From contig JBDSSF010000001.1 in NCBI GenBank assembly GCA_039928925.1, forward strand, positions 267,837 through 331,836: DNA of 64,000 nt, given 5' to 3'. The DNA is from Candidatus Saccharimonadales bacterium. GTDB lineage: Bacteria > Patescibacteriota > Saccharimonadia > Saccharimonadales > Saccharimonadaceae. Position numbers and translations under genes: made by a program. Below are positions 1 to 64,000 of the stretch, one piece after another. Below the pieces are notes generated by a model. That model searched no databases. It worked only from the letters and a program-made list of their open reading frames with translations, and was not told the DNA's origin. How positions within the stretch are numbered: position 1 is the first letter of the stretch; every line of letters starts with the position of its first letter.

Positions 1-2
1 GT

Positions 3-362
3 GACACTGTCCGTGTTCACCAGAAAATTAAAGAAGGTACTAAAGAACGTATTCAGATTTTTGAAGGCGTTGTTATTCGTACTGACCGAAATAATTCGCA
101 TACTGCACGTATCACAGTTCGAAAAATTGCTAGTGGTGTTGGCGTTGAGAAAAGTTTCTTAATCCACAGTCCACTTGTTGATAAGATCGAGATCGCTCGC
201 CGTGCGAAAGTACGCCGTAACTACCTTTCATTCCTACGTAGTCGTAGTGGTAAAAGTGCTCGTCTTACAGCGCAAGATTTTGACCGTGAAGCTGTCAACA
301 AAGTTAACGAAGCTCCTGCAAAAGAAGTTATTGCAGAACCTGCAACTGAAAAAGCAGAATAG
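3..362 (+). CDS. rplS: 50S ribosomal protein L19, C-terminal part (5' end cut by window edge)
   Basis: Frame 3 from the window edge reads [79 protein letters not shown], the conserved L19 core; stop TAG at 360-362. Confidence 0.9.
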
Positions 363-374
363 TCATTCTATAAG

Positions 375-406
375 AAAAAACGTCCGATGTATATCGGGCG
401 TTTTTT
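375..406 (+). terminator. Rho-independent terminator after rplS
   Basis: CGTCCGAT-GTAT-ATCGGGCG stem-loop (one G.U pair) flanked by an A-tract and a TTTTTT run. Confidence 0.7.
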
Positions 407-458
407 GTTTACGGAGCTATATTACTAATAATAGAGTACGTAGAGTGAGATGATCGTT

Positions 459-496
459 GGAGTGAGGGGCACGCAAATTCGCGCGCCCCTCACTCC
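459..496 (-). terminator. 12-bp GC-rich hairpin just downstream of the minus-strand ORF 499..687
   Basis: GGAGTGAGGGGC-N14-GCCCCTCACTCC perfect inverted repeat; no clear U-run. Confidence 0.45.
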
Positions 497-498
497 CG

Positions 499-687
499 CT
501 ACCGCCGGCTGAGGATTGCATCGACTTCGGATATCTCCTGTGCCGTGAGCTCTCTTCCGAGTACTCTGGTGAAAGCACGAAGAACGTTACTTCGGCTCTG
601 AGCCGTCGGTCTCCTGGAATAGTTACGCACCGTCGCCACGAGTCTTCCATTGTTGAAAGCGTCTTTCACTGATGGGATGTCCGCCAC
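499..687 (-). CDS. Hypothetical 62-aa protein in a high-GC insert between rplS and rnhB
   Basis: ORF track entry; local GC visibly above flanks; followed by a strong hairpin; no recognisable domain. Confidence 0.4.
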   Translation of the reverse strand: MADIPSVKDAFNNGRLVATVRNYSRRPTAQSRSNVLRAFTRVLGRELTAQEISEVDAILSRR

Positions 688-767
688 GTTAGTACCTTAC
701 TCTAGTAGGTTCTCATGTCGATAAACATGAGTTACTGCTACCATAGCAGTATATTCATATTCTGTCA

Positions 768-1397
768 ATGAGCTACAATAGAAATATGATTTTAGGAATT
801 GACGAAGTTGGGCGCGGACCTTGGGCGGGACCTCTTGTTGTGGGAGCTGTTGTTTTAGGCGATATTCCTATCGAAGGACTCACTGACAGTAAAAAGCTAA
901 CGAAAAAGCGTCGCGAAGAACTTGATGCTATTATTCGCCGAGATGCAGCCGGCTTTGGTCTAGGATGGGTGAGTGCTGATGAACTTGATAGTATTGGACT
1001 GTCAGCCGCACTAAGGCTTGCTACCCGCCGGGCTGTTGAACAGGTCACTTCAGCCTACAGTGAGATTATTATTGATGGAACAATAAACTTTCTTGCTAAC
1101 ACAAGTAGGGCTGCTTATGTCACGACGATTCCAAAAGCTGACCTGCTCGTTCCTAGCGTCTCTGCGGCATCAATTATAGCGAAGGTGGCTCGTGATGCCT
1201 TTATGACCGACCAAGACGCTGTGTATCCCGGCTATGGCTTCAAGACTCATGTTGGGTATGGCACACCAGCACATCGCCAAGCGATAGAGAACTTAGGTGT
1301 GACTCCACTTCACCGACTATCTTTTGCGCCACTAACAAAATACCGACTAGATACACCAAATCATAAAAAGTCTAAATCATCCACGAAGTATGTATAA
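768..1397 (+). CDS. rnhB: Ribonuclease HII
   Basis: ILGIDEVGRGPWAGPLVVGAVVL and DSKKLTKKRREEL motifs typical of RNase HII. Confidence 0.9.
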   Translation: MSYNRNMILGIDEVGRGPWAGPLVVGAVVLGDIPIEGLTDSKKLTKKRREELDAIIRRDAAGFGLGWVSADELDSIGLSAALRLATRRAVEQVTSAYSEIIIDGTINFLANTSRAAYVTTIPKADLLVPSVSAASIIAKVARDAFMTDQDAVYPGYGFKTHVGYGTPAHRQAIENLGVTPLHRLSFAPLTKYRLDTPNHKKSKSSTKYV

Positions 1398-1427
1398 GTG
1401 ATCGCAGGTACCAGACTCTACTCCAAA

Positions 1428-3950
1428 TTAAAGTGCCAGTAGCGCTGATATGACACTATCACGGTCTCGTTCAATCAGCTCGACGCGACCTTCTATTTCC
1501 GAAACTCCAATTGTAATAACACGACTCAGAGCTGGAATCTCCTTCTTAGGTGTGAAGAACTCAATATACTGAGCTAGTTGTTCTCGTGTTACAAGACTAC
1601 TTGCACTGTAGCGCGGGTAGTCATCGTAGCTTTTGTCACCAGCAAATGTATCAATGACCCACTGCCAGTTGTCTCGAATCCACTGCCAAGCGGCATCGCG
1701 ACTTTCTCTGCCACGAATGAGATACACGAACCAGCGTGCAGCATCCTGAGGCCGTATAACTAGCGGATCTTTTATTGCTTCAAGAAGTAGCAGTATTTTC
1801 TCTTTAGTTCGAGTTGATGTAATACCAAGACATATATCCTGCTGCAGTTCAGCTGACGATGATGACTTATATGTTGAAAATAGTGCATCAAATATCTTTC
1901 CATCATCATGCCGTACAACACTGCTAATAATAAGGGGTCGAAGCTCTGGGTCAAGATCGATGAGATCATTTGATTCAAATAGAGTCTTTGCTTTTTGAAG
2001 TGCATCGGGAGCTTCACCGTATAGTGTAAGCGCTAAAATCGTTGCACGAAGTTTCGAGTCTTCTTCTGATTCACCTGGTTTTGCATCCCATCCAAGTCGA
2101 GCATATTGCTCTGCCGCCATGTTTGCAGCAAATGTACGCAGCTTACTCTCAGCTATGGGGTTATCATCGACAAACTTTTTTAATTCACCAATAGCCATAC
2201 TCATAATCGTCCATACTGGTTCACTCGTTTCATTTTTATACCCACCGAGGAGGCTAATGAGCTGAATACTCGGAAGAATACCTGCTCTTGCAAGCATCGT
2301 TGATTCATCAAGCAGTTGGATACGATCAAGCATAGATAAGTTACCGGCACTCACCTCGCCGATTAATCGCTGGAGCAAATCGTCACTATAGTGAGTAATA
2401 AAATGAGCCGTATCTTGGTCGTTAAATCTGAGTGGTGTGGTGTGGTGACGCGTCACGACAACCGATCTTTCAGAAAGTATTTCTGGCATCTCGCTACAAG
2501 GAGAGGTGAGCGGAATTGGCCATAGTTTACTCGATGCTTCGTGTGGACCTACAAAGAATTGTTCCTGAGCGAGTGTTACTTGATCACCGTCCTGTGAGAC
2601 ATGGAGAACCGGATAGCCAGACTGTGAAATCCATGTATTCATAAGACCGGCAATATCTTTACCGCTAATCTTTGCTAATGCATTCCATAGGTCATCTTGA
2701 TCAGTGTTGCTGTAGGCATGTTCTTTAAAGTACAGCCCAAGACCAGTACGAAAGTCTTCTTTGCCTACGTAGTGTTCTAGCATGCGTAGGAGCCGAGCGC
2801 CTTTTGCGTAAACGATTGCACCGTCAAATAACGTACTAATCTCATCAGGATGGTTTACATCTACCTGAACAGCCTGTACACCGTCAACACTGTCTCGACG
2901 TAGGGCCATGACAACCTCACCTGATGCGAAATCAAGCCATATATTCCATTCAGGGTAAAGTGCATCAATGGCAATGTACTCCATCAGGGTTGCAAAACTT
3001 TCATTTAGCCAAAGATTATTCCACCACTTCATAGTGACAAGATTACCGAACCACTGATGAGATAGCTCATGCGCAACAACAGTTGCAATATACTGCTTAC
3101 TACTTATTGAAGTTGTCTTAGGATCTGCAAGGAGCGCAATTTCACGATAAGTAATGAGGCCCCAGTTTTCCATTGCACCAGATCCAAAATCTGGAAGTGC
3201 CACATGATCCGACTTAGGTAGCGGATAAGGGACACCGAAATACTCGTCAAAGAAATCAATCGTTCGAGTTGCAACGCCAAGAGCGAAATCAAGGCTTTCT
3301 GGTGGTTGAGCTGGTGTTGCCCAAACATTTACTTCGACGCCACTTTTCGTTGTTGCAGTCTTTTTATGCATTTCACCAACAACGAATGCGAGCAGATACG
3401 TGCTCATTTTTGGCGATGTCTTAAAAGAGGTCACAAGCTGGTCATCAGCCACAACTTGTCTCTCGACAGGCATATTTCCTAAAACTGTAATGTTTTGTTC
3501 GGTCGTGAGAGTGACGTCAAAAGTCGCCTTTGCTTCAGGTTCATCGATACACGGGAATACTTCACGGGTATGATGGCTTTCGAACTGCGTAGCTAGGAGC
3601 TCTTTTTTAACACCATTATATTCGTAGTAGCAGGGATAGAGTCCGTGCATGGGGTCGGTGATCGTACCTGAAAAACCGATAACAAGAATATGTGTTCCAC
3701 TATGGATATCTGGGTGAGTGATATGGAGCTCATCGTTGTCGCTGCTACCAAAATCTGCTTCTTTGCCATCTAGCGTAGCTGATTCAATTGCAAGATCCTT
3801 TGCATGAACGATGATAGTACCGGTACTATCGGGTGACACGCCGTGAATAGTAACTGTCCCACGGAAAGTTCGCTCAGCCCGGCCAAGCATTAATGAAAGG
3901 TCATAATGTGTTGGTGAAAATTGATCAATAAGTCGAGGTACTGTCTGCAT
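1428..3950 (-). CDS. pepN: M1-family aminopeptidase N
   Basis: GAMENWGLITYRE exopeptidase motif and HELSHQWFGNLVT...WLNESFA zinc-binding HEXXH-E motif; 840 aa. Confidence 0.9.
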   Translation of the reverse strand: MQTVPRLIDQFSPTHYDLSLMLGRAERTFRGTVTIHGVSPDSTGTIIVHAKDLAIESATLDGKEADFGSSDNDELHITHPDIHSGTHILVIGFSGTITDPMHGLYPCYYEYNGVKKELLATQFESHHTREVFPCIDEPEAKATFDVTLTTEQNITVLGNMPVERQVVADDQLVTSFKTSPKMSTYLLAFVVGEMHKKTATTKSGVEVNVWATPAQPPESLDFALGVATRTIDFFDEYFGVPYPLPKSDHVALPDFGSGAMENWGLITYREIALLADPKTTSISSKQYIATVVAHELSHQWFGNLVTMKWWNNLWLNESFATLMEYIAIDALYPEWNIWLDFASGEVVMALRRDSVDGVQAVQVDVNHPDEISTLFDGAIVYAKGARLLRMLEHYVGKEDFRTGLGLYFKEHAYSNTDQDDLWNALAKISGKDIAGLMNTWISQSGYPVLHVSQDGDQVTLAQEQFFVGPHEASSKLWPIPLTSPCSEMPEILSERSVVVTRHHTTPLRFNDQDTAHFITHYSDDLLQRLIGEVSAGNLSMLDRIQLLDESTMLARAGILPSIQLISLLGGYKNETSEPVWTIMSMAIGELKKFVDDNPIAESKLRTFAANMAAEQYARLGWDAKPGESEEDSKLRATILALTLYGEAPDALQKAKTLFESNDLIDLDPELRPLIISSVVRHDDGKIFDALFSTYKSSSSAELQQDICLGITSTRTKEKILLLLEAIKDPLVIRPQDAARWFVYLIRGRESRDAAWQWIRDNWQWVIDTFAGDKSYDDYPRYSASSLVTREQLAQYIEFFTPKKEIPALSRVITIGVSEIEGRVELIERDRDSVISALLAL

Positions 3951-3981
3951 ATATCTATTGTAACAAAGGTATACTAGATAT

Positions 3982-4671
3982 ATGAAACAAGGTTACGTAC
4001 TTCGACGGATCATTGGGGTAATTTTTATCCTCGCTACCGTAGCAGCTGTGTCTATTAACCATCCAAATATAATGCAGTCAGTGGCTCCGCCTCAATCCGT
4101 TAGTACGGCAACGGGACCAGCAATAGATGTACTAAATAGTCTTGCGGTTAAAGGTCGCTCTCCAAAAACAGGGTACGCGAGGACGCAATTTGGTGATGGC
4201 TGGACAATATCTAAAGGGTGTGACACTCGGGAGATTATTTTACGTAGGGACATGACGAATGTCACCGCGAATGACAAGTGCCAGGTAATAAGCGGTACGC
4301 TCAATGATCCGTATACTGGTAAAATAATTCTTTTTAGCCGAGGTGAATCATCAAGTAGCGCAGTGCAGATCGATCATGTTGTTGCGCTTAGTAATGCTTG
4401 GCAGACCGGTGCTCAGCAGCTTACTGTGGATCAGCGCGTGTCACTTGCTAATGATCCACTTGAGTTACTTGCCGTTGATGGTCCAACAAATCAACAAAAA
4501 TCTGATGGTGACGCTGCCACATGGTTACCCTCAAATAAGTTATATCGTTGTCAGTATGTCAGTCGTCAGGTTGCAGTGAAATCAAAATACAAACTGTGGG
4601 TGACTCAATCTGAAAAAAATGCGATCACAGCTATTCTCTCAACATGTCCAGGACAAATACTACCCCAGTAA
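3982..4671 (+). CDS. Secreted/membrane-anchored DUF1524 (GmrSD C-terminal, HNH-type) nuclease family protein
   Basis: N-terminal hydrophobic anchor; GCDTREIILRRD, DPYTG, QIDHVVALSNAWQTGA, ANDPLELLAVDGPTNQQKSD, WLPSN, C.Y pattern typical of DUF1524 proteins. Confidence 0.75.
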   Translation: MKQGYVLRRIIGVIFILATVAAVSINHPNIMQSVAPPQSVSTATGPAIDVLNSLAVKGRSPKTGYARTQFGDGWTISKGCDTREIILRRDMTNVTANDKCQVISGTLNDPYTGKIILFSRGESSSSAVQIDHVVALSNAWQTGAQQLTVDQRVSLANDPLELLAVDGPTNQQKSDGDAATWLPSNKLYRCQYVSRQVAVKSKYKLWVTQSEKNAITAILSTCPGQILPQ

Positions 4672-4698
4672 AAAATAAGTGGGCTTTTATATCTGCTT

Positions 4699-5379
4699 TT
4701 AGCGCACCGGTGGAATAATAAGCTGTGGGCCACTTGTTTTCATACTATTCACCTCAGGGTTTGCCATCTTTATCTGTAGCATGCCATCAGGGTGTGTACG
4801 CATACAATCATACAGTGAGCTGTAGTCGTCTACTGTCGGGTCGAGCCAAGTAGCTTCATCTTCAGGGCGTAAGATAACGGGCATTCGTGGGTTGATCGTT
4901 GCCATTTCTATATTTGAAACAACCGTTATGACGGCAAACATACCCCACTGTGTGCCTTCAGGATCTGTCCATGAAGAATAGATACCCGCAATCGAGAATA
5001 AGTCTTGGTCTTTGGGTTTAATATAAAATGGTCTTTTTCCATCTGGCGTTTTTTGCCATTCGTAGTAGCCATTTGATGGTATAAGGCACCGACTATTGCG
5101 GATTGCATGTTGCCAGCTTACTTTTTCAAATACATCTTCAGATTTAGCATCAAATGTTTTATAGCGAAAGACGCCATTTGTATCTTTAGCGCGTTCGGGA
5201 ATGAAGCCCCATTTCATCCGCTTTAGCTCAATAACACCATCTGAATTTGTAAATATAACTGGCGCAAGCTGTGTTGGGCTGATATTATAATTTTTCTTTA
5301 CACCCGGGGGAACGCCGTTAGGGAGCTTAAAACGATCACGTAGGTTTTCAATTTCAAATAGCGTATAGCGTTCGGACAT
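4699..5379 (-). CDS. SOS-response-associated peptidase (SRAP/YedK/HMCES family), with Ser instead of Cys at position 2
   Basis: NYNISPTQ, RCLIPSNGYYEWQK and NPRMPVIL family motifs; N-terminus reads MSERY instead of the canonical MCGR. Confidence 0.8.
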   Translation of the reverse strand: MSERYTLFEIENLRDRFKLPNGVPPGVKKNYNISPTQLAPVIFTNSDGVIELKRMKWGFIPERAKDTNGVFRYKTFDAKSEDVFEKVSWQHAIRNSRCLIPSNGYYEWQKTPDGKRPFYIKPKDQDLFSIAGIYSSWTDPEGTQWGMFAVITVVSNIEMATINPRMPVILRPEDEATWLDPTVDDYSSLYDCMRTHPDGMLQIKMANPEVNSMKTSGPQLIIPPVR

Positions 5380-5523
5380 ATTGCTATTATACCTTAGTTA
5401 ATCTGTTATGTGGTCTATCTATATTTAATTACTATTAAAACATTGCAACCGCGCCTATATAGATGACATAGATATCGTAAGATCTAGTAAAACAGAGGTC
5501 AAAAGGATACAATATATCAAGTT

Positions 5524-6756
5524 ATGCAGGACTCATTCTCTTTTACTATTCAGACAAAGCTTTCAAGTGATTCTTTAGCGCGAACAGGAACTATCCATAC
5601 TCCACATGGTGATATTCAAACACCAGCCTTTATTGTAGTCGGGACTAAAGCGGCAGTTAAAGCAATGGTACCAGAACAGGTCAAAGCTGTTCATGCTCAG
5701 GCTGTACTCGCCAACGCCTATCATCTTTATTTACAGCCAGGTCATGCACTTATCGAACAAGCCGGTGGTATTGGAAAGTTCATGAACTGGCAAGGCCCGA
5801 CATTTACTGACTCAGGTGGATTTCAAGTTTTGTCACTTGGAAGTGGTTTTAAAAAAGTACTTGCCATGGAGTCTGGAAGCGCAAAAGTGGTTGATTCAAT
5901 CGCACCGATGGGAGCGCGTCACGCATTTGTCGATAATGACGGCGTTACATTTAAATCGCATCTTGACGGAAGTATGCACCGATTTACACCAGAGCATTCT
6001 ATGCAAGTGCAGCATGGAATTGGCGCAGATATTACATTTGCTTTTGACGAACTCACCTCACTGGTTGATACATACGATTATCAAGTCGAGTCACTGAATG
6101 TTCGTACACATCCATGGGCAGAGCGAAGCCTTATAGAAGTCCAGCGATTACGAGAACAAGACCCAGGTCGTCCATACCAAGCATTATTCGGTGTCATACA
6201 GGGTGCCCAGTATGAAGACCTACGAAAGCAAGCAGCTACATTTATGGGTCAACTACCGTTTGATGGGTACGGCATAGGTGGTGCGCTTGAGAAAAGTCAA
6301 ATGGGTGAAATTATTAAATGGGTAAACACCATACTCCCAGAAAATAAACCTCGACATCTTCTTGGTATCAGTGAGCCTGATGATATTTTTCTCGCAATAG
6401 AACAAGGCATTGATACGTTTGACTGCGTGTCCCCAACAAGAGTTGGTCGTAACGGCGCAGTGTATACCTATGACGGAAGAGTAAACATTAAGGGCGCAAA
6501 ATATAAAACTGATTTTACGCCTCTACTTGAAGGTTGTGAGTGCTATACGTGTCAACATTACACACGTGCATATATACAACATTTATTTCGCGCGAAAGAA
6601 ACTCTTGCTGGAACACTGGTATCAATACATAATGAACATTTCATTATCAAACTTGTTGATGACATTCGTGTAAGTATTATCAATAAAACTTTTTATGAAC
6701 TCAAGGACTCTTGGCTTAGCCGGTATTACGCTAAAAAAGATATCGCTAAGTCGTGA
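5524..6756 (+). CDS. tgt: tRNA-guanine transglycosylase (queuine tRNA-ribosyltransferase)
   Basis: FTDSGGFQV, LFGVIQG, GYGIGG, LLGISEPDD and the CECYTC zinc motif. Confidence 0.9.
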   Translation: MQDSFSFTIQTKLSSDSLARTGTIHTPHGDIQTPAFIVVGTKAAVKAMVPEQVKAVHAQAVLANAYHLYLQPGHALIEQAGGIGKFMNWQGPTFTDSGGFQVLSLGSGFKKVLAMESGSAKVVDSIAPMGARHAFVDNDGVTFKSHLDGSMHRFTPEHSMQVQHGIGADITFAFDELTSLVDTYDYQVESLNVRTHPWAERSLIEVQRLREQDPGRPYQALFGVIQGAQYEDLRKQAATFMGQLPFDGYGIGGALEKSQMGEIIKWVNTILPENKPRHLLGISEPDDIFLAIEQGIDTFDCVSPTRVGRNGAVYTYDGRVNIKGAKYKTDFTPLLEGCECYTCQHYTRAYIQHLFRAKETLAGTLVSIHNEHFIIKLVDDIRVSIINKTFYELKDSWLSRYYAKKDIAKS

Positions 6757-7272
6757 CTAAGAATTATCTGCACAGTAGTCTTTACCTGATGTTAGTGGTA
6801 TCTGAAGCGCGAATTGTCTCGAATTGGTACTGAGTTGGACATCTCTGTCGCCTACACATATATATCCTCTTCTGTAGATTACACTCGTAAATCCATCGCT
6901 TACGACTGAGCTGAGGGTGTAAGGTTTATGTGTTACTGGATAAGCCAAGCCCTCCATGTATTTATTTTGGAATGTAGCAATTTCAGCTTCTGTTGCTGGG
7001 TATTTGCCATTGTTGTCGGACGAGTAAGACTCTAGGAGTGTGGTAATTCGTTTCATATCAGATTGAATAATAGTGTCGGTTGCGGCATTTTGAACTGTAG
7101 GCTGTGTTTTAGGCGGAGATGTTGAATCAGCGGGTTTCATTTCTGCCACTGTATTTGAAGAATCATCAACTAGAGGGCTATGTGGCGCTAACAGATCTAG
7201 CGCTTTAATAGTACCAAAAGCAATAAGTGGGATAGCGACTATAGAAACGGAAATAATAATAAGCTTTTTCAT
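6757..7272 (-). CDS. Hypothetical exported/membrane-anchored protein, C-terminal region pilin-like
   Basis: N-terminal hydrophobic segment MKKLIIISVSIVAIPLIAFG; LLESYSSDNNGKYPAT resembles the pilin-fold helix end, plus a C-terminal Cys pair; no prepilin G/FTLIE motif. Confidence 0.5.
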   Translation of the reverse strand: MKKLIIISVSIVAIPLIAFGTIKALDLLAPHSPLVDDSSNTVAEMKPADSTSPPKTQPTVQNAATDTIIQSDMKRITTLLESYSSDNNGKYPATEAEIATFQNKYMEGLAYPVTHKPYTLSSVVSDGFTSVIYRRGYICVGDRDVQLSTNSRQFALQIPLTSGKDYCADNS

Positions 7273-7383
7273 GAGACTTATTGTAACAGATTTTAGTAAT
7301 CAAAATTACTTGTATAAATTATAATAATAAGCTATAAATAAATTAACATGAGCGTAAACGTATTCACTGGAATTACATACTAG

Positions 7384-8166
7384 ATGATGGACCGACTGCT
7401 TGCGTCCAGCATGCAGTCGTACGCACACCTCCCGCCGCCAGATGCATGGAAAGAACCGGACAAATGGCTTAGTCCCGACAATAGACAAAAATTCTACGCG
7501 CCAATAGATGACCGCGGTTTTGTATTACCAGATGACACCGTTGAGACTGTTCTTGATTTATTTCATGATGATTATGAATGGCCGTACGATAAAGACGACC
7601 CAACAACAAAACCTGACGACCACCACTTTCACTGGGAAATGGATTCATACCTCCCAGTGCACCATCTAGGTAGTACCATCCCAATGGCCTTTCGTGAACT
7701 CGCAACCAATAGAGGACTTATGCCGCGGCAATTTCATAATGTTATTCACCATGTTACTTATGAGCCTGAAATTCCAGATCTATCCGATATGGAGCAATAT
7801 TTGCGGTCATACGTTCTTGCAAAACACGCCTTCCTACGTTTATTTGCGACTGCCAAACAGGCAGTAACGGCTCAGCGAACTTTCTCCGTTCGTCGTCAAG
7901 ATATTCTTGAACACCCAGATAGGATAAAAGGAGATTATGACGAAGTTGGTGAAGCATTCCATGCCCAGCAGTTTAATAAATATTTCACAACCTACCAACA
8001 ACTTATTTTAGCAACTCAGAATATTCCTTCGGATAACCCTGTTTTTTCAGACATCGATAGGATTAATAGGCGATTGAAACCCCACCATGCTGTAAAAATA
8101 TTAGGTCTTGCAGCGACACGAAAGTATGTTAATTTCGTACCATTAATTGTTGGTAAAGCTGCTTGA
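7384..8166 (+). CDS. Hypothetical protein with colicin-type HNH motif spacing (HH-x14-N-x8-H-x3-H)
   Basis: aa 93-122: VHHLGSTIPMAFRELATNRGLMPRQFHNVIH; start codon uncertain. Confidence 0.5.
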   Translation: MMDRLLASSMQSYAHLPPPDAWKEPDKWLSPDNRQKFYAPIDDRGFVLPDDTVETVLDLFHDDYEWPYDKDDPTTKPDDHHFHWEMDSYLPVHHLGSTIPMAFRELATNRGLMPRQFHNVIHHVTYEPEIPDLSDMEQYLRSYVLAKHAFLRLFATAKQAVTAQRTFSVRRQDILEHPDRIKGDYDEVGEAFHAQQFNKYFTTYQQLILATQNIPSDNPVFSDIDRINRRLKPHHAVKILGLAATRKYVNFVPLIVGKAA

Positions 8167-8223
8167 ATTAGAATATATTTCTTATGGTTGCACAAGCCCA
8201 CATGCTCGGAGTATTATCTTTCA

Positions 8224-8826
8224 ATGACGGATCACGAGAAAAATGGCAATTACTCTGGTGAAAACGACCCCTTATTTGCTCATTTAGATTTTGAAACACC
8301 TACTATTATGATTGATAGAGATGGGCAGCAGTGGATTCAAGTTAATTTTGAGACAGAGCGACAAAAACTACTTGATGATTTTTATGATCATATGCTTGCT
8401 TATACTCAGATGTACGGAGATGTAGATATGTCTAATGAAGAGTCATATCGGGCATTTGTACATAACCTTGGTGAACTAATGGCCGACGAAGAAGAAAAAA
8501 TCGAACTCTATATGGATGAATGGGTCCAGGTAGGTGGACTTGAGTATATTCTCCATGACGGCAAGCCGCATCGGTTCAAAAAAGGTGGTGTACTTCGTGG
8601 TCGATATCAAGGTATCGAGCTATACCCTTGTTACGATATATCTACAGGAAAATCTATCGAAACACTACCTATCGGTGTAAGTCTCGCTGTAACTGATCTT
8701 TGGCTTGTGAGCGATGACGGTGAAACGGAAGAGCAGTTTGATTTTCCCGAGGGTGATCATGTGCTGCTAACACTTCATGGTCCTGGAATAGAAGTACGAA
8801 AATTTGAGCCAGTCATTGCTGCATAG
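8224..8826 (+). CDS. Acidic hypothetical protein, paralog 1 of a local family
   Basis: Alignable by eye with 8937..9596 (MTDxEK..., DPL.AHLDF, RGRYQG, AVTD, LLTLHG); TTGCAC-N18-TATTAT-N6-ATG upstream, so I prefer ATG 8224 over the ORF-track start 8188. Confidence 0.6.
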   Translation: MTDHEKNGNYSGENDPLFAHLDFETPTIMIDRDGQQWIQVNFETERQKLLDDFYDHMLAYTQMYGDVDMSNEESYRAFVHNLGELMADEEEKIELYMDEWVQVGGLEYILHDGKPHRFKKGGVLRGRYQGIELYPCYDISTGKSIETLPIGVSLAVTDLWLVSDDGETEEQFDFPEGDHVLLTLHGPGIEVRKFEPVIAA

Positions 8827-8936
8827 TTTCCTTTTGAAAAGAATATGACTGCGCATAGATAAGTTGGTAGATACAATAAATGAGCTTTAATTTCTTATGC
8901 TTGCATCAGTTTGTGTAAGCGGAGTATTATCTCAAA

Positions 8937-9596
8937 ATGACAGATTACGAAAAATCTTACGGATACTCTCATGAGCAGGATCCTTTGGCTCATTTAGATT
9001 TTGATGAGCCGGTCGAAATCATCGACGAAGACGGCAGCCACTGGTTGCCGATTGATCTAGAAAATGAACGGCGAGTTATTCTTGAAAAATTTGCTGAACA
9101 TGTATCAAGTATGCAGCTAATCTGCGGGGAAGTCGACACGAATGATACTAATGAGTATCAGGCGTATTGCCACAATCTTTCAGACCTCATAGCCTCAGAT
9201 GAAGCGAGACTCAAACTCGTAGAGGGTGACTGGGTACAGCTAAAAGGGCTTAGCTATGTTGTCCATGTTGGTGGTGGGCATGCGATTGATCCATCCGCAG
9301 TAATTAGGGGGAGATATCAAGGAGTGACGCTTTTTCCATATTACGTCCAGTCTGGTGCAGATATGGTTGAAGAGCTTGCAGCTGGGCTTTATTTTGCCGT
9401 AACTGATGTATCAATGATTTCTGCAGACGGTACGATGAAGATTGAATACGAGCTTGAAGAGGGTAGTCCCGCATTATTAACGCTTCATGGAAAAGATGTG
9501 CAGGTTTACAAACTTGAGCCTCTTGATCGAGATAAAGGTAGGTCTGATCCAGCTGACTCATCGGGAACAAATGACATTGGTTATAGTGAGAACTAG
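8937..9596 (+). CDS. Acidic hypothetical protein, paralog 2 of a local family
   Basis: Same conserved blocks as 8224..8826; TTGCAT-N18-TATTAT-N6-ATG upstream. Confidence 0.65.
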   Translation: MTDYEKSYGYSHEQDPLAHLDFDEPVEIIDEDGSHWLPIDLENERRVILEKFAEHVSSMQLICGEVDTNDTNEYQAYCHNLSDLIASDEARLKLVEGDWVQLKGLSYVVHVGGGHAIDPSAVIRGRYQGVTLFPYYVQSGADMVEELAAGLYFAVTDVSMISADGTMKIEYELEEGSPALLTLHGKDVQVYKLEPLDRDKGRSDPADSSGTNDIGYSEN

Positions 9597-9682
9597 AATA
9601 TTGATAATAAGTATTTGCAGCCTAATTATATAAATATTTATAATTTGCCATCAACTATTTGAGTAGTATGCAAAGTTAAAAC

Positions 9683-9707
9683 GGCCGCGACAGAAATCGT
9701 CGCGGCC
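9683..9707 (-). terminator. Terminator hairpin downstream of 9763..10239
   Basis: GGCCGCGAC-N7-GTCGCGGCC followed on the minus strand by GTTTTAAC. Confidence 0.55.
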
Positions 9708-9762
9708 TACCGTTCTCGGTAAATGAGCTCACTGAAATGAGCGACGCATGGTCGAGTTTCTT

Positions 9763-10239
9763 CTAAATACTCTTGACCATTATTTTGATAGCCCCTAGGA
9801 GATCTTCGAGCTCCTTGATCCTTTTTCGGAGTTTTTCGACCTCGGACTCTTCTCTTTTAGGCATGGTTTCATGGGTTTCAACTGATATTGAACCAAACTT
9901 CACTGCAATATTGATTGCTCCAGAAAGTTCGTTTCGTATCAGTGTCCTGAAGCTAAACGACTGCGAGCGCACATATGCATCTCGCCTGTCTGAAAGAATT
10001 CCATAGCTCTCATTCATGTCCACGTTCAGGGCGTTATTGATGGCGTACGCGCTCTTCGCACCGGTCTTCGCAAGTTCGATACATATCGACTTTAACTTTT
10101 CTAAGACTTCCTGGGCAGTGTCGCAATTGAAGAGTCCACATTCCCAGCTGGAGACATCGTTGTCTCCAGCAAGTCCATTACCTCTGCAAACGCGCTGAAT
10201 GACCCTTACGCGCTCATCGATAGTCCTCTCGGAAATCAT
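9763..10239 (-). CDS. Hypothetical protein (158 aa), C-terminal coiled-coil-like tail
   Basis: ORF track entry; intermediate GC; terminator downstream; no recognisable domain. Confidence 0.5.
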   Translation of the reverse strand: MISERTIDERVRVIQRVCRGNGLAGDNDVSSWECGLFNCDTAQEVLEKLKSICIELAKTGAKSAYAINNALNVDMNESYGILSDRRDAYVRSQSFSFRTLIRNELSGAINIAVKFGSISVETHETMPKREESEVEKLRKRIKELEDLLGAIKIMVKSI

Positions 10240-10370
10240 AAAACCGCCTTCTGTCCTTACCTTATCTATCGCGGATTGCGAAAATATAGGTACTAATTTT
10301 ATTATAGCATATAATTAATATTAAATCAATAATCAGTATAACTACTAAGTTCAGGATATAATATAGAATA

Positions 10371-11651
10371 ATGAATGAAATAATTTGCCCTCACTGTAAA
10401 AAAGCTTTTAAGGTTGATGAAGCAGGATTTGCTGATATTTTAAAGCAAGTTCGTGATCATGAATTTGAGAGTGCTCTTCATGAACGCGTTGAGATGTTAA
10501 AAAAAGAAAAAGAGAACGCAATTAAGCTCGCTGAAGCGAACACAAAGAATCAGTTACAAGTAGATGCGGCAAAAAAAGATGCACAAATTGCTGAACTAAA
10601 AATGCAAAAAGAAGCTGAAATCGCAAAGTTAATTGCGACGAGAAATGCTGATGTATTAGCGATTCAAGCCGCAAAGGACACTGAGCTCGCTCGACTTCAA
10701 GCTCGACTTCAAGCAGCTGAAACTGAAAAGAAACTCGAACTTAGTGAGGCTCTTAATAAAATTGAAAAAGAACGTGATCATATTGCAAATGAACTCAAAA
10801 ATAAGGACACGGAACGCCAATTGCTAGAATCATCATTAAAGGACAAATACGAAGTTGAGCTTCGATCAAAAGATCAAATGATTTCATATTATAAAGATAT
10901 GAAGGCTAAACTATCTACAAAGATGGTAGGTGAGACTCTTGAGCAGCACTGCGAAACCGAGTTTAATAAACTGCGTGCAACTGCATTTCCAAATGCCTAT
11001 TTTGAAAAAGATAATGATGCTAAAACTGGGAGTAAAGGTGACTACATCTACCGTGAAGTAGACGAGTCTAGTAATGAAATTATCTCCATCATGTTTGAAA
11101 TGAAGAACGAGGGAGATGAGACGACTACAAAGCATAAAAATGAAGATTTCCTGCGAGAGTTGGATAAAGATAGAAATGAGAAAAAATGTGAGTATGGTGT
11201 ACTCGTGACACTTCTCGAATCTGAAAGTGAACTTTACAATACTGGTATCGTCGACGTCTCCCATAAATATCCAAAGATGTATGTGATACGTCCACAGTTT
11301 TTTATACCGATCATAACGCTTCTTCGTAACGCTGCTTTGAACTCTATGAAGTATAAATCTGAGCTCGCCCTCGTTAAAGCTCAAAATGTCGATATCACTC
11401 ATTTTGAAGATAATATTAATGCGTTTAAAGAGGGATTTGCAAAGAACTATGATCTTGCAAGCCGTAAGTTTAAAACAGCTATTGATGAGATAGATAAAAC
11501 TATTGATCATCTACAAAAGACTAAAGACGCTCTATTATCATCGGAGAACAATCTTCGCCTTGCTAATAACAAAGCGGAAGATCTAACAATTAAGCGACTA
11601 ACTCGCGGTAATCCAACTATGGCTGTAAAGTTTGAAGATCTTAATAACTGA
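10371..11651 (+). CDS. DUF2130 family protein (zinc ribbon + long coiled coil + PD-(D/E)xK-like C-terminal domain; RmuC-like architecture)
   Basis: N-terminal [32 protein letters not shown] is the DUF2130 signature; ~170 aa of heptad-rich K/E/A/L sequence; GDYIY...IMFEMK nuclease-like motif. Confidence 0.8.
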
Positions 11652-11732
11652 GTAATCTGAACCCTGTTTAATTTGCCTCGTTAATGACACTGCTGCTTGC
11701 ACACCGGTCCTGTTTGTTGCTATATTGTGCGG

Positions 11733-12341
11733 ATGACAAGTGCTGACAATAACGAATCGAAACTCTTTGCTGAGCTTGAAAATAGCATGGAGACAGATCT
11801 CTCATCGTGGCGTACAGCACTCTTTGTTTTCTTTGAACAATTTTTACCACTGGTTGTTGATGAATTGGGAAATAAGTTAGGCAGACAAGTCGACTTTCAG
11901 ATTGATACGGATAGGGCTGAAGTATGCGCGATGGTTAGAGAACTTATTGTAGATCACTGGAGATTAATAGGTGATCCACCTGCTGCGCGTGCTATGGTAA
12001 CGGCTTCTGGTCGTGGAATTTTTCAAGTTTATAATGACGTTTATAATAATTTTGATCCTGAGCAAACAAGTGAGTATGCAATATTATCAGGAATATTTAT
12101 AGGTTTCGACGTCCAGGCATATGTAGATCCAGCGTATTTAGATGTAATAAGTGAAGGTGAAGAGGTTAGTCTGGACGTCCAGAGACACTACCAAAAGCCA
12201 TTTGGCCTTCATCTAGTCCTTACTGACGTTAATGTTGTAGATCAGAATACTTATGAACCGCAAGCCTTTGGAGATAAATTAATCTATTTGCCACTCCATT
12301 ATCCTGAAGTTACGCTACGTTCAATATCAGCTCACAAGTAG
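11733..12341 (+). CDS. Hypothetical protein, probable distant third member of the 8224/8937 family
   Basis: C-terminal LHLVLTDVNVV...LIYLPLHYPEVTLRS parallels SLAVTDLWLV...HVLLTLHGPGIEVRK; same TTGCAC-N18-TATATT-N6-ATG promoter geometry. Confidence 0.5.
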   Translation: MTSADNNESKLFAELENSMETDLSSWRTALFVFFEQFLPLVVDELGNKLGRQVDFQIDTDRAEVCAMVRELIVDHWRLIGDPPAARAMVTASGRGIFQVYNDVYNNFDPEQTSEYAILSGIFIGFDVQAYVDPAYLDVISEGEEVSLDVQRHYQKPFGLHLVLTDVNVVDQNTYEPQAFGDKLIYLPLHYPEVTLRSISAHK

Positions 12342-12350
12342 AGCGACGTA

Positions 12351-13337
12351 TCAATTTCGCCGAGAAGCCTTTTTCTTATAATCAGTTTCATCTTCAATTT
12401 CATGTCCAAGAATTTCTTCGATTAAGTCTTCAATCGTTACAATACCAACAATATGGTCATCACGCTCGATTGGAATTAAGTGAGTATGCGCACTTATGAA
12501 TTTACGGAACATAGTATCAAGCGCGGTCATACTTCCAACTATTTTAACGGGATGAAGTGAGAGATCATCAACTGCGATTGGATCATCAAAATCATATGCA
12601 AGTAAATCTTTAATAAGAAGTACACCATAGCAACGTGTGAGATTTGTATCGAAAATTGGTATGCGACTGCGACCTTCACGTTTAATTTTTTCAATAGTTT
12701 TTGTATCGATAATGTAATCTGGGGTTACCCAAAAAACATCGTCAATACTTGTCATAATATCTCGAACTCGTTTTTCGCTCATTTGGAGGACACTTTTAAT
12801 AATTTCAGCCTCGTCTTCATCAAGTTCACTTTCATCGGCATCGATCTGCTCATTGATAATGATGCCCAGTTCACCGCGTGAATGTAGCTCTTGCTTGTGA
12901 TTCCCAACGAGCTTATTAAGTAGTAATTCGAGCGGACGAGAAATAATATATGTTACAAAGACGAGAAACTTTAAAAATGGTGCAAAACGTGCAGTAAATG
13001 CGAGTGCATTTTTAGCAAAAAGTGCTTGTGGGATGACTTCACCAAATATGACAATAAGTAGCGTGCTCACAATTCCGGCGATAAGACCATGAAAATGATC
13101 ATCGAGCACAAGAGATGTAGTCGAGATAACGGCCACGTTGGCAAGCAGGATGCTTGATAGCGTCAGGTGACTTTTACGACGAAGAGGGAGGACACGCTTA
13201 GCGCTTACGTCACCTAGTTTCGCTTTTCGCTTTAGGTCACCAAGTGATAAAGCCATGAGTGATATGTTGAGACCAGAGCAGAGCGCCGATATCGTAATAA
13301 GCGCTAATATTTCAAAAATAAGAATGAGGATACTCAT
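12351..13337 (-). CDS. CNNM/DUF21 transmembrane domain + CBS-pair protein (hemolysin/CorB-like, no CorC_HlyC domain)
   Basis: N-terminal DUF21 pattern (ALCSGLNISLMALS, multiple TM helices) followed by a CBS-type region (VRDIMTSIDDVFWV..., IVGIVTIEDLIEEILG). Confidence 0.85.
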   Translation of the reverse strand: MSILILIFEILALITISALCSGLNISLMALSLGDLKRKAKLGDVSAKRVLPLRRKSHLTLSSILLANVAVISTTSLVLDDHFHGLIAGIVSTLLIVIFGEVIPQALFAKNALAFTARFAPFLKFLVFVTYIISRPLELLLNKLVGNHKQELHSRGELGIIINEQIDADESELDEDEAEIIKSVLQMSEKRVRDIMTSIDDVFWVTPDYIIDTKTIEKIKREGRSRIPIFDTNLTRCYGVLLIKDLLAYDFDDPIAVDDLSLHPVKIVGSMTALDTMFRKFISAHTHLIPIERDDHIVGIVTIEDLIEEILGHEIEDETDYKKKASRRN

Positions 13338-13363
13338 GTAACTGAATAGGAATTATATAGTTG

Positions 13364-13837
13364 TTAGTCTTGTTTGTATAGACTTATTCTTGTTGATGAA
13401 GCGCTTGATTGTCGAACAACACAGACAGGCTCGAAGCCTTCGCTATCTTCTATTTCTGGCGACGCACAAACGATAACACCGAGGTATTGCCCACTTGGTA
13501 GTGTTCTTTGAAATACAACCGGACCAGCGCATTTAACAGCGTATTCACCCATCTGTTTCTTTATACTGATTATTTCAGCGTTAGTTTCCTCAATAGATTC
13601 ACCAAGCTCCCCGCGTAGTCGATGACTTATTTCATTAATTGATGAATCATCATCAGGTTCAGCCGACTTCCCGTGTTCTTCTTCGAAAATGATTTTTGCT
13701 TGCTGTTCGGGTTGATTGCCCATGCATGTCATGATATTTTCATCATTTTCTGTCTCAAGATCGGCAATTTCAATCATTGCGTTGTGCTGCACTGGACATG
13801 CCGCACAAACACGGGGGTTCATTAATTCCATAATCAC
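13364..13837 (-). CDS. Hypothetical acidic protein (157 aa)
   Basis: ORF track entry only; same strand and directly upstream of the CNNM gene. Confidence 0.4.
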   Translation of the reverse strand: MIMELMNPRVCAACPVQHNAMIEIADLETENDENIMTCMGNQPEQQAKIIFEEEHGKSAEPDDDSSINEISHRLRGELGESIEETNAEIISIKKQMGEYAVKCAGPVVFQRTLPSGQYLGVIVCASPEIEDSEGFEPVCVVRQSSASSTRISLYKQD

Positions 13838-13970
13838 ATATTTATATCATATTTACTGATCATTCTCAACTTGCAGATGAATTTATGTGCTAAATATTCT
13901 TTCCGTCCAAGGTAGTATTAAGACGAGCTAGGTAAAGTGACTAAAGAACACATATGAAAGGAGGGCATGA

Positions 13971-14234
13971 ATGAATAAAGTACAAAGACTAATTCTAGGA
14001 TCGGCCAGTATTGGAATATTTAGTGTATCAAGCATCAGTGCTATGGCAGCGCTTGCTGCAAGTACAGTGACATCCTCTACTGGGAGGACATCGAAAATAG
14101 TTGAATCGGAGGCTGTAAATACGACGAATACGATCGATGCTTATAGTGACGATACTAGTGAGGAAACAATCGCTATGGATATAACAGGCATAAGATCACT
14201 AAGTGATAGTCGGCAGAAAGAGGAATACAGCTAA
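13971..14234 (+). CDS. Small secreted hypothetical protein (87 aa)
   Basis: Strong SD (AAGGAGGgcatgaATG); signal-peptide-like N-terminus ending AMAALAAS. Confidence 0.5.
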   Translation: MNKVQRLILGSASIGIFSVSSISAMAALAASTVTSSTGRTSKIVESEAVNTTNTIDAYSDDTSEETIAMDITGIRSLSDSRQKEEYS

Positions 14235-14283
14235 CCAGTTATGGTTTTTATTTTTATTGAAATGCAGTAGGATTGAAAATACT

Positions 14284-14697
14284 ATGGGCATACAAGGCGG
14301 AGAACTCACTACACTAGCTGCATATAATAGACAGCTAGAACAGCGTATTAAAGAACAGGACATTAACAACGTTGATGTCTATAGCGCCATGCTACGACTT
14401 ACAAGTAAAAAGTATGAGGCGCTGAGGCTACCTGTAATGTTAGATAATATTACAGCTCGACCAAGCGGTGTCTATGTCGTAAGCCTCTGCATGCTCGATG
14501 AACATTTTAAGAAAATGCTGACAACAGGGGGCATGATGATTGATGGTATGTGGATGCCAGCAAGAGATGACCCTTTTAAATTTGAACGTCCAATAAACGG
14601 TAGAGCGGTTGAAGGATACCTTACGGACTATTCGGATGGCGTTGATATAAGTGAACTTATGAATAAAGAACTGATTTCTGCTTCAGTAACTGAATGA
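14284..14697 (+). CDS. Hypothetical protein (137 aa from internal ATG)
   Basis: ORF 14203..14697; I prefer ATG 14284 because it avoids overlap with 13971..14234; no domain recognised. Confidence 0.4.
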   Translation: MGIQGGELTTLAAYNRQLEQRIKEQDINNVDVYSAMLRLTSKKYEALRLPVMLDNITARPSGVYVVSLCMLDEHFKKMLTTGGMMIDGMWMPARDDPFKFERPINGRAVEGYLTDYSDGVDISELMNKELISASVTE

Positions 14698-14849
14698 TGA
14701 ATTGCTATAATACTATAATTATGTTATAGTTTTATCATAATCTAAACCTTTTTTGCATAGAATTGCTCGTTTACAATAATTGTCATTTTATATCCACTCA
14801 TCAAGTGGACCACATACTTTTGTGGAAGCGACTACAGATAGGAAATCAC

Positions 14850-15803
14850 ATGACTTGGTGGAATCGTCGCAAGACGGTACCCGAAGCAACACCCGTTTTT
14901 GCCACCGCGCAGCCAATGCCGTGCAAGACCATGGTGACGGGGCCGATGCAGATCAGGCGCTCTGTGCAGTACGGATACGATACCGGCAAGCCAGCCGTTG
15001 ATCTTTCCAAGCACGCTCCAGAAACCGTCCAGCTTGTGAAGGGCCCGTACTACGCGGCTCAAGCGGCACTGAAGGCGGTAGGACTCTTCGGTGTCCGAAT
15101 CAAGATCATCGTGATGGTCGATGGTTCGGGCTCGATGAAAGGGGCCTACGCGGAGCAGGATGTGCAGAAGATGCTCAATAGGGCACTCGGGTTCGCTCTG
15201 AACCTGGACCCGAGCAAATCCATCTCTGTATTCACATACGGCACAAGTGTTAGCCGTCCGGTTCTCATCGAACTCTCGAACTACAGCAGTGCGGGCACCC
15301 TGATCAAACCTGACTTTGGGTGCACAAACATGGCACTCGGGTTCGAGCAGGCTCTCGATATCGCTCGCAATTCCGAAATCCGGCTACCGACCATGGTGAT
15401 CAATATCACCGACGGTGATCCCAACGATGGGGTCAGTAAGATCATGGCTCAAAAGGCCATGACTCGCTCCGTAGTAAGTTCGTCATGCGAACCAATTCAG
15501 GTCAAGAACTTGGCTGTGAAGAGTGTTCCGTATCTCGAAACGATCGACGATCTACAGAGTTGGTACGAGGTTCGTAAGGACAACAGTGGAAACACAGTCC
15601 ATGATCATGAGGGTCACGTCATCCTCGACTACAATCCGAAAGGAGTACGACTGATCGACAACGTTGATTCACAGAAGGTCAGTCCTGGGGACTCGGACCA
15701 GAGATGGGCCGAAGCATTTGCCGGCGAGGTGCGTGACTGGCTCGATGCTAGTGCACAGGTTGGTTTGATCACTGGAGTTCCAGGGATCGACCGTCGCTAC
15801 TGA
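14850..15803 (+). CDS. von Willebrand factor A (vWA) domain protein, TerY-like, high-GC
   Basis: MIDAS motif VMVDGSGSM, later GCTNM and INITDGDPNDG; GC content jumps exactly at ATG 14850, while upstream sequence is AT-rich. Confidence 0.8.
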   Translation: MTWWNRRKTVPEATPVFATAQPMPCKTMVTGPMQIRRSVQYGYDTGKPAVDLSKHAPETVQLVKGPYYAAQAALKAVGLFGVRIKIIVMVDGSGSMKGAYAEQDVQKMLNRALGFALNLDPSKSISVFTYGTSVSRPVLIELSNYSSAGTLIKPDFGCTNMALGFEQALDIARNSEIRLPTMVINITDGDPNDGVSKIMAQKAMTRSVVSSSCEPIQVKNLAVKSVPYLETIDDLQSWYEVRKDNSGNTVHDHEGHVILDYNPKGVRLIDNVDSQKVSPGDSDQRWAEAFAGEVRDWLDASAQVGLITGVPGIDRRY

Positions 15804-15825
15804 TCGACATCTGTACGTCGCTGAC

Positions 15826-15858
15826 GATACACCCGGAGAAACGCTCTTCGGGTGTATC
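15826..15858 (+). terminator. Hairpin after the vWA gene
   Basis: GATACACCCG-N13-CGGGTGTATC. Confidence 0.5.
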
Positions 15859-16013
15859 GAATGCAACATTTTTATGATTGGATATAAGATGATATTTGAG
15901 CAAATTGATATATAACATACTTTAAAATACTATTGATCATAAAGCATAAATATGATATTATACTAATTATTGAAACAATAGTTTCATGTAGCCAAGTACA
16001 GAAAGAAGACGTC

Positions 16014-16634
16014 ATGTCTCTCTCGCTCATCAAGGGAACGCCCGCCGAGCCGCTCGTCAACCCCAACGGACACGCCGTCAGCAAGCTGACCGTCGGTGTC
16101 GGCTGGGACAAGTCGTCCGGCGGCAAGAAGGGCTTCGCAGGAATGCTCAGCCGTGCGAAAGGGATCGATCTCGATCTCGCCGGTCTGGTGTACGACAACA
16201 CCGGGTCGGGCGTACGAGTCTGCGGCTTCGACACCCCTGATCTCTTCGGCGGCGGCATGCACCACACTGGTGACAACAAGACCGGAAAGGGCGACGGAAT
16301 CGACGAGTCGATGGAAATCGATCTCGACCGACTGCCGCCCAACATCACCGGGATCGTCGTCACCCTGAACGCCTTCAAGAAGGGTGTGTCGTTCGCGAAC
16401 ATCGCCGGCGCCGACTGCTTCTTCTCCGAGAACTTCGGGAAGGATCTGTTCGGCCTCGGCCAGTTCGCCGTCCCGATCGACGATGCGACCAAGAACACCA
16501 TCTTCATGGCGCGCATCCTGCGCGACGCGACGAGTGGTGGTTGGACGATCAAGGTCGTCAATGCCATGGGCTCAGCGATCAACGGTGACCCGCGTCAGCT
16601 CCTCAGCGTCGGAAAGGCCTACCTGACGGTCTGA
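16014..16634 (+). CDS. terD: TerD-family (tellurium-resistance/Ca-binding TerD domain) protein, high-GC
   Basis: MSLSLIKG..., KLTVGVGWD, GIDLDLAGLVYD, HTGDNKTGKGDGIDESMEIDLDRLPPNITGIVVTLN match the TerD-domain pattern; G/C strongly preferred in third codon positions. Confidence 0.85.
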   Translation: MSLSLIKGTPAEPLVNPNGHAVSKLTVGVGWDKSSGGKKGFAGMLSRAKGIDLDLAGLVYDNTGSGVRVCGFDTPDLFGGGMHHTGDNKTGKGDGIDESMEIDLDRLPPNITGIVVTLNAFKKGVSFANIAGADCFFSENFGKDLFGLGQFAVPIDDATKNTIFMARILRDATSGGWTIKVVNAMGSAINGDPRQLLSVGKAYLTV

Positions 16635-16698
16635 CCGCTTCGCTAAGCGAGCAACGAGTCACCGCCTAGAAAACGAAAACTCAATCTGAAAGGCTACA

Positions 16699-16722
16699 CG
16701 GCCATCCCTTCTGGGATGGCCG
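16699..16722 (+). terminator. Terminator hairpin after terD
   Basis: CGGCCATCCC-TTCT-GGGATGGCCG followed by CTTTCAATTTC. Confidence 0.55.
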
Positions 16723-16755
16723 CTTTCAATTTCAGAAATAAGATAGATCTTTAAT

Positions 16756-16776
16756 GTACTATACAAAGTATAGTAC
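16756..16776. promoter_or_regulatory. Operator-like perfect palindrome overlapping the -35 region upstream of the FMN reductase gene
   Basis: GTACTATAC-AAA-GTATAGTAC; TATACT -10 box at 16783-16788. Confidence 0.4.
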
Positions 16777-16870
16777 TGGTGGTATACTTAGATTAGTAAT
16801 ACAGCTCGTGACCGAATGGTCCGCCGTATGCAAAGTTATTTATACAATCTAATCGAAGGAGTTATTACTA

Positions 16871-17413
16871 ATGTCAAACATTCTTATCGTCACAGGTAGC
16901 GCGCGCGAACTTAGCGTCGGCAATAAAATTGCAACAATCGTTCAAGAAGAACTTCAAAATTATGATGACGTCACCGCAACTATCGCAAATTTAAAAGAAA
17001 TTGATTTGCCATTCTTTGACAATGAAACAGCTCCATCAGCACCAAACTTTTCGACTAGTAATGAAAAAGTACTTTCATGGACAAAGATGGTAGCGGATGC
17101 TGATACAGTTCTTCTCCTTATGCCTGAGTACAACCACTCACTTAGCGGCATTCAGAAAAATGCAATCGACTGGATATCTGCAGAATGGAATGAAAAACCA
17201 GTTAGTATTATTGGTTACGGATGGGGTGGCGCGGCGCTTGCTCATATCACCGCTAAGGAAGTATTTAGTAACCTCAAAGCAAAGTTACTCCCAACAACAA
17301 CACACCTTCACTTCATGAAACAACTAAACCCAGATGGTTCAGCTGTAGATGGTCAGGATATCGCTGAGCAGATTAAATTAACTCTCGATGAACTTGTCGG
17401 CAACCTAAAGTAG
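16871..17413 (+). CDS. NAD(P)H-dependent FMN reductase (flavodoxin-like fold)
   Basis: ILIVTGSAR..., LLLMPEYNHSLSGIQKNAIDW family pattern; SD GGAG upstream. Confidence 0.8.
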   Translation: MSNILIVTGSARELSVGNKIATIVQEELQNYDDVTATIANLKEIDLPFFDNETAPSAPNFSTSNEKVLSWTKMVADADTVLLLMPEYNHSLSGIQKNAIDWISAEWNEKPVSIIGYGWGGAALAHITAKEVFSNLKAKLLPTTTHLHFMKQLNPDGSAVDGQDIAEQIKLTLDELVGNLK

Positions 17414-17437
17414 CCATCACCACGTCGTTATATGGAA

Positions 17438-17466
17438 AAGGCCACTCGAAACTATCGAGTGGCCTT
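17438..17466. terminator. Bidirectional terminator hairpin between convergent genes
   Basis: AAGGCCACTCGA-AACTA-TCGAGTGGCCTT, 12-bp perfect stem. Confidence 0.6.
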
Positions 17467-17491
17467 CGCCTTTTCTGCCTTGTTCTCCGCA

Positions 17492-17887
17492 TCAGTCGAT
17501 TTCGAGACTTTCAAGAAACATCTCGACAGTTAACTGGAATGCCTGGTGTGCTCGGACCCACGGGAAACATGAAGCAACCATGAGGTAGTGGTTGACGAGC
17601 GCCGGCCCTCGTTCGTACTCGTCAGCTCGTTGGAGACAGCGAATGAGATACTCTTCGCTGTCATCCTGCATGTTTTTCCGTAGCGTGATAAACCTCTTGT
17701 CACGCACGCTGACACTCGCAGCATCAGCTACAGTGTCAATGAATGGCATCATGTAGCATGACTGAATGGCTAATACGGACATAGCCATCCACGAGTTCTG
17801 AGCTGGAATCAATACCGGTGCGGGCCTTGGTTCCGATGGATCTTTGTAGCCGTCTGGGTACCACAGCCCTTCTTTGTAATGAACCAC
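17492..17887 (-). CDS. Hypothetical 131-aa protein, high-GC cassette
   Basis: ORF track entry; GC visibly higher than flanks; hairpin directly downstream; no domain recognised. Confidence 0.5.
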   Translation of the reverse strand: MVHYKEGLWYPDGYKDPSEPRPAPVLIPAQNSWMAMSVLAIQSCYMMPFIDTVADAASVSVRDKRFITLRKNMQDDSEEYLIRCLQRADEYERGPALVNHYLMVASCFPWVRAHQAFQLTVEMFLESLEID

Positions 17888-17947
17888 GACTTCTCCTTCG
17901 GGTAGGCATGAAAAGACGATAACTAGTATAATACAAGTATTTATTTA

Positions 17948-18733
17948 TTATGTCAAACGTACACTAAGACCTAGCCCGCCGTAAACTTTACATATAAAAA
18001 CTGGTATTTCTGGCGTGCTCATTTCGGTGCTAAATGCATAGCCCAACTCATTAAAATGCCAGAGATTTTTAGTAGACTCAATCCGATTACGGATGAGCCA
18101 ACTTGCAAAAGCACCTCGCGCAACTTTGGCATGAACTACAACAAACTTAGGCTCATTTGTTTTTGGATCAATAGTTAGAAATCTTGGTGATATGATATCT
18201 GCACCTTTAAGATGCGGCAAAACTACTTTGGTATATTCAGCGGCTGAAAGATTGATGATCGGAACATCACTTGGTAGTATTTTAGCTATGCTATCTCCCC
18301 AGTATGTATAGAGATTTTTGTATCGCTCATCACTTAATCGATAGCCCATTTCTAGTCGGTACGGCATGATGCTGTCTAACGCACGCAGTACCCCGTAGAG
18401 TCCAGATAAAATATAAAGATGATCATTTGCATACCGTCGATCATTATCAGTAAATAACTGGGATTGCAGTCCGCTATAAATGTCTCCCAAAAAAGCATCA
18501 ATAGCAGGTAGTTGCTCATGCGGATTAGTGTTCCATGATCTCATCATAGTCTGTGTAGTTGTAGCCATAGGAGACGAAAGTTGCATCGGCTTCATTAGTT
18601 GATCTGCTGAAAGAGTTGAGACAAAATTCGCTAATTCTACTGCGTTCTCGAGCAGTTGCGGTGCCTGATACGTGTTGTCGTCAGACTTTCTGCGCTGCAT
18701 TGTTTTGGATGAATGAAGCAAGATTGTTAGCAT
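17948..18733 (-). CDS. yaaA: Peroxide stress protein YaaA (UPF0246/DUF328)
   Basis: MLTILLHSSKTM, FLGDIYSGL, YILSGLYGVLRALDSIMPYRLEMG, INLSAAEY, HAKVARGAF family pattern. Confidence 0.85.
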   Translation of the reverse strand: MLTILLHSSKTMQRRKSDDNTYQAPQLLENAVELANFVSTLSADQLMKPMQLSSPMATTTQTMMRSWNTNPHEQLPAIDAFLGDIYSGLQSQLFTDNDRRYANDHLYILSGLYGVLRALDSIMPYRLEMGYRLSDERYKNLYTYWGDSIAKILPSDVPIINLSAAEYTKVVLPHLKGADIISPRFLTIDPKTNEPKFVVVHAKVARGAFASWLIRNRIESTKNLWHFNELGYAFSTEMSTPEIPVFICKVYGGLGLSVRLT

Positions 18734-18790
18734 AAGACTATCTTAACAGGAAACAAACAGTGTAAAATAGGGTAATAGAGGAGGTACAGT

Positions 18791-19129
18791 ATGGGAGCAC
18801 AGCAACAACGAACGGATGCCGGCACAATACGTCAGACAGCGAGCGGCAAACGGCAAGAAGCAGTAAAGTTTGTTCAAGCCGCGGCCGATGCTAGCGCAAA
18901 TGCACAATATGACCAAGCGCAGGCACATACATCTCAGGCTGATAAGTTAAATGGCGAAGCAGCTACACTCGAGCAACAAGCAATGGAGATGGAGAAACTA
19001 GCCGATTCATCCGAACAAGAAGCAGAGCGACTCGAACAAGAAGAGCAAAAGTTGCGACAACAAGCTGACGATATCAAACGCAAGAAAGATGAACTACGCG
19101 GTGATAGTGGCTCATTTGGTATATTTTAA
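18791..19129 (+). CDS. Hypothetical coiled-coil protein (112 aa, Q/E/A-rich)
   Basis: Strong SD (GAGGAGGtacagtATG); stop overlaps the next start (TAATG). Confidence 0.55.
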   Translation: MGAQQQRTDAGTIRQTASGKRQEAVKFVQAAADASANAQYDQAQAHTSQADKLNGEAATLEQQAMEMEKLADSSEQEAERLEQEEQKLRQQADDIKRKKDELRGDSGSFGIF

Positions 19130-19698
19130 TGGACGAAAAATTGACAATAGCCGTTCTCGGTGGCACTACACGGGTCCAGCGAGAATCGATAAAAGCCGCA
19201 CATTACGTTGCTGAATTTGGTAGGCAACTGCAAGGTGTTGATATCATATTTGTTGATCCCAAGGATCTCAATCTACCAGGTGACGGCAATGATCCAGAAG
19301 CAAAAGATCCAAAGTATAGTGAGATTACCGCAAAAGCCGATGCATTTTTCATTGTTACACCAGAATATAACCACAGTTTCCCCGGTAGCTTAAAACGGAT
19401 GCTTGATAGCGAACTTGGTAACTATAACCACAAACCTGTTGCTCTTGCGGGTGCGAGTAATGGTAACTGGGGCGGCATACGTGCGGTAGAGTCGTTAGTG
19501 CCAGCCATTCGCGAGACTGGACTCGTTGTCCTTAGTTGGGATGTGTATTTCCCATATGTGCAAAATATATTTAACGAAGATGGATCAATCAAAGATGAAT
19601 TTGCTGATCGATATAATATAAGTCTCAGTAAGCTTTATGCCGAACTGATATGGATGGCAAAACTACTCCGTCAAGGGCGACGCGAACTAACTTCTTAA
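19129..19698 (+). CDS. NAD(P)H-dependent FMN reductase, second copy
   Basis: IAVLGGTTR..., FFIVTPEYNHSFPGSLKRMLD; translationally coupled to 18791..19129. Confidence 0.8.
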   Translation: MDEKLTIAVLGGTTRVQRESIKAAHYVAEFGRQLQGVDIIFVDPKDLNLPGDGNDPEAKDPKYSEITAKADAFFIVTPEYNHSFPGSLKRMLDSELGNYNHKPVALAGASNGNWGGIRAVESLVPAIRETGLVVLSWDVYFPYVQNIFNEDGSIKDEFADRYNISLSKLYAELIWMAKLLRQGRRELTS

Positions 19699-19757
19699 AA
19701 GAATCGAGCGCATCTCTTTACTCTGCGGCGTCAAAGTAAAGAGAGGAATATTATAAC

Positions 19758-19787
19758 TTGCATTATATAAATATGCAGTGTTATAAT
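19758..19787 (+). promoter_or_regulatory. Putative nusA promoter
   Basis: TTGCAT-N18-TATAAT. Confidence 0.45.
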
Positions 19788-19800
19788 GACTAGAGTACAT

Positions 19801-19824
19801 TCCGGCCAGCAGGTCGGATTTTTT
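19801..19824 (+). terminator. Intrinsic terminator/attenuator inside the nusA leader
   Basis: UCCGGCC-AGCA-GGUCGGA (one G.U pair) followed by TTTTTT, located between the promoter and the nusA SD. Confidence 0.5.
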
Positions 19825-19846
19825 CATAGAAAAGGAGAACTATAGT

Positions 19847-20980
19847 ATGGAAGATATCAATGTAAAACAACTTACTCTCGCGGTTCGAACAATCGCTGAA
19901 GAGAAAAATCTACCTGAAGAAGTAGTCTTATCCGTTATTGAGCAGGCAATTGCTGCTGCGTGGCGCCGCGACAATGGTGAACGTGACCAAGAGGTTCGCG
20001 CTGAGCTAAATGTTAACGACGGTACTGCTAATGTATTTGTTGCTCGTGAAGTTGTTGAAGAAGTTGGATCCGACGCTGTTGAGATTAGTCTTGATGATGC
20101 AAAAAAAGTCAAAAAAGACGCTGTTATCGGTGATAGCATTGAAGAAAAACACGAAGTAATTAGCTTTGGCCGTGTCGCTGCCCAAACCGCAAAGCAAGTT
20201 GTATTGCAGCGCCTTCGTGAAGCAGAACGTGAAGTTGTGCTTGAAGAATATGAAGACAAGATAGGTACAATCGTTACTGGTACTGTCCAGCGTGTTGAAC
20301 CACGTGTCGTTCGTGTAGAACTTGGTAAGGCAACGGGTATTATTCCTCAGTCAGAACAAATACAAGGCGAATTTTATAGCATTGGGAGCCGTATCAAAGT
20401 ATTCATCAAAGATATTGAACGAGACAACCGTGGCCCACAGCTTATCCTTAGCCGTGGTAATGAAGCATTTGTTGAGTTCCTGTTCCGCCAAGAAGTTCCT
20501 GAAATGGAATCTGGTGCTGTCGAGATCAAAGCTATTGCTCGTGAAGCTGGTCGTCGTACTAAGTTAGCAGTTGCAAGTACTGTTCCAGGTGTTGATCCTG
20601 TTGGAACATTTGTTGGTGGTCATGGAACACGTGTCCAGGCCGTAATGAACGAAATTGGTGATCAAGAGAAGATTGACATCATTACATTTGATGAAAATAA
20701 CGAACAGTTCATCAAGAACGCTCTTAGCCCAGCTGAAGTAGCAAAAGTACAGATTGATGAAGATAAAAAACGCGCAACTGTCTATGTCAATGAAGACCAG
20801 CAATCAATCGCTATTGGCCGCGGTGGTCAAAACGTTCGCCTTGCAAGTCGACTAACAGGATACGAAATTGATATCGAAACTGCGGTAAAAACAGCAGATA
20901 AGCCTGCGAGCGAATCAAAGCCACGAAAGAACATCGAAGATGATCTTCTTAGTGCGGTCGAAGAATCAACTGAAGAATAA
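19847..20980 (+). CDS. nusA: Transcription termination/antitermination factor NusA
   Basis: N-terminal domain, S1 (IVTGTVQRVEPRVVRVELG) and two KH regions (VDPVGTFVGGHGTRVQAV, IGRGGQNVRLASRLTGYEIDI). Confidence 0.92.
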   Translation: MEDINVKQLTLAVRTIAEEKNLPEEVVLSVIEQAIAAAWRRDNGERDQEVRAELNVNDGTANVFVAREVVEEVGSDAVEISLDDAKKVKKDAVIGDSIEEKHEVISFGRVAAQTAKQVVLQRLREAEREVVLEEYEDKIGTIVTGTVQRVEPRVVRVELGKATGIIPQSEQIQGEFYSIGSRIKVFIKDIERDNRGPQLILSRGNEAFVEFLFRQEVPEMESGAVEIKAIAREAGRRTKLAVASTVPGVDPVGTFVGGHGTRVQAVMNEIGDQEKIDIITFDENNEQFIKNALSPAEVAKVQIDEDKKRATVYVNEDQQSIAIGRGGQNVRLASRLTGYEIDIETAVKTADKPASESKPRKNIEDDLLSAVEESTEE

Positions 20981-21004
20981 TCAAACAAGACTGATAAAAA
21001 ATCC

Positions 21005-21030
21005 ATCCACTCAAAAGGGTGGATTTTTTA
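21005..21030 (+). terminator. Terminator after nusA
   Basis: ATCCAC-N8-GTGGAT followed by TTTTTT. Confidence 0.6.
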
Positions 21031-21080
21031 GTGAAAAAGTATTCACTGCTTAATTTACATCATAATTTCATACTAGTATT

Positions 21081-21818
21081 ATGAATAAGCAACCATACAA
21101 CACATTTGATTTACCAACTCGTCATTTAACAAGTAACGATTATGTTCCACCAAAAGCACGTCGTTCAGAAGAAATTGAAAGGAGACATAATTTGCCAGCA
21201 GGTACCGTTCTTGCTGAACAACAGCGTGATGGGCTGATTGTCGCCCAGACAATGCTTGAGAACGTAGTAGAGCCAGAAGATATTGATTTTGTTACTAACA
21301 TCGTTGCCATGAGTGGTATTAATACTAGCTGGTATAGTTATGGCCGTGGCGCTGAAGTCATGCGTCGTCGACTAGATCTTCCTACACTTGCATCAGACGA
21401 TGAAGACTGGCGTGAAACTAGAGAAGGACTACTTATAAAAGCTAAAGAGGGGCTAGTCTCTGCTGTCATTCTTACCGATATTTTTGCTCGCTCAACTGCA
21501 GAGCGTGGTAGAACTACAGGGATAAAGCGACGCGTAGGTAGGCATATGGGTAACATATCACTCCAACTTGCCTGTGTCCGACTAGGTAATGCGCCAGCTG
21601 CACTCAGTGCATTTGACACACAAATTATAGTAAGAGACCATGCACTAGAAACACTCGAAGCATCTAGAGTAATGAGTCAACAAATAGGCCTTCATCCATC
21701 GATTGCTCAGTTTGCTGATCCAGACAGTGAAACTGCAATCTATCTTCGTAGACAGGCTCCGAACGGTACATATGACGCCTACGAACAGGCAGTTGCTGAG
21801 CTTCGTAGCGCAGCCTAA
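21081..21818 (+). CDS. Hypothetical protein (245 aa)
   Basis: ORF track entry; CATACT-N6-ATG upstream; no domain recognised. Confidence 0.5.
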   Translation: MNKQPYNTFDLPTRHLTSNDYVPPKARRSEEIERRHNLPAGTVLAEQQRDGLIVAQTMLENVVEPEDIDFVTNIVAMSGINTSWYSYGRGAEVMRRRLDLPTLASDDEDWRETREGLLIKAKEGLVSAVILTDIFARSTAERGRTTGIKRRVGRHMGNISLQLACVRLGNAPAALSAFDTQIIVRDHALETLEASRVMSQQIGLHPSIAQFADPDSETAIYLRRQAPNGTYDAYEQAVAELRSAA

Positions 21819-22483
21819 ATATGAAATGTTTTTTCGGTAAAAAATAATTTGTTTGTTTCGTAGAGACCAACAAGTGTCTGCATATTAGGAAGCATGTCTT
21901 TATTTGAAAAGTCAGGCGAACTGTCCCAATAATATTCTGCAAGTTCATTATCTGCCTCAAGTTCGCCTTGAATATCATCACAGCCAAGTAGGGTAAAGTG
22001 AGTAAAACTCTCCAATGCATCTCCTTGATAAACGCGAAAGTACCCACTTCCTCTTACTGTAAATTCGCCACTAAGCCCAGTTTTAATTTTGCATTCTTGT
22101 GCAGCAACCTCAATTGAACTCGCAGTAGGTGTTGGTTGAGCATGCATAAAACCAGTCATTCCCAGTAAAGGGTGAGTGCGTCGCTTGTAGAGTAGCCATG
22201 AGCCATCGCTTTTGCGTCGAATCGCAAGAAGAAGAACTGAATACGCACGGTCGATCAGTCGACTCTGTTGTTTCAGTGCTCCTTTACCAACGCGTCTTCC
22301 CTCGGGGGTTAATGCGTAGTGTCCGTCGGATGTTTTGATAACATATCCTTCTGAAATAACTTTTTTAAGATGATAGTTAAATAGTTTATTATCAATATCA
22401 TCAGGCTTCAGCTCACTAAAACGCATACTATCTGCGAATGCGAGGTGGTAGACGATTGATTTACCGATGTGATGATCAAGCAT
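21815..22483 (-). CDS. Winged-helix DNA-binding domain fused to a NUDIX-like domain
   Basis: N-terminal MRFSELKPDDIDNKLFNYHLKKVISEGYVIKTSDGHYALTPEG (wHTH-like); degenerate Nudix box GFMHAQPTPTASSIEVAAQECKIKTGL. Confidence 0.5.
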   Translation of the reverse strand: MLDHHIGKSIVYHLAFADSMRFSELKPDDIDNKLFNYHLKKVISEGYVIKTSDGHYALTPEGRRVGKGALKQQSRLIDRAYSVLLLAIRRKSDGSWLLYKRRTHPLLGMTGFMHAQPTPTASSIEVAAQECKIKTGLSGEFTVRGSGYFRVYQGDALESFTHFTLLGCDDIQGELEADNELAEYYWDSSPDFSNKDMLPNMQTLVGLYETNKLFFTEKTFHI

Positions 22484-22620
22484 GAATGTAGTATATCAGG
22501 TACTTAGTATCACTTGGTAAGACGAACATATTCATATAATTGACTTATGAGCAACAAGAAAGTATATTGCTTTTAGGTATGACGTGCCCAACGTCATGCA
22601 CGAGGCCCTAGGAGGATATT

Positions 22621-22995
22621 GTGTGTAAGGTTTGTGACAGAATTGGCCAGCCGCACTTCATCACCGAAGTTGCGGGCGATGAAGAAGTTGTCTGGTACCC
22701 TGAAGGTACAGTTGCCGATGATGGCACGATGACGAGGAACGAATGGATCCTCAAGTGCCCCGAGCCTGGTGAGCTGAAACAGCTTTACGACGCGCTTATC
22801 TACGTCGGTGGACTGGTGATATCGGAAGATGAGATCAGGTTCGATATCAAGCTTGATGATCTTGGGCAATTCCCGCCCCGCATCACTGAGCTTGCGATGC
22901 TGATCATGGACGTTCCGAGGATCAAGCGGGATTTTGCCGAAGTTGCTCGAAGCAATAAGGACAAGTTCCGAATCGTCGGCGGCTCATCCAACTAG
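22621..22995 (+). CDS. Hypothetical 124-aa protein, high-GC cassette (GTG start)
   Basis: AGGAGG 7 nt upstream of the GTG; TTGACT-N17-TATATT promoter at 22541-22569; hairpin downstream. Confidence 0.55.
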   Translation: MCKVCDRIGQPHFITEVAGDEEVVWYPEGTVADDGTMTRNEWILKCPEPGELKQLYDALIYVGGLVISEDEIRFDIKLDDLGQFPPRITELAMLIMDVPRIKRDFAEVARSNKDKFRIVGGSSN

Positions 22996-23003
22996 GGCCT
23001 CAA

Positions 23004-23037
23004 GGCCACTCCTCGGTCCTCGCGACCAGGAGTGGCC
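23004..23037 (+). terminator. Hairpin after 22621..22995
   Basis: GGCCACTCCT-N14-AGGAGTGGCC. Confidence 0.6.
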
Positions 23038-23111
23038 AAGAGCCAAGATATTATTGTAAAATACGCTCATGCTATTGACGCCCTACTGGTTGTCAGGCGT
23101 ATACTAAAGAA

Positions 23112-23338
23112 GGTCATGTGAGTACTGGTGGAGAACCTTTTTACCTACAGACCTTTATACCCAAAAACTAAAGCCCGTATACACACCTACTACTTCGGTG
23201 GTAAAGCGTCCCTACACGGCTTCATATTCAATCGCTACTTCAGGTGATACAGCAGATTTCATGGCGGTGAACATCTGTCTCCTCGTAGCTTACCCATAAA
23301 TTCCGCAACTGACACACTTTTCTTGCTGTCAGTTTTTT
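23112..23338 (+). ncRNA. Candidate structured RNA (~230 nt): stand-alone sRNA (6S-like closing helix possible) or cis-leader/riboswitch of 23382..23636
   Basis: TTGACG-N19-TATACT at 23075-23105; no ORF; internal ACUAC-UUCG-GUGGU tetraloop hairpin; 5' GUGAGUAC..GGAGA can pair with 3' UCUCC..GUAGCUUAC; ends in AACTGACA-N12-TGTCAGTT + TTTT. Confidence 0.35.
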
Positions 23339-23381
23339 GTTCATAAAAAATAAATCTTTTTATCTACGGGGAGTTCAGGAT

Positions 23382-23636
23382 ATGAAAACAGCAACAACAA
23401 TTAATCGACCAGTCGACGTAACAGCAATAGGATTTGGACGTGATCTACGTGTCTATCCACGCTGCATGGAGTATGGTGGCATCAGCTATCGATTCCTAGA
23501 CGCCGGACTTCGCACTGTCATTCGTAGCGGTGAACATATCGCACAAATCTTGACAATGAGCGATGGAATCAGCGATTTTCGCCTTCGAAGCGATAATCGC
23601 GGCGGAAGCTGGACGCTACTGAGTATGACTCAGTAG
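23382..23636 (+). CDS. Hypothetical 84-aa protein
   Basis: Internal ATG of ORF 23337..23636 preceded by GGGGAG; terminator GAGGGCC-TACG-GGCCCTC + TTTT at 23648-23669. Confidence 0.5.
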   Translation: MKTATTINRPVDVTAIGFGRDLRVYPRCMEYGGISYRFLDAGLRTVIRSGEHIAQILTMSDGISDFRLRSDNRGGSWTLLSMTQ

Positions 23637-23712
23637 CACGTGAACGGGAGGGCCTACGGGCCCTCTTTTCATGATAGAATGGAAAAAGATATTGGTAAGT
23701 AAAGAGGTGGGT

Positions 23713-23856
23713 ATGAGAAAAGAAATTATCATTGGCTCTATTGCGGTCGTAGTCCTTGCTGCTGTTAGTATATGGCTAATAGCTAATGCCTCAACTAAAG
23801 ACGAAACAGTGATGATGCAAACGAGCTCAAATGACAATGTACACAGTGCAAACTAA
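23713..23856 (+). CDS. Small membrane protein (47 aa)
   Basis: Strong SD (GAGGTGggtATG); single TM helix IIIGSIAVVVLAAVSIWLI. Confidence 0.45.
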   Translation: MRKEIIIGSIAVVVLAAVSIWLIANASTKDETVMMQTSSNDNVHSAN

Positions 23857-23929
23857 CATGTAAATAAATAGATATTTTAATGTGGGTGTATAATGGTATA
23901 CACAATAGTAAAACCAAAGGAGGTACATA

Positions 23930-24202
23930 ATGGATACAATGAATATCATAGGATGGATCGTCTTAGGCGGACTTGCAGGTTGGGTCGCTTCCATGATTAT
24001 GGGACGTGATGCACAGCAGGGTATTCTAGGTAATATCGTTGTCGGTATTATCGGAGCTTTTATCGGAGGATTTGTAATGAGTCTCTTCGGTGGATCAGGT
24101 GTTACAGGATTTAACTTTACGAGCTTCCTCGTAGCACTTCTAGGTGCTGTCATTGCACTATGGGTACTAAAGAAAGTCGGTGGAAAGAAATCTGTCGCCT
24201 AA
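23930..24202 (+). CDS. GlsB/YeaQ/YmgE family (transglycosylase-associated) stress membrane protein
   Basis: IIGWIVLGGLAGWVASMIMG...GILGNIVVGIIGAFIGGF family signature; SD GGAGG. Confidence 0.85.
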   Translation: MDTMNIIGWIVLGGLAGWVASMIMGRDAQQGILGNIVVGIIGAFIGGFVMSLFGGSGVTGFNFTSFLVALLGAVIALWVLKKVGGKKSVA

Positions 24203-24224
24203 TAACCATCTTATAAAAAATAAA

Positions 24225-24251
24225 TTAGCACTCGCTTGACCCGAGTGCTAA
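24225..24251. promoter_or_regulatory. CIRCE element (HrcA operator) overlapping the clpC promoter
   Basis: TTAGCACTC-gcTTGACCc-GAGTGCTAA matches the CIRCE consensus TTAGCACTC-N9-GAGTGCTAA at 18/18 positions; the spacer contains -35 TTGACC, 17 nt before TATAAT (24259-24264). Confidence 0.8.
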
Positions 24252-24333
24252 TTTTATTTATAATGGAATATAGTAAGCAAGCAAATATGATAAAACGCTT
24301 GCGCTACACTCACGGAGGATTGATAATAAAGTT

Positions 24334-26811
24334 ATGGCAGATGATTTCGCGGAATTCGTATCCCACTTAACGGATAATGCCCGGACCAGCTTGCAACACG
24401 CTGATGCGATTGCACGTGGATACGGGAGTGCCTATATAGGTACAGAGCATTTGCTACTTGGCGTGCTAGCTCAAGGTTCTTCAGTTGGTGCAAAATTACT
24501 TGCAGATGCAGGTGTCACACTTGATCGTGCAGAACTAGCGCTCAACTTAACTCCTCGAACACTTATTGTCAGTACTGGTGCTAAAGGCTTGTCTGAGACG
24601 GCAAAACTGACACTTAAAATGAGTTGGGACATTGCTCAAGAATTCAGCCAGGATTATCTTGGCACTGAGCATATTCTCTATAGTATTCTTAGCCAGAAAA
24701 ATGCACGTGCGACAATGTTACTCCGAGATATGAATGTTAACCTTGTTGAGCTAACCAGTGAACTTGAAGAGTTCTTTGATCGTGAGCACAGCCATTATCA
24801 GGAAGCAGATGCGGAGAATAGCCAAAAAACAAAGAAAAAAGCTGGTCGTGGTGGTGCCCTTGAAGTATTTGGTACTGATCTTACGGCACTTGCAAGGCGC
24901 GGAGAATTAGATCCTGTTGTTGGACGTGAAGCTCAGGTCGAGCGTATGGTGACTATCATTAGTCGCCGTACTAAGAATAACCCTGTCCTTATTGGCGAAC
25001 CAGGCGTTGGTAAGACTGCGATTGTTGAAGGCCTTGCTCAGCGCATAGTCAGTGAAGACGTGCCCGATCACTTACTTGATAAGCGAGTTGTCCTGTTGGA
25101 TCTTGCAGCGATGATAGCTGGTACAAAATATCGTGGTGAGTTTGAAGAGAGACTTAAAAAAGTTGTTACTGAATTAAAACAGCAGAATAATGTCATCATT
25201 TTTATCGATGAGTTACATCTTTTGGTTGGTGCAGGGGCTGCTGAAGGAGCACTTGATGCTGCCAATATGCTGAAACCAGCACTCGCACGTGGTGAACTTC
25301 ATATGATTGGTGCAACTACACTTGAAGAGTATCGTAAGCATATAGAAAAAGACAGCGCTCTAGAACGCCGCTTCCAGACAATTGTTGTTCCTGAACCGAC
25401 AATGAAAGAGACTATCGCCATTCTAAAAGGTCTTCGAAGTTACTACGAGCTTCATCATAGTGTCAAACTGAGTGATGAAGTACTCGAAGATGCTGCCTAT
25501 ATGGCTGATCGCTACGTTAGTGAACGTTTCATGCCAGACAAGGCTATTGATGTAATTGACGAAGCAGCAGCGCTTATACGTGTTAAATCTGGTCGAAAAC
25601 CTAGCAAGCTTCGTGACCTTAATCGTCAATTGAATAACTTGAACGAAAAAATGGAAGATGCTGTTGCGTCTGAAGATTACGAGCGGGCCGCTCTTTACAA
25701 AACACGTATTAGCCAAATAAATGACAAAATTAGCGATATTTCACAATCTGCTGAACAAAAGGCGCCTGTTACTGTGACGACAGACGATGTTGCACAAGCG
25801 GTAGCGACTATGACCGGCATTCCTGTAAAACGTATCCAAAAATCAGAAGCAAAGCTTTTACGTAATCTAGAAAAACACCTTGGCAAGTATATTATCGGAC
25901 AAAAAGAAGCTGTTGAGAAAGTAGCAAGGGCTATCAGGCGCTCTAGAAGTGGCGTCGCTAGCCAAAAGCGACCAATCGGCTCTTTTGTGTTTATGGGTCC
26001 AACCGGAGTTGGTAAAACGGAGCTTGCTCGTGTACTTGCGAGCGAAGTGTTCGGTAGCGATGACGCACTCATCAAAATTGACATGAGTGAATTTGGTGAA
26101 CGACACAATACGAGTCGCTTACTTGGTGCGCCTGCTGGATACGTAGGTTATGAAGATGGTGGACAGCTTACGGATAAGATTCGTCGTCAGCCATACAGTG
26201 TCGTACTATTTGATGAAATAGAGAAAGCTCATCCTGACGTATTCCAAATACTTCTTCAGTTGCTCGAAGACGGTAAGATGACAGACGCGAAAGGTCGTTC
26301 AGTCAATTTCAGTAATACAATCGTTATTTTAACGAGTAATCTAGGTGCTGAGCGAATGATGAAAGAATCAAGTCTTGGATTCCACGCCGTTACGAAACAG
26401 GACGAGAAGAAATTAGAAATTGCTCATGAGGAAAACCAAGCAGCTGCTAATGATGCACTGAGTGGTATGATGCGGCCAGAACTTATTAATCGTTTTGACG
26501 CAGTTCTTACATTCCGAGCTTTAACCCGCCAGGAAGTTGGACACATTTTTGATAACCTCATCGATGAACTCCAGACACGATTAGTTCGCAAAGGAATTCA
26601 TCTAGTAATAAAGCCATCTGCGAAAAAACTACTCATTAACAAAGGCTACGATGAAAAGTTTGGCGCAAGGCCCCTTCGACGTGCGATCCAAGACGAGCTT
26701 GAGCATCGACTTGCAGATGGTATGCTTTCTGGTGAATATGAGAAGGGTAGCGTTCTTACGATTGTGGCTAAGAAGGATGAAATTACGATAGATGTCACGC
26801 GCGAAGTCTAG
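24334..26811 (+). CDS. clpC: ATP-dependent Clp protease ATP-binding subunit ClpC
   Basis: Two Clp_N repeats, two AAA+ modules ([16 protein letters not shown]), short UVR-like middle domain ([10 protein letters not shown]), LGF ClpP-docking loop; 825 aa. Confidence 0.9.
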
Positions 26812-27778
26812 TCTCACTTCACTCATTATTTTACTTGTGTTTGCTGTGGTTGCCGGGGCACTATACTTTAACCGCCAATGGGTGGTAGATGAATTGAGTA
26901 TTTGGCAGTTTAAACCAAGCAGCGAAGTAACAGCGCTTGCCGAAGGTTCTAGCTTAAATGACAATGGCAAATTTATCTATTACGCGAGTCAGCCCAGCAT
27001 AGAAAGTACACAGCATTTTAATGATGTCTGCGGCACTACCGAACAGTCAACTGCGATTTTAGGATGTTACTCAGCTCAGAGAATATATGTATATAACGTC
27101 ACTGATGTGCGACTTGATGGTATTAAAGAAGTTACCGCTGCGCATGAAATGTTACATGCTGCTTACCAGCGCCTTAGTGATGCGGATAGAAAAAACGTCG
27201 ATTCATTACTGGATGTTGAATATAACAAGCTCAAAGATGATGCGAAATTTGCTGAGCGAATAGCATTCTATGCAAGAAGTGAACCAGGTGAGCGTGACAA
27301 TGAGCTCCATTCCATTATTGGTACTGAAGTTGACTCGGTGAGTCCAGCTCTTGAATCATACTACAGTCGCTATTTTACTGATCGTAAAGTAGTGCTTGGT
27401 CATTACAGTAAATACTCTACTGTATTTAAAGAAATTGAAGACAAATCGAATGCACTATCTGCGAGCTTAACAACGCTAGGATCTAAAATCGAAAAGAATA
27501 CTGCACAATATAATAGTGATGTTAAATCACTTAATCAAGATATTCTTGATTTCAATACAAGGGCAAATAACGGTAGCTTCTCCTCGCAATCAGAATTTGC
27601 GTCTGAACGTGCTGCCCTTTCTGCGAGGACATCAGCACTTGATGTAAAGCGAGCTCAAATAGCAGCTGATCTTGTGACGTACGATGCACAGCGCAAAGAG
27701 CTACAGGCAATATCAAGTGAGTCAGCGGCGCTTAATCGTAGTATAGATAGTAAGCTTGCCCCAGCTCCTAGTTTGTAA
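26792..27778 (+). CDS. Membrane-anchored hypothetical protein with HExxH motif
   Basis: N-terminal TM helix (LIILLVFAVVAGALYF); VTAAHEMLHAAY; C-terminal coiled-coil-like region; overlaps the clpC stop by 20 nt. Confidence 0.55.
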   Translation: MSRAKSSLTSLIILLVFAVVAGALYFNRQWVVDELSIWQFKPSSEVTALAEGSSLNDNGKFIYYASQPSIESTQHFNDVCGTTEQSTAILGCYSAQRIYVYNVTDVRLDGIKEVTAAHEMLHAAYQRLSDADRKNVDSLLDVEYNKLKDDAKFAERIAFYARSEPGERDNELHSIIGTEVDSVSPALESYYSRYFTDRKVVLGHYSKYSTVFKEIEDKSNALSASLTTLGSKIEKNTAQYNSDVKSLNQDILDFNTRANNGSFSSQSEFASERAALSARTSALDVKRAQIAADLVTYDAQRKELQAISSESAALNRSIDSKLAPAPSL

Positions 27779-27801
27779 TAATATCAGGTATAATAAGGAC
27801 A

Positions 27802-29151
27802 ATGGTTAAATCAAAATCTCTTTTCATATGTCAGAATTGTGGCTCTAGTTACCCTAAATGGACAGGAAAATGTGATAACTGCGGCGAGTGGAACTCGCTT
27901 GTTGAACAGGCAGTCTCGAATGGCAAATCTGTTGTAGCAAGGGGTGCTAGCAGCGGCAAAGTTTTACAGCCACAAACAATGCAGTCAATTTCACTTGAAG
28001 ATACAGTCGCCAGACTTGCGACTGGCTTCTTGGATCTTGATGATGTACTTGGTGGTGGAATTTTACCTGGTGGAGTTATCCTCATGGCAGGACAGCCAGG
28101 TATTGGTAAAAGTACACTTCTTCTTCAGATGAGTGCGTATATAGCTGGTTCAGTACCGGTGCTTTATGCAAGTGGCGAGGAGTCAGCATCACAAGTAAAA
28201 CTCAGAGCAGAACGTCTAGGGGCAAACAAGAGTGAAGCGCTCAGCTTTGTTGCAAGCACCAGTGCCGATGATATTGCCGCAACAATTAGATCAGGTATTT
28301 ATAAACTTGTTATTATCGATTCTATACAGACGTTGAGTCTTGATGAAATTACGTCAGCGCCTGGTACAGTCAGTCAAATCACAAATAGTAGTAATGTCAT
28401 TATTCGTGCTGCTAAAGAATCTGGGGCAGCGGTCGTTCTTGTTGGTCACGTGACGAAAGAAGGTAGTATTGCAGGGCCTAAGGTACTTGAGCACCTTGTT
28501 GACGTTGTTCTGCAGTTTGAAGGTGATCGGTATGGTGGTTTTAAAGTTGTACGTGCAATAAAGAACCGGTTTGGCTCAACTGCCGAAGCTGCTATTTTTG
28601 AAATGGACGAAGGAGGTCTTCGATTAGTAACGAATCCTTCAGCTGCGCTTCTTGCTGAGCGACAAAACTCAGACGGATCAGTTGTTCTTGCGACCATAGA
28701 AGGGACAAGGCCGCTCCTCGTAGAGATTCAGGCACTTGTCAATCCGACTAATTTCGGGTATCCTAAACGTACTGCCAGTGGATTTGATCTAAATCGTCTT
28801 AACCTGTTGATCGCTGTACTTGAGCGACGCACTAAGTTGAATTTATCGGATAAAGACATTTATATCAATGTTGTTGGTGGACTAAAGCTCAGTGACCCAG
28901 CCGCAGATCTTGCAATATGCATTGCAATCGCAAGTGCCGCTGCCGGACGCAGATTAGGCGACGAGATTGTTGTATTTGGTGAAGTCGGTCTTGGTGGTGA
29001 AATCCGCAGTGTCGTTAGTAGTGACCGTCGTATAGCTGAAGCAAAAAAACTCGGATTTAAAGAAGCAATTGCGCCTAAGTCTACAAAAAAGAACTCATTT
29101 ATAAAGGGTGTTGGCGATCTTCGTCAGGCTCTCATAGACTATTTACAGTAG
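27802..29151 (+). CDS. radA: DNA repair protein RadA/Sms
   Basis: CQNCGSSYPKWTGKCDNCGEWNSL zinc finger, Walker A GQPGIGKST, KNRFG motif, Lon-like C-terminal domain. Confidence 0.92.
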   Translation: MVKSKSLFICQNCGSSYPKWTGKCDNCGEWNSLVEQAVSNGKSVVARGASSGKVLQPQTMQSISLEDTVARLATGFLDLDDVLGGGILPGGVILMAGQPGIGKSTLLLQMSAYIAGSVPVLYASGEESASQVKLRAERLGANKSEALSFVASTSADDIAATIRSGIYKLVIIDSIQTLSLDEITSAPGTVSQITNSSNVIIRAAKESGAAVVLVGHVTKEGSIAGPKVLEHLVDVVLQFEGDRYGGFKVVRAIKNRFGSTAEAAIFEMDEGGLRLVTNPSAALLAERQNSDGSVVLATIEGTRPLLVEIQALVNPTNFGYPKRTASGFDLNRLNLLIAVLERRTKLNLSDKDIYINVVGGLKLSDPAADLAICIAIASAAAGRRLGDEIVVFGEVGLGGEIRSVVSSDRRIAEAKKLGFKEAIAPKSTKKNSFIKGVGDLRQALIDYLQ

Positions 29152-29166
29152 TCAGAAAGAACATAC

Positions 29167-30165
29167 ATGGAATCAATAAATATCTCATTATTTCTAGCTA
29201 TTATTTTGCTAGCAATTCTTGCCGAAGTCACATACCTAGTGGTTAAATTACCTCGTCAAAATATTAACCGTAAACAATCTAGGCCGATCTTGGTAGATAC
29301 CTCAGTTCTCATCGATGCTCGTATTATTGCCGTTGCTCAATCTGGTTTCATTGGAGACACACTTGTTATACCACGTAGTGTTATTGGGGAATTACAATTT
29401 CTAGCAGATAACGCTGATCATGAAAAACGCACGCGTGCACGTCACGGACTCGATGTCGTCAAAGAACTACAGTCGATGCCTGAAGTAGTCGTAGAGATCC
29501 TCCAGGACGGTAGTAAGGCCGAAGAAGGCGTCGATGAACGTCTTTTAAATCTTGCAAAAAAATACAATGCAGTGATATGCACAATTGACTTCAACCTCAA
29601 TAAAGTCGCAACTGTCGAGGGTATCACAGTACTCAATGTTAATGAACTCGCAAAAAGTCTTCGTATGGCGTACCTTCCAGGTGAAAGAATGCTACTCGAG
29701 GTGACACAAAAAGGCCAGGACAAACATCAAGCTGTCGGGCACCTTACTGACGGCACGATGGTTGTCGTTGAACATGCATTTAAGCAAATAGGGAAAACAG
29801 TTGAAATAGAATTTATCCGAAGTTTACAAACGGCTGCTGGAAAGATGATGTTCGCAAGACTCGTTGAACTTGAAAAACCAGAGCCAAAGCAAACACCTGT
29901 AGAGGTGGTTATCGCAAAAGTTGAACGACCAGTTAAACAGCATATTGATCATTCAGATAGACAAACGAAAAAACCTGCCGGGAGACAGCAACCTGTAGTT
30001 TTCCATAGTGATGACCGTGATCAAAAACGTGTCGAGAGAACAAATCGTCCTTCTCGTGGTCCAAAAAATGATACCAAGAATCAACAGCCTCGTGTTTCTC
30101 ATAAACCAAAAACATCCGCTCAGCGTGAAGCAGCCTTGATTAACCTTGTCGATAGCCAAGATTAA
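29167..30165 (+). CDS. PIN + TRAM domain protein (YacL-like) with basic C-terminal tail
   Basis: N-terminal TM helix, PIN (ILVDTSVLIDARI...ICTIDFNLNKVA), TRAM (GERMLLEVTQKG...GKTVEIEF); position after radA as in Firmicutes. Confidence 0.8.
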   Translation: MESINISLFLAIILLAILAEVTYLVVKLPRQNINRKQSRPILVDTSVLIDARIIAVAQSGFIGDTLVIPRSVIGELQFLADNADHEKRTRARHGLDVVKELQSMPEVVVEILQDGSKAEEGVDERLLNLAKKYNAVICTIDFNLNKVATVEGITVLNVNELAKSLRMAYLPGERMLLEVTQKGQDKHQAVGHLTDGTMVVVEHAFKQIGKTVEIEFIRSLQTAAGKMMFARLVELEKPEPKQTPVEVVIAKVERPVKQHIDHSDRQTKKPAGRQQPVVFHSDDRDQKRVERTNRPSRGPKNDTKNQQPRVSHKPKTSAQREAALINLVDSQD

Positions 30166-30198
30166 TCGCTACTAGTTTTTCTTACTACCGTGTGCACT

Positions 30199-32847
30199 TC
30201 AAGGTGCAGCGACGAAGGTAGTTGTTGCTCCACCGGTATAGTAACCACTGTCTGTGGCTGTTGCTGTAACTGATACTGTTCCTGCAGCAGTTGGAGTGTA
30301 ACTTGTCACGTAGCTTCCGCCAGCTGGTAAGGTAGCTACGGCTGCACCACCAGCTGTGACATCAACTTGCTGAATTGGATCGGTACCTTGCGATACAGTG
30401 ATAGTTATCTTGTAAGAGTTTGCACCACCTGACCCAGAGCCTTTACCGCCGATAACTATATTGGAAACAGTTGGTTTAACGTCGGTACACTTATGGAAAT
30501 CATCATCTGCAGTTGCGTCGTATCCGTCAGGTGCAGTGATAACTTCTTTATTTGTAATCGGATCAATGATCTTATTAACATTCACATCAATCTTTGCACC
30601 ATCAGGTGTGCATGCTGCTGCTTTTTTCTTTGAAACCTTATCGAATGTTATTGACGCATTTGTTTGTGACTGAGCTTTGTTGTACCAAGAAGGGTATAGC
30701 TCGCCGTTTATTGTTTGGATACCGGCAGGGGCAGTAAACCAATCTCCAGGTTTCCATTTACCTTCCTGTTGGTAAACTTCTTTATGTGCGTACTCCATAA
30801 CCTTACCGATAATGATGGCAGGAAGTGAAGAGTTACCGTTTTTAAGAATCTGTGTATCTGGGTTACCAAGCCATACGCCCATTGTGATGGCTGTGCTATA
30901 GCTCATGTTCCAGATATCTTTAGCTTGTCCGTCTTTGTCTGAAGTACCAGTCTTAGTGGCTGTACGCACTCCTGGAACGACAAGGCCGTAGAAGTTGCGA
31001 CCATAGAGCCCCGAACGTGCATTATCATCGTTTAGGATATCACTGACTATATAAGCAGCTTGTGGGTCAACGATTTGTTTACTTTCATCTTTCCACTGCT
31101 TAATGACCTCGCCGCCGCTATTTTTAACTTCAAGAACAGTGCTTGTTGGCTTATAGACACCACCACGTGAGAGTGACGCAAATGCGTTGACGTGATCGAT
31201 TTGTCTCGTTCCACATCCACCAATAGCAGCTGAGAGCCCAGCTTGAGCATCGGCACCTTGTGTACAGTAATTTGTATCACCCATATCACGAATTGTCTTC
31301 ATCGTTGCGTCTTGTCCTGCAACGTACATTGCTTTAACCGCAGGAACATTTCTTGATAGGGCTAAGCTTTTGCGGATAGGTATGTTGCCCAGGAACTTGC
31401 CATCTGCATCGCGGAGCGGAGCACCGTATTGTTTTGCGAAGTCATTTGCGTCAGACAAAATACTCCCACTACCGTAGTTTTGCTTGCCAGCTGGTTGCTT
31501 AGAAAAGAGCTGAGCATAGACAAGAGGCTTGATGGTTGAACCTGGCTGGATATATGCCATGGCTGCGTTATCTTGGCCGAACCCTGGATAGTTGAAGTCC
31601 CTACTGCCGACCATTGCTATAATTTGTCCAGTTTGACTATCTTCGACAGTTGCCGCACCATTTGAGAATCCTGCACTTACTGGTGTCTTGGAGTTGAACA
31701 TATCAGTCATAGCTTGTTCTGTCTTTGTCTGAATACGAAGGTCGAGCGTCGTCTTTACTGTAAGGCCACCGCGACCAACAGTAGCTTTACCTAGCTCTTG
31801 TTCTAACTGTGAGCGAACCATTTGCACAAAGTGAGGTGCTTTAATATCTTTGAACTGATCACTTTCTGGTTTGATTGTGTCAAGGATAGGGTACTTTTTA
31901 GCATCGTCACCCTCTTTTTGCGTGACGTATCCCTGGGTCACCATGTTATCTATGACCTTATGCTGGCGTGAGATTAGGGCATCATGACCCTCAGTGTTAT
32001 ATGGATCATATAGTCCAGGTTGGTTTGGAATTGCTGCGAGAAGAGCTGCTTCTGGTAATGTCAGATCTTTTGATGATTTACCAAAATAAGTCTGTGCACC
32101 GGACTCAACTCCGTTACGGCGTCCACCATAAGGAGATTCATTTAGGTACAGATCAAGAATTTGATCCTTGTCGTACATGCGTTCAACTTCGATAGCTAAG
32201 ATAATTTCCTTAATTTTTCGAGGTATACCATCAAGCCCACGCGCTTGAGCCTGGTCGGCGAAAAAGACCTGCTTAACTAATTGTTGCGTCAGAGTTGAAC
32301 CACCCTGGACGCTTTGACCACTTGCATTATTAAGAAGTGATCGAGCGATACCACTTGGACTAATTCCACCGTGCTTATAAAAATCCTGGTCCTCGATAGC
32401 GACGGTTGCTTCTTTCATTAGCTTGCTAATGTTATTACCATCAACTACTAGAGTATAGTTGCCGTCACCCTTATCTTCCCAGAGAAGCTGATCATTACGG
32501 TCATAATACTTCGTGACAGTTGTCTGAACTCGTTTTGCAAGTTCACCGGGACGAATCGCATCAAGATCTTTGCGGTAATAGGCAAATAGTGCACCAACTG
32601 CAAGAACCATGAACAGGACACCGATACCAACGATCTTAAGTGCCATAAATGCACCCTTTTTACTAAACCAGTATCCAGCAACGCGTTTTGGATGCAGTCG
32701 ATAGAGAAGACGCTTAACGGGATGCTTTGGAAGCGTAGCTAAATACTCAGCACGTTTTCGTGCTGCGCCGTCTTTTTTCGTTTTACGTTTATGAGCTAAG
32801 TTAGAGTACACGCTCATGTTGCGTGATTTAGTAGATTTTTTGGTCAC
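30199..32847 (-). CDS. Class A penicillin-binding protein (PBP1A-type transglycosylase/transpeptidase) with C-terminal extension
   Basis: GT51 motifs EDQDFYKHGG and GGSTLTQQ; transpeptidase GSTIKP (SxxK); N-terminal TM anchor; Thr/Gly-rich tail; start codon (GTG 32847) uncertain. Confidence 0.9.
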   Translation of the reverse strand: MTKKSTKSRNMSVYSNLAHKRKTKKDGAARKRAEYLATLPKHPVKRLLYRLHPKRVAGYWFSKKGAFMALKIVGIGVLFMVLAVGALFAYYRKDLDAIRPGELAKRVQTTVTKYYDRNDQLLWEDKGDGNYTLVVDGNNISKLMKEATVAIEDQDFYKHGGISPSGIARSLLNNASGQSVQGGSTLTQQLVKQVFFADQAQARGLDGIPRKIKEIILAIEVERMYDKDQILDLYLNESPYGGRRNGVESGAQTYFGKSSKDLTLPEAALLAAIPNQPGLYDPYNTEGHDALISRQHKVIDNMVTQGYVTQKEGDDAKKYPILDTIKPESDQFKDIKAPHFVQMVRSQLEQELGKATVGRGGLTVKTTLDLRIQTKTEQAMTDMFNSKTPVSAGFSNGAATVEDSQTGQIIAMVGSRDFNYPGFGQDNAAMAYIQPGSTIKPLVYAQLFSKQPAGKQNYGSGSILSDANDFAKQYGAPLRDADGKFLGNIPIRKSLALSRNVPAVKAMYVAGQDATMKTIRDMGDTNYCTQGADAQAGLSAAIGGCGTRQIDHVNAFASLSRGGVYKPTSTVLEVKNSGGEVIKQWKDESKQIVDPQAAYIVSDILNDDNARSGLYGRNFYGLVVPGVRTATKTGTSDKDGQAKDIWNMSYSTAITMGVWLGNPDTQILKNGNSSLPAIIIGKVMEYAHKEVYQQEGKWKPGDWFTAPAGIQTINGELYPSWYNKAQSQTNASITFDKVSKKKAAACTPDGAKIDVNVNKIIDPITNKEVITAPDGYDATADDDFHKCTDVKPTVSNIVIGGKGSGSGGANSYKITITVSQGTDPIQQVDVTAGGAAVATLPAGGSYVTSYTPTAAGTVSVTATATDSGYYTGGATTTFVAAP

Positions 32848-32954
32848 GTATATTTACTTCCCATAAGCAGTATTATCATCCATTATAGCACTTTTATTCG
32901 CGTGACTAGGTCTTTTTTTGCTATACTGACAGGTAATGACAGATAGGAGATAAA

Positions 32955-34169
32955 ATGACACTTTCCGAAGAATTAGCCTGGCGTGGGTTTGTAAATCAAA
33001 TGACTTTTACCGACATAACTGAACTTGACGGTAAGCCTATCTCTTTTTATTTTGGCGTGGATCCAAGTGCTGATAGTATGACTATCGGTAATTTAGCTGC
33101 AGCAATGATGGTTCGACACTTTATTGATCATGGGCATAAGGCATATCTGCTTGTCGGTGGTGCTACGGGTATTATTGGAGATCCTGATGGCAAAAAAGAT
33201 GAAAGAAACCTAAAAACCCTTGATGAAATTGCTAAAAATAAGGCTGGGATTGCAGCGCAGTATAACCAGGTTTTTGCAGGTAAAGATTTCACAATTGTCG
33301 ATAACTACGATTGGTTCAAAAATATTAATTTCATTGATTTTCTAAGAGACGTTGGAAAAAATGTCCCAACGAGTCAAATGCTTGGTCGTGATTTCGTACA
33401 GTCACGGCTTGGTGACGGCGGTGCTGGCATTAGCTATGCTGAGTTTAGCTACTCACTCATTCAGGGGTATGACTTCGTTCATTTATCAAGAGAATATAAT
33501 GTTACTCTGCAACTTTGTGGAGCTGATCAATGGGGCAACTCACTTGCTGGAGTCGATCTCATACGTCGCATGGATGGTAAAGAAGCACACGTATACTCAA
33601 TACCACTCGTTATTAATAAATCAACAGGCGTTAAGTTTGGTAAGAGCGAAGGTGGTGCTATTTGGCTTGATCCTAGAAAAACAAGTGTTTACCAGTTTTA
33701 TCAATTCTGGCTTAACGTCGATGATGCTGGAGTTATCGATTATGCTAAGGTATACACAATCCTTGGTAAAGACGAGCTTGAAGCTCTTGAGAGCAAGCAC
33801 CAAAGTAATCCCGGCGCTCGTGATGCTCAAAAAGCGCTCGCGCATGAAGTGACGACACTAGTTCACGGTAAGGCTCGCACGGAATCTGTCGAGCGTGTGA
33901 CTAATGTTCTCTTTGGAGATCTAAAAGTAAATGCACTCAGTGATGACGATCTAGACGCACTCGCAGCAGAGATTCCATCTGTCGATGCTGGTAAGTCTGT
34001 CGTAGAGGCGCTTATCTTAGCTGGAGCAGCGACAAGTAATGGTGGAGCACGACGCCTAATCGAAAGTGGTGCGGTGTCAGTGAATAGTGAAAAAGTGACC
34101 GTTGATCATGCAATCACGGCACTATCACTTCTTAAAAAAGGTAAAAATAACTTTATCCTTGTTCGTTAA
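32955..34169 (+). CDS. tyrS: Tyrosyl-tRNA synthetase
   Basis: Class I core with KFGKSEG (KMSKS-type) motif and C-terminal S4-like domain; SD GGAG upstream. Confidence 0.92.
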   Translation: MTLSEELAWRGFVNQMTFTDITELDGKPISFYFGVDPSADSMTIGNLAAAMMVRHFIDHGHKAYLLVGGATGIIGDPDGKKDERNLKTLDEIAKNKAGIAAQYNQVFAGKDFTIVDNYDWFKNINFIDFLRDVGKNVPTSQMLGRDFVQSRLGDGGAGISYAEFSYSLIQGYDFVHLSREYNVTLQLCGADQWGNSLAGVDLIRRMDGKEAHVYSIPLVINKSTGVKFGKSEGGAIWLDPRKTSVYQFYQFWLNVDDAGVIDYAKVYTILGKDELEALESKHQSNPGARDAQKALAHEVTTLVHGKARTESVERVTNVLFGDLKVNALSDDDLDALAAEIPSVDAGKSVVEALILAGAATSNGGARRLIESGAVSVNSEKVTVDHAITALSLLKKGKNNFILVR

Positions 34170-34213
34170 GCCGCCTGGCGGAAATGCGGCTCTTTGTTAC
34201 ACTAGTAGCAGTC

Positions 34214-36247
34214 ATGAACATGTCAACATCGCTCGACAAGGTTAAAGGCATCGGTCCAAAGACCGGTGAGCAGTTTGCTCTTGCTGGTCTACGAACAGTT
34301 GGGGATCTTATCGATTTTCTTCCCCGAGCGCATGAGGACTTCTCGGAGGTGGTATCAATTATCGATGCAACTCCAGGTAAGATGACCATTAAAGCGAGAT
34401 GCGAAAAAATTGCCACTCGACCAGTTCGTCGTGGGCTGCGTATTACAACTGCAACTCTTGCTGACGACACAGGTAAGCTACAAGCAGTTTGGTTTAATCA
34501 GCCATATAGAGCAACGCAGCTTGCGAAGTCAGAAGGCGAATTCTATTTTTCTGGCGAGTTTGAATTTAACTACAATAGATATCAACTTACTAACCCGAGT
34601 GCGGAAAAAGTTAGTGACATGCCCGTACAAACCGATCGTCTACTCCCGGTCTACCGTGCAATCAAAGGGCTAAAGAGCCCACTTGTGCGTAAGATTTTAG
34701 CTGAGCTACGCCCGCTCATGACAATGCTACCCGATACACTTCCAGATAACATTGTTACATCCGAGAAACTATTAACACGATCCAATGCTGTTCTTGGGAT
34801 GCATTTTCCAAAAACAGCCCAGGATATCAAAGATGCAAGGGAAAGACTCGCTTTCGAGGAACTGTTTCAGTTACTTCTTGCGAGTCAGTTCAACCGACAA
34901 GAAAATGCAGCGCTTGTTGGATGGCACATACCATTTGATCAATCAATCGTTGCGGGATTCGTAAAGCAATTGCCATTTGAGTTAACCGGAGCTCAGCGCC
35001 GGGCTGCATGGGAAATTATTCAGGACTTTGAGCGCAAAGTGCCCATGAACCGTTTACTTCAGGGTGATGTCGGGTCGGGAAAGACAGTAGTTGCTGGTCT
35101 TGCGGCCAGGCAGGCAGCCCACGCAGGATTTCAAACTGCTCTCATGGCACCGACTGAGATCCTCGCAACGCAGCATGCTGAGACGCTCTCAAGACTTCTT
35201 GAACCATTCGATGTAAAAGTAGGTTTACTTACGGGTAGCGTAAAAGGTGTCGCACGTAAAACACTTTATGAGCAGATATATAATGGCTCAGTTGATGTTG
35301 TCGTAGGGACACACGCCCTTATTCAAGAAACGGTACACTTTAATAAACTTGGTTTCGTTGTCATTGACGAACAACATAGATTCGGAGTTGCTCAGCGACA
35401 GGAACTACTTAAAAAATCCAAGCACATGCCACATCTACTTGCGATGACGGCGACGCCAATTCCTCGTAGCCTCGCGCTAACAGTTTATGGAGAGTTAGAT
35501 GTATCTATTCTCAATGAACTGCCAAAAGGCAGAAAGCCAATTGAAACTAAAATCTGGTCTCCCAATAGTCGCGCTCAGTTATACGATAAAGTTGATATTG
35601 AAATCGCTAGCGGCAGGCAGGCATATGTTATTTGTACATTGATTGATGATAACCCAGATAATGAAATAAAGAGTGTACAGGCTGAATTCAAGAAGCTGCA
35701 AAATTCAGTATTTAAACATCGTCGTATCGGGTTACTGCATGGCAAATTAAAATCTGAAGAAAAAGAAGCAGTCATGTCGTCGTTTTCTAGAGGTGATATA
35801 GACATTCTTGTGAGTACAACTGTTGTTGAGGTGGGCGTTGATGTACCAAATGCTACCATTATGCTCATTGAAAACGCAGATCGATTTGGTCTCAGCCAGC
35901 TGCACCAGTTACGTGGACGCGTCGGGCGTTCATCACATCAAAGTTATTGTTATCTAATTATGAGCGATAGCAGCAAGCCAACAGCAAGATTAAAAGAGGT
36001 AGAAAAATCAAATGATGGTTTTTATCTTGCCGAGGTTGATCTGAAGCTACGTGGACCGGGCGAGATCTATGGGCGATCGCAGCACGGGGCTTTAAACCTA
36101 CAAATTGCAACTCTTGGTGACACGAAGCTAATTGCAAGAGCACAAAAGCAAGCTCGTCGATTCGTCGAAAGTGGTGCTGATTTGCTACAATATAAACAGT
36201 TAGCTGATCAAGTGTCTAAATATCAAAGGTTAACGACGCTAAATTAA
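34214..36247 (+). CDS. recG: ATP-dependent DNA helicase RecG
   Basis: Wedge domain plus SF2 helicase motifs (GDVGSGKT, DEQHRFG, TATPIPR, QLHQLRGRVGR); ORF track start is 34184, but ATG 34214 lies after a hairpin (GCCGC-N11-GCGGC) and is preferred. Confidence 0.9.
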   Translation: MNMSTSLDKVKGIGPKTGEQFALAGLRTVGDLIDFLPRAHEDFSEVVSIIDATPGKMTIKARCEKIATRPVRRGLRITTATLADDTGKLQAVWFNQPYRATQLAKSEGEFYFSGEFEFNYNRYQLTNPSAEKVSDMPVQTDRLLPVYRAIKGLKSPLVRKILAELRPLMTMLPDTLPDNIVTSEKLLTRSNAVLGMHFPKTAQDIKDARERLAFEELFQLLLASQFNRQENAALVGWHIPFDQSIVAGFVKQLPFELTGAQRRAAWEIIQDFERKVPMNRLLQGDVGSGKTVVAGLAARQAAHAGFQTALMAPTEILATQHAETLSRLLEPFDVKVGLLTGSVKGVARKTLYEQIYNGSVDVVVGTHALIQETVHFNKLGFVVIDEQHRFGVAQRQELLKKSKHMPHLLAMTATPIPRSLALTVYGELDVSILNELPKGRKPIETKIWSPNSRAQLYDKVDIEIASGRQAYVICTLIDDNPDNEIKSVQAEFKKLQNSVFKHRRIGLLHGKLKSEEKEAVMSSFSRGDIDILVSTTVVEVGVDVPNATIMLIENADRFGLSQLHQLRGRVGRSSHQSYCYLIMSDSSKPTARLKEVEKSNDGFYLAEVDLKLRGPGEIYGRSQHGALNLQIATLGDTKLIARAQKQARRFVESGADLLQYKQLADQVSKYQRLTTLN

Positions 36248-36257
36248 ACACAAATTT

Positions 36258-37067
36258 ATGTATTCTGGAACTACACTACGTACAAAATCTGGTCTATTGA
36301 TGGGTGTGCATCAAAAGATTGATCGTGTCGCTCGTCGCCACATCAAGCCGTACCTCTCAAGGGAGGCTCATTTTCCAGTTATTCACGACATCCTTCATTT
36401 CGAAGGATTAAATGGTCCAGACGGTATCAAACGCAAAAGCCCTGCACGTGACGAGCCGTGGCACTACGTTGATCCATCAAACGGATCAGATCGTGAACTT
36501 ATTACTATGATTCTCGACCACATCGAGAACTTATCTGTCGCACTGCGTGACAATAACAATGAACGTGCTGCGTTTGAAGCTGCATGGATGGCTCATGCTA
36601 TTACAGATGGTCTCACGCCAGCTCATCACTACCCACTTGAAGAAAAATTAGAGGAACTTCGTGGCGGTGAAGGACTTGAAACGCGTACATCGACAAAAGA
36701 TAAACTTGTCATTCCTGGCAAAAATCGTCGCGAACAACTACGTAATAACTGGGAATTTTGGGGTGCTAAGGGAGTCATGACGACACACCTTGCATTCGAA
36801 ATGGGCGTTGCGACAACGATCGTTTCAGCACGTTTTGAGGATGCTGGTCCATCTCAAAATGATATTATTCGACTTCAAAGTGACGGATTTGAAGCATTGT
36901 TTCACGAAGCTCTTCAGCGTGTGGCTCATATGAAAATGTATGAAGAGTTTGGCCGACTTGGCTGGACTCGGCACCTAGCGATTGAAACAAACGAAACGCT
37001 TATACCTGAAATTATTAAAACAGTTGTACTTGGTTGGTATCAGGCAACGATTAAAGCCAAAAAATAG
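36258..37067 (+). CDS. Hypothetical His-rich protein (possibly zinc-dependent phospholipase C / S1-P1 nuclease-like fold)
   Basis: Scattered conserved-looking His (HQKIDRVARRH, PWHYVD, AHAITDGLTPAHH); assignment weak. Confidence 0.45.
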   Translation: MYSGTTLRTKSGLLMGVHQKIDRVARRHIKPYLSREAHFPVIHDILHFEGLNGPDGIKRKSPARDEPWHYVDPSNGSDRELITMILDHIENLSVALRDNNNERAAFEAAWMAHAITDGLTPAHHYPLEEKLEELRGGEGLETRTSTKDKLVIPGKNRREQLRNNWEFWGAKGVMTTHLAFEMGVATTIVSARFEDAGPSQNDIIRLQSDGFEALFHEALQRVAHMKMYEEFGRLGWTRHLAIETNETLIPEIIKTVVLGWYQATIKAKK

Positions 37068-37069
37068 AT

Positions 37070-37618
37070 ATGAACATTCGAATCATAAGCGGGACATATG
37101 GTGGTCGCCAAATTGAGGCACCTGACGGCTCTCAAACACATCCAATGAGTGAGCGAATTCGAAACGCGCTATTTAATAGTTTGGGTCAGTTAGTAAAAGA
37201 TGCCACTGTGCTCGACGCATTTGCGGGTACGGGTGCTGTCGGGTTAGAAGCGCTAAGTCGTGGAGCGAAAAAGGTGACATTTGTTGAGCGTGATCGTATA
37301 GCACAAAAAGTACTCGCGCGTAATATTGAAGTGCTCGGAGCAGCTGATCAGGCAAACATTATCAGGTCGAGTCTTGGTAGTTGGTTACAAAAAAATGACG
37401 TACAAAAGTACGATATTATTTTCGCTGATCCACCCTATCATGACACACAGTTTTCCACAGTATCAGAATTATTTGCACTATTAAAACCAAGTGGATATAT
37501 GATATTATCACATCCAGGTAGGGGTGAGTTGCCAACCAAAAACGGAGTTGTTGTGGTGGACAATCGTAGTTATGGAAACGCGGTACTCACCTTCTACCGC
37601 CGTGATAGCGCTGTTTAG
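37070..37618 (+). CDS. rsmD: 16S rRNA (guanine966-N2)-methyltransferase RsmD
   Basis: RIISGTYGGR, DAFAGTGAVGLEALSRGA, FADPPY motifs. Confidence 0.85.
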   Translation: MNIRIISGTYGGRQIEAPDGSQTHPMSERIRNALFNSLGQLVKDATVLDAFAGTGAVGLEALSRGAKKVTFVERDRIAQKVLARNIEVLGAADQANIIRSSLGSWLQKNDVQKYDIIFADPPYHDTQFSTVSELFALLKPSGYMILSHPGRGELPTKNGVVVVDNRSYGNAVLTFYRRDSAV

Positions 37619-37773
37619 GCGTTTTTTTTATGACTCAAAATAATCCCTCGAAATTTCGAGGGATTACAGACTTATGACGTATCCAAAGTCGTCGATAACA
37701 TCAACGCATTTGGATACGAGAGGCGGGGGCCATCTCGCACCACCAAGAGCCAGGTATCGCTCAGGTCGTCGGC

Positions 37774-38076
37774 CTACTTGTAGGATGTGACTCTGACGGT
37801 GAGATCTTCCAGCCTGTAGAGGCTCAGCTTCGTGTTGCCCTGTCGGGTCACCACGACCGCTTTAGCTCTGCGCCAGGAGCCAAACCACCAGTACTTTTCG
37901 TAGATCTCGAAGGTGATCGACTCACCGTTAGGGAAGACGTTGTCATCGAGAACGACGAACTCCTCTTCGAGGAGATCTCCCTGATGATGGAACTTGATGA
38001 CATCGACCATCGGAAATGCTTCTCTGATCGTGTAGCAGCTGGACTGCCCCGATCGGACGAGCTTGTAACCGAACAT
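37774..38076 (-). CDS. Hypothetical 100-aa protein, high-GC cassette
   Basis: ORF track entry; GAGGCGGGAGA upstream of the ATG; GC above flanks; hairpins at 37643-37666 and 37679-37719 downstream. Confidence 0.5.
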   Translation of the reverse strand: MFGYKLVRSGQSSCYTIREAFPMVDVIKFHHQGDLLEEEFVVLDDNVFPNGESITFEIYEKYWWFGSWRRAKAVVVTRQGNTKLSLYRLEDLTVRVTSYK

Positions 38077-38314
38077 ACGATCTCCCGCCTCTAAAGTCCT
38101 GCAGTTAGCAGGTAGTATGTATTAAACCACAGAATTATTAAGTTAGCAAAAGTAGTATATAAAAAGCAGCCCCCAAGATTTCTCTTAGGGGTGCGATCAT
38201 AACGTAGGACTGTTATAGATCTATAGTAGCATCAACATCTAAAAAATACAAGTGTGGCTCCATCAAAGTGGCGTGATGATGATAAAAATAGATTACATTT
38301 ATATTTTACTTGAA

Positions 38315-38349
38315 ATAGAAAATAGAGACCATTTGGTCTCTATTTTCTA
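38315..38349 (-). terminator. Terminator directly after tRNA-Leu(UAG)
   Basis: ATAGAAAATAGAGACC-ATTT-GGTCTCTATTTTCTAT perfect long hairpin. Confidence 0.6.
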
Positions 38350-38434
38350 TGGTACGCGAGAAAGGACTTGAACCTTCACGCCCGGAGGCACTAGCTCCTA
38401 AGGCTAGCGTGTCTACCAATTCCACCACTCGCGC
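38350..38434 (-). tRNA. tRNA-Leu (anticodon UAG), class II with long variable arm, CCA encoded
   Basis: Reverse complement GCGCGAG-TG-GTG-GAATTGGTAGA-CAC-G-CTAGC-CTTAGGA-GCTAG-variable arm-GAAGG-TTCAAGT-CCTTT-CTCGCGT-A-CCA folds as a cloverleaf. Confidence 0.9.
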
Positions 38435-38537
38435 GTTCAACTATTATATCAAAGATAGTCTGAGAGATAAAGCTCACAAAAGTATGGTGCTTGTGCTATG
38501 ATATAAAAATGATAGTATCAGGGAGACAGAGAGGGTT

Positions 38538-40160
38538 ATGAGTAAAGTAGCGACGTACCTACAGGAGCATATTCAAGGTGAGGTTTCGACTGATCCAGCA
38601 ACCCTTAGTCATATGAGCACTGATCTCAGTGTCCTTAGTATTAAGCCTGAAATGGTTGTATATCCACGATCATCGAGCGATATTCGCAAAATAGCCAGAT
38701 TCTCATGGCAGCTTGCTGAAAAAGGACATATCTTACCTTTAACAGTTCGTGGTGACGGAAGTGACCTTACTGGCGCAGCAATCGGTAGCGGTATTATTAT
38801 TGCAACAACTGCCCATCTAAATAGCCTATTTGAATTTGATCAAAAACAGAAGCTAATTAGACTTCAACCTGGCCTTAGCCTCAAAAGTCTTAACGATGCT
38901 TTGTCTCTGCAAGGCATGGCCGTTCCGCCGCTTTCAAACGTTGCCTACGGAACGATTGGCGGTGCTGTCGGTAACAACGCTACAAGCCCATTATCTGGCA
39001 AGTACGGTGACATCAGAGAATGGACTCATCAACTCGAGGTTGTACTTGCTAGTGGGGACATGCTACAGACAGGGAGACTTTCAAAAAGAGACTTAAACAA
39101 GAAAAAAGGTCTCCAAGGCTTCGAAGGTCAAATATATAGAGAACTAGATCATCTCATCGAAGACAACAAAGTTCTTATTGATAATAATGCGCCTGAAAAT
39201 GTCCGAGATAATGTTGGATATACATCGCTCGCAAAAGTTAAAAAACATGACGGATCGTTTGACCTCACTCCACTTATCGTTGGTAGTCAGGGGACACTTG
39301 GCATTGTATCTGAGCTTATTTTAAAGACTGATTTTGTCAGTGATAAGTGGGCAGCAGCAGCAATCTCGTTTGGCGATCTTACTGAAGCTCGGGACGCTGT
39401 CGATCAACTGCGTAAGTACGATCCGACTATCTTAGAGTTCTATGATGGTGAATTATTTGCGGACGCATTAGAACGCGGCAAAAAATATGATTTTTACGAT
39501 GAGACAATAACAAAAGCAGTCGTGATCATAGGTTTTGATGACTTTAGTGATCGTGCTAGGGCAAAGAAACTCAAGAAGTTAACAAAATGGGCACAAAATT
39601 TACCAGTTAAACTCTTGACCGGACTAGACACTGAAGCAGCCGCAGTCCTCGCTCTAAGAGAAGTTACGATATTTAGGGTTAATCCGAATAAAAAGGATAT
39701 ATCATCGCCACCACTATTTGATGGTGCCTATGTACCGTGGGAGCGATTTGAAGATTTCTCAATAGCGGCAAGACAGCTCGCAGAAAAGCATCGTGTTTCA
39801 TTGCCTCTCTATGGTCGTCCCATAGAAAATGTCTACTCAACACGGCCCCTTCTAGAGCTTAAAAAAGTGGGTGATAAACAAAAAGTCTTTAAACTACTTG
39901 ATGAATACTCAAATCTTGTTGTACACCACGGCGGTCACTTGATCGGCCAGGATGGTGAAGGTCGTTTGAAGGCACGTTTTGCCCATAAACAACTTGATGA
40001 TGACATTCTTGCCGTCTTTAATGAAGTAAAGCGAATTTTCGACCCGCATGGAATTTTGAATCCGGGTGTCAAACAATCGACCGATATGAAAGACCTTGTA
40101 TCTCATCTTCGTCCAGACTATGACACAAGTAAGTTCGCCGACTACTCAATCTATAACTAG
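38538..40160 (+). CDS. FAD-binding oxidoreductase (GlcD / D-lactate dehydrogenase-like, PCMH-type FAD domain)
   Basis: VVYPRSSSDIRKIARF...LTVRGDGSDLTGAAIG FAD_binding_4 pattern; C-terminal FDPHGILNPG. Confidence 0.85.
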   Translation: MSKVATYLQEHIQGEVSTDPATLSHMSTDLSVLSIKPEMVVYPRSSSDIRKIARFSWQLAEKGHILPLTVRGDGSDLTGAAIGSGIIIATTAHLNSLFEFDQKQKLIRLQPGLSLKSLNDALSLQGMAVPPLSNVAYGTIGGAVGNNATSPLSGKYGDIREWTHQLEVVLASGDMLQTGRLSKRDLNKKKGLQGFEGQIYRELDHLIEDNKVLIDNNAPENVRDNVGYTSLAKVKKHDGSFDLTPLIVGSQGTLGIVSELILKTDFVSDKWAAAAISFGDLTEARDAVDQLRKYDPTILEFYDGELFADALERGKKYDFYDETITKAVVIIGFDDFSDRARAKKLKKLTKWAQNLPVKLLTGLDTEAAAVLALREVTIFRVNPNKKDISSPPLFDGAYVPWERFEDFSIAARQLAEKHRVSLPLYGRPIENVYSTRPLLELKKVGDKQKVFKLLDEYSNLVVHHGGHLIGQDGEGRLKARFAHKQLDDDILAVFNEVKRIFDPHGILNPGVKQSTDMKDLVSHLRPDYDTSKFADYSIYN

Positions 40161-40201
40161 GTTGAAATAAAGCTTTCGCTCGGATATTATACTTTTGGTA
40201 T

Positions 40202-40287
40202 GCACGAGTGGCGGAATGGTAGACGCGCTAGCTTCAGGTGCTAGTGTCCTTTGGGATGTGGAAGTTCGAGTCTTCTCTCGTGTACCA
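40202..40287 (+). tRNA. tRNA-Leu (anticodon CAG), class II, CCA encoded; integration target
   Basis: GCACGAG-TG-GCG-GAATGGTAGA-CGC-G-CTAGC-TTCAGGT-GCTAG-variable arm-GGAAG-TTCGAGT-CTTCT-CTCGTGT-A-CCA. Confidence 0.9.
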
Positions 40288-41895
40288 AACAGAACGAACG
40301 TCGTTTATTGCGACGTTCTTTCTCTTGTCAGAGTAGGTTACGACATCTATCGGTGCGGTCACCATCGTCTGTTTCATAGTCTGAACCGGTTCAAGATATT
40401 TAATGGGTTGAATTCGTATGCTTCCATTAGCAAAGATCATGCGTTCGCCGAGTTTTGACAGTACTTCGCGTTGTTTGATCGGATCGTTACTGTCGAAATC
40501 TGATTTTGCATATTTTGCTAGGTCGAAATACTCACGTGCTTCCTCGTGAACATGTCTTTCAGTATCGTTCGTATTTTCAGATTGTTGTCGTAACATCTTG
40601 AGTCGCTGCTCAATCTTTTTCCTCTCACCGTCATAGAACACCTCATCACATCGTCCAGTGTAGAGCATGCGCTGTAAACCATACATTTCCCCCTCAGTGT
40701 CGTTAAGGGCTTTCTGCTGCGCTGTGCGGACTGTTTCACGCTGTTTTTCTTGCTCATCATTCCATTGGTTTAGGTGTTTTATTGCGAACTGATAAAACTC
40801 ATCACGGATTGTATATCGTGATAGCTCATTTTTTACCATGTCGGATAATTGTTGCGGCTTTAACTTTACTTTATTCGGACAATCAAAATTCTGTCGTTTA
40901 TTGGTGCAATAGATGTATTCAAAAGCCTGCTCATTGCCGTTTTTGTATTTACGTATTTTTCTTGTATAAGTGATCGAACAGCCACATTCCCCACACTGGA
41001 TCATTCCACGATATACACTGAAATAATCAAAACCACGTTCGATCATAGGCCGTTGATGACTTATTTTACTTAATCGCGCCTGTACCTTATCGAATTCAAC
41101 TTTCGTAATCATAGGCAAATGTTGACCTGGATGTAACTCTTTGTTGAAGTTGAGCATGCCATAGTAAAAGGGATTGCGAAACATTGCATATACCCCAGAC
41201 ACGCTTAGTGGAGTTCCGCCCCGCTTCCTTCTTTGGATAGATTTCAATCCTAACTCTTTGTCTGCTTTGCGAGCTATCTCGCTAATTGTCAACGATGGAT
41301 CCATTGCCCATGTCCATAATTGTTTGTATGACTGCCAGCGTTCATCGTCAGGCACAATAATATTTCCACGTAGAGGGTCAGTCGTATTTAAGTACCCCAT
41401 AGGTGCAAGATGCGGTAACCAGCCTTTTGCTACCTTGCTACTCATGCCGCGTTTGATATCACGTTGCAAATCACGGCTAAATTGCGTGGCCATGCCCGCT
41501 TCGACAGTAAACATCAAAACGTTGTCTTCGGGAAAATAATCACGTTCGGCTGTGGCAAACATCTTCAGTCTACCCTCTATAAGAAGTTGTTGAATCAGAC
41601 CCGATTCCAGAGGGTTTCGAGCAATACGGTTTAACTTCCAGCAAAGAATACCATCAACTTTTCCAGACTGAATCATTTCAACTAGTCGGTCGAATTCTTG
41701 TCGCCGGCCGGGTATTTTAGCAGATCTGGATTCGGACAATATGGCGTCATTGGCAATTGTAATGCCACGATGAGATGCGATACTACGCATAATATCAATC
41801 TGGTCACCGATTGACTGAACTTGTCTATCTTCATCTTCAGTAGACTTACGTGCATATATCACAAAACGTAATTTACTTATATCTCTATCATGCAT
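40234..41895 (-). CDS. Large serine recombinase (integrase)
   Basis: Resolvase-type catalytic domain (FVIYARKSTEDEDRQVQSIGDQ, WKLNRIARN), recombinase domain (GWLPHLAPMGY), zinc ribbon (CGECGCS...CTNK...CPNK), C-terminal coiled coil; ATG 41895 preceded by GGAGAA; the 3' end runs antisense into the tRNA. Confidence 0.9.
   Translation of the reverse strand: MHDRDISKLRFVIYARKSTEDEDRQVQSIGDQIDIMRSIASHRGITIANDAILSESRSAKIPGRRQEFDRLVEMIQSGKVDGILCWKLNRIARNPLESGLIQQLLIEGRLKMFATAERDYFPEDNVLMFTVEAGMATQFSRDLQRDIKRGMSSKVAKGWLPHLAPMGYLNTTDPLRGNIIVPDDERWQSYKQLWTWAMDPSLTISEIARKADKELGLKSIQRRKRGGTPLSVSGVYAMFRNPFYYGMLNFNKELHPGQHLPMITKVEFDKVQARLSKISHQRPMIERGFDYFSVYRGMIQCGECGCSITYTRKIRKYKNGNEQAFEYIYCTNKRQNFDCPNKVKLKPQQLSDMVKNELSRYTIRDEFYQFAIKHLNQWNDEQEKQRETVRTAQQKALNDTEGEMYGLQRMLYTGRCDEVFYDGERKKIEQRLKMLRQQSENTNDTERHVHEEAREYFDLAKYAKSDFDSNDPIKQREVLSKLGERMIFANGSIRIQPIKYLEPVQTMKQTMVTAPIDVVTYSDKRKNVAINDVRSVWYTREDSNFHIPKDTST
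40281..40288 (+). repeat. Putative attL core (TGTACCAA)
   Basis: Last 7 nt of the tRNA plus 1 nt; identical octamer at 47763-47770. Confidence 0.4.
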
Positions 41896-42203
41896 GGCTT
41901 TCTCCAACTAAAAAGGCGGCTTGGTTGTTGACACAGTACATAGCACGAAGCCATTTTCCGATACCAAGCCGCCATTTCAGACGGAAAACAAAAGGCTCGC
42001 GCCAGATATGTACAGTGTCAACATGTATTATTGTAATGCAATTATTAATCATTGTTAAGCTCTCGTGGTTGTAATCCAGCGACAAGTGCTATTAGATTTG
42101 ATGCTTCGATGCTCGCGATATCATCGCTCAATTGAACTCCATACTGACGATAGTATATCGCTTGAAATTCTTTTATTGTTTCGTCATTCAACCGCATAAA
42201 ACC

Positions 42204-42845
42204 TTAAAAAGGGATGTCCTTCAGATATTCAGCTATGGGATCATGTGCATCGTTAGCATTAGGTTGCGTATCCAAATTACGATACGCTTCGTCCAAGTCC
42301 TTGGTGTATTGTTCGTGACTAAAATTATCCATCTCTTCGAGGGTGGGAGAATGATCACGTTGCATCTTTTCGTTTCGCATGTACGATGACGTGGGAATAA
42401 GAAAATCGGCTTCGTAATCATGTCGTGCAACTTGTTCTGCACGTTTACGATATTCATTTTGACGTCGTTCTTGTAAGATACGCGAGTCTATTTCAACACC
42501 AGGTTGGTATGATTTGGGTATATACTGACCTTCTTTGGCACGTGCATTTTTCACGTATATACCAAACAAAGCACCTGGATTATTAACTCGCCTGCCTGTT
42601 AAAACGGTATGCAACCAGTATTCTACGCGTTCCGTACCGAATTGATTAATAACCCCACAATACCACGTTCGCCATTGCGCATTATCAAAGGTATCGACCA
42701 ATTTATCAGCCAATTTATCAACTGCTTCAACGTCAGTATTCAATTGGTTTTCTGTGTATGTGGACAGTTGTGTACGATTGCCATTAACCAGGTACTCAAT
42801 TGGTTTATTGGAATCATTTGTATCAGTTTGGTTTACAGTAGGCAT
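42204..42845 (-). CDS. Element ORF, hypothetical (213 aa)
   Basis: ORF track entry; same strand as the integrase; no domain recognised. Confidence 0.5.
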   Translation of the reverse strand: MPTVNQTDTNDSNKPIEYLVNGNRTQLSTYTENQLNTDVEAVDKLADKLVDTFDNAQWRTWYCGVINQFGTERVEYWLHTVLTGRRVNNPGALFGIYVKNARAKEGQYIPKSYQPGVEIDSRILQERRQNEYRKRAEQVARHDYEADFLIPTSSYMRNEKMQRDHSPTLEEMDNFSHEQYTKDLDEAYRNLDTQPNANDAHDPIAEYLKDIPF

Positions 42846-42898
42846 ATGTCAATTGTTGAACATAATGGCCATTTCACCCGTAACGTTTAAAGAGTTGT

Positions 42899-43483
42899 TT
42901 AAATGTTACGATTTTTCGGTTGGTGTCGGTTATAATACAGCCTCATTTCCGCATAATGTGGGTAAAGACGAGCTATCCTTTCGTCGTAAATGTCCGAATC
43001 TTCATCTGTTAATGCGGCATGAATTTGCTTGTATGATCTTCCGGCTCGTAATCCCTTGAAAACAGCATATGTTACGAAAGGGTATGCAGGTTCTTTCGCT
43101 TTAGGTTTTTTAGTACCAGACTTACGTGCGGTTTGTATCGTTCGCCAGGCGCGCATAAGTTGCGCTTCTGTGGCATTGTCATCAAGAACGATGGTTGTCT
43201 TATTTTCTTTGATGTCATAGCCAATTTTTACCCCTTGTTTAGAAGTGCCAACAGGTAGAGTTTGTGCCCAAGCCAAATGACGAAATTCGTCAATACTCAG
43301 TCCCCATCTTTCTGAGAACCCCAGATATATTTCATAAAGTCGTGAATGATCTGTGGGGTGGCGTCGCTTCCACTCATAGACAATCTTCGCATCATAATGA
43401 AACTCAGGGTCGTCATGGACGTTCTGAAGAAAATGCTCGCGGTCAGTTATGGGTTCGTTCCTACCGGTACCTTTTTTTGTCAT
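42899..43483 (-). CDS. Element ORF, hypothetical (194 aa)
   Basis: ORF track entry; first gene of the leftward int-containing gene string. Confidence 0.5.
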   Translation of the reverse strand: MTKKGTGRNEPITDREHFLQNVHDDPEFHYDAKIVYEWKRRHPTDHSRLYEIYLGFSERWGLSIDEFRHLAWAQTLPVGTSKQGVKIGYDIKENKTTIVLDDNATEAQLMRAWRTIQTARKSGTKKPKAKEPAYPFVTYAVFKGLRAGRSYKQIHAALTDEDSDIYDERIARLYPHYAEMRLYYNRHQPKNRNI

Positions 43484-43721
43484 GAATCAATGATACCATC
43501 ACATGTCCTGTATAATGATGCACATGTGGCATGTCCACTTGACCTAAAGCCACGCGCAAGCGAAGGTATGGCCAAAACAAATCCAACGACAAGAAACAGC
43601 TCATCGTCAGAGCCTTCTTGTCGTTGGTTGCACCGGAAACGGTGTAGGCGGCTTAGGCCGTCCTGGCGGTGGGCTTTTTTGTTTGCCTAGCACGGTAGTC
43701 TTAGTCATAAAAGGAGATGGA

Positions 43722-44246
43722 ATGTTTCGACGGAAGAAGACAATTGAAGCAAAGCAAGTAGCGTTTATTTACATGGAAAACTACATGGAAAGGCGCGATG
43801 AAATACTTGGCACACTTGAGATGATATTGGTTAAGCAATTTGGCGAGGACAAAAAGCGGCAAATTTTCTTAAGTCGACAAGCAATGAACTATGTTGAAGC
43901 ATGGATAATTGCATTCGACATAATGCCATTATTCTCTTTGCCTATATTTAAGGGTAAAAGAGTGGACGGTTGGATTTTGCGTCTTGCCAGTGAATATTTA
44001 CAGGTAGAGAAAGATTGGTTGTTTGACCTGGTTAAGGATTTTATTGTAGACATTAATTTTGATAATGACGACAGAACTAAGGCACGGTCACAAGGCTTAT
44101 TCTCCCGTAAAATCAATCAACTTGTATTTAATGTCAAGGGTGATCCGCTATTCATGACCCAGCTTGATATGTTCATAACCGAAAACACGACCCATGAATG
44201 GAAGCTCATAGAGGAGCATTACAAAATCATTCCCACTAATGAATAG
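43722..44246 (+). CDS. Element ORF, hypothetical (174 aa)
   Basis: ATG 43722 preceded by AAAGGAGAtggaATG; the ORF-track start 43683 lacks an RBS. Confidence 0.5.
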   Translation: MFRRKKTIEAKQVAFIYMENYMERRDEILGTLEMILVKQFGEDKKRQIFLSRQAMNYVEAWIIAFDIMPLFSLPIFKGKRVDGWILRLASEYLQVEKDWLFDLVKDFIVDINFDNDDRTKARSQGLFSRKINQLVFNVKGDPLFMTQLDMFITENTTHEWKLIEEHYKIIPTNE

Positions 44247-44256
44247 TAGTAGTGAA

Positions 44257-44610
44257 TTACATCAGATTGATGTTTAACAAAACTGTTTCTGTTGGCTTCT
44301 CTCTCGTGTGAGCTAACATGCTATATGCCTTCATTGCCATCTCGACGGCTTTTAGACGAACTATTGTAGGCTCGTTTTCGTTATGAATAATATCCGTTAA
44401 TCGCTGCATGATTTCATCTGGTTTTATAACCGACAATTTACCGATATTTTCCGATAACCATTCAGGTTGAAGATGTGTCATATTCCGTGCTGTTTGATCC
44501 GAATAGCCTGCTTGTAATGCGCTGCGATATGAATTACCAAATGATGGGCTATCGGGGTTGCTGTACGCTGTAATGTATGTCGTTTGGCGTGGAGTAATGT
44601 GTTTTATCAT
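44257..44610 (-). CDS. Phage small-terminase-like (Terminase_2-type HTH) protein
   Basis: ITPRQTTYITAYSNPDSPSFGNSYRSALQAGYSDQTARNMTHLQPEWLSENI follows the TerS N-terminal pattern (L/ITPkQ..F..Y......GN...A...AGYS..tA). Confidence 0.6.
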   Translation of the reverse strand: MIKHITPRQTTYITAYSNPDSPSFGNSYRSALQAGYSDQTARNMTHLQPEWLSENIGKLSVIKPDEIMQRLTDIIHNENEPTIVRLKAVEMAMKAYSMLAHTREKPTETVLLNINLM

Positions 44611-44654
44611 GGTTTTGGTTTCTCAATCGTTTGTTAAGACGTATTATATATGAT

Positions 44655-45542
44655 ATGACACAAAAAAAGCTATCACAGAAAGAAATGGATGAAATTACTA
44701 ATCGCTCTCACGAAGAAGCAGAGCGCGATTTTAAAGATTTCAAAGAACATATTGCGCGTGGTGAATGCGGAATTTGCGACGAACCTTTGAGTAGCTTTGA
44801 TGAAATGGAGCCATGTATGCATTGGTTATTAATGCCACCGGGTTTTCGAAAAAAACACATGAAATCTGTATTCGAGATATTCACTTATGACCGCATCGAA
44901 GCATATCTTCGATGGTATGCAAATTCACACAGTCCACTTATGAACATAAATGACCTAGTTGAGGAGCACGACGGAACAAAATTGCGCGCTCTCACAATTA
45001 AACATGGTCAACTGGAATGGTCATTTTCATTTGCACAAGGATGCTTGGAAGGTAAAGACGGAAATCATGGACCGCATTACCACTTTCAAATGCGCATTGA
45101 TGGCAAGCCATTCCATAACTATAGTGACCGTCATATCAAAATGAACGACTATGAACTTTGGATGTTCGATATTGATATTGGTCAAAACCCTCAATTCAAA
45201 CGTAACCAAGGCTTTGGAGCCGGAATGCAAAGTACAGTTGACAATATTGAAACTGGCGAACTATTAAAAACCTTCAAATACACCGAAGACTATGAAAATG
45301 CAGCCTTCAATACCAGTACGATTGTCATGGCCGAAGAAGGTAAAACTATTGATGTCGATGAAATAATTGCTATGTATAAAATTGCGCGTGAAACTGGTAC
45401 ACCTGTTCATCAGCAAATAAAAAACCTGAAAAACGTCGCTACAACAAAAGTCATTGTCGAGCCTGGAGAGGGTGTGCCGCATCCTGCTCAGCGCAACCCT
45501 GTGCGTCCAGGCCGTAAGAAAAATAAAGACAAAAAACACTAA
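44655..45542 (+). CDS. Element ORF, hypothetical with Cys/His cluster (295 aa)
   Basis: GECGICDEPLSSFDEMEPCMHW zinc-ribbon-like; HGPHYHFQ; basic C-terminal tail. Confidence 0.5.
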   Translation: MTQKKLSQKEMDEITNRSHEEAERDFKDFKEHIARGECGICDEPLSSFDEMEPCMHWLLMPPGFRKKHMKSVFEIFTYDRIEAYLRWYANSHSPLMNINDLVEEHDGTKLRALTIKHGQLEWSFSFAQGCLEGKDGNHGPHYHFQMRIDGKPFHNYSDRHIKMNDYELWMFDIDIGQNPQFKRNQGFGAGMQSTVDNIETGELLKTFKYTEDYENAAFNTSTIVMAEEGKTIDVDEIIAMYKIARETGTPVHQQIKNLKNVATTKVIVEPGEGVPHPAQRNPVRPGRKKNKDKKH

Positions 45543-45682
45543 GCTAGGGATCCGTAACGGCTAACTCACTCGTTCGAGTATAGTTTTATCATTGTCTGTG
45601 TTTCATTCGGCAGTACACACAACAAACAGGAACTGTATGATTTGAGAATATCTGAATAATCGAAGTGTGGGATAATAGGCGC

Positions 45683-46600
45683 ATGAGAATCGAGAGAACA
45701 AAAGCCAAAGAGAACCAAATACCCACAAGGCAATACCCGTCCTATACTGCCGATGGTAAAGTTCGTCGAATTACACTTGGAAAATCTTCATTCACAGTTC
45801 CATATCGATGGACTTACTACCAGTATTTGATACTTGGGGTGTATACAATGGTTTTTTCTAAGGAGTTTTTGAACGACGACAATAATGACTCTGTATTACG
45901 AAAGATGTACAAAGCACATATTGACAAAGTCCAGTCTGAGACAAGCCTCTTTATACTAACCAATGCGGATGCATACCTCATATATCTGGCATCGGATCTG
46001 GAGCAGCTGGTTGCAAAAAATTCTTTACCAGAAGGAATTATTAAAAGGTTAAGGTCTACTAATGATGGTGAGATGAGGGGTGCTATATATGAAATCACTA
46101 TGGCTGCTGCGGTAACGCGCACAGGTTATAAGATTGATTGGCTAACTGAACCATCCAGACCTGAATTTACCGCATATGGGAAAGAGGTACTTATTGATTT
46201 TGAAGCAAAGCGGCGTGACAGGACGGGCAGAATTAACTACGACTTGGAGATTGAAGTGAGAGCAATCGAAAAAAATCTCAGAAAAGCGTTAAAGAAAAAG
46301 ACCATGAATCAGTATGTGATTTTTATGGATACAGATTTACCTCCTGGACCCGCACAAAAATATAATGAAATCATGGAAGCAATGATGAAAAAGATTGGCT
46401 TACATGAACAAAAGAAAATAGTAGTTGTTACAACCAACACCGGATATGAACATGACCCAACTGTTACCGACTTTGGCAAAAATTCAGTAGCAATGTACAA
46501 ATCTGATGACGGAGTAAACTTGCATGAAGTGAAGAAAATAATATTACAGATGCACGCAAAATTACCAAAAGATGCCTCTTCAAGCGGATGGCCAATATAA
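45683..46600 (+). CDS. Element cargo ORF with PD-(D/E)xK-like motif (putative nuclease); start uncertain (45665/45683/45848)
   Basis: GAIYEITMAAAV helix followed by PEFTAYGKEVLIDFEAKRR (PE-x12-EAK); GATAAT-N6-ATG at 45683; stop abuts the next ATG. Confidence 0.45.
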   Translation: MRIERTKAKENQIPTRQYPSYTADGKVRRITLGKSSFTVPYRWTYYQYLILGVYTMVFSKEFLNDDNNDSVLRKMYKAHIDKVQSETSLFILTNADAYLIYLASDLEQLVAKNSLPEGIIKRLRSTNDGEMRGAIYEITMAAAVTRTGYKIDWLTEPSRPEFTAYGKEVLIDFEAKRRDRTGRINYDLEIEVRAIEKNLRKALKKKTMNQYVIFMDTDLPPGPAQKYNEIMEAMMKKIGLHEQKKIVVVTTNTGYEHDPTVTDFGKNSVAMYKSDDGVNLHEVKKIILQMHAKLPKDASSSGWPI

Positions 46601-47608
46601 ATGACAAAAGACAGATCGGACAAATCAAAATCACGGCATCACTATGTTCAAAAAGCATACCTGAATGGATTTGCTGTAAACGAAAAAATTGATGTAATTA
46701 ATCGTGAAGATGGTACCGTAAGGATAACTCAACGTACATCCTCAGTTGCAAATGAAAGAGGCTTATATACGATACAGCGAGAAAATGGCGACAAGGACGG
46801 AATACTTGAAGATATATTTGCCGAAAAAGTGGAATCACCAGCAATAAAAATCATAAGAAACATGACATCAGTACTACCTTATGTTCCACGACAGAATGAA
46901 CGTCAAGTAATCGCGGAATATATGGCGTTACAGTATCTACGTACGCCAGAGGCTAAGCGACGATTTGAAGCGGAGGCGGGAAGATTTGAAGCCATTGAAA
47001 TATTTAATATGGCCAATGATTCTAAAAAGGTAGGTGTTTATCTCGGTAAAAAAGGTGAAAAAAATGATAATGATTCGGTTGCTGCATATCGTGACAAGGT
47101 CATTAAATCACTTCACGACAACGAGATAATTCCGAACAGTACGATGTGGTATCGACAGATAATAAAGAGTCTACCGCATATTGCAGATATTATGACTGCA
47201 AGATACGGTTGGCATCTCCTGTATTATGACGATCCTGTTTTACTGACAGGTGATCATCCTGTAATACTTCGACAGATAAGGGAAAGCTGGATGGGTACTG
47301 GGTTTATGAATGCGGATGAAATAATATTTCCGTTAAATGTTCGATACGCACTTTTGCTTTCCACTGACTTTGGAATCAAAGAGCAGGTTAACACAAACGC
47401 CAACCCATCAACTGCGAAAATGATAAATTGGTATGTAAAGCGCAATAGCTATATGGAAGTATATTCGCATCCATCTCTTACGAGTGAATATGCTGGTGAG
47501 GCACTAGGTCAAAAGATTCTCACAGAAACTACAGGCATGGATATGCAAGAAATTGGATTTTTGAATAACTACAGTGGGGTTTTGTTACGCAAAAAACCAA
47601 TGAGATAG
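46601..47608 (+). CDS. DUF4238 domain protein
   Basis: N-terminal HHYVQKAYLNGFA, later QYLRTPEAKRRFE, WHLLYYDDPVLLTGDHPVIL, IIFPLNVRYALLL: the characteristic DUF4238 blocks. Confidence 0.8.
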   Translation: MTKDRSDKSKSRHHYVQKAYLNGFAVNEKIDVINREDGTVRITQRTSSVANERGLYTIQRENGDKDGILEDIFAEKVESPAIKIIRNMTSVLPYVPRQNERQVIAEYMALQYLRTPEAKRRFEAEAGRFEAIEIFNMANDSKKVGVYLGKKGEKNDNDSVAAYRDKVIKSLHDNEIIPNSTMWYRQIIKSLPHIADIMTARYGWHLLYYDDPVLLTGDHPVILRQIRESWMGTGFMNADEIIFPLNVRYALLLSTDFGIKEQVNTNANPSTAKMINWYVKRNSYMEVYSHPSLTSEYAGEALGQKILTETTGMDMQEIGFLNNYSGVLLRKKPMR

Positions 47609-47762
47609 TAGGTTCTAATGCTTCGCTATATTATGTATTTGAATATGGAACCTAGCAGCCAAGCTGGAACGGGGGTGGGTAGATCAAACTGTAATGTCTA
47701 TACCAACACCTGTGAATTGATGATGTCGTTGTGAATGCAGGTTACAACTTCTTGCACGGTGC

Positions 47763-47770
47763 TGTACCAA
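47763..47770 (+). repeat. Putative attR core (TGTACCAA)
   Basis: Identical to 40281-40288. Confidence 0.4.
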
Positions 47771-47809
47771 TAAAAACAGAGGCCTAGCGGTCTCCTTTTT
47801 TATTGGTAC
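47764..47809. terminator. Long bidirectional terminator, probably the original tRNA-Leu terminator
   Basis: GTACCAATAAAAA-CA-GAGGCC-TAGC-GGTCTC-C-TTTTTTATTGGTAC. Confidence 0.6.
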
Positions 47810-47818
47810 ACTATAGTA

Positions 47819-48421
47819 ATGAACGAAGTAGAAATCGGGGTTGGTCCTCATGAAAAACCTTGGCCTAGTGGGCTGATGTACGATACAGACCTATTAGAGA
47901 AGGGCGATCGCCGTAACGTTGAGGATAAATATCGCTACTGGACAGTTGAAGCTATAGTAAATGACCTCGATAAAAGTCGTAGTGGACTTCATGTTGCAAT
48001 TGAAAACTGGCAGCATGATAGCAATATTGGGACAATTGTTCGTAGTGCAAATGCATTCAACGTGACAAGTGTGCATATTATCGGTAAACGTCATTGGAAT
48101 CGCCGTGGAGCTATGGTAACGGACAGGTATCTCCATATTTTTCACCACCAAACGGTTGAAGATTTCGTGATTGCGATGAATGAACGGCGTATAATTGCCA
48201 TAGATAACATTAAAGGCGCAACGCCCCTTGCAAAGGCTAAGTTACCAAAAAAAGCCGTACTAGTGTTCGGCGGTGAAGGACCAGGACTTAGCGTTGAAAT
48301 GCAAAAATGCGCTGAGCAAATGGTCATGATTGAACAATTTGGCAGTACGCGCTCAGTAAATGTAGGAGTTGCAGCAGGTATTGTCATGTATCAGTGGACT
48401 CGTCAACATCTTATAGTGTGA
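47819..48421 (+). CDS. SpoU/TrmH-family RNA 2'-O-methyltransferase
   Basis: HDSNIGTIVRSANAFNV, LVFGGEGPGLS, SVNVGVAAGIVMYQW motifs. Confidence 0.85.
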   Translation: MNEVEIGVGPHEKPWPSGLMYDTDLLEKGDRRNVEDKYRYWTVEAIVNDLDKSRSGLHVAIENWQHDSNIGTIVRSANAFNVTSVHIIGKRHWNRRGAMVTDRYLHIFHHQTVEDFVIAMNERRIIAIDNIKGATPLAKAKLPKKAVLVFGGEGPGLSVEMQKCAEQMVMIEQFGSTRSVNVGVAAGIVMYQWTRQHLIV

Positions 48422-48443
48422 ACGTGCTACAATATAATCACAA

Positions 48444-49061
48444 ATGACCGATCGAGAGACTCAACCCTCAGAAAGAATGGCCAGTGGTAGGTCAGTCGCT
48501 CGAATAGTGTTTTCTCCAAGTGAAAATTTAAAATCTGTACTGCAAAAATTCTCTCTTTCAAAAAGGTCACCCGTGCTACGCACAAGCCGAATGGTCGAGC
48601 TTAGTTATGAGGGTGGTGATAGCGATGGTCCGCGTTACACTCCCGACGATGCTCGTTGGCTAAGTGATACAGAAAAGCGGCTACGTGTCGTCACTGATCA
48701 TCATCAGCCACTTGCTTCTTATGTCCTGACGAAAACTTTATCTCGTGGTGATCTTGGTATTGATTTACGGTTGCTACCCAGTAATGATGATCTGGAGAGA
48801 CTGCATGATTTTACTCGCAATGAGGCTGGAGTTCCAGTGAAATATCTTGATGTTCACGCTATCATACCTGTAAACGATAGAGCTCCAGTTAATAGTATGC
48901 ATCTTGATTATGCGATTGATGAACTCGAGCAACTTCTCGCAACGCATCATCCTGCATTTCAAAGACCTGATCAATTAATACCAGCACCCCGCATCAATAA
49001 AGCGTATGCATTTGGCGCAAATATTATGAGTAGAGTGACACAGTTTCGTTCAGTCCGCTAA
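48444..49061 (+). CDS. Hypothetical protein (205 aa)
   Basis: ORF track entry only. Confidence 0.45.
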   Translation: MTDRETQPSERMASGRSVARIVFSPSENLKSVLQKFSLSKRSPVLRTSRMVELSYEGGDSDGPRYTPDDARWLSDTEKRLRVVTDHHQPLASYVLTKTLSRGDLGIDLRLLPSNDDLERLHDFTRNEAGVPVKYLDVHAIIPVNDRAPVNSMHLDYAIDELEQLLATHHPAFQRPDQLIPAPRINKAYAFGANIMSRVTQFRSVR

Positions 49062-49108
49062 CATGCACATGCTTGCAAATAACAGATAAAAATGCAAGAA
49101 TAGCTGTA

Positions 49109-50446
49109 ATGAGTACGCTATCTTCACAACCCTATAAAGGCACGCGTGATTACTATCCCGAAGACAAACGGGTTCAAAACTATATTTTCTCAACATGGAG
49201 ACGTGTCATGGAACGACATGGGTACGAAGAGTACGGTGCGCCCATGCTAGAGCCACTTGAAGTATACGCTGCAAAATCTGGTCAAGAGCTAGCCAGTGAG
49301 CAGACATACACTTTTTCAGATCGCGGCGGACGTACCGTAGCTATTCGACCGGAAATGACTCCGAGTATTAGTCGTATGGTTGCCGCTCGTCGTCAGGAAA
49401 TGGGCTACCCAGCTCGGCTATACTCAATCGCAAATTTCATGCGGTATGAGCGTCCTCAGAGAGGACGTGAGCGTGAGTTCTGGCAACTCAATACTGATAT
49501 TTTTGGTGCTGAAGGTGCAGTTGCAGAAGCCGAAATCATAGGGCTGGCATCTCAACTCATGAAAGCATTTAGCGCTGATGAAAAAATGTTTACGATTAAA
49601 ATTAATAACCGTAAATTAATAAATTTCATGATGGCACAATATCTTAGCCTTGATGCAATACAAGCGCAGTTGATGGTTAAACTATTTGATCGTAAGAATA
49701 AGATAAGTAATGAGGATTTTCGTGATCAAGCTATTGAGATTTTTGGTCAGGATATGGCTCCAGCTGGTCTCGGTAAGATTTCCGCACTTCTCGTAGCGAA
49801 AAGTATGGCAGATCTACCAGAAGAGATTCGTGAGAGTGCTGCTGTTCGTGAAGTACAGGAGTTATTTACATTACTTGAACAAGCTGGTGTGAAAAATGCC
49901 ATGTTTGACATCACTCTTATGCGAGGACTTGATTACTATACTGGTACTGTCTTTGAGGTCTACGATAACCACCCAGATAATAATCGTTCACTGTTTGGTG
50001 GAGGTCGCTACGACGGACTAGTTGGTTTATTCGGTGCAGAGCCTATTTCTGCAGTTGGCATGGCTCCTGGCCTTACAATGACAGAACTATTTCTACAGAC
50101 TCATGATTTACTTCCAAAGCTCGTATCGACAACAGAAGTTGGTGTTGTTGTTCTCGGAGATACACTTAAAAATGCTTTAAAACTTGCGAGCGATATGCGT
50201 GACGAGGGTATCAACGTAGAAGTTGATATAAGTGGGCGTAAATTTGATCGTCAACTAAAAGCTGTACTCAAAAAACAGATACCATTTATTGTTTTTATCG
50301 GTGAAGATGAAGTTAAGAGCGGGATGTATCAGTTTAAAGACACCGCTTCCTCTGAAGAGCAAAAATTAAGTTTTGAGCGAATTGTGAGTAGTGTCAAGGA
50401 CCGTAGGCGCAATCCAACTGGCGATATTGACGATCTATTCAGCTAG
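49109..50446 (+). CDS. hisS: Histidyl-tRNA synthetase
   Basis: KGTRDYYPED, class II motifs (RPEMTPS, YERPQRGREREFWQ, GGGRYDGL), C-terminal anticodon-binding domain; first ATG in frame is at 49109. Confidence 0.9.
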   Translation: MSTLSSQPYKGTRDYYPEDKRVQNYIFSTWRRVMERHGYEEYGAPMLEPLEVYAAKSGQELASEQTYTFSDRGGRTVAIRPEMTPSISRMVAARRQEMGYPARLYSIANFMRYERPQRGREREFWQLNTDIFGAEGAVAEAEIIGLASQLMKAFSADEKMFTIKINNRKLINFMMAQYLSLDAIQAQLMVKLFDRKNKISNEDFRDQAIEIFGQDMAPAGLGKISALLVAKSMADLPEEIRESAAVREVQELFTLLEQAGVKNAMFDITLMRGLDYYTGTVFEVYDNHPDNNRSLFGGGRYDGLVGLFGAEPISAVGMAPGLTMTELFLQTHDLLPKLVSTTEVGVVVLGDTLKNALKLASDMRDEGINVEVDISGRKFDRQLKAVLKKQIPFIVFIGEDEVKSGMYQFKDTASSEEQKLSFERIVSSVKDRRRNPTGDIDDLFS

Positions 50447-50520
50447 TACGCTGTGTTTTCGTCAACTTATCATTACTAGCAGATGACGCGTTACTCACAA
50501 TCTGATATAGTAGTTCGAGT

Positions 50521-51813
50521 ATGAAAACAATTGTTAAAAACCTATCAGATACAAAAGTCGAACTGACTATTACCCTTGGTAAAGAGGAACTTCACTTTGC
50601 AGAACAAGTAGCGCTCTCTAAACTTGCAAAAAACATTAAAGTTGCAGGTTTTCGTAAAGGTAAGGTCCCACTTGCTATTGCAGCTAAGAATCTTGACCCT
50701 GCAGCACTTGCGGAGCAGACACTTGATGACGCCTTGTCAAAAGCAGTTGCTGAAGCATTTACGAGCGAAAAAATTCAAGCACTTGAACGTCCATCAGTTG
50801 ATGTTAAGAAGTTTGTCCCAGGCCAGACGCTTGAATTTACTGCTGAGACTCAAATACTTCCGGTTGTTACGCTTGGCAACTACAAGAAACTAAAAGTTCC
50901 AACACAGGAACTAAAAGTAGCAGCTAAAGATGTTGAAGAGATTATTGAGCGTATGCGTGCAGGATTTGCTGAGAAAAAAGATGTGAAGCGTGCTGCGGTA
51001 CTTGGCGATGAAACTGTTATTGATTTTGTTGGTAAAAAAGATGACGTAGCATTTGATGGCGGGACTGGAACAGACTACAGTCTAACTCTTGGAAGTAACT
51101 CATTTATCCCAGGCTTTGAAGAAGGAATTGTCGGCAAAGAAGTAGGTGAAACATTTGATCTTAAGCTAAAGTTTCCAGATAGCTATCATGTGGCTGACCT
51201 TAAAGGTGCCGATGTGGTATTCACGACGACGCTTAAGGCAGTCAAAGAAGTTGTTCTTCCAGTAATTGATGATGCATTTGCAAAAAGTGCAGGTGCAGAA
51301 AATATCAATACAGTCAAAGAGCTGAAAGATGATATTACCCGTGAACTGAAATCACAAAAAGAGCGTGAAGCGGTAGATAAGGTTAAAGATAATCTTGTCG
51401 CTCAACTTATAGAAATTAGTACAATCCCAGTTCCTGAAATTCTCCTCAAGGACCAGGAAGAGTCAATCGAACGTGACATGACGCAGAATCTTACCTACCA
51501 AGGTATGACATTAGACATGTATCTTGAATCAAAAAACCTGACTAAAGAGAAGTGGCTAGAAACTGAAGTGCGCGAAGCTGCAATGAACCGTGTTAAAGCG
51601 GGCCTAGCGCTAGCAGAACTTAGTAAGGTTGAAAAAATTACAGCTACAAACGAGGAGCTTGATGCTCATGTAGAGACATATAAGAAGCAGTACGGTAATA
51701 ATCCGGAAGCTTTGAAGCAGTTCGAACAAGCTGAAGTTCGCAGAGATATTGCAAATCGTCTTCTCACTGAAAAGACCGTTGATCACCTCGTTTCATTAAA
51801 CTCAAAGAAATAG
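50521..51813 (+). CDS. tig: Trigger factor
   Basis: Ribosome-binding GFRKGKVP motif, FKBP-type PPIase region (DFVGKKDDVAFDGG...FIPGFEEG), C-terminal domain. Confidence 0.9.
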   Translation: MKTIVKNLSDTKVELTITLGKEELHFAEQVALSKLAKNIKVAGFRKGKVPLAIAAKNLDPAALAEQTLDDALSKAVAEAFTSEKIQALERPSVDVKKFVPGQTLEFTAETQILPVVTLGNYKKLKVPTQELKVAAKDVEEIIERMRAGFAEKKDVKRAAVLGDETVIDFVGKKDDVAFDGGTGTDYSLTLGSNSFIPGFEEGIVGKEVGETFDLKLKFPDSYHVADLKGADVVFTTTLKAVKEVVLPVIDDAFAKSAGAENINTVKELKDDITRELKSQKEREAVDKVKDNLVAQLIEISTIPVPEILLKDQEESIERDMTQNLTYQGMTLDMYLESKNLTKEKWLETEVREAAMNRVKAGLALAELSKVEKITATNEELDAHVETYKKQYGNNPEALKQFEQAEVRRDIANRLLTEKTVDHLVSLNSKK

Positions 51814-51891
51814 CTAATCTACGTACGGCAATACAGTACGTAAGCATTGTTTCTGGATGCTGTGTTGCTCTGAAGGTTGCAATATAATTTA

Positions 51892-51918
51892 TTAGCACTC
51901 ACTTGCAACGAGTGCTAA
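51892..51918. promoter_or_regulatory. CIRCE element (HrcA operator) overlapping the clpP promoter
   Basis: TTAGCACTC-acTTGCAAc-GAGTGCTAA, 18/18 to consensus; spacer carries -35 TTGCAA, 18 nt before TATAAT (51927-51932), which lies 6 nt before the clpP ATG. Confidence 0.8.
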
Positions 51919-51938
51919 TTTTTGTGTATAATGAATAT

Positions 51939-52535
51939 ATGAGCAAACCAAGCAATTATCTAGTTCCAACAGTTATTGAAAAATCATCAGACGGTGAGCG
52001 TGCGTTTGACATCTACAGCCGCCTCTTAAAAGAACGTATTATTTTTCTTGGTGAAGATGTAAATGAGCACACTGCTAACATTGTTGTCGCTCAGTTAATT
52101 CATCTTGCCTACGATGATCCGAAAAAAGACATCAAGCTATATATTAATAGTCCTGGTGGTAGTGTCTATGATGGTATGGCAATCTACGATACGATTCAAT
52201 ATATTGCGCCTGATGTTCAGACAATTGGAATCGGTCTACAGGCGAGTATGGGAGCATTCCTCCTAAGTAGTGGAGCGAAGGGTAAACGGTTTGCATTACC
52301 AAATAGTCGCATTATGATTCACCAACCATCAAGTGGTACTCAGGGTAAGGTCACTGACCAGGAGATTACGCTTCGTGAAAGTATTTATCTTAAGAAGCGA
52401 CTCAATGAAATTCTTGCAAAAAATACTGGTCAGAAACTGTCTAAAATTGAAAAAGATGTTGAGCGTGACTACTGGATGAGTAGCGAAGAGGCAAAAGCAT
52501 ACGGTCTTATTGATGACGTCATTACTAAAGCATAG
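51939..52535 (+). CDS. clpP: ATP-dependent Clp protease proteolytic subunit ClpP
   Basis: [38 protein letters not shown] (active-site Ser), MIHQPS (His); ATG 51939 preferred over the TTG at 51903. Confidence 0.92.
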
Positions 52536-52555
52536 CTCCACCACTGTTTTGCTTA

Positions 52556-52584
52556 TTGACATATAAATACTAAAATTATATAAT
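52556..52584 (+). promoter_or_regulatory. Consensus sigma70-type promoter of the high-GC ORF 52591..52965
   Basis: TTGACA-N17-TATAAT, then 6 nt, then ATG. Confidence 0.55.
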
Positions 52585-52590
52585 CCCGCT

Positions 52591-52965
52591 ATGGTCAATA
52601 ACCTGAGCGCACTTCTGGCGCACACGATGTCCTTGTCCGATTCGAGCGTTGCCCAGGAAAGGGGCAGCAGGTATGGAGCTTTCGGTTTTGCTTCGTCGAC
52701 GATTGCAGTTCTTGTAACCATCTTCGTGGCACTTGTCGTAGCGTCTGTCATTTTGGCAACGGTGACCGACTTGGTGTTCACGGCGTGCTTCGTGGTCATC
52801 GCCACCATCGTGATCGAAATGATGCTGCTGGTGACATGGTGGACTTCGTTTTCATGGTCATCGAAGGGCGATGGAGGCACTGGCGTCGTCGTCGGAAGTA
52901 TCATTGCCATCGTCGCCACGGGCATCGGTGTGTGTTACTTCATCGAAGAAGTCAGGGACAAGTAG
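52591..52965 (+). CDS. Hypothetical multi-pass membrane protein (124 aa), high-GC cassette
   Basis: Three to four hydrophobic helices; perfect promoter upstream; hairpin TCTCCAGGAA-N27-TTCCTGGAGG at 52984-53030. Confidence 0.55.
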   Translation: MVNNLSALLAHTMSLSDSSVAQERGSRYGAFGFASSTIAVLVTIFVALVVASVILATVTDLVFTACFVVIATIVIEMMLLVTWWTSFSWSSKGDGGTGVVVGSIIAIVATGIGVCYFIEEVRDK

Positions 52966-53133
52966 CCCTTGTTGCCGGCCTAGTCTCCAGGAACAGTAGA
53001 GTGAGCAACAGCTCCTTCTCTTCCTGGAGGCGATATGTTCTCAGTAGCTGTAAGCTATTCTGATGAGTCCAAGAGGACGAAAGAACATACATCTATAGAT
53101 TATATATAGCAAAGATGGTATAATAAGTATATT

Positions 53134-53766
53134 ATGACAAATTCTATTGAGCTACGACAGTTACACATTGATCATTTAAGCACTGACGACCAGTATATAA
53201 CTGCACATCGTGTCCAACAGTTACTATGGGAAGATTTTGTACGTCTGAGCGGAGTTAATCCTGAAGATCTTCGTACGGCTGTAGACCCTGAAAGTGATGA
53301 AAAAGTCTCTCAACAGGTTGAAAAAATCCTTGCCGCTGGTCAAAATGATAGCGTTTATGCTGGAGTTTATCGAACTGATGCAAACGAAGATGAATCATTA
53401 CAGGGAATTATAAAGATAGGTTCATGGAAACGTGGTGACCAAAAACCGTTTGGTTATGCAGTATTAAACAGTCTTGTGCATGGTGCAGATCCGCTCGCTT
53501 CACCGCAAAGAGGACTTCACGCATTTGCCATGAGTGATAGCTCTCGCGAAATGACAGGCGAAACAGTCAATCGCTTACTCGATGATCCAACTGACCAAAT
53601 ATTAAATCGCTATTCTGAGCTACGTGTTGCAGTTGATGAAAGTGATACCGAATTATCGCTGGCACTTGTAAATAGAAGTGCTAAAATTGGACGCCATGGC
53701 ATTATTAGCCTTGCAGGATACGATCGATCGTACAGACTTCATAAAGTCGCTCCTCGTAATAGTTAA
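53134..53766 (+). CDS. Hypothetical protein (210 aa)
   Basis: ORF track entry only. Confidence 0.45.
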   Translation: MTNSIELRQLHIDHLSTDDQYITAHRVQQLLWEDFVRLSGVNPEDLRTAVDPESDEKVSQQVEKILAAGQNDSVYAGVYRTDANEDESLQGIIKIGSWKRGDQKPFGYAVLNSLVHGADPLASPQRGLHAFAMSDSSREMTGETVNRLLDDPTDQILNRYSELRVAVDESDTELSLALVNRSAKIGRHGIISLAGYDRSYRLHKVAPRNS

Positions 53767-53979
53767 GAAACTTGTCCGTATTCTTCAATTTTGATTATTA
53801 TCACTCAGTTACATCTTGACTATTTGCAAAAAAAGCTTCACAATGAGTACTAAGAAGTAGTGTACTGTGGTTGATTGTGTTTTTTTGTGGGTGGCACCTC
53901 TAAAGAACCAAACTGCACGTAAGGGAATCTTCGGCGCCGATTATCCCAACTAAATTAAATCCATGCGAGGAGCAACTAT

Positions 53980-56900
53980 ATGGCAAAACCAACGCCTAGT
54001 AGCGCTAAGCGTGTTTTCTTTACAAAAGACGACACAGCTTTACCGTTACCGAACCTTATTGCGCATCAGAAAGACAGCTGGCGAGAATTCGTCGAAACTG
54101 GTCTGAGCGAAATTTTTGCGGAACTTAACCCAATCGAGGACTATACTGGTCAAAAACTCGAGCTAAGATTTAAACAGTACGCATTCCAGGATCCAAAAAC
54201 AGGCGAACAGGATGCCAAAGAAAACAACCTCACATTTGACGCTCCGCTACATGCGACAGTTGAACTAACAAATAAAGTTACAGGTGAAGTCAAAGAACAA
54301 GAAATCTATCTTGGTGATTACCCATGGATGACTGATCGTGGAACATTTGTAATTAACGGTACTGAACGTGTCGTTGTTTCACAACTTATCCGTAGCGCCG
54401 GTATCTTCTTTACTGCAGATGCAGTTGTTGGCCGAAACAACTACGGTGCAAAACTAATTCCTGGCCGTGGTGCATGGCTTGAGTTTGAAACAGCCAGTAA
54501 TGGTACGATCTATGTAAAGATTGATCGCCGCCGCAAGCTACCTGTGACGACACTTCTGCGCGCGCTTGGTTACAATAAAACAAGTGAAATCAAAGCTCTC
54601 TTTGCAGACACAGACACTGGCGATGTTAAATATATCGATGCTACTCTCGAAAAAGATGCTGCTCGTGGTGCCAACGAAGCATTAATCGAAGTCTACCGCC
54701 GCCTCCGACCAGGCGACCTTGCCACTGTAGATAACGCTCGAACAATGATTGAGCGTATGTTCTTTGATTTCAAACGATTTGACTACTCTCGTGTTGGTCG
54801 TTACAAATTGAATCAACGTCTTGGTATTGATGTACCAAACACGACTGAAAACCGCGTGTTCCAAATGACTGATCTCGTCGCTATTATCCGTGAGATTATC
54901 CGTCTTAATAATACTCAGGATCTCCCTGACGATATTGATGCACTATCAAACCGCCGTGTGAAATTAGTCGGTGAACTAGTTGCACGCCAATTCCGTGTTG
55001 GTATGCTTCGTATGCAGCGTAACGCCATGGACCGTATGTCTATGTCTGACATCGAAAACGTAACACCTGGACAACTAATTAACGCTCGTCCTGTTGTGGC
55101 TGCTGTTCGCGAATTCTTTGCTAGCTCACAATTGTCACAGCTCCTTGATGAGACAAACCCACTTGCAGAGCTCGCTCACAAGCGCCGTCTTTCATCAATG
55201 GGACCTGGTGGATTGTCACGCGAACGTGCTGGATTTGATGTGCGCGACGCACATCCTACTCACTACGGACGACTATGTTCTGTAGAGACTCCAGAAGGTG
55301 CAAACATTGGGCTTGTGCTTAACCTTGCAACATATGCTCGTGTGAATGAATATGGTTTTATTGAAACTCCATATCTAAAAGTCAAAAATGGTAAAGTGAG
55401 CGACGAAGTTGTTTATCTTGATGCATCACAAGAAGCTGTTGAAGTTATTGCAGATGCTGGTGCTGAACTTACGGATGACAATAAATTCGTCGCAGAACGC
55501 GTTAGTGCACGTAATGGACCACTTCCTGAGCAAGTGGACGTATCAGAAGTCACATACATGGACGCAGCTCATAAGCAAATCCTTGGATCAACTGCGAGCC
55601 TAGTGCCTTTTGTTGAGAAAAACCGTGTCGACCGTAGCTTGATGGCTGCAAGCATGCAGAAGCAAGCCGTTCCACTGCTCGATCCTGAGTCACCAGTTGT
55701 TGGTACGGGTATTGAGGCTGAACTTGCTAAAAATACGAGTCAATTAGTCGTTGCAGAAGGCGATGGTGAAGTTGTTCGTGCTGATGGCGATGAAATCCAT
55801 GTTAAGTACAAAGATGGTGTTAAAGCCTACGAACTCGTACACTTTGCAAAGTCGAACGATGATCGCTCGATTAACCAAAAAGTTCGCGTAACTCGTGGCC
55901 AAAAAGTAAAAGCAGGCGATATCCTTATTGAAGGAGCTTCAGTTGCTAACGGAGAACTTGCACTTGGACGTGACCTTACTGTGGCCTTTATGCCATGGAA
56001 CGGATATAACATGGACGACGCGATCGTTCTTTCTGATCGTATCGTTAAAGAAGATGCACTTACGAGTATCAACATTAAAGATTACACTGTTGAAGTTCGT
56101 GAGACAAAACTAGGTCCAGAAATTGTTACTCGTGACATTCCAAATGTAAACGAAGAATCACTTCGTCACCTTGATGAAAATGGTATCGTGCAAATTGGTT
56201 CTGAAGTAAAATCTGGTGACGTTCTCGTTGGTAAGATTACACCTAAGGGTGAGCAAGAACTAAGCTCAGAAGAGCGCCTACTCCGTGCTATCTTTGGTGA
56301 GAAAGCTAAAGATGTTCGTGATACATCACAGCGAATGAACAATGCTGGTGGTGGTAAAGTTGTCGGTGTTAAGATCTTCTCACGTGAGAATGGTCATGAG
56401 CTAAAAGCCGGTGTTTTGATGCAAATTCAAATCTTTGTTGCTCAACTTCGTAAAATTAGCGTCGGTGACAAGCTTGCTGGTCGCCACGGTAACAAGGGTG
56501 TTGTCGCAAGAATCCTTCCAGTCGAGGATATGCCATTCATGGAAGACGGAACAGCTGTTGATGTTGTCCTAAACCCACTCGGTATTCCTTCTCGTATGAA
56601 TATGGGTCAGTTGTTTGAAACTCACCTTGGTATGGCTGCACGTGCACTTGGCTACAAAGTAGCAACACCTCCGTTTAATGGTGTTCCAAATGAAACAATT
56701 GGTGACGAACTTGAGAAAGCTGGTTTTGCCCGAGATGGTAAATCACAACTATTCGATGGTCGTACTGGTGAAGCATTTGAAGAGCGCACAACAGTCGGTG
56801 TCATGCACATGCTTAAACTGCATCATATGGTAAGTGACAAGATTCACGCACGTTCAACTGGGCCATACACAATGGTTACTCAGCAGCCGCTTGGTGGTAA

Positions 56901-57333
56901 AGCACAAAACGGTGGACAGCGATTTGGTGAAATGGAAGTCTGGGCACTTGAGGCCTATGGTGCTGCAACAACGTTGCAGGAAATGCTTACTATTAAGTCA
57001 GACGATGTCTATGGTCGTGCTAAAGCATATGAATCAATTATCAAAAATGAACCAATCGTTGGTCCAAAACTACCTGAATCATTCAACGTTCTTGTAAAAG
57101 AGCTCCAGGGACTTGGTCTTCGTGTTGATCTTCTTGATGAGTCAGAGGACGCAGTCATTGATGCCGAGCAAGTCATTGCCGCATCAGGCCCAGCCGATAA
57201 AACTGTTCCAGTTGTACTTGATGATGATGTTGAAACAATCATGGACGAAGCAGACGCTGAAATGGACGACCTTGAAGAGGGAATTAGTATTCAGGATATT
57301 GATGAAATAGAAGAAATTAAGGAGGAGGCGTAA
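53980..57333 (+). CDS. rpoB: DNA-directed RNA polymerase subunit beta
   Basis: Universally conserved blocks (FVINGTERVVVSQL, SQLSQLLDETNPL, GRHGNKGVV, GEMEVWALEAYGAA); SD GAGGAG. Confidence 0.95.
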   Translation: MAKPTPSSAKRVFFTKDDTALPLPNLIAHQKDSWREFVETGLSEIFAELNPIEDYTGQKLELRFKQYAFQDPKTGEQDAKENNLTFDAPLHATVELTNKVTGEVKEQEIYLGDYPWMTDRGTFVINGTERVVVSQLIRSAGIFFTADAVVGRNNYGAKLIPGRGAWLEFETASNGTIYVKIDRRRKLPVTTLLRALGYNKTSEIKALFADTDTGDVKYIDATLEKDAARGANEALIEVYRRLRPGDLATVDNARTMIERMFFDFKRFDYSRVGRYKLNQRLGIDVPNTTENRVFQMTDLVAIIREIIRLNNTQDLPDDIDALSNRRVKLVGELVARQFRVGMLRMQRNAMDRMSMSDIENVTPGQLINARPVVAAVREFFASSQLSQLLDETNPLAELAHKRRLSSMGPGGLSRERAGFDVRDAHPTHYGRLCSVETPEGANIGLVLNLATYARVNEYGFIETPYLKVKNGKVSDEVVYLDASQEAVEVIADAGAELTDDNKFVAERVSARNGPLPEQVDVSEVTYMDAAHKQILGSTASLVPFVEKNRVDRSLMAASMQKQAVPLLDPESPVVGTGIEAELAKNTSQLVVAEGDGEVVRADGDEIHVKYKDGVKAYELVHFAKSNDDRSINQKVRVTRGQKVKAGDILIEGASVANGELALGRDLTVAFMPWNGYNMDDAIVLSDRIVKEDALTSINIKDYTVEVRETKLGPEIVTRDIPNVNEESLRHLDENGIVQIGSEVKSGDVLVGKITPKGEQELSSEERLLRAIFGEKAKDVRDTSQRMNNAGGGKVVGVKIFSRENGHELKAGVLMQIQIFVAQLRKISVGDKLAGRHGNKGVVARILPVEDMPFMEDGTAVDVVLNPLGIPSRMNMGQLFETHLGMAARALGYKVATPPFNGVPNETIGDELEKAGFARDGKSQLFDGRTGEAFEERTTVGVMHMLKLHHMVSDKIHARSTGPYTMVTQQPLGGKAQNGGQRFGEMEVWALEAYGAATTLQEMLTIKSDDVYGRAKAYESIIKNEPIVGPKLPESFNVLVKELQGLGLRVDLLDESEDAVIDAEQVIAASGPADKTVPVVLDDDVETIMDEADAEMDDLEEGISIQDIDEIEEIKEEA

Positions 57334-57334
57334 T

Positions 57335-60300
57335 ATGAGTCGCGTTATCGCCAACAACGGAATTGCCGACTTTGATGCAGTCCGACTTGCAGTTGCAAGT
57401 CCAGAGGACATCCTCAAATGGAGCAATGGTGAAGTCACAAAGCCTGAGACGATTAACTATCGTACTCAGAAGCCAGAACGAGATGGCTTGTTCTGCGAAA
57501 GAATCTTTGGCCCAGTCAAAGACATTAACCCACACGACAATAAACTAAAGGGTGTTCGTTCACGCGAAGCTGCGATTGATAAGAATGGTGAGCTTGTCAC
57601 TAAATCAATCGTGCGACGTGAACGCATGGCTCATATCAGCCTTGCCGCACCTGTTGCGCACATTTGGTTCATGCGCGGTACACCGAGTGCCATGTCACTA
57701 CTACTTGGTATTACTGTCCGCAACCTTGAACGCATTGCATACTTTGCAACATACGTTATCTTGAAATCGAACACTGAAAAACGTGATCAGTTCCTTGCTG
57801 ACCTTGAAGCTGAAACTGAAGCTGGCCGCATGGCAATTAAAATGCGTTATGAAAAAGAAGCCGACGTTGACGGTGCTGATATTAAAGAACTTGCACAGGC
57901 ACAGTCACGTGAAGTTGAAGAACTTAATGACAGTTACACTGTGAAAAAAGCACAGCTTGATAGCCTCATTAAAGGCGCTCTTATGAACGAAACTGATTAT
58001 CGTAATCTTCCTGAAGAATACGAAGAACTAGTTGAAGTTGGTATGGGTGGTACTGCACTTAAAGCTCTTCTTGATGAAATTGAACTACCGCAGCTCATCG
58101 CTCAGTTATCTGAAGAAGTTGCCGGCGCAAAAGGTCAACGAGAGAAGAAACTTCTTAAGCGCCTTAAGGTTCTTGAGGGTATGCTTGCAGCTGGTATCAA
58201 ACCAAACAGTCTTACGCTAACAGTTCTACCAGTTATTCCACCGGACCTTCGTCCAATGGTGCAGCTAACAGGTGGCCGTTTTGCGACATCAGACTTAAAT
58301 GATCTTTACCGACGTGTTATTAACCGTAACAACCGTCTAAAGAAACTCATAGACCTTAATGCACCTGAAGTTATCTGTCGAAATGAAATGCGTATGCTTC
58401 AAGAAGCAGTTGACGCACTTGTCGATAACAGTTCTGCTCGTGGTGGCCGCGCAGTGAATGCAACAGGTGGTCGCCGCCGCTTGAAATCAATCAGTGATAT
58501 GTTAAAGGGTAAACAGGGACGATTCCGCCAGAACCTTCTTGGTAAACGTGTGGATTACTCTGGACGTTCAGTTATTGTTGTTGGTCCAAAGCTTAAAATT
58601 AACCAATGTGGTCTGCCGAAGCAGATGGCTCTTGAATTATTCAAGCCATTCGTTATTAGCTGGTTGATTCGTGGCGAGCACGCACACAACATTCGTAGCG
58701 CGACTCGTTTAATTGAATCAGGTGATGCACTCGTATGGGACGCACTTGATGCTGTGATTGAGGGCAAGTACGTTCTTTTGAACCGTGCACCATCACTTCA
58801 CCGTCTATCAATTCAAGCATTCATGCCAAAACTAGTCGAAGGTAAAGCGATTCAGCTACACCCACTCGTTGCAAACGGATTTAATGCCGATTACGACGGT
58901 GACCAAATGGCTGTTCACTTGCCACTGTCAGATGACGCTCAGCGTGAAGCTCGCGAGCTCATGACAGCAACAAGAAACCTTCTAAAGCCTGCGGACGGTG
59001 CTCCAGTTCTAAGTATTGGACAGGATGTTGTTCTTGGTAACTATTACATTACATATGAAAAACCTAGTGCACAAACTGCTGCAGTTAAAGCATATAGCTC
59101 TGTTTATGAAGCTGAAATGGCATACGATCAAGGTGTTTTGCAACTTCAAAGCCCAATTCGTGTCCATACACGAGGTGAAATCCGTAATACAACTCTTGGT
59201 CGTGTTTTCTTCAATGAAATTCTACCAAAAGATTTCCCATACGATAACGGTGTTCAGAATAAGAAACAGTTGAAAAAAGTGCTTGCACAGATTTTCAACA
59301 TGTACGATGCTGAAACGACCGCTCAGACTGCAGACCGTATGAAAGGTCTTGCCTTCCGATTTGCAACAATCGCCGCAGTTTCAACAGGTATGGATGACTA
59401 CATCAGCTTCGACGAGACTGCAGAGTTTATCGCTGAAGGTGATGCTAAGACGACACTTATATCTGAGCAATTCGACGAAGGTCTTATTACAGAGGAAGAA
59501 CGATACAGCCTTACTGTTGGCGCATGGCGTGGTGTTGACCGTCAGATTACTGAATTCCTACAACAACAAATGAAGAACATGGATACGAGTATTAGTGTCA
59601 TGGTCAACTCTGGTGCGCGTGGTGATATTAGTAACATTAAGCTTGCTAGTGCCATGGTCGGTATCATGGTGGATGCAACAAACCGTGAAATCGAACTTCC
59701 TATTCGATCAAGCTATAAAAAAGGACTAAGCTCACTTGAATCATTCGTGGCAACACGTGGTGCTCGTAAGGGTCTGATCGATACAGCGCTTAAGACAGCT
59801 GACTCAGGTTACCTGACTCGTCGTCTTGTTGATGTGTCACAGGACGTGTTCACTGTTGCTGATCAACCTGATAGTGATGATGGTTTTGCTATCCAACGTT
59901 CAGAGTCAGAACTCACTATGATCGACTTCGGTAACCGTCTCTTTGGTCGTTACACTGCAGAAGCTGTCGGAGACTATATTAAGAAAGACGAGCTGATCAC
60001 ACGTGAAATCGCAGATGCAATTCACAATGATGCAAGCATTACTGAAGTAAAAATTCAATCAGTTCTATCAACCAAGAACCTACGCGGTATTCCAACAAAG
60101 AGTTACGGTATCGATATGGCAACAGGCCACCTCGTTGCTGCTGCTCAACCTGTTGGTGTTATTGCTGCACAATCTGTCGGTGAGCCTGGTACACAGCTTA
60201 CGCTTCGTACCTTCCATGCCGGTGGTGTTGCTGGTGGTGACATTACGCAAGGTCTTCCTCGTGTTGAAGAGTTGTTTGAAGCCCGCTCACCAAAAGGTCA

Positions 60301-61168
60301 AGCGTTTATGACTGAACTTGCAGGAACAGTAGATGTTTGGGAAGATGGCAAAAAATATATTGTCCAAGTCACTCCATCTGTTGGTCACGTCGAACGTATC
60401 CCACTTGGTGGCCGTACGGTGACTGTTAAAGCCGGTAGCAACGTCAAGGTTGGTGATGTGCTTGCAACTGGTGAAAGCGAAAGCAAGCCACTTGTTGCAC
60501 CATTCGACGGAGTCGTTGAAGTTGCGGAAAATACATTAGTTCTCGCTGCTAACGCTGGCGCGCCTGTTCGTTACGAAGTGCCAGGCACAACTCAGCTTGT
60601 TGTTAAAGCTAACGACCAAGTTGAAGCAGGTGATCGTCTAACGATAGGTTCGCTCAACCTACACGACCTCATGCGTCTTAAAGGAACTGAGGCAACTCAG
60701 CGCTATATCATCAACGAAGTGCTTCGTATTTACGCAGCACAGGGACAAGATGTTGCAGATAAGCACCTTGAGATCATCGTTCGACAGATGTTTAGTCGTG
60801 TTCAGATCGAAGATCCAGGTGACAGCGCATTTGTAACTGGCGACATTGTCAGTAAAGCATCTGTCGTTGAAGCGAACGCGAAACTTGTCGAAGAAGGTAT
60901 GACTGAACTAGTTGGCTACACTCAACTGCTTCTTGGTATTACTAAGGTGTCAATCTGGAGCGATAGCTGGCTATCAGCTGCATCATTCCAGGATACGACT
61001 CGTGTATTAATCAACGCTGCCGTCAGTGGCCGCGCTGACCGACTCCATGGCCTAAAGGAGAATGTGATCATTGGTCGCAAGATCCCAGTTGGTACTGGTG
61101 CTCGGGACCTCGTTGAAAACGAAGTTTCAGAGGAAGATATCGCAAACGATTTCGAACTCGCAGCCTAG
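57335..61168 (+). CDS. rpoC: DNA-directed RNA polymerase subunit beta'
   Basis: NADYDGDQMAVH catalytic motif, LLGKRVDYSGRSVIVVGP, bridge helix/trigger loop blocks. Confidence 0.95.
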   Translation: MSRVIANNGIADFDAVRLAVASPEDILKWSNGEVTKPETINYRTQKPERDGLFCERIFGPVKDINPHDNKLKGVRSREAAIDKNGELVTKSIVRRERMAHISLAAPVAHIWFMRGTPSAMSLLLGITVRNLERIAYFATYVILKSNTEKRDQFLADLEAETEAGRMAIKMRYEKEADVDGADIKELAQAQSREVEELNDSYTVKKAQLDSLIKGALMNETDYRNLPEEYEELVEVGMGGTALKALLDEIELPQLIAQLSEEVAGAKGQREKKLLKRLKVLEGMLAAGIKPNSLTLTVLPVIPPDLRPMVQLTGGRFATSDLNDLYRRVINRNNRLKKLIDLNAPEVICRNEMRMLQEAVDALVDNSSARGGRAVNATGGRRRLKSISDMLKGKQGRFRQNLLGKRVDYSGRSVIVVGPKLKINQCGLPKQMALELFKPFVISWLIRGEHAHNIRSATRLIESGDALVWDALDAVIEGKYVLLNRAPSLHRLSIQAFMPKLVEGKAIQLHPLVANGFNADYDGDQMAVHLPLSDDAQREARELMTATRNLLKPADGAPVLSIGQDVVLGNYYITYEKPSAQTAAVKAYSSVYEAEMAYDQGVLQLQSPIRVHTRGEIRNTTLGRVFFNEILPKDFPYDNGVQNKKQLKKVLAQIFNMYDAETTAQTADRMKGLAFRFATIAAVSTGMDDYISFDETAEFIAEGDAKTTLISEQFDEGLITEEERYSLTVGAWRGVDRQITEFLQQQMKNMDTSISVMVNSGARGDISNIKLASAMVGIMVDATNREIELPIRSSYKKGLSSLESFVATRGARKGLIDTALKTADSGYLTRRLVDVSQDVFTVADQPDSDDGFAIQRSESELTMIDFGNRLFGRYTAEAVGDYIKKDELITREIADAIHNDASITEVKIQSVLSTKNLRGIPTKSYGIDMATGHLVAAAQPVGVIAAQSVGEPGTQLTLRTFHAGGVAGGDITQGLPRVEELFEARSPKGQAFMTELAGTVDVWEDGKKYIVQVTPSVGHVERIPLGGRTVTVKAGSNVKVGDVLATGESESKPLVAPFDGVVEVAENTLVLAANAGAPVRYEVPGTTQLVVKANDQVEAGDRLTIGSLNLHDLMRLKGTEATQRYIINEVLRIYAAQGQDVADKHLEIIVRQMFSRVQIEDPGDSAFVTGDIVSKASVVEANAKLVEEGMTELVGYTQLLLGITKVSIWSDSWLSAASFQDTTRVLINAAVSGRADRLHGLKENVIIGRKIPVGTGARDLVENEVSEEDIANDFELAA

Positions 61169-61184
61169 TATCTGCAAGATATAA

Positions 61185-61214
61185 ACAACCCGCTCAGATG
61201 AGCGGGTTGTTTTA
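61185..61214 (+). terminator. Terminator after rpoC
   Basis: AACCCGCT-N6-AGCGGGTT followed by GTTTT. Confidence 0.7.
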
Positions 61215-61287
61215 GTATAATATATATGATATAATATTAAATGGATTAATGTAGCTACGGTGCTACGCCATACAGAGAGGTGTTTAC

Positions 61288-61572
61288 ATGACACATCCGT
61301 TTGGAGAGAAGTTGTCAACGAGTGGTGACACTCGGCCACTACCGATTACCGTCCCCGGTCGAACGCGGTACCAGCAGTATATCCACCGGAGAACCAAGCA
61401 TCTCTTCGGTGACGTGCCTGGCTTCCTGTACGAGATCAAGAACGGTCGCTATAGCCAGGCATGTGTGATCTTGGATGCACACCTCGCGTCGACGACCCGG
61501 ATCACACAACTGGACCGGAGGATTGCAGCCAGTTGGCTGCGCAAGCACCGGTCCTACTACCCCAACAACTGA
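61288..61572 (+). CDS. Hypothetical 94-aa basic protein, high-GC cassette (strand assignment tentative)
   Basis: GAGAGGTG 6 nt upstream of the ATG; a mirror ORF of equal length exists on the minus strand. Confidence 0.4.
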   Translation: MTHPFGEKLSTSGDTRPLPITVPGRTRYQQYIHRRTKHLFGDVPGFLYEIKNGRYSQACVILDAHLASTTRITQLDRRIAASWLRKHRSYYPNN

Positions 61573-61577
61573 GTCAA

Positions 61578-61656
61578 CGAAAATGAGCATGCCGAATCGG
61601 CTCGACCATTGTGGTCGCCGCATTCACGCGAGCCTTTTCGGTGGCTCATTTTTCGT
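61578..61656. other. Long nested hairpin (~24 bp in three stem segments) between convergent genes
   Basis: AACGAAAATGAGC..CCGAA..GGCTCG-loop-CGAGCC..TTCGG..GCTCATTTTTCGTT. Confidence 0.5.
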
Positions 61657-62132
61657 TAGTAATTGCCAGCTCCCTGAAGTCCAGTAGTGATAAGGCTTAT
61701 TATTGGCCCCGCAATGAAACCAAGTCCAATCACAACAAGAGACGCTATCGTAAGTACTTTTGGTGTACCTGTAGGTTTTCTCTTTGTAAGAAAAAGAATA
61801 TCAAGAACAATAGCTCCCACGGATACGATCATATCAAGGACACCAATAAAAGCTAAAATAATAAAAGCGACTACAATCGCTCCAAGTGAATCTGAAAATC
61901 CTTTTAATACGCCAGATACAGCAAGAATAAATCCTACAATAAGAAGTATCACGAATCCGAAATGGACGCAGTTTACAATAAGCGTCCAAAGTCTTAAGTG
62001 GTCGGTATTTGTTGGTTTAGCTGAAGATACCTGGACTGTAGAAGTACTAACAGCAGGAGCTATCGAAACTTCTGTAGGTTCTGGCATTGTTGGTGGCATA
62101 TAAGGTGGAGGAGTAGGTGGGCTTTGATCCAT
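61656..62132 (-). CDS. Hypothetical membrane protein with Pro-rich N-terminus (158 aa)
   Basis: MDQSPPTPPPYMPPTMPEP followed by four hydrophobic helices. Confidence 0.55.
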   Translation of the reverse strand: MDQSPPTPPPYMPPTMPEPTEVSIAPAVSTSTVQVSSAKPTNTDHLRLWTLIVNCVHFGFVILLIVGFILAVSGVLKGFSDSLGAIVVAFIILAFIGVLDMIVSVGAIVLDILFLTKRKPTGTPKVLTIASLVVIGLGFIAGPIISLITTGLQGAGNY

Positions 62133-62348
62133 AATACCTTAAGTATACCACTGAGCGCGTGAACATTGCATATAGCACTCAAATTTGGTATAGTAACAAG
62201 TGAGTTTCCTCTGTTTGGATTACTTGGTGTATTGAATGTGTACACACCAGGTAGACGCTAAGCAGGACGACATAGCGAGGCGATGCTGAAGCCAGACTAT
62301 ACACGAGATACATCTTATCTCAAATAATGTGAATTAACAGGAGTATTA

Positions 62349-62762
62349 ATGCCAACAATCAACCAATTGGTGCGAAAACCACGCAAGATTGCTATTAAAA
62401 AAAGTAAGTCTCCTGCGCTCGGTCGTATCCACAATGCACTAAAGACTCGTTACTACGATCAAGATGCTCCACTAAAACGTGGCGTATGTATCAAAGTAAC
62501 GACTAAAACACCTAAGAAACCGAACTCTGCACTTCGTAAAGTCGCTCGTGTGCGTCTTACAAATGGTCAAGAAGTTTGGGCATACATTGGCGGCGAAGGT
62601 CATAACCTTCAGGAACACGCTGTTGTGCTTGTTCGTGGTGGCCGTGTTCCAGATCTTCCAGGTGTTCGTTACCACATCGTTCGTGGTGCGCTTGACCTTC
62701 AAGGTGTTGCAAAACGCCAACAAGGCCGCTCTAAATATGGCGCTAAAAAGGAGGACAAGTAA
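62349..62762 (+). CDS. rpsL: 30S ribosomal protein S12
   Basis: [12 protein letters not shown]..., [35 protein letters not shown]. Confidence 0.95.
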
Positions 62763-63241
62763 TGCCTCGTAAAGTAACTAAGTCGCTACAGCGCATTCCA
62801 GGTCCAGATCGTAAATATCAGAGTCCAATGGTACAACGACTTATCAACAAATCAATGATTGATGGTAAGAAATCTATCGCTGAGTCAGCAGTTTACTCAG
62901 CACTTGAAATAGCTGCAAAAAAACTTGACTCTGAGGATCCACTTGAAGTCTTTGAGCGCGCTCTAAAAAACATCTCACCAAACTTCGAGGTTAAATCTCG
63001 TCGTGTTGGTGGCGCAAACTACCAGATTCCATTCCCAGTTTCTGGTCATCGCCAATTACACTATGCATTTAGCTGGTTGGTTCAGTCTGCCCGCGGTCGT
63101 AAAGGTATCCCATATTCACAGCGCTTAGCGCTTGAAATTGTTGATGCATACAACCAAGCAGGTGCTGCATACAAGAAAAAAGAAGATACCCACAAAATGG
63201 CCGAAGCAAACCGTGCTTTCGCTCACTTTGCTCGAACATAG
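62762..63241 (+). CDS. rpsG: 30S ribosomal protein S7
   Basis: MPRK..., DGKKSIAESAVYSALE, VKSRRVGGANYQIP, AEANRAFAHF. Confidence 0.95.
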   Translation: MPRKVTKSLQRIPGPDRKYQSPMVQRLINKSMIDGKKSIAESAVYSALEIAAKKLDSEDPLEVFERALKNISPNFEVKSRRVGGANYQIPFPVSGHRQLHYAFSWLVQSARGRKGIPYSQRLALEIVDAYNQAGAAYKKKEDTHKMAEANRAFAHFART

Positions 63242-63265
63242 TAATATATTCGATGTTTCTTCACA

Positions 63266-63299
63266 AAATACCCGCTACGAATATGTGGCGGGTATTTTA
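63266..63299 (+). terminator. Terminator after rpsG
   Basis: AATACCCGC-N12-GCGGGTATT followed by TTAT. Confidence 0.65.
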
Positions 63300-63358
63300 T
63301 GTAAGTATACCTGAGCACGGTTGCATAAGTCTTTGACATAGAATAGGATATATAGTAT

Positions 63359-64000
63359 ATGAGTGAAAATGAATTTTCGATGCCAGATATGGATAGATCT
63401 TCTGTCGATAAATCATTTGGTGATATCACAAGACCACACGGAGCTATGCCAGACCTAGATATCGACTTTATGACACTCACAAGAGATGATGCGGCATTCG
63501 AGCGATATCTAGAAAACGCACCGTCAATAGTCACTGCACTGGATACTCAGAACGCCTTGAAAGATGTTGTATGGTCAAATGAAAAAGAGCTGACCACTGT
63601 GATGGATCAACTCGTTCGAGATCTTACGAGACGCGCAAGAGCAGATCTGTTGATCGGTGAATTAGTTATTATAAGTGGAACGACTCTCGTCCTTCCTCAG
63701 GGTGAAAAAAATGATATACGAGAAGGTGTTAGTTTTTATCCACGCAATATTGAATCTGATGAATTTGTCCCACAGCTTATTACTGGCCAGTCAGGTAGGT
63801 TTTATAGCTTTTATTATAGAATAGTTGAAAATCCAAACAACACATATAGTGCAAGGATTGTCTACAGAGTTTCCGTTGGAGAATCTGATACACCGTTTCA
63901 ACATACGTTCGTGTGCGCGTCAGCAGATGTAGACTACACAACAAGATTGGAGTTCGATAAAGATGAAATAAATCGAGATGTCCGTGACGCTAAAGATGTG
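63359..64000 (+). CDS. Hypothetical protein, 3' end cut by window edge
   Basis: Open frame from ATG 63359 to the window end (214 codons, no stop); not in the ORF track because it is unterminated. Confidence 0.45.
   Translation, partial: MSENEFSMPDMDRSSVDKSFGDITRPHGAMPDLDIDFMTLTRDDAAFERYLENAPSIVTALDTQNALKDVVWSNEKELTTVMDQLVRDLTRRARADLLIGELVIISGTTLVLPQGEKNDIREGVSFYPRNIESDEFVPQLITGQSGRFYSFYYRIVENPNNTYSARIVYRVSVGESDTPFQHTFVCASADVDYTTRLEFDKDEINRDVRDAKDV

Follow-up and report, generated by a model that had tools for sequence, protein, structure and literature searches.

A nuclease-fold gene abutting a DUF4238 gene beside a Saccharibacteria tRNA-Leu gene looks like a stack of defence-type genes

Two abutting genes in a Saccharibacteria genome raise the question of whether a predicted nuclease and a DUF4238 protein form one anti-phage system or are two defence-type genes placed side by side. 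The window, that is, the whole 64,000-nucleotide stretch analysed, had been given a sequence-only reading in which the pair was taken for a translationally coupled two-gene defence or abortive-infection module, carried as cargo at the integrase-distal end of an element. The features of the region are collected in Table 1.

Table 1. Features of the region around the ORF1-ORF2 pair, in window coordinates.
Feature	Position	Strand	Remarks
tRNA-Leu(CAG)	40202..40287	+	
Large serine recombinase	40234..41907	-	Pfam Resolvase, Recombinase, Zn_ribbon_recom; belongs to adjacent integrative element
ORF0	44655..45542	+	295 aa, unannotated; third gene of the co-oriented run; missed in the sequence-only reading
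dinB (Y-family polymerase) 3' remnant	45582..45659	+	Overlaps promoter-like site 45614-45641; left edge of block shared with locus L010
ORF1	45683..46600	+	305 aa, unannotated PD-(D/E)xK-fold protein (predicted); start ATG 45683
ORF1 candidate catalytic residues	E137 46091-46093; P160-E161, E161 46163-46165; E174 46202-46204; K176 46208-46210	+	
ORF2	46601..47608	+	335 aa, DUF4238 protein
Terminator-like hairpin and T-run	47779..47804	+	3' of ORF2, just 5' of SpoU methylase gene

The arrangement described for the two genes was confirmed. They are co-oriented, the TAA stop of ORF1 (46598-46600) is followed with zero gap by the ATG of ORF2 at 46601, and the peptides quoted for the two proteins (GAIYEITMAAAV, PEFTAYGKEVLIDFEAKRR, HHYVQKAYLNGF, GDHPVIL and FPLN) were all found. 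The longest ORF1 frame opens at a GTG at 45665; the 305-residue form was adopted because it is the database call and because a 72%-identical homologue, P0002, is also 305 residues long. In a second locus carrying both genes, L010, the junction is likewise tight, taking the form of an ATGA overlap. Comparison of the window with L010 gave protein identities of 72% for ORF1 and 65% for ORF2. Non-synonymous differences per site (pN) were 0.18 for ORF1 and 0.22 for ORF2, as against synonymous differences per site (pS) of 0.82 and 0.81, so that synonymous sites are saturated in both genes. The low pN against saturated pS indicates that ORF1 and ORF2 are real genes rather than chance ORFs, and shows both, as judged from this comparison, to be under purifying selection. 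Promoter-like hexamers lie 5' of ORF1 (45614-45641) and, together with the terminator-like hairpin 3' of ORF2, delimit the two genes as a single predicted transcription unit.

The proposal that ORF1 has a PD-(D/E)xK core was supported by structure prediction. The AF2 model (pLDDT 80, pTM 0.85; core pLDDT 83-95) shows a predicted restriction-endonuclease-like core with an alpha-beta-beta-beta-alpha-beta topology (H128-146, E150-153, E162-165, E171-176, H188-203, E210-216) and an intact E...PE...ExK motif. The motif residues fall in the expected elements: the acidic residue in helix 1, PE in the second strand and ExK in the third. E137, P160-E161 and E174-x-K176 were invariant in an alignment of 15 family members; when distant relatives were included (42 sequences), E137, E174 and K176 remained invariant and E161 nearly so (≥90%). 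In a Foldseek search of the PDB nearly all top matches were PD-(D/E)xK proteins, with HindIII, FokI, Hjc, RecU, DdmD and LmuA at the head of the list, although all were weak (E = 0.01-0.5; best E = 0.011, probability 0.92; none ≤0.001). In BFVD the best match had E = 0.0025, and the named viral matches were mostly nucleases.

ORF1 thus shares its predicted core and motif with HindIII, the FokI cleavage domain, the Hjc/RecU resolvases and the nuclease domains of LmuA and DdmD, but differs from them in having no sequence-level match to solved structures, Pfam or NCBIfam. Profile searches of PHROG were also negative, and the PDB sequence matches of ORF1 profiles were noise (ribosomal protein S7, E = 0.29; a hypothetical protein, E = 0.2). 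It further differs in an N-terminal extension of some 125 residues (residues 1-125, with a beta-hairpin and a helical region) and in a conserved C-terminal part with D216-x-D218-PP, N252-G-Y and GKNS. It also has no methyltransferase partner. The family comprises 13 representatives at E<1e-30 among 1.84 billion, and neither the viral-contig scan nor tblastn of the phage collection with ORF1 gave a match.

More remote members of the ORF1 group, which include uncharacterised SEC-C-motif proteins and matches to the PADLOC candidate PDC-S01, score E ~1e-10 to 1e-19 with the ORF1 profile and have the core region (residues 100-225) in common with ORF1. PDC-S01 was matched by 7 of the 42 aligned relatives, in one distant case over the C-terminal part of the model (E = 5.9e-5); ORF1 itself, in contrast, did not match it, and PDC-S01 is only a candidate system in PADLOC. 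ORF1 also lacks the N-terminal SEC-C zinc motif present in about 22% of its relatives. The PADLOC matches of distant relatives to E1-E2, E2 and PDC-S12 were set aside, being due only to this SEC-C motif.

Assignment of the second ORF to DUF4238 was confirmed. ORF2 matched Pfam PF14022 with E = 2.4e-33 (116.2 bits against a cut-off of 27) over profile positions 1-279 of 281, and the domain is carried by all of its ~20 homologues (35-51% identity). Its relationship to other DUF4238 proteins is remote, as judged from an identity of about 25% in a comparison with members of the family carried on plasmids. Conservation of H13-H14, D218-H219 and E240 suggests that ORF2 may be a metal-dependent enzyme. 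A PDB fold search with its AF2 model (pLDDT 81) gave nothing below E = 0.7 and hence no clue to a mechanism. On a Streptomyces plasmid, a 455-aa gene that overlaps the DUF4238 gene proved unrelated to ORF0 or ORF1; the C-terminal sequence of its product looks integrase-like by eye.

A lone DUF4238 protein, a member of the E. coli P2 hotspot, gives strong protection against T7 in E. coli (Rousset 2022, PMC9122126), TIR systems with DUF4238 exist in E. coli (PMC11350192), and several defence surveys list DUF4238 as a stand-alone anti-phage system. The defence call for this family is therefore not new. Identity of DUF4238 with DzbA of Dazbog was considered and dropped, as the literature gives DUF262, not DUF4238, for Dazbog. 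ORF2 resembles the system of Rousset 2022 in carrying the same Pfam domain over nearly the whole protein and in its variable, mobile-element-associated setting beside other defence-type genes. That system comes from a P2-like prophage hotspot, and a P2-like prophage contig, L031, likewise has a DUF4238 gene, together with an ORF0 homologue. ORF2 differs in its host, which belongs to the Saccharibacteria/Patescibacteria, and in its architecture: where the published system is a single gene, ORF2 is coupled to the upstream nuclease-fold ORF1.

A scan of both proteins with PADLOC gave little. ORF2 had no match, and the one match of ORF1, to HEC-02B, was discarded as too weak (E = 0.0067 over 42 residues). 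Since the DUF4238 gene of L031 (Pfam E = 7.7e-27) is also without a PADLOC match, the silence on ORF2 is uninformative. No match was found by tblastn of the phage collection with ORF2 or by a viral-contig scan with the ORF2 clade.

The third gene of the run, ORF0, has two recognisable motifs in its product, a zinc-ribbon-like CxxC...CxH and PHYHFQM, the latter invariant. The ORF0 family comprises at least 141 protein clusters, in none of which was a Pfam domain found. By tblastn, a copy 80% identical lies 36 nt upstream of an ORF1 homologue in L020, and a copy 60% identical overlaps the start of a DUF4238 gene by 4 nt in L011-L014; the 288-aa gene 5' of DUF4238 in L011, at first thought to be an unrelated partner, is this ORF0 homologue. 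Between the window and L020, ORF0 is 80% identical and ORF1 just 46%, and DNA homology ends at the gene borders. Thirteen IMG/VR viral contigs carry homologues of ORF0. One of them is L031, in which the homologue lies two genes from the DUF4238 gene; region 4000-7000 of this contig had no megablast match in E. coli genomes, and tblastn of the phage collection with an ORF0 homologue gave none.

The flanks bear on whether the pair is cargo of the adjacent element. The last codons of the recombinase ORF run antisense into tRNA-Leu(CAG) and its conserved flank; window positions 40208-40344 have a conserved counterpart in L028, where a recombinase is missing from this place. In L010 the same tRNA gene is followed by the ORF1-DUF4238 pair, in L028 by a DUF4238 gene on its own. 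The dinB remnant of the window (peptide SFIIVCVSFGSTHNKQELY) aligns with that of L010 (NFILDRVPFGSTRDMQELY), whose longer version matches the C-terminus of the DinB of L027 (E = 8e-9). In L010 the block of dinB remnant, ORF1 and DUF4238 gene lies ~290 nt from tRNA-Leu(CAG), with neither recombinase nor ORF0. The presence of this block beside the tRNA gene without a recombinase makes the status of the pair as element cargo doubtful. Judging from the L010 layout, the pair may lie outside the recombinase element; alternatively, L010 may have undergone a deletion. A search for att direct repeats or a partial tRNA copy at the right end yielded only an 8-nt match, TGTACCAA, and a right boundary beyond ORF2 was not demonstrable. 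Placement at the integrase-distal end of an element was therefore not confirmed. In L015, L016 and L025 a DUF4238 gene lies 40 nt from the gene of a related recombinase.

When both proteins were used in tblastn across 29 loci, the two families occurred together only in L010 besides the window. A DUF4238 partner was thus seen in 2 of 9 informative contexts of the ORF1 family, and an ORF1 partner in 2 of 9 contexts of the ORF2 clade, the two being the window and L010 in each case. These loci are orthologous, sharing the same tRNA-Leu(CAG) and the same dinB remnant, and the pairing therefore has a single origin. The two-gene system of the sequence-only reading was not borne out as a conserved one by this distribution.

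Each family was also found without the other. L002, L007 and L021 each have a solitary ORF1 homologue, and in L023 one precedes PDC-S46 (E = 1e-188). Stand-alone DUF4238 genes of the ORF2 clade were found in L015, L016-19, L025-26, L028 and L029; lone genes of the clade adjoin a serine recombinase, with HaeIII R-M, AbiLi, ThsB_TIR, Ltp or MzaB nearby. In L011 a PLD nuclease belongs to the same tight gene run as ORF0 and DUF4238, and in L027 a gene for an SOS-response-associated peptidase (SRAP) overlaps the DUF4238 start by 11 nt, with an intact dinB nearby. Taken together, the gene contexts place both families in defence-rich, mobile neighbourhoods. The assignment to a defence module stood as far as the neighbourhoods of the two families are concerned; it did not stand for the pairing, which is not conserved at the family level.

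The ORF1 homologue of L001 (42-46% identity) lies where the effector of a type I CBASS is usually found: its start follows a CD-NTase-type cyclase gene (PADLOC Cyclase, E = 2e-25) by 7 nt. On this ground, members of the ORF1 family may be effectors that a partner activates. The window differs from CBASS in that no cyclase was present among the 8 proteins scanned (40234-47608), only the L001 homologue having one. Nor was a recognised cyclic-nucleotide sensor domain (SAVED, STING) detected in ORF1, and a TM protein encoded in the same gene run of L001 is another possible effector.

We lean, by a little, towards the view that ORF1 and ORF2, two defence-type genes that move separately, are stacked in a bicistronic cassette and would give additive rather than interdependent protection. 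That the genes are separately mobile is indicated by the occurrence of each family without the other and by the gene-by-gene mosaicism between the window and L020. With ORF0 upstream of it, the pair would form a small islet of defence genes on the downstream side of tRNA-Leu(CAG). By analogy with the single-gene DUF4238 system of P2-like prophages, ORF2 would act as an autonomous anti-phage protein. ORF1 is predicted to be a Mg2+-dependent endonuclease acting through E137, E161, E174 and K176, and would cleave invading DNA, or host DNA on infection. Coupling would then serve co-expression in a cargo hotspot, without an obligate complex.

An obligate two-component system, in which DUF4238 is the infection sensor and switches on or guides the nuclease ORF1 as effector, or the roles are reversed, and in which neither works alone in this lineage, is unlikely on present evidence, even though several observations run counter to simple stacking. 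The tight junction (TAA then ATG here, ATGA in L010) has been kept despite synonymous saturation, as for a functional pair, and the concordant divergence of ORF1 and ORF2 is as expected of co-evolving partners. The effector position of the L001 homologue behind its cyclase, and the joining of DUF4238 to other effector-type modules, namely TIR in E. coli (PMC11350192) and the PLD nuclease found with ORF0-DUF4238 in L011, also favour interdependence. Set against these are the low number of paired contexts, the one origin of the two paired loci, the solitary ORF1 homologues and the sufficiency of a lone DUF4238 protein in E. coli (PMC9122126). The ORF2-clade DUF4238 gene often has an overlapping upstream gene (ORF0 in L011, SRAP in L027), and interchangeable partners are conceivable. 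On a broader and distinctly unlikely reading, DUF4238 would be the core of a modular defence system in which the translationally coupled partner can be exchanged, and ORF0, ORF1 and DUF4238 would form an undescribed three-part toolkit of Patescibacteria occurring in all pairwise combinations. Candidate partners would be ORF1 here, ORF0 (with the PLD nuclease) in L011, SRAP in L027 and TIR in E. coli; with the DUF4238 gene as 2, the combinations are 0-1-2, 0-1, 0-2 and 1-2.

Two further explanations take the locus out of phage defence. The dinB remnant directly 5' of ORF1, present in the window as in L010, and the SRAP overlap and intact dinB of L027, could point to a DNA-damage or repair neighbourhood in which a nuclease and a DUF4238 enzyme act on damaged DNA. 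We consider this improbable: most other contexts are mobile or defence-type, the anti-phage activity of DUF4238 is published (PMC9122126), and the sporadic distribution of the ORF1 family is at odds with a housekeeping repair role. Moreover, the dinB copy is truncated, which speaks for an insertion site and against a partnership in the operon. The bicistronic, translationally coupled layout with a nuclease-type first gene would also suit a toxin-antitoxin or addiction module stabilising the island, with ORF1 as toxin and DUF4238 as antidote, or the reverse. This is very improbable, since each family is solitary in several genomes, which an antidote-dependent toxin would not tolerate; the proteins are in addition large (305 and 335 aa), and DUF4238 is itself an active defence protein elsewhere (PMC9122126).

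On balance, the locus seems to hold defence-type genes that are stacked and transcribed together, and not a new obligate system of two genes. For DUF4238, a family with validated anti-phage activity, no mechanism is known and, in this analysis, no structural relative turned up in the PDB; its coupling in one natural operon to a recognisable nuclease, and its repeated occurrence alongside ORF0, provide concrete partners for tests of its mode of action. The practical gain would be modest unless ORF1 and ORF2 prove interdependent. If active, ORF1 and ORF0, with 13 and at least 141 sequence clusters, would be additions to defence-gene catalogues. For the small-genome Saccharibacteria, the locus would represent a concrete defence islet in which three or more cargo genes are stacked next to a single tRNA gene.

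ORF1, which encodes a nuclease-like protein of 305 aa, and ORF2, which encodes a DUF4238 protein of 335 aa, were described in a sequence-only reading as abutting, co-oriented genes. The ORF listing and the sequence bear this out: the ORF1 stop codon TAA (46598-46600) lies directly against the ORF2 ATG at 46601, and all of the peptide motifs quoted in that reading were found in ORF1/ORF2. The longest ORF1 reading frame has a GTG start at 45665, and the 305-aa version is the form recorded in the database. We set the start at 45683 because the homologue P0002, at 72% identity, agrees with that version in length and at the N-terminus (MRIERTKAKENQIP in ORF1, MEIERKKAKENQIP in P0002). Against the L010 locus, pN was 0.18 for ORF1 and 0.22 for ORF2, with pS saturated at 0.81-0.82; these coding sequences indicate that purifying selection acts on both genes.

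Features of the window, and gene contexts in the comparison loci (L numbers) carrying homologues
Feature or locus	Coordinates	Strand	Basis or context
tRNA-Leu(CAG)	40202-40287	+	
Serine recombinase ORF	40234-41907	-	3' end antisense through tRNA-Leu(CAG)
LOOT RNA (Rfam RF03000)	43541-43662	+	63 bits, gathering score 46.4
117-aa ORF	44257-44610	-	weak small-terminase similarity
ORF0	44655-45542	+	295 aa
22-nt imperfect direct repeat	44601-44622, 45583-45604		18/22 matches
dinB 3' remnant	45582-45659		last ~19 codons kept, 45582-45638
Promoter-like site	45614-45641		5' of ORF1; bare consensus match
ORF1	45683-46600	+	ORF listing and sequence; ATG start
ORF2	46601-47608	+	ORF listing and sequence; co-oriented with ORF1
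Terminator-like hairpin and T-run	47779-47804		3' of ORF2, just before SpoU methylase gene; bare consensus match
L001	6471-8735		ORF1 homologue starts 7 nt 3' of CBASS-type cyclase gene (PADLOC E=2e-25)
L002-6			stand-alone ORF1 homologue; adjoins ParB-methyltransferase gene, TIR gene nearby
L007-9, L022			stand-alone ORF1 homologue
L010			ORF1 homologue (72%) then DUF4238 gene (65% to ORF2), ATGA overlap
L011-14	3115-6008 (L011)		DUF4238 start overlapped 4 nt by ORF0 homologue; PLD nuclease two genes upstream
L015			DUF4238 with Ltp, AbiLi and ThsB_TIR genes; serine recombinase gene 40 nt downstream
L016-19			DUF4238 with HaeIII R-M system and recombinase
L020			ORF1 homologue 36 nt 3' of ORF0 homologue
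L021 (Saccharibacteria MAG)			ORF1 homologue precedes beta-flower protein gene
L023			ORF1 homologue between ftsK and PDC-S46 gene (E=1e-188)
L025-26			DUF4238 with recombinase
L027	1419-5005		DUF4238 start overlapped 11 nt by SRAP gene; dinB nearby
L028			lone DUF4238 gene 160 nt after tRNA-Leu(CAG)
L029			DUF4238 in conjugative element with MzaB and Z1 genes

The assignment of ORF2 to DUF4238 was confirmed by Pfam (E=2.4e-33; 116 bits, cut-off 27; nearly the whole model covered). PF14022 was present in all of ~20 homologues of 35-51% identity, one with the source name Candidatus Saccharibacteria bacterium, and conserved residues include H13-H14, R35, E70, E78, R114, D218-H219-P220, N237 and E240. 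In the PDB, no fold matched the AlphaFold model of ORF2 (pLDDT 81, from 20 input sequences) at better than E=0.7, so the fold is uninformative on mechanism. A lone DUF4238 protein from a P2 hotspot gave E. coli strong protection against T7 (PMC9122126), and later surveys list DUF4238 as a system; active E. coli TIR systems also contain DUF4238 domains (PMC11350192). Dazbog was rejected as a DUF4238-containing system because it has DUF262. PADLOC returned no match for ORF2, which means little since it also missed the DUF4238 gene of the P2-like contig L031.

ORF1 matched nothing in Pfam, PHROG or NCBIfam. Its family is small, with five clusters in a word-indexed search of 5.8 billion proteins and 13 representatives at E<1e-30 when 1.84 billion representatives were searched exhaustively; the wider superfamily numbers 676 proteins, whose similarity lies mainly in residues 100-225. 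In the AlphaFold model (pLDDT 80, pTM 0.85), helix 128-146, strands 150-153, 162-165 and 171-176, helix 188-203 and strand 210-216 follow the order of the restriction-endonuclease core, with E137 in the first helix, P160-E161 at the second strand and E174-x-K176 in the third. None of these residues varies among 15 family members, and across 42 sequences including distant relatives E137, E174 and K176 are invariant and E161 nearly so. The top Foldseek matches in the PDB (HindIII, FokI, Hjc, BstEII, DdmD, N.BspD6I, RecU, XisH, McrBC and LmuA) are weak, the best having E=0.011; named matches in a viral structure library were mostly restriction endonucleases, VRR-NUC proteins and resolvases (best E=0.0025), and profile searches against PDB sequences found nothing. 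The PD-(D/E)xK core that the sequence-only reading had proposed is well supported as a fold by three weak but concordant lines, namely predicted core, invariant motif and Foldseek matches; nuclease activity is predicted. An N-terminal SEC-C zinc motif precedes the nuclease-like core in ~22% (33/148) of the listed distant relatives (P0037-P0173), and no Pfam family covers that core.

Co-occurrence of the two families was assessed by tblastn of both proteins over 29 loci. They were found together only in L010, the partner being present in 2/9 informative contexts for the ORF1 family and likewise 2/9 for the ORF2 clade. The pair is not a conserved system at the family level. In L001, a conjugative-element-like contig, the ORF1 homologue is 305 aa if started at 7818, and its neighbour is an oligonucleotide cyclase (SMODS and AGS_C); the ORF1 family may serve there as a CBASS effector. 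In L011, genes for a 106-aa protein, a PLD nuclease of 160 aa (MkoC-like, PADLOC E=4e-12), a 67-aa protein, ORF0 and DUF4238 follow one another closely in one orientation, with the PLD nuclease in place of the window's PD-(D/E)xK one but at another position within the series.

ORF0, a third co-oriented gene 5' of ORF1, was absent from the sequence-only finding. In L020 a homologue of ORF0 (80% identity) immediately precedes the ORF1 homologue, and in L011-14 one of 60% identity immediately precedes DUF4238, so that the genes occur as ORF0-ORF1-ORF2 in the window, ORF0-ORF1 in L020, ORF0-ORF2 in L011 and ORF1-ORF2 in L010. At the DNA level the window and L020 are homologous only within the coding regions of the two genes (ORF0 76%, ORF1 66%); on this sequence comparison the ORF0/ORF1 arrangement is one of gene-wise mosaicism. 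The ORF0 family (141 clusters, without annotation) has the invariant motifs C38-x2-C41, C54-x-H56 and P-H-Y-H-F-Q-M. Members were found in 13 IMG/VR viral contigs, and most of them are solitary, with tail genes or integrases as neighbours. One of these contigs, L031, has 57% GC and carries a P2-type gpD gene; two genes upstream of its ORF0 there is a DUF4238 gene (Pfam E=7.7e-27). ORF0 could in its own right be a defence or 'moron' gene. The 22-nt repeat copies lie immediately 5' of promoter-like sites before ORF0 and before ORF1, and could be an operator common to both sites or a chance likeness.

The pair had been regarded as cargo of the serine-recombinase element, and probably lies outside it. 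In L010, tRNA-Leu(CAG) (288-374) is followed by a dinB 3' fragment (about 470-638; E=8e-9 to the L027 DinB C-terminus) and then ORF1-DUF4238. Since the window keeps the last ~19 codons of the same remnant of this Y-family polymerase gene, the dinB remnant-ORF1-ORF2 block beside tRNA-Leu(CAG) is orthologous in the two, and the 'conserved pair' therefore represents a single origin. The remnant, directly upstream of ORF1 in both, is still recognisable as protein despite saturated synonymous sites in the neighbouring genes; its overlap with the promoter-like site in the window may account for its retention. Only the window has the segment from 40345 to ~45580, which carries the recombinase, several unknown genes, LOOT RNA, ORF0 and a weak TerS-like gene. 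The tRNA and flank (40208-40344) are conserved with L028, where no recombinase lies at this place. Most simply, the element would have inserted between a resident ORF1-ORF2 pair and the tRNA; a deletion in L010 is a possible alternative. A search for an att repeat found none. In three other loci a related recombinase is found 40 nt from a DUF4238 gene, which speaks against a purely accidental neighbourhood.

The 3' end of the recombinase ORF runs antisense through the tRNA and downstream flank (40202-40344). The integrated recombinase seems to gain a host-encoded C-terminal tail, as the flank antisense to this end is also conserved in L028, which has no recombinase at that position. A 44-nt stretch (47735-47776), directly 5' of the terminator and SpoU gene, is 86% identical to L028 7081-7124, the far end of the variable region there; a variable islet following the tRNA may have its right boundary here. 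Within the element, LOOT RNA is flanked by two unknown genes, and a literature search on its function returned nothing. The 117-aa ORF matches PHROG 51 (E=8.5e-5), with Pfam Terminase_2 below threshold; in the related elements L015 and L002 a small terminase-like gene adjoins the ParB-methyltransferase gene. The element may be satellite-like.

On balance we lean towards ORF1 and ORF2 being defence-type genes that are separately mobile and are stacked here in one transcription unit. ORF2 would be an autonomous DUF4238 protein, ORF1 a PD-(D/E)xK endonuclease acting autonomously, in the manner of type IV restriction enzymes, or activated by a partner, and ORF0 a possible third cargo gene. An obligate sensor-effector pair, to which the conserved ORF1/DUF4238 overlap and the matching degree of divergence in both genes would point, is rather unlikely. 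A role in DNA repair, suggested by dinB and SRAP neighbours, is improbable; in L027 dinB is intact and SRAP is an SOS-response-associated peptidase, a second link of DUF4238 to DNA-damage genes. Solitary occurrences of both families contradict a toxin-antitoxin role, which we consider very improbable. Of the sequence-only interpretation, DUF4238 and the nuclease fold have stood, the conserved two-gene system has not, and the element cargo is doubtful. DUF4238 is a known defence family; what is unusual is that it is coupled here, in a genome that is probably of Saccharibacteria, to a nuclease family lacking annotation.
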